Source: Octopus bimaculoides (Eukaryota). From it: a stretch of DNA of 37,375 nt. The notes under the pieces were generated by a model that searched no databases, was not told the origin of the DNA, and saw only the letters and a program-made list of their open reading frames with translations. Positions within the stretch are counted from its first letter, which is position 1; every line of letters starts with the position of its first letter. The translations under genes were made by a program, and so were the position numbers. The stretch lies in NCBI RefSeq assembly GCF_001194135.2, contig NC_068993.1:46469903-46507277 (forward strand). The letters run 5' to 3'. This document shows positions 1 through 37,375 of the stretch, one piece after another.

Positions 1-50
<50 letters not shown>

Positions 51-554
51 CCTGATTCAGTAATTGTGCCATGCTAGGGCCTCCTCTTAACGAGTTGTTT
101 AGCCGATCAAATTGACCCCAATATATTTTTCTTAAAAAGTCTGATACTTATTCTATCCATGTCTTTAATCAAACGGATCATTTACGTGTCCTTAAATCAA
201 TAAACTCCGGTTTTGATGCTGTGGAGAGAGACAAACATAAACACAAGGATCGTGTGTGTCTGTGTTTGTTTGTGTATGCACGTGCATGTGGAAACAAATT
301 AACATTCAGTACAGTTTTATAGTTACAGTTTTAAGTCTTTATTTCTATTACCATTTTACAAATTTATTAAACGTATTAAACTTTTTTTTTATTAAAGTTG
401 TAACATTTCTGGTGTAATGTATAACGTTCAGTGGAGGAAGCTCATGTTATTCAAGTAGTGGAAACTAATCATATATTTTCTGTTGCCGTACCTCACGTGT
501 AATGATTCGGCATACTACTGAACAAAATATCACATACGGAGATGAAAACAACAA

Positions 555-598
555 CAACAACAATAATAATAATAATCATCATAATCATAATAATAATC

Positions 599-639
<41 letters not shown>

Positions 640-640
640 C
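555..640. repeat. (AAT/CAT)n microsatellite
   Basis: Direct inspection. Confidence 0.97.
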
Positions 641-779
641 TTTTTGCTAACCACAAGGGCCGACAAATATAAGATTGGACATTACACAACATGAAGGACA
701 AAGTGAGGTTACATAAAATGTCATGTAAAAAAAGTCAATAACATTGAAAAATATAACAAAGAAAATGCTTAAAGGAGGC

Positions 780-1575
780 AAGCAACACTGGGCAACTCAT
801 GGAGACCCCACGAAATTTTCATATTGGCGGCACCAGATCAAAGTTTGTTTACCAAAAACTACAAGGCTAACGTCCTTCAAAACGGTTCTGATCTTAAATG
901 CAGATTCTGCGATACGTTTGACGGAACAATAGACCACCTCGTCTCGGGATGTGCTGTGCTGACACCAAGTGAATCAAAAATTCGCCACGATAGGGTAGGA
1001 CAGTATTTACATTGGAAAATGTGGTAACACTACAAAATCAGTACACCTGCTACTGGTATGAACATCCTGCGCCAGTCGTTTAATATAAAAATGTCACTAT
1101 CCTCTGGGATAGAAGATCCAAGCTAATCGACCGGATAATTATAGTCATTAAAGACAGGGAAGAAAATACTTGCAGACTAATAGATGTAAGTGTTCCCAGT
1201 AATAAAATATATCTGTAAAGGAATTTAATAAATTAAGTAAACATATGAACCTGGAATTTAAAACACATGGCATCTTAAATCGAGAGCTGTTCCTGTTATT
1301 GTGGGTGCCTTAAGTATGATATAAAAGGGATGTCAGAAACATCTAGATGATATCTCAGGAGAACCATGTCTCAGAGAAATCCAAAAGATTGCTGACAAAT
1401 ATTGCCAACATCCTTTTAAATGTCTGTGTTTTATTACATAAAGATATTTCTCTACTGCCCCTGCCACTTCCCCACTCTAAGCGTTCAGTCATACTGTAGT
1501 ACACATTATCCTTCACCCACCCTAGGACGTTGTGTGTGTGTCTCAGCAAGTGATTGTAACAAACATGCAGATTAA
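780..1575 (+). mobile_element. 3' fragment of an RLE-type non-LTR retrotransposon (R4/Dong/NeSL-like), decayed
   Basis: FILAAPDQSL...CRFC...DHLVSGC...RHDRVGQYLHW (CCHC knuckle), then ANRPD..IK...CRLIDVSVP (PD-D/ExK) and VPVIVGAL. Ends in a long (TAA)n tract. Confidence 0.85.
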
Positions 1576-1581
1576 AAGTAA

Positions 1582-1602
1582 ATAATGATAATGATGATGA
1601 TG

Positions 1603-1682
<80 letters not shown>

Positions 1683-1705
1683 TAATAATAATAATAATTA
1701 ATAAT
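1582..1705. repeat. (AAT)n microsatellite (LINE tail)
   Basis: Direct inspection. Confidence 0.97.
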
Positions 1706-1775
1706 GTTGTTTTTCATAGAATATATTTCATAGTCTTATAGTATAATATATTTTGAATAAGTTGGTACGTTTTCT

Positions 1776-2115
1776 TTAGCTAGTAGCAAAAAGAATACTT
1801 AGAATTAATAACCAACTGAGATAAATATTTGAAACTGCTCTCGGTCCTTCATTTGTTCCACTTCGAAGTTTTGCATTGGTTTTGTTACTGCCATAGCCAA
1901 TAGTTGTGTCCCTACCATGTTCAGTCGTTTTACTGCCATAGTCAACAGTTGTGCTGCTGCCATAGTCAACAGTTGTGTAGCTGCCATTGTTCTTGATTAC
2001 TTCACATCTCTTCGGAAGTTGGTCAGTCATATATTCATGAAATACAGCAGCCAGTGTCTCTGAACAGTTGCTTAAAGGTTGCTTCAGTACATTTTCAATA
2101 AAGAATGGCCATATC
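1776..2115 (-). CDS. Host gene terminal exon 5: end of Cys domain, Thr/Ser-rich repeat stalk, hydrophobic C-terminus (probable GPI signal)
   Basis: Acceptor (T)n-gcccttacag|G; IWPFFIENV...CEVIKNNGSYTTVDYGSSTTVDYGSK...AVSNIYLSWLLILSILFATS*. The joined CDS is 783 nt, giving 260 aa with no internal stop. Confidence 0.9.
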
Positions 2116-2165
2116 CTGTAAGGGCAAAAAAAAAAAAATACCAAATTGAAGTTTAGTGTCAGTTT

Positions 2166-2376
2166 CATGGAGTGCTGAAAATCTCCTGGCTTTACGGGTT
2201 TCATGAAAGGCCTGGTTGCAGGCCCAACCTTCCGAGTTCCATTACAAGGCTTAGAAAAGTGAAGGACCACTGCAATAAGTGTGTGAATCTGAGAGGAGAA
2301 TATGATGAATAAAATCATAATTAACTCCTGTATTTTCTTTAAGCCAAAGCCAAGAACTTTTCAGCACCATCTCGTA
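2166..2376 (-). mobile_element. Same MITE family, in host intron 4
   Basis: gtgctgaaaatctcctggcttt ... aagccaagaacttttcagcaccatctcgTA; interior is the reverse complement of copy 1. Confidence 0.8.
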
Positions 2377-2870
2377 TATCAGAAATATGAGGTCAGTGCC
2401 AAAATTAATGTATGAGATTGGAGCCTAATTTAATATAGTTTGCTGACGGAGTGTACTGAATTTTCCTCTTTTTTAAATAGAATTATACATTTACAATAAA
2501 ATGTCTGCTCGTGTATAAATCACAATATGTTATACTTGAGTCTTAACTGAAAACACAGACCCACGACCTATATGCGGCGAAGCAAAAACTATGCAAGAAA
2601 ATTTTTGCATCATGTTTTATATACGAATAACTGTATGTATGGGTGGGTGTGTGTGTGTGTGTGCGAGTGTGTGTTTGTGTGTGTGTGTTTGTGTGTGTGT
2701 GTGTGCGGGCGTGCGTGCGTGTGTGGTTTACTTCTCATAGTAGACTTCATGCAGGATCCGAATTTCAGAAGGATGAGGGATTAGACTAAATACTGTACAA
2801 CGCTCTGTATCATATTCTCAATCCTCAGTCAAATGCTATAAAAAGAATGAAATATGTTGTAGTTACGTAC

Positions 2871-2994
2871 CCACATGCAGTTAGCAGTGTTGTCACATTA
2901 TTGTCCTGTCTCATTTTATGTAACTCCTCGGTGAAGACAGATAAATTAAAGTTCACTTTATTTTTCTCATAACACGGGAGGCTGTAATGTACAT
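2871..2994 (-). CDS. Host gene exon 4 (VHYSLPCYEKNKVNFNLSVFTEELHKMRQDNNVTTLLTAC)
   Basis: Acceptor cttcattctatttcag|, donor GG|GTACGT, 124 nt. Ends in phase 2 (GG+G=Gly). Confidence 0.88.
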
Positions 2995-3114
2995 CTGAAA
3001 TAGAATGAAGCAAAAACGAGATTTACTTGAATATCTTACATTTAAAATTCGTATACAGATGTGTGTTTATGTATGCGTGCAGCGTGTATGTAAGTATGTG
3101 TGTATATACGCATG

Positions 3115-3258
3115 GGTGTGTGCTAAGAAGCTTACTTCCCAACCACATGGTTCCAGGTTCAGTCCCACAGCATGGGACATTGGGCAAGTGTCTTCTACTA
3201 TAGCTTCAGTCCGACCAGAGCCTTGTGAGTGGATTTTGTAGACGGAAATTGAAAGACA
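3115..3258 (+). mobile_element. SINE family 1, 5' half
   Basis: Same consensus as 7895-8050. Confidence 0.85.
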
Positions 3259-3279
3259 CATACATACACACCCACACAC

Positions 3280-3307
3280 ATATATATGTATATATATATA
3301 TACATAC

Positions 3308-3364
<57 letters not shown>

Positions 3365-3410
3365 CGCGTGTGCGTGTGCGTGCGTGTGCGTGTGCGTGCG
3401 NNNNNNNNNN

Positions 3411-3466
<56 letters not shown>

Positions 3467-3500
3467 GTGTGTGTATGTGTGTGTGTGTGTGTGCGTGTGT
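3280..3500. repeat. Compound (TA)n/(TG)n microsatellite with a small gap
   Basis: Direct inspection. Confidence 0.97.
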
Positions 3501-3759
3501 GTATTGCAGCAGAAATCTTGAAAGAATAATGTTACTTCTGCACAAGAGCACATTATTTCCACATCCCACACACATAGGCATGGAAACATATGTACATGAA
3601 CATTATCATTATCAATAAATAACAAGCTAGACAAATATGCTTCTACCAAACCTAGAGATATGGAACCATAGTCCATTGCTGGAAAGATCCTAGCGGAGGC
3701 TAAGCTGAAAATGGCTTAGCTAATGTTATACTAAAAAGGTTCTGGCTAGGATTACACTC

Positions 3760-4700
3760 GGTTACTGGAAAGGTTGTAGCGATGGTTAAAATAATTGATC
3801 CGATCTGTAAAAACGTCATAAGAGAGTCACATTGCCGCTTCTTCTACAAAGACACAGGTCACAGTCGACATGATATTTGTTTCAAGCCAATTTTAAATGA
3901 AATGCAGTTAGCAAGACCAAAACCTGTTGAATTTATTTGTCGATCTGTCTGAATGTTTTGAAACTATAAACAGCTATTGATGAGATCAAATTGGTGAAAA
4001 TATCATGTCTGCCTATCCACCGTCGTAATGAACGAAGCTATATGTTTTTAAAACACATTTCTGGATCAAAATACAACAGCCAGTGCCATTGCATGTTTGA
4101 ATACGCATCATAAATACTCATCAGTATTTTACCCTAAGATTGTTTCAGGGGCGTATGTCTATTTAATACTCTGAGGATATATTATGACAGTTTCGAAATG
4201 AGGTTTACAATGGAGATTTTACAACAGATTAGCACCGATTGGAGATGAGCATCACTGCTGGCTGCACAATATCTTATTTATCTTAGTCATAGAGAAGATT
4301 TTGAAAGCCATGAATTTTTCAGAACAAATCGCTTATGTACAATCGCCTTCGAATGCCTTCAGGGATGACATGGCACTTCTATCAACAGACAAACAAATCA
4401 TGCATCCGATGCCATAATTGTTTACAGGTTTGGGTCGAAATGAATTAATGATAACTCTGATGTTAACCTCTTTTTTAATTCCTCGAATGCTTTCTGACAT
4501 TCGTTTGTCCAGTCCCATTTCGTGTCTTACCTTAACAAATTATTCAACGGAGCTCTTAGCTCATACATTTTAGGTATGTACAGCTGGTAATAACTTATCA
4601 GACATAAAAATGTTTGTAATGTTGTTTTGTTAGTGGGAACAGGCATAATTTTATGGCGTTGACCCTAGAAGATTCCGGTTTTTATCCGTTTTCATTGATC
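3760..4700 (-). mobile_element. Very degenerate coding-like remnant, possibly piggyBac transposase
   Basis: LDKRMSESIRG...FRPKPVNNYGIGCMICL...AFEG loosely resembles the piggyBac DE.M.PF.G / KP.KYG.K..LC region. No TIR or TTAA identified. Confidence 0.3.
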
Positions 4701-4809
4701 ACCTGTGCCAAGTACTTTATTTTTGTTTAAAAAATCACATTTATTTTCGCTTACTTTAAATCCATTGTCGCGGATTTTTGTGAAAACATTTTTTGCTCAA
4801 TATGCTGGT

Positions 4810-5040
4810 CTCTCGATTAACTTTTGATCAATATGTCATCCAACTATGAGACCCCAAACTCACAGTCTGCTAGCACAATGTCCATGACTTGCTGAAATAT
4901 TGCTGGTGTGACCTTAACCCCAAATGACAGTCTTTTGAAACAGTACAGATCTTTATGAGCGTTAACTGTTAATACACATTCCTCATCTACCAGTAATTGG
5001 AGGTAGGCCTCTGACAAATTTTCCCACCATTGCACTTAGA
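4810..5040 (-). mobile_element. Ty3/Gypsy reverse transcriptase fragment
   Basis: LSEAYLQL.VDEEC..LTVNAHKDLYCFKRLSFGVKVTPAIFQQVMD.VL.DCEF..S*LDDILI (YLDD motif disrupted). Confidence 0.85.
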
Positions 5041-5306
5041 AAATATTTCTTCTGGCCTTGGGAGTGGATACTTGTAATTTTTTAAACAATCATCTCAAAT
5101 TTATAGACATGTCAAACTCTACATGTCAAACCGTCGTTTGCTGTTACAGTGCTGCTGCTTTATACCTCAAACTGTGCATACTTGAACGATACGTGTTTGG
5201 CCCATGACACAACAGCTTACCTTTGAGTGTTCACGAATGACAGTCATATTTATTGTTAGTTAGATACACTTTTACCTCTGAGAAAGACGAAAAACTAAGA
5301 TCTTAC

Positions 5307-5455
5307 CTTCTTTGCGTTCACAAAATTTTTTGTTAAGTTCATCATAAATATCGACATCAGTTCCGTTAAGAAAGTCTCGTTCGGAAAATTCGTCACACGC
5401 ATTTGTTGCATTACGTTGGCAATCAAGAATCTTTTGTTTGTCACTTATTTTGTCA
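5307..5455 (-). CDS. Host gene exon 3 (DKISDKQKILDCQRNATNACDEFSERDFLNGTDVDIYDELNKKFCERKE)
   Basis: Acceptor ttttatttatgtttctag|, donor AAG|GTAAGA, 149 nt, open frame. Ends in phase 1 (G+AT=Asp). Confidence 0.88.
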
Positions 5456-6359
5456 CTAGAAACATAAATAAAATTATACTGATATGATTTTCCTTTGACA
5501 TGATATGACTTTTAGTTTCATTCACATAGTCGCGATAGTCGCGGTAGTCTATAGAAATGACCCCCACCCACCCAGTAAGACATCAATTAAAATAGCACTC
5601 TGTATATCTTACGTAAAGTGGATATACTGTAGAAGCCACAGTACTGGGGGTATTCGTTTTTGAGAAAGCATCTCGTATAGATGTATACTGCGAAAAGTCA
5701 CAGAAATATCAGTGGCACCGATGGTGGCGGCGGTGGTGGTGGTGGTAGTGGTGGACGCTTTTCATGTGCTATTGATACACTTTTGTTCTTCTTAGCACTA
5801 TACGTCCTAACAAGAAGCTTCCTCAAGATGAATATTGTTGTTTTTGTGGCTTTAGATAGAATATCCACGTTAAGTAGGATGTAAAGAACGTGTTTCTTTT
5901 TTTCTGAACCAATAATACTTCAGCTATTAATAACGAATTAATTAAAATGATTGATAAACAGTAATTCCACCAGAATTGAATTTGACCATTACAAATTTAA
6001 TGTCACTAAACATAGAAAGGCCACTTGAACAAACAATGCTCATGCCCTGCTCTGTTGCTACTTCAGCCTTGATTAACATAGTCATGTTCAGTGGGGTTCC
6101 AGTCATAGCCAGCCCATCGGTTTTTTTTTTTTTTGTACGTGAAGGAAACGATTACATTATTTTAAGTATCTTTATAATTTATTGAAAACAGAAGATGTGA
6201 ATGAAGTTAGATTGCACTTATAGTATACTGCTTGTCTAGAGGCTCTGCCCTACGTGTAAAGAGAGCAATTCTAGCTCTGGCGAAATTTGAACGCAAATCA
6301 TCAAGAAACAAATGAAATATAGAAGAAGACGATGTTCTGCCGTGATTGCAAATACCACA

Positions 6360-7225
6360 GCAATTTTAGGGGTTGGGTAAACTGGTTACACCGACCCCAG
6401 TATTCAGCTGATACCTATTTTGTCGACTCCAAGGAGTGAAACGCAAAGTCGAACTAGGTGGACTATAAACTCTGAACGTAAAGATGGACGAAATGCTGTT
6501 AAACATTTTACCCGGCGTCCTAAAGTTTCCTCCGACTCGCCGCCATTATACCACAGTATATTTATTTCAAATTTTGGCACGAGGCCACTAATTTTGGAGA
6601 TGTTCTGAATCGATTAGATCGGCCCTCGATATTCAACTCGTACTTACTTTATCCACCCCAAAAGGATGAAAAGCAAAGTCGACCCCGGCCTTTGAACTCA
6701 GAACGTACAGTCGAAGAAAATGGCGCTAAACATTTTTTCCGCGGCAGTAACGAGTCTGTCAACTCGCCGCCTTAATACCACAGTATATTAAATTCCAATA
6801 TAAATACAATCCTTAAGGCAGCGAGCTGGCAGAAACGGTAGCACGCCGGGCGAAATGCTTAACGGTATTTCGTCTGTTTTTACGTTCTGAGTTCAAATTC
6901 CCCCGAGGTCGACTTTACCTTTCATCCTTTCGAGGTCGATAAATTAAGTACCAGTTGCGTACTGGGGTTGATTTAAACGACTGGCTCCCTCCCCCAAAAT
7001 TTCGGGCCTTGTGCCTAGAGTAGAAAAGAGTCTTTAGCACGCCGGACAAAATGCTTAGTAGTATTTCCTCCGTCTTTACGTTCTGAGTTCAAATTCCGCC
7101 GGTGGTGACCTTGCATTCCATTCTAGCGTGATCGATAAAATAGGTACCAGTTGAGTACTGGGGTGTATGTAGTCGACCTGCTCCTCCCCTAAAATTGCTG
7201 GTCCAGTGTCAAAATTTGAAATATA
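6360..7225. mobile_element. Cluster of four SINE family 2 copies: two minus (6360-6547, 6563-6774), then two plus (6813-7030, 7033-7225)
   Basis: Shared core tacgttctgagttcaaattcc..gaggtcgactttgcctttcatcc in all four. The 6563-6774 copy is flanked by the 15-bp direct repeat ATACCACAGTATATT (6548-6562, 6775-6789). Confidence 0.88.
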
Positions 7226-7504
7226 AATACAGGCCATAATGGTTTATAATAGTGCTTTTCAAAGTAAGCGGTACTCCACTTTGGGTGGAAACGAAAAATC
7301 TTATCTAGCTACTGGCAACAAAAGGGGTGATAGAGGTGACGATAGGTTCAGGTGAATTCTTTGTCAAGAGTTAAAATGAATTTAAACGAAATATTACAAT
7401 AAACTGCTTAGTAACCACAGACACAACATTTACAACATAATAATGAAAAAAACTTTGAAATGTGAATTAGTAAATACACAAGACTGAACGTGTGCGTACG
7501 CGTG

Positions 7505-8283
7505 TAGACATAGTTGTGTGGTTTGCTTTGCTATCACGTGTTTTCGATTTCGATCACACTCTGCGGCAACTTGGGCAAGGGTCTTGTACTAAAACCAGGG
7601 TCTATCGCACATTTTGTGAATAGGTTTGGGACAACGAAACTGTGTGGAAGCCTATCCTATATATTCATTTACATATATATGTGTGCGTGTTTGTGTTTGA
7701 CATTCCCGTGCTTAACAACTGGTATAAGTTTGGGTATGTCCCCGTATGATTCCCGTTCGGTAAAAAGACCGATAGAATAAGTATGAGATGTAAAAATAAA
7801 ATTAGATATTGGGAGGTGGGTGAGAGAGGAGCGATTTGTTTCAAGAAACCCTTCAAAACAGTACCCCAGTGACTGAAACAAATGAAAGTAAAAGGCGTGG
7901 CTGTGTGGTAAGAAGTTTGCTTCACAACCACATGTTTCCTGGTTCAGTCCCACTGCGTTGCACCTTGGGCGTCTTCTACTATAGCTTCGGGCCGACCAAA
8001 GCCTTGTAAGTGGATTTGGTAGAAGGAAACTGAAAGAAGGCCATCGTATAAGTGTCTTTATGTCTGTATTTCCCCATCACCACCATTTGACAACCGGTGT
8101 CGGTGTGTTTACGTCCCGTAATCTAGCGGTTCGACCAAATAGACTGATAGTTTAAGTACCATGCTTAACAAAAAATAACTATTGGGGTCGAGTATTGGAG
8201 TCGATTCATTCGACTAAAAGAAATTATTCAATGTGGCGCTCCACCATGGCTGCAGTCTAATGACAGAAACATGTAAAAGAAAT
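7505..8283 (+). mobile_element. Two tandem SINE family 1 copies (older 7505-7895, younger 7895-8283)
   Basis: gtgtggtaagaagtttgcttcacaaccacatg..ggttcagtcccactgcg..ccttgggc..tcttctactatagc..ccgaccaaagccttgt..ggatttggtag; motif recurs at least 7 times in the window. Confidence 0.8.
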
Positions 8284-8284
8284 A

Positions 8285-8361
8285 CAGGGTGTCTATAAAG
8301 TCTCTTTACAATATGGAGTTTAAAAGCATGAAACTTGTAACGTTAATTTCTGGACACCATG
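8285..8361. mobile_element. ~77-bp Tc1/mariner-type mini-MITE
   Basis: TA-CAGGGTGTC ... GACACCATG-TA inverted termini. Confidence 0.55.
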
Positions 8362-8366
8362 TATAT

Positions 8367-8741
8367 GTTGTTGGCACTCCGTCGCTTTCGACGTCGAGGG
8401 TTCCAGTCGATCCGATCAACGGAACAGCCTGCTCGTGAAATTAACGTGCAAGTGGCTGAGCACTCCACAGACGCGTGTACCTTTAACGTAGTTCTCGGGG
8501 ATATTCAGCGTGACACAATGTGACAAGGTTGACCCTTTGAAATACAGGCACAACAGAAACAGGAAGAAAGAGTGAGAGAAATTTGTGGCGAAAGAGTACA
8601 GCAGAGTTCGCCACCATCCCCTGCCGGAACCTCGTGAAGCTTTAGGTGTTTTCGCTCAATAAACGCTCACAACGCCCGGTCTGGGAATCGAAACCGCGAT
8701 CCTATGACCGCTGCCCTAACCACTGGGCCATTGCGCCTCCA
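8367..8741 (-). mobile_element. tRNA-derived SINE, family 3, with 12-bp TSD
   Basis: Minus head with A box TGGCCCAGTGG and B-box-like GGTTTCGATTCC. 3' domain shared with 33650-33790. Flanked by caccatgtatat / caccctgtatat. Confidence 0.8.
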
Positions 8742-9033
8742 CACCCTGTATATACCAGGTAAGCATATAAAGTATTAACAATAAACTAATTTAAAACAAA
8801 AATTGTCAATATTTTTGATTATTTCCATACAATCAACAAAACCGGCCACTCGGAAACTGCAGAAATAGCATTTGGTTACACCTTTAATTTGTGTAACTAT
8901 GGAGGATGTTTGCTTTTGCTGAATCGTAGCAAACAGATGCTGGAAAAATCGTTAGTAATAGAAAGGGGAACGATATTTACAAGAAGCTTGAGAATTATTG
9001 ACCAATAAGAAAGTAGCGGATATATCAACTTAC

Positions 9034-9169
9034 CTGCATATATAATCGAGTTTATCTCTTAACTCATTAATATTAGAGAATTCCGTAAAGAAAGCTTTGC
9101 ATTCCAAATAGTTGACTTTTGCCTCAAGTAAGCAACCATGGCATATTGGTATACACAGAAGAAATGTAA
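9034..9169 (-). CDS. Host gene exon 2 (TFLLCIPICHGCLLEAKVNYLECKAFFTEFSNINELRDKLDYIC)
   Basis: Acceptor cattttgcatttcag|, donor AG|GTAAGT, 136 nt, open frame. Ends in phase 2 (AG+T=Ser), matching exon 3. Confidence 0.85.
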
Positions 9170-9214
9170 CTGAAATGCAAAATGTTTAAACGATTAATCA
9201 AAGTATCCTCACCT

Positions 9215-9590
<376 letters not shown>

Positions 9591-9621
9591 ACACTAATAC
9601 ATTAATATATATACATATTCG

Positions 9622-9742
9622 ACGGCATGTTTTTCAGCTTCCGTCTGCCAAATCCACTCACAAGGACTTGGCAGACCCAAGGTGTCACGCAGTGGGTCTG
9701 AATCCAGAACCATGCGGTTGGAAAGCAAACTTCTTACCACAT
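9622..9742 (-). mobile_element. SINE family 1, 5' half
   Basis: Reverse complement of the family 1 consensus. Confidence 0.8.
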
Positions 9743-10149
9743 ACCTTTTTCTTTAACATTATTATTCTTATTATTATTGAGTGAGTGTGAGAACGATGCA
9801 TGTCATCAAAGGGACATTCGGGTACAAATATACGAAGCCCAATATATCCATCATGACTACCTGTCTGATAAGGGTACACCAGGCACATGCCTCACAACCA
9901 TATGTGGGCGATATGGTGCCCTCATATCATGATAAACAGCGCATGACCTTGCAGGTGGGGCCCAGTTAGAATTTTCTTCAGGTCGAGTAGCCCATCCCGC
10001 TCAACAGGTCCCTGAGTGAAGGTTGCTTAAGGATGATGAATGAAATACCTACGTTTCCAAAGGTGAATTATCCAAACCCAAAAGAATTTCTCTCAACACA
10101 TGTTTATGATGTTTCCCCTCTACTCTTGCTTGTGATCAGAGATGCACAT

Positions 10150-12330
10150 ATCGTCCGCCACTAAGGGATATGCTCAACTGGTTACGGTCAAGCAAGTGAC
10201 TGTCCAGCAAAAAATTAATTTGCAGACAGTTCACTATAAAATTATTGGTATCAAAAGTAGAAGAGCAGAGCAGGCAGCACACAAGCAAATTAAAAATTAT
10301 TTAAGACCAGTTTGGAAAACCAAAATCTATGCGGCCAGCAGAAACTGTCGAAGTGAGGTTCGTGTCAGAGAAGGTGGCCAAAAATCACTCAACAACCATC
10401 ATTTACCATTTACCTTTTACCATCTCTATTTACCATTTACCTTACTAAACATAATGGCAGAAATAAACATTTGCTGGTTGGTGGCTGCGATTCTTTCCGA
10501 CATAGAAGCGAAAACTACTATTCTGCGAATAGGGAGAATGCAGAATCAGAACTGATTAGGATAGGTAATGCAGCTACTACTAGAAGCAGACCATCCAAGC
10601 GTCGAGGCCATCCCAGACTACATAAGCCTGCTAAATGGCACAAAGCTTCGGCTGTTGAGGGCAGAAGGCAAGATGTCACCTGTGCGGAAACGCAAATCAC
10701 CTCAAAGCTTTCTGCCCACAACAAAGAGAGAAGCGCGCACCCTATTTTGCTGGCGTCACCACCACCACAACAATAACAACATCAACAACAACAACAGCAC
10801 CAGCAGAAACAGGTAATCACTACAGCTGAAAAACAACAGTAACAGCAGTAGAAGCAACTGCAATCACAGCAGCACCGACAACAGTAGCAGTAACAAAAAC
10901 AATAAGAAAGCAATAGTGGAAGCAAAAAAAGTAAACACAACAGAGAACATACGAATATCTATGGCTTCCACATACCATACAGCAGCAAAAACAACCTCAT
11001 CAGAATCCCTCACAACAACATTATCAACAGAAAGACAGCAAAAAGTTTGGGGTAGTATATGAATATGTTGTCCAAAATTTAAATTTACCACCTACACGGA
11101 CTACAACTTGGGATCTGTATGGTCGACATATGTAGACGTCGTAGGAGGGCCCCCGGTTCCTGGAAGCAGAACGTGTCGACACATCGCGCCGAGCTTGCAG
11201 AGACCAGATTAGCGAATTAGTTAAGCGGGAATTAAGGGATCAATTATAAGCAACAAATGGCAGTTCGTCCTGAGGAAAGCGACTGGATTAGAATCAATTA
11301 GATTTAGTTGTGAAGATAAACACAAAGTGAATAGTAACTTAAAGGGACACTTTGGATAAGCATTGCAGCCGAGGTACTCTCGATAACATAGGCACTTGAC
11401 CAATTCTTATGTGTGAAGCACTATGGCTGCATGTTTAGGGCTAAGGCTTGTACTCTAAGATACAAAGGAACAAAGCAGGGTGATGGCCCCAAGTGGCTGA
11501 GGTGCAAAATAGCAACAAAGACACAATTCGGTCTATGGTGGAACATAATAGCCACACCACTGGTTACTCAAGCAGATGGATTCGGTGTGTCAGCACCACT
11601 TCATTGACTGTTCTAGACATTTGGTGGGCCGGAATGCAGGATAGATTTCAGTTCCACCAGAAAGAAACTAAACAAAGGGGAACCAAATAAAGGATTTTAG
11701 GCCCATAACTATAAAACGCATACTTCAAACTTTTGGCCAAAGTATTAGCAAAGAGGTCGGTCCCTGGGGATGCGCAAACATGCACCTCCCTGAATAGATC
11801 TATCTTCGACAACCTACACCTCATGCGAAACATGTATTGCAAGAGGTGTAGGTGTAGGTGAATTCCTGATCACCTTAGATTCAAAATTTTATATCCATCA
11901 AAATCTTACAATAGGGTAAATCACCAAACCCTGGCGCCTGTTCTCATAGCAATTAGTCTTGGTCCCGTCATCATACGCTCAGTTTGTCAAATCTTCCTCT
12001 TTCGTCTGTTCTGTAGGTATTACTCTTGAGCTACTGCTGCGAAAACTAGAGACATAAAAGGGCATTCTGCACGTGCTTGGAGTGAAAAAACTGTATAATC
12101 ATACGTTGGCGACGCCACCATCGTCGTGTTGGACACCAGACAGAAGGAGTTTATCGGTAGTATTCTGGGCCTCGATGATAATAAACAAGTTGATCTGTCC
12201 TGAAGCCATACATTTTTGGCCTGGCAGTGCTACTGGGGTGGAGAGGCATTACTCTACAGGCATGGTAGTGCTATCAGCTGGACTTGCCAGGCACATGAGC
12301 AGAGCGACTAAACTTTTCTGCACGTACTCA
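10150..12330 (+). mobile_element. Heavily decayed Tx1/L1-like LINE (ORF1-like region, APE trace, RT)
   Basis: ORF1-like WLVAAILSDIE...VEGRR; LAETRL (APE-like); KDFRPIT/FKLLAKVLAKR/QTC...RSIFDNLHLMR/LITLD (RT domains 1-2); YVGDATIVV (degenerate YADD). Confidence 0.7.
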
Positions 12331-12524
12331 TCTAGTTCCTGAGCATCGTTGACTTATGAAGTTCGGTCAAACACCTGCTGCCACGTTTAGGATGTATTCG
12401 GCTATCAGCTGAATTCGTCATGAAGATTATCCCACTGCTTTTCTGTGGCCGAGAAAGACAGACAGTGTTTATCTATCTTGTGGCCTTATAACACTCCTTT
12501 TTCTGTTTCCCTTATATATATATA

Positions 12525-12620
12525 TTCTAAGCCTTGTAAAGCAACTCGGAAGGTTAGGCCTCCAGCAAGGCCTTTTCCCCGACACCCTTCAATCCAGGAG
12601 CTATTCAGCACCCCACCTAT
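12525..12620 (+). mobile_element. Same MITE family, right half only
   Basis: ttctaagccttgtaaagcaactcggaagg...ccaggagctattcagcacccc. Confidence 0.6.
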
Positions 12621-13399
12621 ATATCTTTTAAGCTGGTTCTCATGCATTTCCCTGAAGAGAAGATTACATTCTTATCAACATCTTATCTACACCTATTCCT
12701 ATGGAAAGTATAATTTGTAATCTTCGAAACATATGTTGGAAATAAAAGTGTTCAGTTAAAATATGCGTTTTACTCCATTTACTNNNNNNNNNNNNNNNNN
12801 NNNNNNNNNNNNNNNNNNNNNNNNNNNNNNNNNNNNNNNATATATATATATATATATATATATAGAAAGAATTTGTTCTTTCTTAGTGATATATTATCCA
12901 AGCGTACTCAAGTTTCGCACTAACACAATTAACGATACTGGAAATTTTTCATTTTCTAGTGTTTATTGTTGGATCTTCTTCAATATAAGTACTTCGTACT
13001 TCTGAAAATACAGTTGTCGCTATGGAGATTTCCATTATCATTATTTTCGAGTAAATAAAACTGAATTATTAAATAACCAAAGTGGCGAGAAAATCAATGA
13101 TAATATGACTTACACGATAAACGAAGTAAGGAAAATAAATCTAAGAGACTCCCCGATAGGATCTAAACATATAAACATACAATCTATAAAAAGTAGAAGC
13201 AATATGCATAATATTAACAACAAAATTGATAATATATAACTATTAATAATATGAATATAAATACTAATACTAACAATAGCAGAAAGAAACATAAAAAAGA
13301 AACAATAAATGTGTTAGAATAGGCAAAGAAAATAATGACATAGTAGATAATAATGCAAGCAGTAAACAAAGTAACATGAATAATTTTAGGTTAATGATA

Positions 13400-13900
13400 A
13401 AGACTCATGACAGAAAATTAATAATAAGGAGGTTAACTATGAAGGCGTAGAATGCAAGCACAACATTATTAGTAAGCAAGAAGGGTGCGCTACTAAAAAT
13501 ATAACTTGCGATTGCGCTAAAGGTAAACAGTGTCCATTAAATTCTTTTTTGTGGGGAAAAAAGGAGTACATGAATGTAAGGTTGTATCTGTGAGACAGGA
13601 TTGCTAATGTAGGTTCAGCGGAAAGTTATATAGAAAGAATGATATCTAATCAGGAAAATACCTTCAGGGATAGAAAAAAAGAGGCTAGCACGAGTCTAAG
13701 TATACTAATTTGGTCGATTAAGGATAAAAATGAAGATTATATACTTACGTAGGAAACAATTAGCCGAGCAAAATCTTATAGATATGGGAACAAAAGATGC
13801 GAACATTGAATCAAAGGAAGTTACCAGATTCTCACGTCTAACATCAAAACGCAAATTAATCGACAAGAGGAAAGAGGAACCTATGTGTTCATGAAGTTAA
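13400..13900 (+). mobile_element. Penelope-like element, GIY-YIG endonuclease fragment
   Basis: TCDCAKGKQCPLN ... NVGSAESYIERMISNQENTF ... STSLSILIWSIKDKNEDYILT*ETISRAKSYRYGNKRCEH* ... INRQEE, matching the PLE C-terminal pattern. Confidence 0.75.
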
Positions 13901-14157
13901 ATATACATTTAATAAATTTAAGTAGATATGGTTAAAATAAACACAGTGTAAATAAAACCTATGAATCATGCATCTATACTATAAATTAAATAGACTGAAA
14001 TATATATGTATGAATCCAACTTATCAACTAATATATTTCAATAGATAATTATATTTACTAGTAACTAATATAAATTTTGCAGCGTGGAAGGTGTTTATAA
14101 GCCATTTAAAAATACACAAAAACCGCTAGATTCACTTCAACATTTAAATTTAATTTG

Positions 14158-14202
14158 TCAAAATATTTTCGTCGCTTTGAGACCGCGACCTGTTCACTGA
14201 CC
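14158..14202 (-). ncRNA. Minimal type I hammerhead-ribozyme-like motif, G3-C8 core variant
   Basis: GTCA GTGAACA G GTCGC ggtctcaaa GCGAC GAAA ATAT TT TGAC: stem I, core, 5-bp stem II, GAAA, palindromic stem III. Confidence 0.55.
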
Positions 14203-14228
14203 AAATTCCGTGCTGCATCTGAGAAATA

Positions 14229-14307
14229 TGGAAGAAGTGCCTATTATAAACCAGTGAACAAGTGTCGATGGAAGAAGAAGTGCCTTTACTATAAACCAGT
14301 GAACAAG
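14229..14307 (+). repeat. Imperfect ~40-bp tandem duplication, each unit with TATAAA (candidate viral VP promoter)
   Basis: tggaagaagtgcctattataaaccagtgaacaag / tggaagaagaagtgcctttactataaaccagtgaacaag. TATAAA at 14245 and 14290, upstream of ATG 14364. The duplication is seen directly; the promoter role is inferred. Confidence 0.6.
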
Positions 14308-14363
14308 GCAATAGCGTTCTTTTTAATATTTAAATGTCTCCGATACGGACGCCTAAGAAAGAA

Positions 14364-15513
14364 ATGGAAAACTAAGAAAATCCAGAGGAATTAATTTGCG
14401 AAAACATCATCGAATTTCATCCACCAGGATACAGATTCCTGGGGCCAGGGACAAACATATTTTCAAAATTAAACGTAGATCCAACAAACGAACACCACAG
14501 AGCAGCAAAACTACATGATCTCCACTACGCAGACCCCAACAAGGATAGTTGGGAAGCTGATAAAGAATTCATCGACAGTGCTATTAGGACAGGACCACGT
14601 GGAACACTCGCGGCGGGGGCCATTGCAGCTAAACACGCTCTCGGACTCGATAAGGTCTTCAGACCGGACCACTGAGACTATTATCGCAGTTTGTTTCCTT
14701 CTAATAGCAATAATCAAAATATGGCGGATAAAACAGAGGGAGACGCATCAACAAACGAAAGTGAGCCTTCTCACGCTACAACACACATCCAATCAGGGTC
14801 CATGTTCCCAGGCGGAGAAACAGGTAACTTCGCGAGAAGATTCACAATCAGCAGAACATACCGAAATGTTATAAAATCATGCGACATGAACAACGCGAAA
14901 GTAAAGTTCACTAAGTTCCAAGGGAACGAATCAGGAAACCATAACGTGGGGTACTTCGCAAAAGGTGAAGTAACAGCGGAAGACTACTTAATACCATACT
15001 GGTTGACAACATGGATAAAACCATCACAATGGGAAGTCATGATGCAAATGGCAACATCCTACAGAATAGAGAAACAAGGCGTCAAAATTGACGATATCAT
15101 ATGTGGAGAGTGGACAAGCAGAAACAACGAGGAAATATTCGTAGATTCACCAACTCCATACTTTGAAATATACATAGACAAAAGAAATTACATCGGCTTC
15201 GGTTATCTCACTACGATAAGCAAAATACCCAACATTGGTTTTACAATACCACACCCAAACACATTCACAAGTATGGAACTACCGAAATACAAATATACAT
15301 ACTGCGCGCCAGTACACCTAGTTAACCAATTGGCTACAACACAAATTGAAGACTAAGTTAGCAACACCACTAATAAGCTACTGGAGAAACATGAAATCAA
15401 AAAGAAAACTAAGACAAGGAGACACTTTCCAACACGTATGGCAAATCAAATCCAGACTACAAATACCACTCACTAACCACACTATTCAAGGGAACTATAC
15501 AGTACACGTTTAA
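14364..15513 (+). pseudogene. Endogenous parvovirus/densovirus-like VP1/VP2 capsid gene (EVE), disrupted
   Basis: One frame from ATG 14364: MEN*ENPEELICENIIEFHPPGYRFLGPGTN...AAKLHDLHYADPNKDSWEADKEF... This is the parvoviral PLA2 Ca-loop YxGPG (here FLGPG), the HDxxY catalytic motif and AD..F. After TGA 14673 the same frame continues into MADK... (ATG 14721) with capsid-like RRFTISRTYR and IPYWLTTWIKPSQW. After a frameshift near 15350 comes KLRQGDTFQHVW, similar to the parvoviral LRTG(D/N)xF motif; stop at 15511-15513. Confidence 0.9.
14515..14874 (+). CDS. Intact 119-aa ORF overlapping VP1u/VP2 N-terminus in the +1 frame, with one predicted TM helix (candidate viral accessory protein)
   Basis: ATG within the HD codons of the PLA2 motif, no stop for 119 codons, hydrophobic TIIAVCFLLIAIIKIW followed by basic RIKQR. 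Confidence 0.45.
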   Translation: MISTTQTPTRIVGKLIKNSSTVLLGQDHVEHSRRGPLQLNTLSDSIRSSDRTTETIIAVCFLLIAIIKIWRIKQRETHQQTKVSLLTLQHTSNQGPCSQAEKQVTSREDSQSAEHTEML

Positions 15514-15879
15514 TTTTGAAATAATAGCAATCTACCGAAACGCAGCGACAGCAATATGAATGAATTTATTAATTTGACTGGACTATGTTAATAAATTGAT
15601 TACTCTATATATGTATTCTCAGTTTTATTTGAATTTTGAAACCTTTTTATCCTATAAATATGATAAAGACCCCATTTGATCGCGAATTACCATGGGATTG
15701 CAGCTATAATGTTCCAAACAAGGTTATTTGTAGAAGACCAGCAGTTGCCCATGCATACCCACCAATCTTCTCTCTCCACACCTTCGACTTTGTACAAGGG
15801 AAAGGCAAAGGCCAGCACCACCTGGAACCAGTGACATCGGAACCCATTTCTACTGCTGAGTGAATTGGAGCAACGTGAA

Positions 15880-15980
15880 ATAGAATGTCTGGTTCGGGAG
15901 CCTAACACACAGCGCGGTTCAGGAATTGAACTCACAATCTCATGACTATAAGCCCGATGGTCTAACGATTTCGCCATGAT
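15880..15980 (-). mobile_element. tRNA-derived SINE head at the right edge of the EVE
   Basis: Minus strand tggcgaaatcgttagaccatcgggcttatagtcatgagattgtgagttcaattcc with A/B-box-like elements. Confidence 0.55.
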
Positions 15981-16151
15981 CCTTCACATACACACACCCA
16001 CTAACACTCATACACACACTATATTTGAAAGTTACAATACATAATCAACGTTCAATCTACTGGTTAGGCAAGTACAATATTTAATGGTATTTCTAGTTGT
16101 GATATACACAGTAAATGTAGGAGAAATTGCGATAAACACGAGCTTATATCA

Positions 16152-16205
16152 TTTGTACCTACGTACGTTTCATCCAAGAGCAAAAACTGGATGCTTAACC
16201 ACAAA
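16152..16205 (-). ncRNA. Decayed hammerhead-like motif
   Basis: tttgtgg ttaagc ATCCA gtttttgctct TGGAT GAAA CGTACG TA ggtacaaa: stem II, GAAA, palindromic stem III and GUA triplet intact; CUGANGA box damaged. Confidence 0.4.
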
Positions 16206-16388
16206 GGATTTCCAGGGAACATTTTATTGCATTGTATTACCGAGGACTAATATCTGACGTTAAAGCATCTCATAAATATTTAGTGAGGGAAGTAGTTTTT
16301 ACAATAAACTTTTGTTTATTGTTATTTCTCTCTTTCTTTCTCTCTCCCTCAGTCTCACTCTCTCGCTTTCTTCCTTTCTCTCTCTCTA

Positions 16389-16451
<63 letters not shown>

Positions 16452-17017
16452 NNNNNNNNNNNNNNNNNNNNNNNNNNNNNNNNNNNNNNNNNNNNNNNNN
16501 NNNNNNNNNNNNNNNNNNNNNNNNNNNNNNNNNNNNNNNNNNNNNNNNNNNNNNNNNNNNNNNNNNNNNNNNNNNNNNNNNNNNNNNNNNNNNNNNNNNN
16601 NNNNNNNNNNNNNNNNNNNNNNNNNNNNNNNNNNNNNNNNNNNNNNNNNNNNNNNNNNNNNNNNNNNNNNNNNNNNNNNNNNNNNNNNNNNNNNNNNNNN
16701 NNNNNNNNNNNNNNNNNNNNNNNNNNNNNNNNNNNNNNNNNNNNNNNNNNNNNNNNNNNNNNNNNNNNNNNNNNNNNNNNNNNNNNNNNNNNNNNNNNNN
16801 NNNNNNNNNNNNNNNNNNNTATATATATGTTGCAAAAAGAAACTAGAAACTACACGTCGAAATGTAAGCCGAAAGTAAGAAGTAAAATAAGCGAAAATGC
16901 ACATTAGAAATCAAAAAAAGTAAAGGCTTTCTACGAAAAGTAACGATAGATATATACAATTAAAGTATATATAAAAAGGAGATAGATATATACAATTAAA
17001 GTATATATGCATAAAAA

Positions 17018-17125
17018 GGTGGCGAGCTGGTAGAAACGTTAGCACGTCCGGTGAAGTGCTTAGCGATATTTCGTCTGCCGTTACGTTCTGAGTTCAAATT
17101 CCGCAGAGGTCGACTTTGCCTTTCT
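17018..17125 (+). mobile_element. SINE family 2, 5' part
   Basis: ggtggcgagctggtagaaacgttagcacg...ttacgttctgagttcaaattccgcagaggtcgactttgcc. Confidence 0.8.
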
Positions 17126-17159
17126 CTCCATTTTTTTCAATACGCTTCGTCTACTTTCA

Positions 17160-17207
<48 letters not shown>

Positions 17208-17699
17208 ACCTCTAAGTTAGATAAATTCTGGTTTTACCTAATCTAGCTTTGGTACCAACACACAATTTCCTACCCTAACCTCAACTCACTCTTATTCTTT
17301 CTCCTGCCCCTTCTTTCTACCTCTTTTTCAACATTCTTCATACTCTCTCCTCTTTCCTCCTTCTCCCCGTATTTCTATTATTTTGTTTCCACTAAGTTCC
17401 TTCCAGTGAAAGTAAGTGGCATAGTGGTTAGTGTGTTCGGCTCAAGGCCATAATGCCAAGGGTTCAGTTCCTGGAACGGCGACTCATCGTTTCATATTAC
17501 ATCAGTTAACTCACCTCCAAATTGGTTCCAGTCGAATACTGGTGCTGCTTTCTCTCTCTGCAAATGTCATAATCTGAATGTGCCGTTGGGTCAAAGGGTG
17601 GTAGAATTGGCTGGCATCTTTGCCAGGTTACGACTATAGAAGCACCGAAAGCAATAAGCGATAACATGGTATACTTTACCACAAAAAAGCCCTAATTAT

Positions 17700-18300
17700 T
17701 CTGTCATATCCTATTTCTAGTTTTTACACCTTATAAAACCATCCTCAGGATAGGCCCATTCAACCTCACCAGTCATGCCATTCTGATCTTCCATCCGTTA
17801 AACATACTGCAAGATTGTTCCTCCCTCTCTACTCTCACCTTCACGTTCAAGCGGTACATGGAGTTAATGAGAGATTGGCCAGAGGGAAAAACATTTCAGA
17901 TTGGTCCATCACACAATATCTTATGCAAACGTTACCAAGTAAAAAAAGACCTGTTTCCCTTCCATACGAAAGGAAAGTGGTGCGAGTAGGTATCTTTGCT
18001 GTAGGCACAGCGGACAGCCTAATTCATTATACGCACGACAGAAGTCATTCGACACAAATCCACAAGTCTCTACTGAACAATGGGGCTAGGGACAGTTTCG
18101 TGTTCCTACATGTATCTCAGAAAGGTCTGGCTGTTGACATTTACCTGGCTATAGAGATTGTCTCGAACATGCCGTGCCATGCTGTAGCACTGTCATACTA
18201 ATGACTTGAGGAAGTTGTCTATAATCTCCGACCTGAAAGTCCTCCATAGACACTGGTTAGTCTGTTCTCCTCTATGGCCAGAGTTTATTCCAGGTCACTC
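17700..18300 (-). mobile_element. 3' portion of a Tx1/L1-like LINE, decayed
   Basis: Minus frames give FKSLV*QCYSMARHVRDNLY...HETV..., EGKQVFF, V*WTNLK and SGQSLIN...KVRVERE, resembling L1/Tx1 ORF2 C-termini. Confidence 0.55.
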
Positions 18301-18329
18301 TGGAATAAACCACTACGCTATATGCCCAC

Positions 18330-18403
18330 GGGCATATGGCGTAGTGGTTCAGAGCGCGGGCTACTAACTCCAAGATTCCGAGTTCGATTCCATGCAGTGA
18401 CCT
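18330..18403 (+). mobile_element. tRNA-derived SINE head followed directly by (TAA)n
   Basis: A box TGGCGTAGTGG, B box GAGTTCGATTCC; acceptor stem does not pair well, so not called as a tRNA. Confidence 0.6.
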
Positions 18404-18417
18404 TAATAATAATAATG

Positions 18418-18448
<31 letters not shown>

Positions 18449-18449
18449 G

Positions 18450-18970
18450 TGATAATAAAGCTAATGAACCGGATATTATTATAAAAGATAAGACAAAGAA
18501 GATGTGTTTATTAATTGACATGAGTATTCCTTGCGATCATAATATAGCTGCGAAAGAATTTGATAAGATCAGTAAATATAAAGACTTGCTAATAGAAATT
18601 GAAAAAATGTGGCATCTCAAAGCGACTACCGTACCAGTGATTGTAGGATTTCTAGGAAGGATAAAAAAAAAAGGAACTGAAACCTATTTGAAAATGATAC
18701 CAGGCTTACCATCCCTACAGGAAGTGCAAGACATCGTGTTAACTGGAACGACTCATATACTGAGAAGAGCATTATCGCTGTGAAAACAACATCCATTCTT
18801 GAATTTGTTTATTTATTAATTTTTTTTTAATGCATATTTTACCTGTGAATTTGCGTGTGTAAACTGGGAATACATACAATGAGCTTCTCTGCCCTAGGTG
18901 TACGGAAAACACTCCACGAGATATGGAAGAAAATTTGAAGAAAGAAGAAAAAAACAACATAATAATAATA
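18450..18970 (+). mobile_element. Short 3' fragment of an RLE-type LINE; endonuclease C-terminus still in frame
   Basis: KANEPDIIIKDKTKKMCLLIDMSIP...KYKDL..EIEKMW...VPVIVGFLG...LRRALSL*. Preceded by (TAA)n; the 3' UTR ends in taataataata. Confidence 0.88.
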
Positions 18971-19020
18971 ACATCGAAACATACCTTGGGAATGAGAACT
19001 CAGGTTCGGAATTTCCTCAA

Positions 19021-19066
19021 GACACCTAATGATGGCTGGAGGGTATATCAGCCGAAACGTTGTGTT
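19021..19066 (+). ncRNA. Minimal hammerhead-like motif in a Penelope-type terminal repeat (G5A, probably inactive)
   Basis: GACAC CTAATGA T GGCTG gagggtatat CAGCC GAAA CG TT GTGTT. Confidence 0.6.
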
Positions 19067-19583
19067 AACAACAAAGAGGATGAGAACAAATATCCGTCAA
19101 ATGTAAATAACGTACAGGAAAGTAATCTCTCCTACTTGGTCAAGTGTTTCTTGAGAAAAGGTAAGGCAGCCAAGTGATCAAGGTAGTACACCTTCAGGAG
19201 AACCACTTCGCCCTTCCCTACCAGTAATGCTCTATAAATGTCTAAAGCGGAACATATTGTTTTCTTAATTGGACACGAGAGCCGAACGCGAAACAAAAAG
19301 GGACAATACAACACATGGGACAAGTGGGGCTTAAAACAAAACTTCATGTATGAAATTAAAACAAGAACAATTAATAACAAAAATTCGACAATGAAATTTC
19401 CCAAAGTGGGGGGAGAGTCCACCCAGGGATAACCCCACACATCCTGGCTACCCCGACCGCCAGGGGTACCTCAGTAGGTGCTTCCCTCCTTCTCAACTTC
19501 CCCGGCTTACAATCAGAGTGGGCTCATTATTGTGGGCCATCTTTGCTACATTCACCCCAACTTCAACAAAATTATATATATAT

Positions 19584-19631
<48 letters not shown>

Positions 19632-19639
19632 ACATATGC

Positions 19640-19800
19640 GACGGCATGGCTAAGCGGTAAGAAGTTTGCCTCCCAGTTATATGATTCCGGGTTCAGGCCC
19701 ATTGCGTAGCACCTTGAGCAAGTGTCTTCTCTTCTGCTACAACCTCAGGCCAACCAAAGCCTTATGAGTAGATTTAGTAGAAAGAAACTTACAGAAACCC
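19640..19800 (+). mobile_element. SINE family 1, 5' half
   Basis: Same consensus. Confidence 0.8.
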
Positions 19801-22409
19801 GTCTTGTGTATGTGTGTGTGTGTGTGTGTTTATGTGCGTGTGTGTGTGTTTATGTGCGTGCGTGTGGGCGTGTGTGTGGGCGTGTGTGTGCGCAAGTGTG
19901 TGTGTGTGTGTATTTGTATATGTTTGTGCTTAAGTGAGGGAGCTACTAGGTGCAAGTTTTTTTCCTTCAGATGGATTTAAATACTTCTCAGGATTTACGT
20001 AACACTAACAATGTGACAAAGCCTTTTTATTCAAAATCATTGAACGCCATTAAATCGCCCCCGTGCTTTTTACATTATACAGGAGCAGCCTTTTAAAAGA
20101 TTCAAGATATGACCTTTTCACACCACCTATTTATAATTCGTATGTCAAACTTGCATTTTGCAAATGTATGTATTATTTTTATTGGGTATTGAATTCTCAC
20201 AAATCTTGTTTAGGTTCTAACATGATAGATAGATAGATATGTAGTGTATGTATACCTTTCTTTTTGTGTTTGAAGTAACGTGCTTGTGATATTGACAATA
20301 TTTGATAAAACTTGTTCTAAGCGTGATTTTTTTCTCAAAACTGCTATTGTAATAGGTTTAAAAGACCAAATGACCGGACGAGGGAAGATTGTAATGGGGA
20401 GTGTGAGGTAAGGAAGAGAAAAATTACAGGATGCAAAGAAAGGGTAAGAGAAAAAAAAGAAAGAGAAAAAGAAGAGGAAAAGGAGGAACTGAGAGGAGTG
20501 TTAGGGAAATGGCCTCAAGAACTGTTGTCTGAGAAGTTATTTCAGAAATATGTGTCTTGGAAGAGGTTAAGGACAAACAACGTGATTGATAATTCATGTG
20601 GCGACATTTTATAAGGATTGAATTGAAAGGCGTCGAGGGAAAGTTATGTTGATGACGTCGTCAGAACGCCATTGTGTTACTTCTGTGTGCATTGTGTTAC
20701 TTGAGGAAAGGAGAATATGTCGGTTAATGATGTTTTTCCAGCCTGCTTTTCCTTTCAATTCCTTTTTCTCTCATTTTTCCTTACTTTTTCCCTCAACTTA
20801 TATTTCCTCATTCGCTGTGTGTTGTTGATTTCTCTGTCTTGCGCTAATTTTCTTTCAATTCGATTTCTTTTAACGCATCATTCTAATAATGTGCAGCAGG
20901 ATTGAATGCTCCGTTATACACTTTATATACTATTTACTTTATATACTAATATTCTTTATATACTAATATTCTTCTGCTAATGTTATGTACCGATAGAACT
21001 AATCAGTATTTAAGTCTTGCATTGTAACTGACAATATATGACCCTTCCCTAGCTCTGAGGTTAGTTGATTTATCTACCCTTAACATATTGACAGTTTTCT
21101 TTTTTCTATCTTTTAATATTTCTAAGTTAGGGTGTTCATGTAACAGGAAATTACCAATTCATAGTTTACAGTTATAAGTAGTAGTTTATGAGCAAAAATA
21201 GAAGACAAAACGAGAAGAATTAGTTTTAAGAACGATGGTATATATGCGTACACACACACATACACACACACACATACATATATGTATGTATGTATGTATA
21301 TACATACATGCATGCAGATAGACAGACAAGCATATAACCAGAGAGATTTTAGTGAGACTCACATCATTTGCAATCTGTCTGAAACGTCGAACTTCCCACA
21401 CGCTACGGCTTCAAGCTCACTGTATTCTTTTCGTCAATTTTATTGCGCGCGCGCGTGTGTGTACGAGCGATATCAAATTTAAATAGCACGTTAATAAATA
21501 CTTAGAGGTTCATTTGTATTTCTGTATGCCTGAAGGGAAACTGTAGGCTGGATTTGTATCATCTTGTAGGATATATCACAGAAAACACATCTGAAGAGAT
21601 TGCTTGAAAAAGCAATTTCATTAAGTAATTCACGTATTATAACGGATAAACATTCTGTGTTAATGAAATACGCGTAAAGTGATGCAACTAAATATTTTAT
21701 AAACAATCTCTCTAAATGTACGTATGTCTGCATACATGTATGTATGCATGAGCATGCGTCTCCTTTTCTTGAATTCCTGTGATACTTGTAAACGAGCATC
21801 ACTGTTAAGCAAGCGGTGTCCTTCGCTTCCAATATTCAATGAAATCATGTCTAGCCATGGATAGATGTTACTTTACTTGAAAACAGATCACAGTTGGCGA
21901 CATGAAGGGCATCCGGCAACAGAAAATCCGCTTCAGCGAATTCTGTCCGACTCATGCGTGTATGGAAGAGTGGCAATTAAAACGACAACGACGAGGAGTG
22001 GGAAGGAGGTGGAGGCATATTATGATGACGTTAATACTATATTTGTAAAATATCTATTAGATATTAATTAGATACTGTTATACTTCTAACTGCGTTAAAA
22101 AGTGAAATATGATAGAGGTACGACACAAAAGGAAAGGGACCAGTATATGTAAGAATGAGTATAGAAAGAGAATGAAAGATAAACAGAAATGAATGATTAG
22201 GATAAAAGAGGAGAGTGTTACTCTCAGCTATGTTTATATATACTAGTTAAAATGAAATTGTGTACCACGCTTCAGCGCCACTGCTTACTTATATCGATCT
22301 CTACTGGTATTTTATTTTGACAATTAAGTATTTCCATTTTATATCTGCAGACATTTTCACTTATATATAAACATTCATACATGTACATGGTTGTACATCT
22401 GAATTCTGA

Positions 22410-22424
22410 GTTATTATTATTATT

Positions 22425-22460
<36 letters not shown>

Positions 22461-22502
22461 ATTATTATTATCGTCATCATCATCATTATTATTATTATTA
22501 TA
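22410..22502. repeat. Compound (ATT)n/(GTT)n/(CAT)n microsatellite
   Basis: Direct inspection. Confidence 0.96.
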
Positions 22503-22519
22503 GTGCTCAAGATTGCGCA

Positions 22520-25248
22520 TAAACATGTGTATATGTAGTATGTATGCATGTGTATACCTATGATCTATGGTGGAAAAGTAGAATCCAGGCAGGGTTAGAC
22601 ATGCTCTCGAAGGAAATCTCTGTGTTAGACCGAAAAGAGAAAGGGGAGCTTAAAAGCGAACAAAAGTACAGGGTGCTGAAAAGGAAGTACAATATTGAAA
22701 GAAAGGACCTGAAAGTAGGAGTGGAGTGACTGAAATAGCGCCACGTTGCAAAGAAAGCAAAGATGGTAAGATACGACCAAAGAATGAAGGGTTACCACCA
22801 GAATAGGTTATTCAGAGTAGATCAAAAGAGATTCTATAAAGAAATAAATGCAGAGTGTACAGATGAAAAGTTGATATCAGATAACATTGAAAGTCAAAGG
22901 TTTTGGAGTGACATCTGGAGAAAAGACAATGAGCACAAGAAGGATGCTGAATGGTTGCAAGAACTGAAACAAACAGTAGTCTGTTCAAAACAAGCAGAAC
23001 TAGCCATTTCAGTTAGAGAAGTGAAGGAAATCAGCAAAAAAATGAGCAACTGGAAGGCCCCGAGACCAGATGGAGTTCAAGGCTACTGGATCAAAAGATT
23101 TGGTGAATGTCATGCACGAATAGCTGCGCAACTCAACACCTTGTTAAATGCCGACCAACTAACACCAGAGTGGTTGACATTGGGTAGGACAGTGCTGTGC
23201 CTGAAAAACATCGAAACAGGCAATACTGTAGACAATTACAGACCGATATCCTGCTTGCCACTTATGTGGAAGTTATTGACTGGAATACTCGCAGAGTCAA
23301 TGTACGAACATCTGGAAAAAATGGAGTCCTGCCACATGAACAGAAGGGTTGCAAGCGTAATTATAGAGGTAACAAGGATCAACTCCTGATAGAGAAAACT
23401 GTNNNNNNNNNNNNNNNNNNNNNNNNNNNNNNNNNNNNNNNNNNNNNNNNNNNNNNNNNNNNNNNNNNNNNNNNNNNNNNNNNNNNNNNNNNNNNNNNNN
23501 NNNNNNNNNNNNNNNNNNNNNNNNNNNNNNNNNNNNNNNNNNNNNNNNNNNNNNNNNNNNNNNNNNNNNNNNNNNNNNNNNNNNNNNNNNNNNNNNNNNN
23601 NNNNNNNNNNNNNNNNNNNNNNNNNNNTTTGTACTGTGCTTGATAGCACTAACACTGATTCTTAGGAAAGCAAAAGCTGGGTGTGTATTCAAAAGCCACC
23701 AACAAAAAGTCAACTATTTGTTATTCATGGATGATCTCAAACTTTATGGTAAAGATGAAGCCTAAGTCAGTTCTCTCGTGGATACGATGTATAGCTTCAG
23801 TGCTGATATCAGAATGGAGTTCGGATTGAGAAAGTGTGGTGTGTTAGTCCTGAAGAGAAGTAAAATCAAATGTACGGACGGGCTAATGATACCGTCGGGG
23901 GAAGTTATGAAGCAGATAGAAAAGACGGAATTTAAGTACTTGGTGATTTTGGAAATGGATACATTGATGGAGAAAGAAATGATAGAAAAATTTAAGTTAG
24001 AGTACTTGTACAGACTGAGACTGATCCTTAAGTCGAAATTAAACGGACGGAATAAGATCGAAGCTATCAACACCTGGGCGGTTTCACTCCTTAGATATGG
24101 AGCAGGGGTAATCACATGGACAGTAGACGAACTAAACAGCTTAGACAGAATGACAAGGAAGTTGCTAACTAGATATGGGCCACTCCACCCAAAAAATGAC
24201 ACAGACGGACTGTATGTACCAAGAAAAAGAGGGGGAAGATGATTTATTGGATGGGAACACAGCATAAGAGCAGAAGACAACAATATAGCATGGTATGTAA
24301 AAAATGCCACAGAACCGCTATTATTAGAAGCAAGACGGTCAGGCTTGTGTAGTATGAAAGATTGCAAAGATAAAGCATTATACAAGAAATTGAAAACTAA
24401 TGAAACTGAAAATGGGTGGGTAAAGAAAAAAATGCATGGTCAATTTCATAGGGATGTTGAAGATAAGACAGACAGAAAAAAAAGATGGCCGTGGATGACT
24501 AAAAATGATTTAAAACCGGAAATGGAGGCTCTAATCTGTGCTCTCCAAGAGCAAGCACTAAGGATACACTACATAAAATACAGAATAGACAGCACATCGG
24601 AAAGTGATAAGTGCAGAATCTGTGGACAAAACGGTGAAACCGTATGGCATATTACCAGCCAATGTACTCCACTAGCCCAGAAGGAATATAAGAGACTCCA
24701 CGACAATATAGCCAAGGTTGTCCATTGGACACTTTGCAACAACTATGGACTTCACATAGCAAAAAATTGGTTCGATCACAAACCTGAAGGCATCGTTGAA
24801 AATAGAAATGCAAAGATCCTATGGGATTTTATGATTCAGTGCTACCTATAGGAAGCCGGACATAGTCTTAATTGAGAAAGAAAACAAACTATGCCGCGTC
24901 ATAGATATAGCAGTCCCAGCTAACAACAAGGTATGCGATAAGGCAGAAAGAAAAATTGCGATATATGACAGGTTAGCTTGGGAAGTTAAGCAGTTGTGGT
25001 TGGTGAAATAGGTAGCAGTAGTACCAATAATTGTCGGAGCCCTGGGAACAGTGAGCTAAAATCTCGAGAAGTACGTGGAACAAATAGTCGTTGTAATAAG
25101 GGTGGATCACTTGCAGAAAACAACACTGCTTGGAACCGCTCGAATACTCCGGAAGGTGCTCGAAAAATAAGAAGCGTTACCTTAGTTCACTGGTAGTGAA
25201 CAGCTGACACCGTAGTACATATCCAGCGTTAAAGGCTGTGCAAAGGCA
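22520..25248 (+). mobile_element. Long RLE-type (R4/Dong-like) LINE, pseudogenised, interrupted by an assembly gap
   Basis: WKAPRPDGVQGYWIK, NYRPISCLPLMWKLLTG, EQKGCKR..RGNKDQLLI, LLFMDDLKLYG (RT), CRICGQ..ETVWHITSQC, HDNIAKVVHW, KPDIVL..VIDIAVP. (TAA)n tail at about 25250-25337. Confidence 0.92.
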
Positions 25249-25249
25249 A

Positions 25250-25251
25250 TG

Positions 25252-25337
<86 letters not shown>
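25250..25337. repeat. (AAT)n LINE tail
   Basis: Direct inspection. Confidence 0.97.
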
Positions 25338-25338
<1 letters not shown>

Positions 25339-25344
25339 TCTTTC

Positions 25345-25520
25345 TTTACCTTTTTCTTTCTCACATGACTTTCTAAATAAACAACCTGGTATCTTTATTT
25401 TAATGTCTTACCAATGTATATAGTGCGTTTCTCTGCCCTAGTTGTCAGGAAGACACTTGGCAAGAAAAGGAAACAGAATTGAAAGAAGATGATAATGAAA
25501 AAAAATGATAATAATAATAA
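25345..25520 (+). mobile_element. 3' UTR stub related to the 18450-18970 LINE, ending in (TAA)n
   Basis: tctctgccctagttgtcaggaagacact...gaaagaaga resembles tctctgccctaggtgtacggaaaacact...gaagaaagaaga at about 18885-18950. Confidence 0.55.
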
Positions 25521-25639
25521 TCATTCTTTCAGCTACAGGCTCAGTGCCTGAAATATACTTAAGTATATAATTTCCCCTTATGATGTTGATATTAAAGATC
25601 TCAAGCACCTGTACTACGCATCGGCAAAAATCTCAACGA

Positions 25640-27597
25640 TTCTATGTGGTGAAAGGATTAGAAAACGACAACATTCCCACAGAAAGCCAACACCAAATTC
25701 AGCTACTTAGGACTGGCATAGAATATTTTAAAAACCCTAAGTTTGACAAGACTACCAAATCAACAAAAATCCGAATATTAAAGAAAAAATATATGAAAAC
25801 CACATTTGACATCAATACCATCATAGAAACTATCAAGCAAAAGGTATGTGCTAAAGCTACCCGCATAGCAAGGTATGAAAACTACGTTAGATACTCCAAG
25901 GACAACAGCATGTTCAAAAATAACCCCAAAAGTTTTTGCAGGAAGATAGGAAAAATACCAAAATGTCTACTGCATCAAAAGAAGAAATACATGAATTGTG
26001 GAATAAAATTTGGGCAGAAGAAAAAACACACAATCAAAGAGACCCTTGGATTGATAGAATATCTACAGACTTAGACTCCTTAGAAAAGCAAAAGTGGGAG
26101 GGTATCAAGGTAGATGATGTAAGATCTGCTCTCAGGAAGTCAAGCAAATGGAAGTCTCCAGGGAAGGATAAAATTCCTAACTTCTGGTTGAATACCTTCC
26201 TAGAGAGCCATGAACTGCTAACAAAACTTAACAACAATGGTTTGCAACAACCTAGTATGATTCCCACTTAGCTAGTTAATGGTATAACATTCCGACTTCC
26301 AAAACATGAAGAAACAAATAAACCAAAAAATTATAGACCCATAACCAGCTTAACAACAATGTATAAAATACTAACATCTGTCTTCACTGGATATACCTAT
26401 AGTTTTTTATGGAAAATGGCATATTCCCTAATGAGCAAAAAGGATGTAAACGTGAGTCCTATGGTTGTAAAGATGAGCTGCTCATCAATAAGGTGGTCTT
26501 GGAAGATTGTCACAAACGACCCAAAAAGTTGTCGATTGCCTGGATAGACTATAAAAAGTTTTTGATAGTCTACCACACATCTGGATTAAGAAACGTCTGA
26601 AAATGTATACAATAGCACCCACTCTGCAGAACTTCTTGTCTGCAAGTATGAGATCATGGAGAATCACACAGACTTTGAAGAGTGACAATGAATCTCTTAA
26701 TGCTTGAGATGTAAGAATTTTATGTGGCATTTTCCAGAGTGACTCTCTATCACCACTCTTCTTTTGTATAGCCTTAATGCCTCTCTAAATTACTCAATGA
26801 TGTACAATACGGTTATAAAATGTTTGATAAAAAAATATAAATCATCTCATTTACATGGATGATTTAAAGCTCCTTGCAAGAAGTGACCAAGAGTTACAAG
26901 GTTTACTAGCGACTGTGAAACAATTCAATGGTGACATCAGGATGCAATTTGGCCTCGATAAATATGCAAAGGCTACTTTTATCGAAATAAAAATGACAGA
27001 AACATCTGCAGTTAATCTTGACCAGCAGTATATCATAAAGGAGTTAGAACCAGCGGAGAGCTACAAATACCTAAGGGTATTTGAAGGGGACGGAATCAAA
27101 CATTCAGTGATGAGGGAAACGATCAGAAGAGAATGTTATCGCAGGGCAAGGGTAATACTTAGGACAGAGTTGAATGCAAGAAACAGGATCGAAGCGATCA
27201 ATATTTTAGCCATACTGGTCGTAACTTACTGTTTCAATATCATTAACTGGTCAATTATTGAAATATGTAATCTTGACAGAAAATACGAAAATTGTAGATA
27301 ATGTATAGAATGCATTATCGAGAGGGTGGCCGTGGACTTTTACAACTGGAATTAACAATGAACATTGCCACAATTGGCCTAGACACCTACCAGAAATACT
27401 CTGATGACTGGGTGTTAAAATTTGTCTCAAAACATGAAAACAAGAAAGCATCATACTCAGTAACAAAACAGGCAAAGGAATATCTAAGTAAATTCCAGAT
27501 ACAACAAATTCCAGAATCAGACGTACTAGAAACAAGCACAGACAAAGCTAAACGTATGAAAACCCGTGCTAAAACTGCTGCCTTAGAGTTTCTTTGA
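25640..27597 (+). mobile_element. Second, distinct RLE-type LINE family; RT region, 3' truncated and pseudogenised
   Basis: KWKSPGKDKIPNFWLN, NYRPITSLTTMYKILTS, EQKGCKRESYGCKDELLINK, HLIYMDDLKLLARS, ELNARNRIEAIN; many frameshifts. Confidence 0.9.
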
Positions 27598-27749
27598 AAG
27601 TGTGCTTTAAAATATAAAGTTTAGATTTAAGGTTTTTTAAACGGAAGAATAAAATATGTTAATAAAATCAGTGTCAATATTTTCTAAATACAATATGATT
27701 ATTGGCCTACACTTCCAGAAAAGGTATTCTGCTTCATGGGACAAAGGAT

Positions 27750-28512
27750 NNNNNNNNNNNNNNNNNNNNNNNNNNNNNNNNNNNNNNNNNNNNNNNNNNN
27801 NNNNNNNNNNNNNNNNNNNNNNNNNNNNNNNNNNNNNNNNNNNNNNNNNNNNNNNNNNNNNNNNNNNNNNNNNNNNNNNNNNNNNNNNNNNNNNNNNNNN
27901 NNNNNNNNNNNNNNNNNNNNNNNNNNNNNNNNNNNNNNNNNNNNNNNNNNNNNNNNNNNNNNNNNNNNNNNNNNNNNNNNNNNNNNNNNNNNNNNNNNNN
28001 NNNNNNNNNNNNNNNNNNNNNNNNNNNNNNNNNNNNNNNNNNNNNNNNNNNNNNNNNNNNNNNNNNNNNNNNNNNNNNNNNNNNNNNNNNNNNNNNNNNN
28101 NNNNNNNNNNNNNNNNNNNNNNNNNNNNNNNNNNNNNNNNNNNNNNNNNNNNNNNNNNNNNNNNNNNNNNNNNNNNNNNNNNNNNNNNNNNNNNNNNNNN
28201 NNNNNNNNNNNNNNNNNNNNNNNNNNNNNNNNNNNNNNNNNNNNNNNNNNNNNNNNNNNNNNNNNNNNNNNNNNNNNNNNNNNNNNNNNNNNNNNNNNNN
28301 NNNNNNNNNNNNNNNNNNNNNNNNNNNNNNNNNNNNNNNNNNNNNNNNNNNNNNNNNNNNNNNNNNNNNNNNNNNNNNNNNNNNNNNNNNNNNNNNNNNN
28401 NNNNNNNNNNNNNNNNNNNNNNNNNNNNNNNNNNNNNNNNNNNNNNNNNNNNNNNNNNNNNNNNNNNNNNNNNNNNNNNNNNNNNNNNNNNNNNNNNNNN
28501 NNNNNNNNNNNN
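27750..28512. other. Assembly gap (largest of several N runs; others near 12784, 16452, 23403, 32066, 34447, 36101)
   Basis: Run of N. Confidence 0.99.
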
Positions 28513-28537
28513 CTAAATCAAGAAAATTCAAACTTAC

Positions 28538-28571
28538 CTATAAATATATACTGAAATAGGAGTGCAGCCAT
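28538..28571 (-). CDS. Host gene exon 1 (start of signal peptide, MAALLFQYIFI+G)
   Basis: Minus strand ATG GCT GCA CTC CTA TTT CAG TAT ATA TTT ATA G|GTAAGT. Strong donor; phase 1 matches exon 2 (G+TT=Val) and gives the continuous signal peptide MAALLFQYIFIVTFLLCIPICHG. It is 19.4 kb from exon 2, so the link is inferred. Confidence 0.75.
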
Positions 28572-29595
28572 TTCTGATAGTTTTTTGATTTGGGTTTTTC
28601 TTTTTACAAAGTAATACTAAGAATTTTCACCTAACCAGGAAAATATTTTCTATTTTTGTTTTTTTTTTCCTGTATTATGGAGCGAGTCTATAGCTGCCGC
28701 TTCTCCGTTATGCTCTTGTCTCAGGTTAGATTTTGTTTCACACTGAAAATTCAGGTTCAGTCTATTGCTATATCTAATTAGTAAAACCAGTTCATCTATT
28801 TCTGTTCCCAGGAGGACATATAACTCACATTCACAAAAGATTGAGTATTCAAAGTGAAATTCAAGGACACGTTCACACGCGTAACAACAACAACAACAAC
28901 AAAACAAAACTATACATACAGGCAGCTCTAATATGAGGTTTATTGAATATATTGAACCAATATAACAGGATGAAGTATAAAGAAATGTTCTGTGATTAAA
29001 TGCAAGACATAGGCTGTCTGCATATATAATGTATGATGTGGTGATTTTCATACATGCGTACCACACACACGTGTTTGTTTTTACGTTATAATAAAACTGT
29101 TTTACATTAATTTCAAGGATTACTCATTACAAATGTATTATTCTTTCATAAGTTTCGGTCAGCTATCGAACGTCTCAAGTTTAAGAATGAAAATAACAGA
29201 ATCAACGATACAGGCGACAGCAGGCCCCAAAATAGCACTTAAATAGCCGAGGGATTATAATTAATCAAAGGACATACTAAGTATGTCTACCTCCTTGAAA
29301 TAACAGTCAAAACTCGTTATTAAATCGCCAAAAATACACTGGTGATTACTACAGAAATCAAACGATAGCAAAATTGGTTAAGACAATCTACTTACATACA
29401 TTTAAGTATATGGATTTACGTGGACTAGCTTCTGCATTGGCATTAATGTGCCTTAGCTTCCTCTGCACGCATCACCACAAAAGCGATTCTCAACCTATAC
29501 TTCCGAAATCTGTGCCGCTACTGATTCGTTTCGCGCCGAAATCAAAGCAGCTTCCCAGTGTAACATAATCTCGTTGCCGAATTTACACACATATA

Positions 29596-30850
29596 TTGGG
29601 TCCTCCCATAAATAATGTGGTCTTTTCAATTGCATGAGGTAAAATGTCGGAGACGGGCGGGATAAACCATCTGCAACAATTTGCTATACAATCAAACAGC
29701 AATTTTACCTCCTTATTCTTCATGTAGTTTTAAAGAGCGCAGTTTGATTTTAACAGTTATTTTTTTCAAAGCTATAATGGAATGACAAAGGAGCATATTC
29801 GGCATATTTTGCTTTATGAGTTCAATAAAGGCAACAACGTAACGGAAAGTGCCAGGAATATTAATGCAATATATGGAGATGGAACAAAAAACGTAAGCCA
29901 GTGTCAACGGTGGTTCCATAAATTCCGAGCCGGAAACTACAACCTAGAAGACGAGCCTCGTCCTGGAAGATCTGTAGAGCTCAACGAGGACGTCCTGCAA
30001 ACTCTGGTGGAACAAAATCTCATTGTAACTGTTGAGGAACTAGCAGAGAAGCTTGGATTTGGTCATTCAACCATTCATCGACACCTGCATGCCATTGGAA
30101 AAGTCAGAAAATTAGGTCAATAGATTCCTCACAAACTTTCCGAGTCTAATCACGCGCAGCGGATGAATGTGTATTCTTCTTTGCTGTCATGTCACACGAA
30201 TGAACCATTTTGGACCGTAGCGAGAAATAGGTTCTCTATAAAAATGTGAAGTGCCGAAGACAGTGGGTAGGGAAAGGAGAGACACTAGAACCCCGGGCTA
30301 AAGGTTCTCAACCACGTAAGGTGTTGTTATCTGTTTGGTGGGATATGAAAGGGTTAGTCCACTTTGAACTTTTAAAACCCAAACCAAACGATAACAAAGG
30401 AGTTCTACTGCGAGAAGCTTGATCGGCTTAGTGAGCGCTAGAAGAAAAACGACCAGCTTTGGTTTCAAGACGAAAGGTGTTCTTCTATCAGGATAATACT
30501 CGGCCACATACATCGAGGATGACATTCCAAAGGCTGGAACAGTTTGAATGGGAAGCGATGCCCCACCCAACATATTCGCCGGACATTGCTTCATCTGATT
30601 ATCATTTATTTCAAAATCATATAGATGGAAACAATATGAACTGTAGACGAGGTCAGAGCAGTACTGGACGAATATTTTTCGTCACGGACAAGTGAATTTT
30701 GGAAGAGGGGTCTTGCAAATCTACCAAATAGATGGAAGAGCATAGCAGAAAATGAAGGAGAGTATATTTTAGATTACAAAAGAACTTTGTTCATATTAAT
30801 TTTGAAAAATAAAAGTATTAAAAAACGCGTTATTTTGGGGATGATCCCAA
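29596..30850 (+). mobile_element. Full-length but inactivated mariner DNA transposon (~1.25 kb)
   Basis: Imperfect TIRs TTGGGTCCTCCCATAAATAATG / CGTTATTTTGGGGATGATCCCAA with flanking TA. Transposase from ATG 29782 (HTH, WFHKFRAG..LEDEPRPGR, *IPHKL for WVPHEL, YSPDIASSDYHLF) carries stops and frameshifts. Confidence 0.93.
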
Positions 30851-30854
30851 TATA

Positions 30855-31076
30855 TATGAGGATTACTGAAAAGTTATTGGCTTTGGATGAAAGAAAATAC
30901 AGGTGGATCAGTTAATTATGACTTTTTTCAACATATGTCCCCGCTCTCAGATTCACACACTGACTGCAGCGGTACTTCAGTTTTTCTAAGCCCTGTAAAA
31001 GTACTTGAAAGTTTGAGCCTCCAACCAGGCCATTAAAGCCACTCCTAAAGCCAGGAACTTTTCAGCACCCCTCGTA
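30855..31076 (+). mobile_element. ~220-bp mariner-type MITE, copy 1
   Basis: TA-TGAGGattaCTGAAAAGTT ... AACTTTTCAGcaccCCTCG-TA inverted ends; internal sequence shared with other copies in the window. Confidence 0.85.
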
Positions 31077-31135
31077 CATCAATGCACACATACACACGCA
31101 CTCACACATATACATACGCACGCACACACACACGC

Positions 31136-31240
31136 ATGGATGGATGGATGGATGGATGGATGGCTGGATGGATGGATGGATGGATGGATGGATGGATGGA
31201 TGGATGGACGGATGGTTGGATGAATGGATGGTTGGATTGA
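31136..31240. repeat. (GGAT)n tetranucleotide microsatellite
   Basis: Direct inspection. Confidence 0.96.
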
Positions 31241-31477
31241 TCTATGCAATTTATGCATGCATGTATGTATATATGTATGTATTGTTTAAGAAAGATCAGT
31301 TAGATTTAGCCCATGCAACTTAAAGTCTCGTAGGCTGGGTACAGTAACCACGCTCGTGAGGTACAGCTGATTGAGCTAATTTTCTGAGACTGAAGAGCAA
31401 GGTTCTTGTACCGAGCCTACGAAATGTTTAGTTGCATGTGGCCGAATCAAAGTTTTTTTTTTTTTTAATAATACATG

Positions 31478-31780
31478 TAGGCGCAGGAGTGGCTGTGTGG
31501 TAAGTAGCTTGCTTACCAACCACATGGTTCCGGGTTCAGTCCCACTGCGTGGCACTTTGGGCAAGTGTCTTCTACTATAGCCTCGGGCCGACCAAAGCCT
31601 TGTGAGTAGATTTCGTAGACGGAAACTGAAAGAAGCCCATCGTATATATGCATATGTGTGATTCTGTGTCTGTGTCTGTGTTTGTCCCTCCAACAACCGA
31701 TGCTGGTGTGTTTATATCCCCGTTACTTAGCGGTTCGGCAAAAAAGACCGATAGAATAAGTACTAGGCTTACAAAGAATA
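31478..31780 (+). mobile_element. SINE family 1, near full length
   Basis: Same consensus plus tail ccccgttacttagcggttcggcaaaaaagaccgatagaataagtac. Confidence 0.85.
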
Positions 31781-31906
31781 AGAATAAAAGAATAAATTAT
31801 TTGATCGTCAGAGAAATTCGTTTGTCTTTTTTTTTTGTTTTTCCATTTATTTCAATCCTTTCCAATGTTATTTGAATCAAAACGAATTTACCCAACGACA
31901 AAATAC

Positions 31907-32065
31907 AACAGGGAGCGCTGAAAAGTTCCTGGATTTGGATTTAAAAAATAATAAAAGAAGCACAGGATGATCAGATTCACACGCTTATTGCAGCAGTCCT
32001 TCAATTTTTCTAAGCCTTCTAAAAGAACTCGGATGGTTGGATCTCCAGCCAGGTCTTTCATGATA
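31907..32065 (+). mobile_element. Same MITE family, truncated by a gap
   Basis: gggagcgctgaaaagttcctggatttgg...cagattcacacg...ttctaagcc. Confidence 0.7.
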
Positions 32066-32739
32066 NNNNNNNNNNNNNNNNNNNNNNNNNNNNNNNNNNN
32101 NNNNNNNNNNNNNNNNNNNNNNNNNNNNNNNNNNNNNNNNNNNNNNNNNNNNNNNNNNNNNNNNNNNNNNNNNNNNNNNNNNNNNNNNNNNNNNNNNNNN
32201 NNNNNNNNNNNNNNNNNNNNNNNNNNNNNNNNNNNNNNNNNNNNNNNNNNNNNNNNNNNNNNNNNNNNNNNNNNNNNNNNNNNNNNNNNNNNNNNNNNNN
32301 NNNNNNNNNNNNNNNNNNNNNNNNNNNNNNNNNNNNNNNNNNNNNNNNNNNNNNNNNNNNNNNNNNNNNNNNNNNNNNNNNNNNNNNNNNNNNNNNNNNN
32401 NNNNNNNNNNNNNNNNNNNNNNNNNNNNNNNNNNNNNNNNNNNNNNNNNNNNNNNNNNNNNNNNNNNNNNNNNNNNNNNNNNNNNNNNNNNNNNNNNNNN
32501 NNNNNNNNNNNNNNNNNNNNNNNNNNNNNNNNNNNNNNNNNNNNNNNNNNNNNNNNNNNNNNNNNNNNNNNNNNNNNNNNNNNNNNNNNNNNNNNNNNNN
32601 NNNNNNNNNNNNNNNNNNNNNNNNNNNNNNNNNNNNNNNNNNNNNNNNNNNNNNNNNNNNNNNNNNNNNNNNNNNNNNNNNNNNNNNNNNNNNNNNNNNN
32701 NNNNNNNNNNNNNNNNNNNNNNNNNNATATATATATATA

Positions 32740-32964
32740 TACGAGGGAGGTAAGGAAAAGTTCCTGTTTTGGGTAAAGGAAGATACAGGAGGATCAGTTA
32801 ATTATGATTCTATTCAACATATTTCCCTCTGATTCACACACTTCAGCCGTCCTTCAGTTTGTCAGTTTTCACTTTTTCTGTGAAAAAGACTCGGACGGCT
32901 GGATATCCAACCAGGCCTTTCGCGACGCCCTTAAAGCCATGAACTTATCAGTACCCGCCTCGTG
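32740..32964 (+). mobile_element. Same MITE family
   Basis: TACGAGGG...GAAAAGTTCCTG ... GAACTTATCAGTACCCGCCTCG. Confidence 0.8.
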
Positions 32965-33491
32965 TAACGAGCATTCGTATTTTGATATTTTTTTTTTATC
33001 TACGGTTGATAGGGTGAGAATTACATTATAGTTGTTATTTACAAGTGTAAACTGTTATTACAAGTATAAGTTGTTATTATAAGTGTAAATAAGCTGCTCT
33101 AGCAGGTTATTTGAAATTTAATTGATAATTATTATTCAACTAATGACTGTGCAGTTAATATCTAGATTTGGAGGTGGTGCCGGAGGTGACCGCGGTAGCA
33201 GCGACGGTGTGGCGGTGGAAGAAACGGCGGCGGCGGTGGTGGTGGTGGTGGTGGTGACGGTGTTCGTAATGGCTATGGCGTGGGCTGAGGCTGGTACCAG
33301 TGCTGGTGATAGTGCTGGTGATGGTGGTGATGTTTTATTGAATTATTGCTGAAATATTGACAGCTGTGGAGCTGAAGTCATTGGTGGTCTTTTTGCTTTG
33401 TTTTTTATTTATTTTATTCTATTTTATTTTGACAAATGACGCATTAGCCGACACCGTCATTCTTGTTTGTATTCTATATTACTGACCTTGA

Positions 33492-33790
33492 AGAGGTGTG
33501 GCGTAGTGGTTAAGGTAATCGGCTCATGATCCTAAGATCCTGAGTTCGATTCTCGTTGGCATGTAATGTCCTTGAGCAAGACACTTTATTTCACGTTTCT
33601 CCAGTCCACTCATCTGGCAAAAATAAGTCGTACATATATTTCAAAGACCCAGCCTTGTCACATTCTGTGTCACGTTAAATCTCCCTGGGCACTACGTTAA
33701 GGGTACACATGTCCGTGGAGTCCTCAGTCACTTGCACGTTAATTGCACAAGCAAGCCGTTGTGTTGATCGAATCAACCAGAATCCTTGTG
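33492..33790 (+). mobile_element. tRNA-derived SINE sharing the family 3 3' domain
   Basis: A box TGGCGTAGTGG, B box GAGTTCGATTC; ccagccttgtcaca...ctacgttaagggtac...cacttgcacgttaat matches the 8367-8560 reverse complement. Confidence 0.78.
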
Positions 33791-34129
33791 CCATTTTGCT
33801 GACAGTGGTGACACTGTATAACTGACGAGATCTTCCTTGGCATGCTATATCAGACCTCAGTATCCTTCTCGGGCATACACCTTATGAAGAAGTGTTTGGC
33901 AACAAAATGATGGAGAATATTTTCGAATCCTATAATTGTCATATATCGTATTTCATGACATATAAAACGAAAATTTTCTCAAAACATTATTTCGGTTTGC
34001 AGCCCAATCCTGTCCCATAAGCTACGGTTTCTTTGTGTGTGTATGTGTGTGTGTGTGTGTGGGGGGGGTACTCATCACTATAGGCCAGATTTAATCCAGA
34101 AAGTCTCTTCTGCCTAATCTGATTCCATA

Positions 34130-34320
34130 ATAATAATAATCCTTTCTACTAAAGGCAGAAGGCCTAAAATATGGATGGGGAGGACTAGTCAATTACATCA
34201 ACCGCAGTACTTGACTTATATTTATTTTATCGACTCCGAAAGGATGAAAAGCAAAGTCGAACTCAGCGGAATATGAACTCAGTGTGTGAAGACAGACGAA
34301 ATACCGCTAAGCATTTATGC
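34130..34320 (-). mobile_element. SINE family 2 with (ATT)n tail
   Basis: Reverse complement of the family 2 core and tail (aaggatgaaaagcaaagtcgaactc...). Confidence 0.75.
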
Positions 34321-34980
34321 TTTATTGAATTCTTAGATTAGTATTTACATCATGTATTTTTTTCTGGATGGTGTCATTGGGGTCTTTCATTGTCTGAATT
34401 GTCTGAATTGTATAATGGTGGTTCTTCTCTAAATTATATATATATANNNNNNNNNNNNNNNNNNNNNNNNNNNNNNNNNNNNNNNNNNNNNNNNNNNNNN
34501 NNNNNNNNNNNNNNNNTACAGATATTTTGAGATGGAGTGCCGTTGGAAAACAGTTTATAGCAGAGATTCCATTTATTCTTTACAAAACATATATATATAT
34601 AGTAAGAAAAAAGGAGGAGAATTTTGATTATCCCCACGTAGTGAGTTGTAATGCAAAACATATAGAGAAGAATATTGTAGTTCGCTTGAAGCATTGTGTA
34701 TTGTTTGTAAAGAATAAAAAGTTTTGAATGATACAAAAATGCACTATAATACAAAAAATGGACTATATACCTGTTGTAATTTAGTTATCTATAGTCCGAT
34801 GATATTTCGGAATACAATTCCTTCTACAGATATTTTGAGATGGAGTGCCGTTGGAAAACAGTTTATAGCAGAGATTCCATTTATTCTTTACAAAACATAT
34901 ATATATATAAAATAAAAGGAAAATGAACACAGTTTTAATATATTTTTAAATACATTTTATAAGCGAAAGAGTATTGAACT

Positions 34981-35013
34981 TGTCAACTGGTTTCGCTTTC
35001 GCTAATCATGACA
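34981..35013 (-). ncRNA. Very small hammerhead-like motif, A3-U8 core variant
   Basis: TGTC ATGATTA GC GAAA GC GAAA CCAG TT GACA. Confidence 0.5.
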
Positions 35014-35159
35014 TTGAAATTATTGTAATTTTGTTTTAAGAAAACAGAAAAGGCGACAAACACTATACTTTTTCACTAATAAAATATATTAAAACTATGT
35101 AAACTATGTCCATTTTCTTTTTTTTATAGATATATAGATATATATTCTCTTTTCTTTTT

Positions 35160-35361
35160 ACTCTTTTACTTGTTTCAGTTATTTGATTGCGGCCATGCTG
35201 GAGAACTGCTTTTAGTCGAGCAAATCGACCCCGGGACTTATTCTTTGTAAGACTAGTGCTTATTCCATCGGTCTCTTTTGCCGAACCGCTAAGTTACGGG
35301 GACACAAATACACCACCATCGGTTGTCAAGCAATGCTAGGGGGACAAACACAGACACACAA

Positions 35362-35398
<37 letters not shown>

Positions 35399-35562
35399 CA
35401 TATATACGACGGGCTTCTTTCACTTTCCGTTAACAACTTCTACTCACAAGGCTTTGGTCGGCCCGAGGCTATAGTAGAAGACACTTGCCCAAGATGCCAC
35501 GCAGTAGGACTGAATCCGGAACCATGTGGCTGGTAAACAAGCTACTTACCACACAGCCACTC
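35160..35562 (-). mobile_element. SINE family 1, near full length with internal (TG)n
   Basis: Reverse complement of the consensus head and tail. Confidence 0.85.
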
Positions 35563-35847
35563 CTAGTGTTTGGCCCATAACACGCCATCAACTCTATACA
35601 ATGCAGAAAGTAAAATTTCATTAAATCGGTCGAGTGGATCTCGGGTTTTAACCACATGTCAATCACACACAGACATCCTGTGTTTTGTGTTTTATAGTCA
35701 CGATCATACAAAACACTTTTTTTGTATTTATTTTTACTCTCACACACACACACAAATGTAAAAGGGAGTACATTCGGATACAATACTTAAACCGGTTTGG
35801 GTATGTAAACACTTAATATATTGCATGATTAAAAAATATCCTAAAAT

Positions 35848-35950
35848 AAGGCTATAGTAGAAGACACTTGCCCAAAATGCCACGCAGTGGTACTGAACCC
35901 GGGACCATGTGGTTGGTAAGCAAGCTACTTACCACACAGCCACTCCTACG
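35848..35950 (-). mobile_element. SINE family 1, head fragment
   Basis: aggctatagtagaagacacttgccc...cttaccacacagccactcc, duplicating 35467-35562. Confidence 0.8.
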
Positions 35951-36463
35951 CCTATATATATGTGCGTGTGTGTGTGTGTGTGTGCTTTTGGATGTGTAAA
36001 AAAATAAAGATACAAGTGTGTGTAGGCACATGTGTATGGGTTTGTGTGTGTCTCTCTATGCGTCACTCTGTCTCTGTCTCTCTCTTTCTCACCCTATATA
36101 NNNNNNNNNNNNNNNNNNNNNNNNNNNNNNNNNNNNNNNNNNNNNNNNNNNNNNNNNNNNNNNNNNNNNNNNNNNNNNNNNNNNNNNNNNNNNNNNNNNN
36201 NNNNNNNNNNNNNNNNNNNNNNNNNNNNNNNNNNNNNNNNNNNNNNNNNNNNNNNNNNNNNNNNNNNNNNNNNNNNNNNNNNNNNNNNNNNNNNNNNNNN
36301 NNNNNNNNNNNNNNNNNNNNNNNNNNNNNNNNNNNNNNNNNNNNNNNNNNNNNNNNNNNNNNNNNNNNNNNNNNGGAGAATATACAAAAAATAAAAACAG
36401 ACGAGGACAGGTGGTGTAAATAACAAAAGTATATATTAGTATGACGCTCGGGAATACGGAAAG

Positions 36464-36500
36464 TCTTTGACGTTTCGAGCTACGCTCTTCAACAGAAAGA
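36464..36500 (-). ncRNA. Minimal hammerhead-like motif (A6U)
   Basis: TCTTT CTGTTGA A GAG cgtag CTC GAAA CG TC AAAGA. Confidence 0.55.
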
Positions 36501-36535
36501 ATACGGAGACAAGGAGAAAAACACGGAGAAAAAAA

Positions 36536-36568
<33 letters not shown>

Positions 36569-37044
36569 ATTTATTTATTTATGTGTTTCAGCCAAGTGGC
36601 TGCGGTCATGCTGGTGCACCATGACCTCTGCAGCTTAAATAAATAAATACAGGAAATATTAAATAATATGGGTCAATATACTCACACACTACCACAATAT
36701 ACTCACACACTACCACACACCTGCATGAACCGACACACATCCCACACTCTCTCCCTCTCAAGCACGCACGTACACACATGTAACCCACACAGACGCACAC
36801 AAACGAACGCACACACACGCGAACGCACATATACCTCTACACACACAACCCTCCAAACACCCATACACATGTGTGCTCACACACACATACACACTTCTAT
36901 TTTTAGTTTTTCACATACCCAAATGCACATACACACACATACTAGTGTGCAGGTACAGATAAAGCTCATGTCCTTGGCCATACAAACGCACCCACATACG
37001 CTCCCTCACACGTACATACACAAACACACACGCACTGTCATACC

Positions 37045-37084
37045 GGCCATGACGAAGGGAAATAGCCCTGAAACTCGAGTCGCC
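37045..37084 (+). ncRNA. Minimal hammerhead-like motif (one extra A in core)
   Basis: GGC C(A)TGACGA AGGG aaatag CCCT GAAA CTCGAG TC GCC: palindromic stem III and GUC triplet. Confidence 0.55.
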
Positions 37085-37375
37085 TTTATATATATATATT
37101 TATATTTATATATTTATATATTTGATCCTTTATATTGAACACTCAATATTTCATCTACATTCAATACTTTCTTTCATGGTGCCATCCATTTTTATTTTAT
37201 TTTATTTTATATTATATATTGTATATTATATTATATGTTGTATATTCCATATTCTATACCCCACATTAGTTCTGCAGGAATATAAATAAAACATAAAAAA
37301 CAGACAGTGTTGGAACTCTTTTAAGCAAAATAATATATTCCTCTATACACAATCATACAAAAAAATCCACCTTTT

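What the first reader, a model, noticed from the sequence alone, without database searches (positions are those of the whole stretch)
14364..15513. Endogenous parvovirus/densovirus capsid gene (PLA2 + jelly-roll) in a probable cephalopod genome
Seen: HPPGYRFLGPGTN...HDLHY...WEADKEF, a Ser/Asn/Gly linker, a second in-frame ATG (14721), then RRFTISRTYR, IPYWLTTWIKPSQW and, after a frameshift, KLRQGDTFQHVW. The PLA2 part is missed by the ORF track because of TAA at codon 4. Established: this PLA2-then-capsid order with these motifs defines Parvoviridae VP1/VP2; Hamaparvovirinae lack PLA2. Inference: a germline fossil of a divergent, possibly mollusc-infecting parvovirus lineage. Its few lesions suggest a relatively recent insertion.
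Basis: partly seen in the sequence, partly recalled or inferred. Interest (0 to 1): 0.9.

Follow-up and report, generated by a model that had tools for sequence, protein, structure and literature searches.

The report
Truncated parvovirus capsid gene fossil
A broken, half-length copy of a parvovirus coat-protein gene lies among host repeats in what looks like an octopus genome; such viral fossils are common in animals, but this one belongs to a very divergent, undescribed lineage whose intact relatives carry their two genes in an unusual order.

Summary
Window 14334-15507 (+) is a pseudogenised, 3'-truncated VP1 gene of a parvovirus-like element. Its N-terminal domain passes Pfam's threshold for the parvoviral phospholipase A2 domain (PF08398, 36.4 bits against 23.9), and both catalytic motifs are intact. 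The downstream part matches no Pfam capsid family. It is linked to parvoviral capsids indirectly: profile-profile comparison to intermediate sequences (HHalign 95.7%, E 9e-9), which in turn hit solved parvovirus capsids. An AlphaFold model of an intact relative has only parvovirus capsids as its top 50 Foldseek matches in both libraries.

The copy carries 2-3 premature stops and 1-2 frameshifts. It lacks about 38% of VP and has no NS1. It sits in a gap-free block with a repeat 89% identical to Octopus vulgaris chromosomal DNA. The claim of a recent insertion is not supported.

Relatives include a degraded O. vulgaris chromosomal copy and intact contigs of about 4-4.5 kb evolving under strong purifying selection. 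All that carry both genes have VP before NS1 on one strand, an order I did not find described.

Octopus parvovirus-related sequences were reported in 2016, so this is a new member of a known kind. Interest is moderate.

The parts
14334..15507 (+). Pseudogenised, 3'-truncated VP1 gene of a parvovirus-like element (one part, first to last base). It corresponds to positions ~1-377 of the ~606-621-residue VP of intact relatives. It carries 2-3 premature stops and 1 (at most 2) frameshift(s). The C-terminal ~38% is missing.
   Evidence: frameshift-aware alignment to P0004, P0152, P0153 and P0154: 45-48% identity, counts only; family HMM positions 10-377 of 608.
14412..14576 (+). Parvoviral phospholipase A2 domain (VP1 unique region). 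The calcium-loop motif (YRFLGPG) and catalytic HDLHY are intact.
   Evidence: PF08398, 36.4 bits (cut-off 23.9), E 6.4e-9, residues 13-67 of the fragment; aligns to the N-termini of solved parvovirus VP1 chains 9cuz and 4g0r.
14721..14723 (+). In-frame ATG after the PLA2 domain and Ser/Asn-rich linker. A Met lies at or next to this position (MAD/MGD/MD context) in the relatives, so this is the probable VP2 start of the source virus (inference).
   Evidence: Alignments; sequences.
14826..15507 (+). N-terminal half of the capsid jelly-roll domain. The best-conserved core is 14826-15188.
   Evidence: HHalign of the octopus-family capsid-only profile against intermediates, 95.7%, E 9.4e-9, window ORF residues 46-166; profiles hit PLA2-less solved parvovirus capsid chains; the model of relative P0153 matches only parvovirus capsids.
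14242..14307 (+). Two 21-nt direct repeats (14242-14262 and 14287-14307), each containing TATAAA. The second lies ~45 nt before the VP ATG. This may be a remnant of the viral VP promoter (inference).
   Evidence: family D4, 95% identity; the O. vulgaris copy has TATAAATA ~40 nt before its ATG.
14077..14218 (.). Neighbour: one terminal inverted repeat plus the core of a MITE-like host repeat, abutting the VP upstream region. It marks the 5' limit of the virus-derived DNA, which therefore lies between 14219 and 14333.
   Evidence: 88.8% identity over 143 nt to O. vulgaris chromosome locus L001 7816-7958; the L001 copy has 46-nt terminal inverted repeats. The element is absent from intact contigs.
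15506..15521 (.). Second arm of a perfect 16-nt inverted repeat (first arm 14461-14476, inside the PLA2 domain), lying exactly where VP homology ends. It may be a rearrangement junction.
   Evidence: I3, 100% complementary; 0 of 100 shuffles give two matches.

Best explanation
Window 14334-15507 is an endogenous viral element. It is a dead, partial copy of the VP1 capsid gene of a parvovirus-like virus that entered the germline of an octopus-like cephalopod.

In the source virus (inferred from family knowledge):
- The N-terminal PLA2 domain served endosomal escape.
- A conserved internal Met started the shorter major capsid protein.
- The jelly-roll domain built a T=1 capsid.
- A neighbouring NS1 (nickase plus SF3 helicase) replicated the genome.

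In the window (shown):
- Only the first ~62% of VP survives.
- It is interrupted by 2-3 stops and 1-2 frameshifts.
- There is no NS1 and there are no terminal hairpins.
- Host repeats flank it.

It therefore most likely has no protein-coding function and decays neutrally (inference). The truncation may have arisen at a fold-back or template-switch junction marked by a 16-nt inverted repeat (inference).
For: - PLA2 domain: PF08398 above the curated cut-off, with motifs aligned to solved VP1 N-termini.
- Capsid part, step 1: family profile against intermediates, HHalign 95.7%, E 9.4e-9. Capsid-only HMM scores against PLA2-trimmed intermediates are 18-23 bits.
- Capsid part, step 2: intermediates hit solved parvoviral capsids that lack PLA2 (9nek E 1e-14, 9n5l 1.4e-8, 3p0s 1e-4). 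The mixed profile A4 also hits AAV, bocavirus and bufavirus VP2/VP3 chains.
- Structure: the AF2 model of intact relative P0153 (41% identical to the window ORF; pLDDT 66.7, core 80-96) has Foldseek top-50 hits that are all parvovirus capsids in PDB (E 5e-11 to 2e-9) and in BFVD (best 9e-19).
- NS1 link: relatives carry Parvo_NS1 next to VP.
- Endogenous state: lesion counts; only VP positions 10-377 of 608 present and no NS1.
- Host context: a gap-free block 12840-16451 contains a repeat 89% identical to the O. vulgaris chromosome. A degraded homologue lies in O. vulgaris chromosome record OX597831.1.
Against: - No Pfam capsid family matches the window ORF or any close relative.
- Profiles built only from the octopus family reach solved structures through PLA2 alone, so the capsid homology is transitive.
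- The structural evidence comes from a relative, not from the window sequence itself.
- Host species, read support and orthologous loci could not be checked.
- The assembly has gaps nearby, at 12784-12839 and 16452-16819.
Confidence: 0.88

Rival explanations
1. The fragment is one decayed copy of a multi-copy parvovirus-like lineage that is still circulating in, or repeatedly entering, octopod genomes. Its genome order is permuted (VP before NS1 on one strand). On this reading the interesting object is the lineage, not this fossil.
For: - Four independent intact contigs of 3.8-4.5 kb carry full VP (606-621 aa) followed by NS1 (517-565 aa) on the same strand, with spacers of 37-160 nt.
- The same order is seen in the degraded O. 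vulgaris chromosomal copy and in L002, and in a distant PLA2-less lineage, L011.
- pN is 0.11-0.25 against pS 0.69-0.82 between intact copies, which means strong purifying selection.
- There is no head-to-tail redundancy that would indicate tandem or circular artefacts.
- The exhaustive search found 203 clusters, many of them short fragments, some on contigs of 77-87 kb.
Against: - The window holds neither NS1 nor the spacer, so it says nothing about gene order.
- The origin of the Logan runs is unknown.
- No telomeres were found, so none of the contigs is shown to be a complete genome.
- More distant PLA2-VP relatives are ambisense.
- My literature search was limited to open-access text.
Confidence: 0.5
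2. The segment is exogenous viral or contaminant DNA joined to host sequence by misassembly, not a germline insertion.
For: - The assembly is a gapped draft with eight N runs in 37 kb.
- The nearest gaps lie about 1.5 kb upstream and 0.9 kb downstream of the fragment.
Against: - The gene is truncated and carries stops and frameshift(s), which is not expected of a replicating virus.
- It is contiguous, without N, with a repeat 89% identical to the O. vulgaris chromosome only 116 nt upstream.
- A homologous degraded copy sits inside an 84-Mb O. vulgaris chromosome record.
Confidence: 0.04
3. It is a host gene: either a cellular secreted PLA2, or a co-opted (domesticated) viral gene still serving the host.
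For: - The PLA2 catalytic motifs are intact in the window copy.
- O. vulgaris annotation calls its copy a predicted protein.
Against: - The best Pfam family is the viral PF08398. Cellular PLA2 families score only sub-threshold, and only in distant relatives.
- The reading frame is broken several times and truncated.
- No gene with this product is on record.
- The O. vulgaris copy has lost the catalytic His.
Confidence: 0.04

Closest known systems
Endogenous parvoviral elements (EPVs, or parvovirus-related sequences) in animal genomes, including those listed for Octopus bimaculoides by Francois et al. 2016 (PMC5013282)
   Same: - Virus-derived parvoviral coding sequence fixed in host DNA, fragmentary, with stops and frameshifts.
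- That paper already noted mollusc sequences that resembled vertebrate parvoviruses more than densoviruses and branched outside known genera. This fits my Foldseek ranking, where Parvovirinae VP1s come first.
   Different: - The O. bimaculoides entries I could read are a short WGS match and an NS1-like helicase protein, not a PLA2-VP gene.
- Whether they belong to the same lineage was not tested.
VP1 of Parvovirinae and Densovirinae (PLA2-bearing capsid proteins, such as the AAV, bocavirus, bufavirus and Bombyx densovirus capsids in the PDB)
   Same: - N-terminal PLA2 domain, a low-complexity linker, an internal start for the major capsid protein, then a jelly-roll core.
- The conserved block around IPYW...W-E...SYR aligns to the corresponding block of solved AAV-type capsids.
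   Different: - Only 10-15% identity in structural alignments.
- No Pfam capsid family is matched.
- VP of relatives is about 610 aa.
- The linked NS1 lies downstream of VP on the same strand, not upstream or on the opposite strand.
Ambisense densovirus-like contigs L009 and L010 (PLA2-VP of 624-644 aa facing an NS1 of 682-716 aa)
   Same: PLA2-bearing VP of similar length plus a Parvo_NS1 gene on a 4.8-5.0 kb contig. They match the family profile.
   Different: - Gene orientation is ambisense.
- The capsid region is only weakly similar to the octopus family.
PLA2-less parvoviruses (Hamaparvovirinae and the newer invertebrate subfamilies named in PMC13426907)
   Same: Parvoviridae of aquatic invertebrates that leave EVEs in host genomes (PMC11357303).
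   Different: The window copy has one, so it is not of that kind.

Membership tests
Parvoviridae VP1 (capsid protein with VP1-unique PLA2) | PLA2 domain with a calcium-binding loop (Y-x-G-x-G) and a catalytic H-D-x-x-Y | tested here: met
   PF08398, 36.4 bits against a cut-off of 23.9. YRFLGPG and HDLHY align to solved VP1 N-termini.
Parvoviridae VP1 (capsid protein with VP1-unique PLA2) | Jelly-roll capsid domain homologous to parvoviral VP | tested here: met
   Met indirectly. HHalign of the family against intermediates gives 95.7%, E 9.4e-9. The intermediates and the mixed profile hit PLA2-less solved capsids. The model of a relative gives only parvovirus capsids. Direct tests failed: no Pfam capsid hit, and family-only profiles do not reach PDB capsids.
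Parvoviridae (genome level) | NS1 with an SF3 helicase (and HUH nickase) in the same element | tested here: not met
   Not met in the window: there is no NS1 remnant. Met in relatives: Parvo_NS1 at 53 bits (cut-off 20), with AAV Rep40/68 as the nearest solved helicase. The HUH nickase motifs were not tested.
Parvoviridae (genome level) | Terminal palindromic hairpins | tested here: not met
   No terminal inverted repeats flank the fragment or lie in the intact contigs. Hairpins are commonly lost from EVEs and from short-read contigs, so this says little.
Parvoviridae (genome level) | Canonical gene arrangement: NS upstream of VP on one strand, or ambisense | tested here: not met
   This cannot be read in the window, which has VP only. 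In all relatives with both genes the order is VP then NS1 on one strand.
Endogenous viral element | Virus-derived sequence physically contiguous with host DNA | tested here: met
   A gap-free block 12840-16451 contains the fragment and a repeat 89% identical to the O. vulgaris chromosome.
Endogenous viral element | Loss of coding integrity | tested here: met
   There are 2-3 stops, 1-2 frameshifts and a 3' truncation of ~38%.
Endogenous viral element | Vertical inheritance: the same insertion at the orthologous locus of related species, or an empty site in outgroups | not testable with these tools
   No cephalopod genome collection is searchable here. The O. vulgaris copy (L001) is a different, non-orthologous insertion with 49% protein identity and different flanks.
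Densovirinae versus Parvovirinae versus other subfamilies | Placement by NS1 SF3-helicase phylogeny | not tested
   The tools gave no named NS1 relatives: all hits are unnamed Logan proteins. Structural ranking puts Parvovirinae VP1s first, but that is not a phylogeny.

The most novel reading that the evidence does not exclude
The fossil belongs to an undescribed clade of PLA2-bearing parvovirus-like viruses of octopods (and perhaps other molluscs). Its genome order is permuted, with VP upstream of NS1 on the same strand and a 37-160 nt spacer. Intact members evolve under strong purifying selection and may still be infectious or recently endogenised. If so, cephalopod genomes hold a record of a lineage that falls outside the current arrangement rules of Parvoviridae.
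Probability: 0.45. Interest if true: 0.7.

Novelty: new member of a known kind. Interest (0 to 1): 0.5.

Why it matters
- Taken alone, the window feature is one more parvoviral fossil. It adds a VP/PLA2-type element to the few records from cephalopods.
- It gives a handle (a family profile) on a lineage that standard Pfam capsid models miss.
- Its relatives matter more. They show that a very divergent PLA2-bearing parvovirus-like lineage is associated with octopus genomes, that some members are intact and selectively constrained, and that all of them have VP before NS1.
- If that order is confirmed on complete genomes, it would extend the known range of parvoviral genome organisation. It would also bear on the old observation that mollusc parvovirus-like sequences sit nearer to vertebrate parvoviruses than to densoviruses.

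Tried and rejected
- **Pfam and PHROGs on the capsid ORF and on relatives' capsid parts:** no capsid family. There were only sub-threshold hints in distant relatives: IHHNV_capsid at E 0.0097 and Parvo_coat at E 0.032.
- **phmmer of the window ORF against PDB:** nothing meaningful.
- **Octopus-family-only profiles against PDB:** PLA2-only hits or none.
- **First AlphaFold run with a 15-sequence alignment:** pLDDT 38.6, unusable outside the PLA2 domain.
- **NS1 or the missing VP C-terminus elsewhere in the window:** one marginal tblastn hit at 17668-17865 (E 0.032) was not supported by the family HMM and was rejected.
- **Terminal hairpins or ITRs around the fragment and in intact contigs:** none.
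- **Palindromic element upstream (14077-14218) as a possible viral telomere:** rejected. It is 89% identical between loci whose VP genes are only ~49% identical in protein, and it is absent from intact contigs. It is taken as a host MITE-like repeat.
- **Tandem or circular explanation of the VP-then-NS1 order:** no head-tail overlap, and the spacers are too short to hold two telomeres.
- **Downstream segment 15520-16010 as a repeated SINE:** no blastn match elsewhere, so the claim was dropped.
- **Host species:** the ORF is not on record, cluster look-ups gave no names, and the run accessions appear in no paper.
- **tRNA and Rfam scans of the window:** nothing.
- **Literature on cephalopod parvoviral EVEs or on the VP-before-NS order:** only Francois et al. 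2016 mentions O. bimaculoides.

Full report
**1. Observation**

The PLA2-like segment and the 221-codon ORF lie in one reading frame, and a single tblastn match from relatives covers both. The KLRQGDTFQHVW segment lies in another frame.

The encoded MSPIR... matches the MPPIR... N-termini of relatives. Homology ends at about 15504-15507. There is a single copy in the window.

**2. What the two domains are**

The N-terminal fragment passes Pfam's curated threshold for PF08398, the parvoviral phospholipase A2-like domain (36.4 bits against 23.9, E 6.4e-9). Its YRFLGPG and HDLHY motifs align with the N-termini of solved parvovirus VP1 chains.

The downstream ORF has no Pfam, PHROG or direct PDB match. 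The same is true of the capsid parts of its relatives. Profiles made only from the octopus family reach solved structures through PLA2 alone.

The capsid assignment therefore rests on three indirect lines:
- **Profile to intermediates.** An exhaustive profile search found 203 clusters. Among them are intermediate PLA2-VP proteins (P0049, P0070, P0083, P0101, P0115). A PLA2-free profile of the octopus family, with the window ORF as first row, matches their alignment. HHalign gives 95.7%, E 9.4e-9, over window ORF residues 46-166. HMMER capsid-only scores are 18-23 bits.
- **Intermediates to solved capsids.** The intermediates, and a mixed profile, hit solved parvoviral capsid chains that contain no PLA2: 9nek E 1e-14, 9n5l 1e-8 to 1e-7, bocavirus and bufavirus VP2, AAV VP3, and 3p0s.
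- **Predicted structure.** An AlphaFold2 model was made of the intact relative P0153, which is 41% identical to the window ORF over 95% of it. With a 60-sequence alignment it reached pLDDT 66.7 and pTM 0.59, with a core at 80-96. Foldseek returned parvovirus capsids as all 50 top matches in the PDB (E 5e-11 to 2e-9, probability 1.00). It returned Parvoviridae proteins, almost all annotated as capsid or structural proteins, as all 50 top matches in BFVD (best E 9e-19). TM-scores are modest (0.3-0.5) because long loops are poorly modelled.

**3. State of the copy**

A frameshift-aware alignment to four intact relatives gives 45-48% identity. It covers their residues ~5-14 to ~374-392 of 606-621. 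It contains 1-2 stops and 1 (in one case 2) frameshift(s). One more stop lies upstream of the aligned part. The totals are 2-3 premature stops, 1-2 frameshifts and loss of about 38% of VP at the 3' end.

Family HMMs for VP and NS1, run against the six-frame translation, find only VP positions 10-377 of 608 and no NS1. In an intact relative, 4.85% of point substitutions create stops. The stop count therefore suggests, very roughly, a few percent of neutral change. No relative closer than about 50% protein identity exists in the databases searched. The age is thus unconstrained, and 'recent' is not supported.

**4. Context**

The fragment lies in a gap-free block, 12840-16451. The segment 14077-14218, which ends 116 nt before the ATG, is 88.8% identical to part of a palindromic MITE-like element on Octopus vulgaris chromosome record OX597831.1. 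Several other window repeats match that locus at 74-89%. The window is AT-rich, full of microsatellites and retrotransposon-like ORF fragments, and has eight N runs. This supports an octopod-like host and a true integration. The species could not be identified.

Between the host repeat and the ATG lie two 21-nt direct repeats containing TATAAA. The O. vulgaris copy also has a TATA-like box about 40 nt before its ATG. Exactly at the 3' end of homology sits a perfect 16-nt inverted copy of a PLA2-domain sequence, which none of 100 shuffles reproduced. I read this as a possible fold-back or template-switch junction, but it remains unexplained.

**5. Relatives and gene order**

The nearest proteins are unnamed Logan or ENA sequences and one O. 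vulgaris 'hypothetical protein'.

| Locus | Length (nt) | VP | NS1 |
|---|---|---|---|
| L004 | 4078 | 606 aa | downstream, same strand |
| L005 | 4409 | 621 aa | 530 aa, downstream, same strand |
| L006 / L007 | 3807 / 3791 | 611 aa | 565 / 559 aa, runs off the contig end |
| L012 | 4470 | 608 aa | 517 aa, downstream, same strand |

- Spacers between VP and NS1 are 37-160 nt.
- The downstream gene scores 53 bits against Parvo_NS1 (cut-off 20). Its nearest solved structure is the AAV Rep40/68 helicase.
- The same order is visible in the degraded O. vulgaris chromosomal copy and in L002. It is also seen in a distant PLA2-less lineage, L011.
- Two more distant PLA2-VP contigs are ambisense.
- The intact contigs show no head-to-tail redundancy and no terminal hairpins. 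Their similarity is confined to the coding regions.
- Between them pN is 0.11-0.25 and pS is 0.69-0.82, which means strong purifying selection on both genes.
- I found no description of a VP-then-NS1 order in the searchable literature. From my own knowledge, the canonical arrangements are NS-then-VP or ambisense.

The window itself cannot speak to gene order.

**6. Comparison with what is known**

Parvoviral EVEs are widespread. Francois et al. 2016 (PMC5013282) already list O. bimaculoides among species with parvovirus-related sequences. They also note mollusc sequences nearer to vertebrate parvoviruses that branch outside known genera. The current taxonomy has six subfamilies (PMC13426907). 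Subfamily placement was not possible because no named NS1 relatives were returned.

**7. Verdict**

The finding is real, and its core interpretation is right: it is an endogenous parvovirus-type VP1 remnant in an octopus-like genome. It is a truncated, multiply broken fragment with no evidence of youth or function. It is a new member of a known kind and of moderate interest. The more novel lead lies outside the window: the lineage's VP-then-NS1 order and its intact, constrained members.

**Housekeeping**

One early notebook entry contains an approximate coordinate of a frame change. A later entry asks readers to disregard it, because only counts are reported here.

Noticed in passing
Loci L004, L005, L006/L007, L008, L012, L001 (10001-12686), L002 and L011: Every relative that carries both genes has VP upstream of NS1 on the same strand, with a 37-160 nt spacer (the two genes overlap in L011). 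This differs from the canonical NS-then-VP or ambisense parvoviral layouts. Intact copies are under strong purifying selection.
   Followed up: partly
window 14461-14476 and 15506-15521: A perfect 16-nt inverted repeat. One arm is in the PLA2 domain and the other lies exactly where VP homology stops. None of 100 shuffles reproduced it. It may be a rearrangement junction.
   Followed up: partly
window 14077-14218; L001 7771-7958: A MITE-like palindromic repeat with 46-nt terminal inverted repeats in O. vulgaris. One arm plus the core is present in the window at 89% identity, truncated where the virus-derived DNA begins.
   Followed up: partly
window 14242-14262 and 14287-14307; L001 about 9955-9970: TATAAA-containing 21-nt direct repeats about 45 nt upstream of the VP ATG. 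A TATA-like box sits at a similar distance in the O. vulgaris copy. This may be a retained viral promoter.
   Followed up: no
window 22763-24851, 26855-27301 and 18274-18783: ORF fragments that look like non-LTR retrotransposon reverse-transcriptase and zinc-finger tails (only a weak zf-RVT Pfam hit). The 18274-18783 tail is shared with the O. vulgaris locus at 74% identity.
   Followed up: partly
L001 11872-12297 (minus strand): In the O. vulgaris chromosomal copy, a retrotransposon-like ORF lies between the end of VP and the NS1 remnant, so that copy was split by a later insertion.
   Followed up: no
P0002 (O. vulgaris annotated protein, L001 10001-10807): The O. vulgaris genome annotation calls a 268-aa 'hypothetical protein' that is really the first part of a degraded viral VP gene. 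Its PLA2 catalytic His is replaced (ALDIDY).
   Followed up: no
window 9130-9600, 16320-16451, 19560-19990 and 36600-37100: Long CT/GA and CA/TG microsatellites. Two of the eight assembly gaps (at 3401-3410 and 16452-16819) directly abut such repeats.
   Followed up: no
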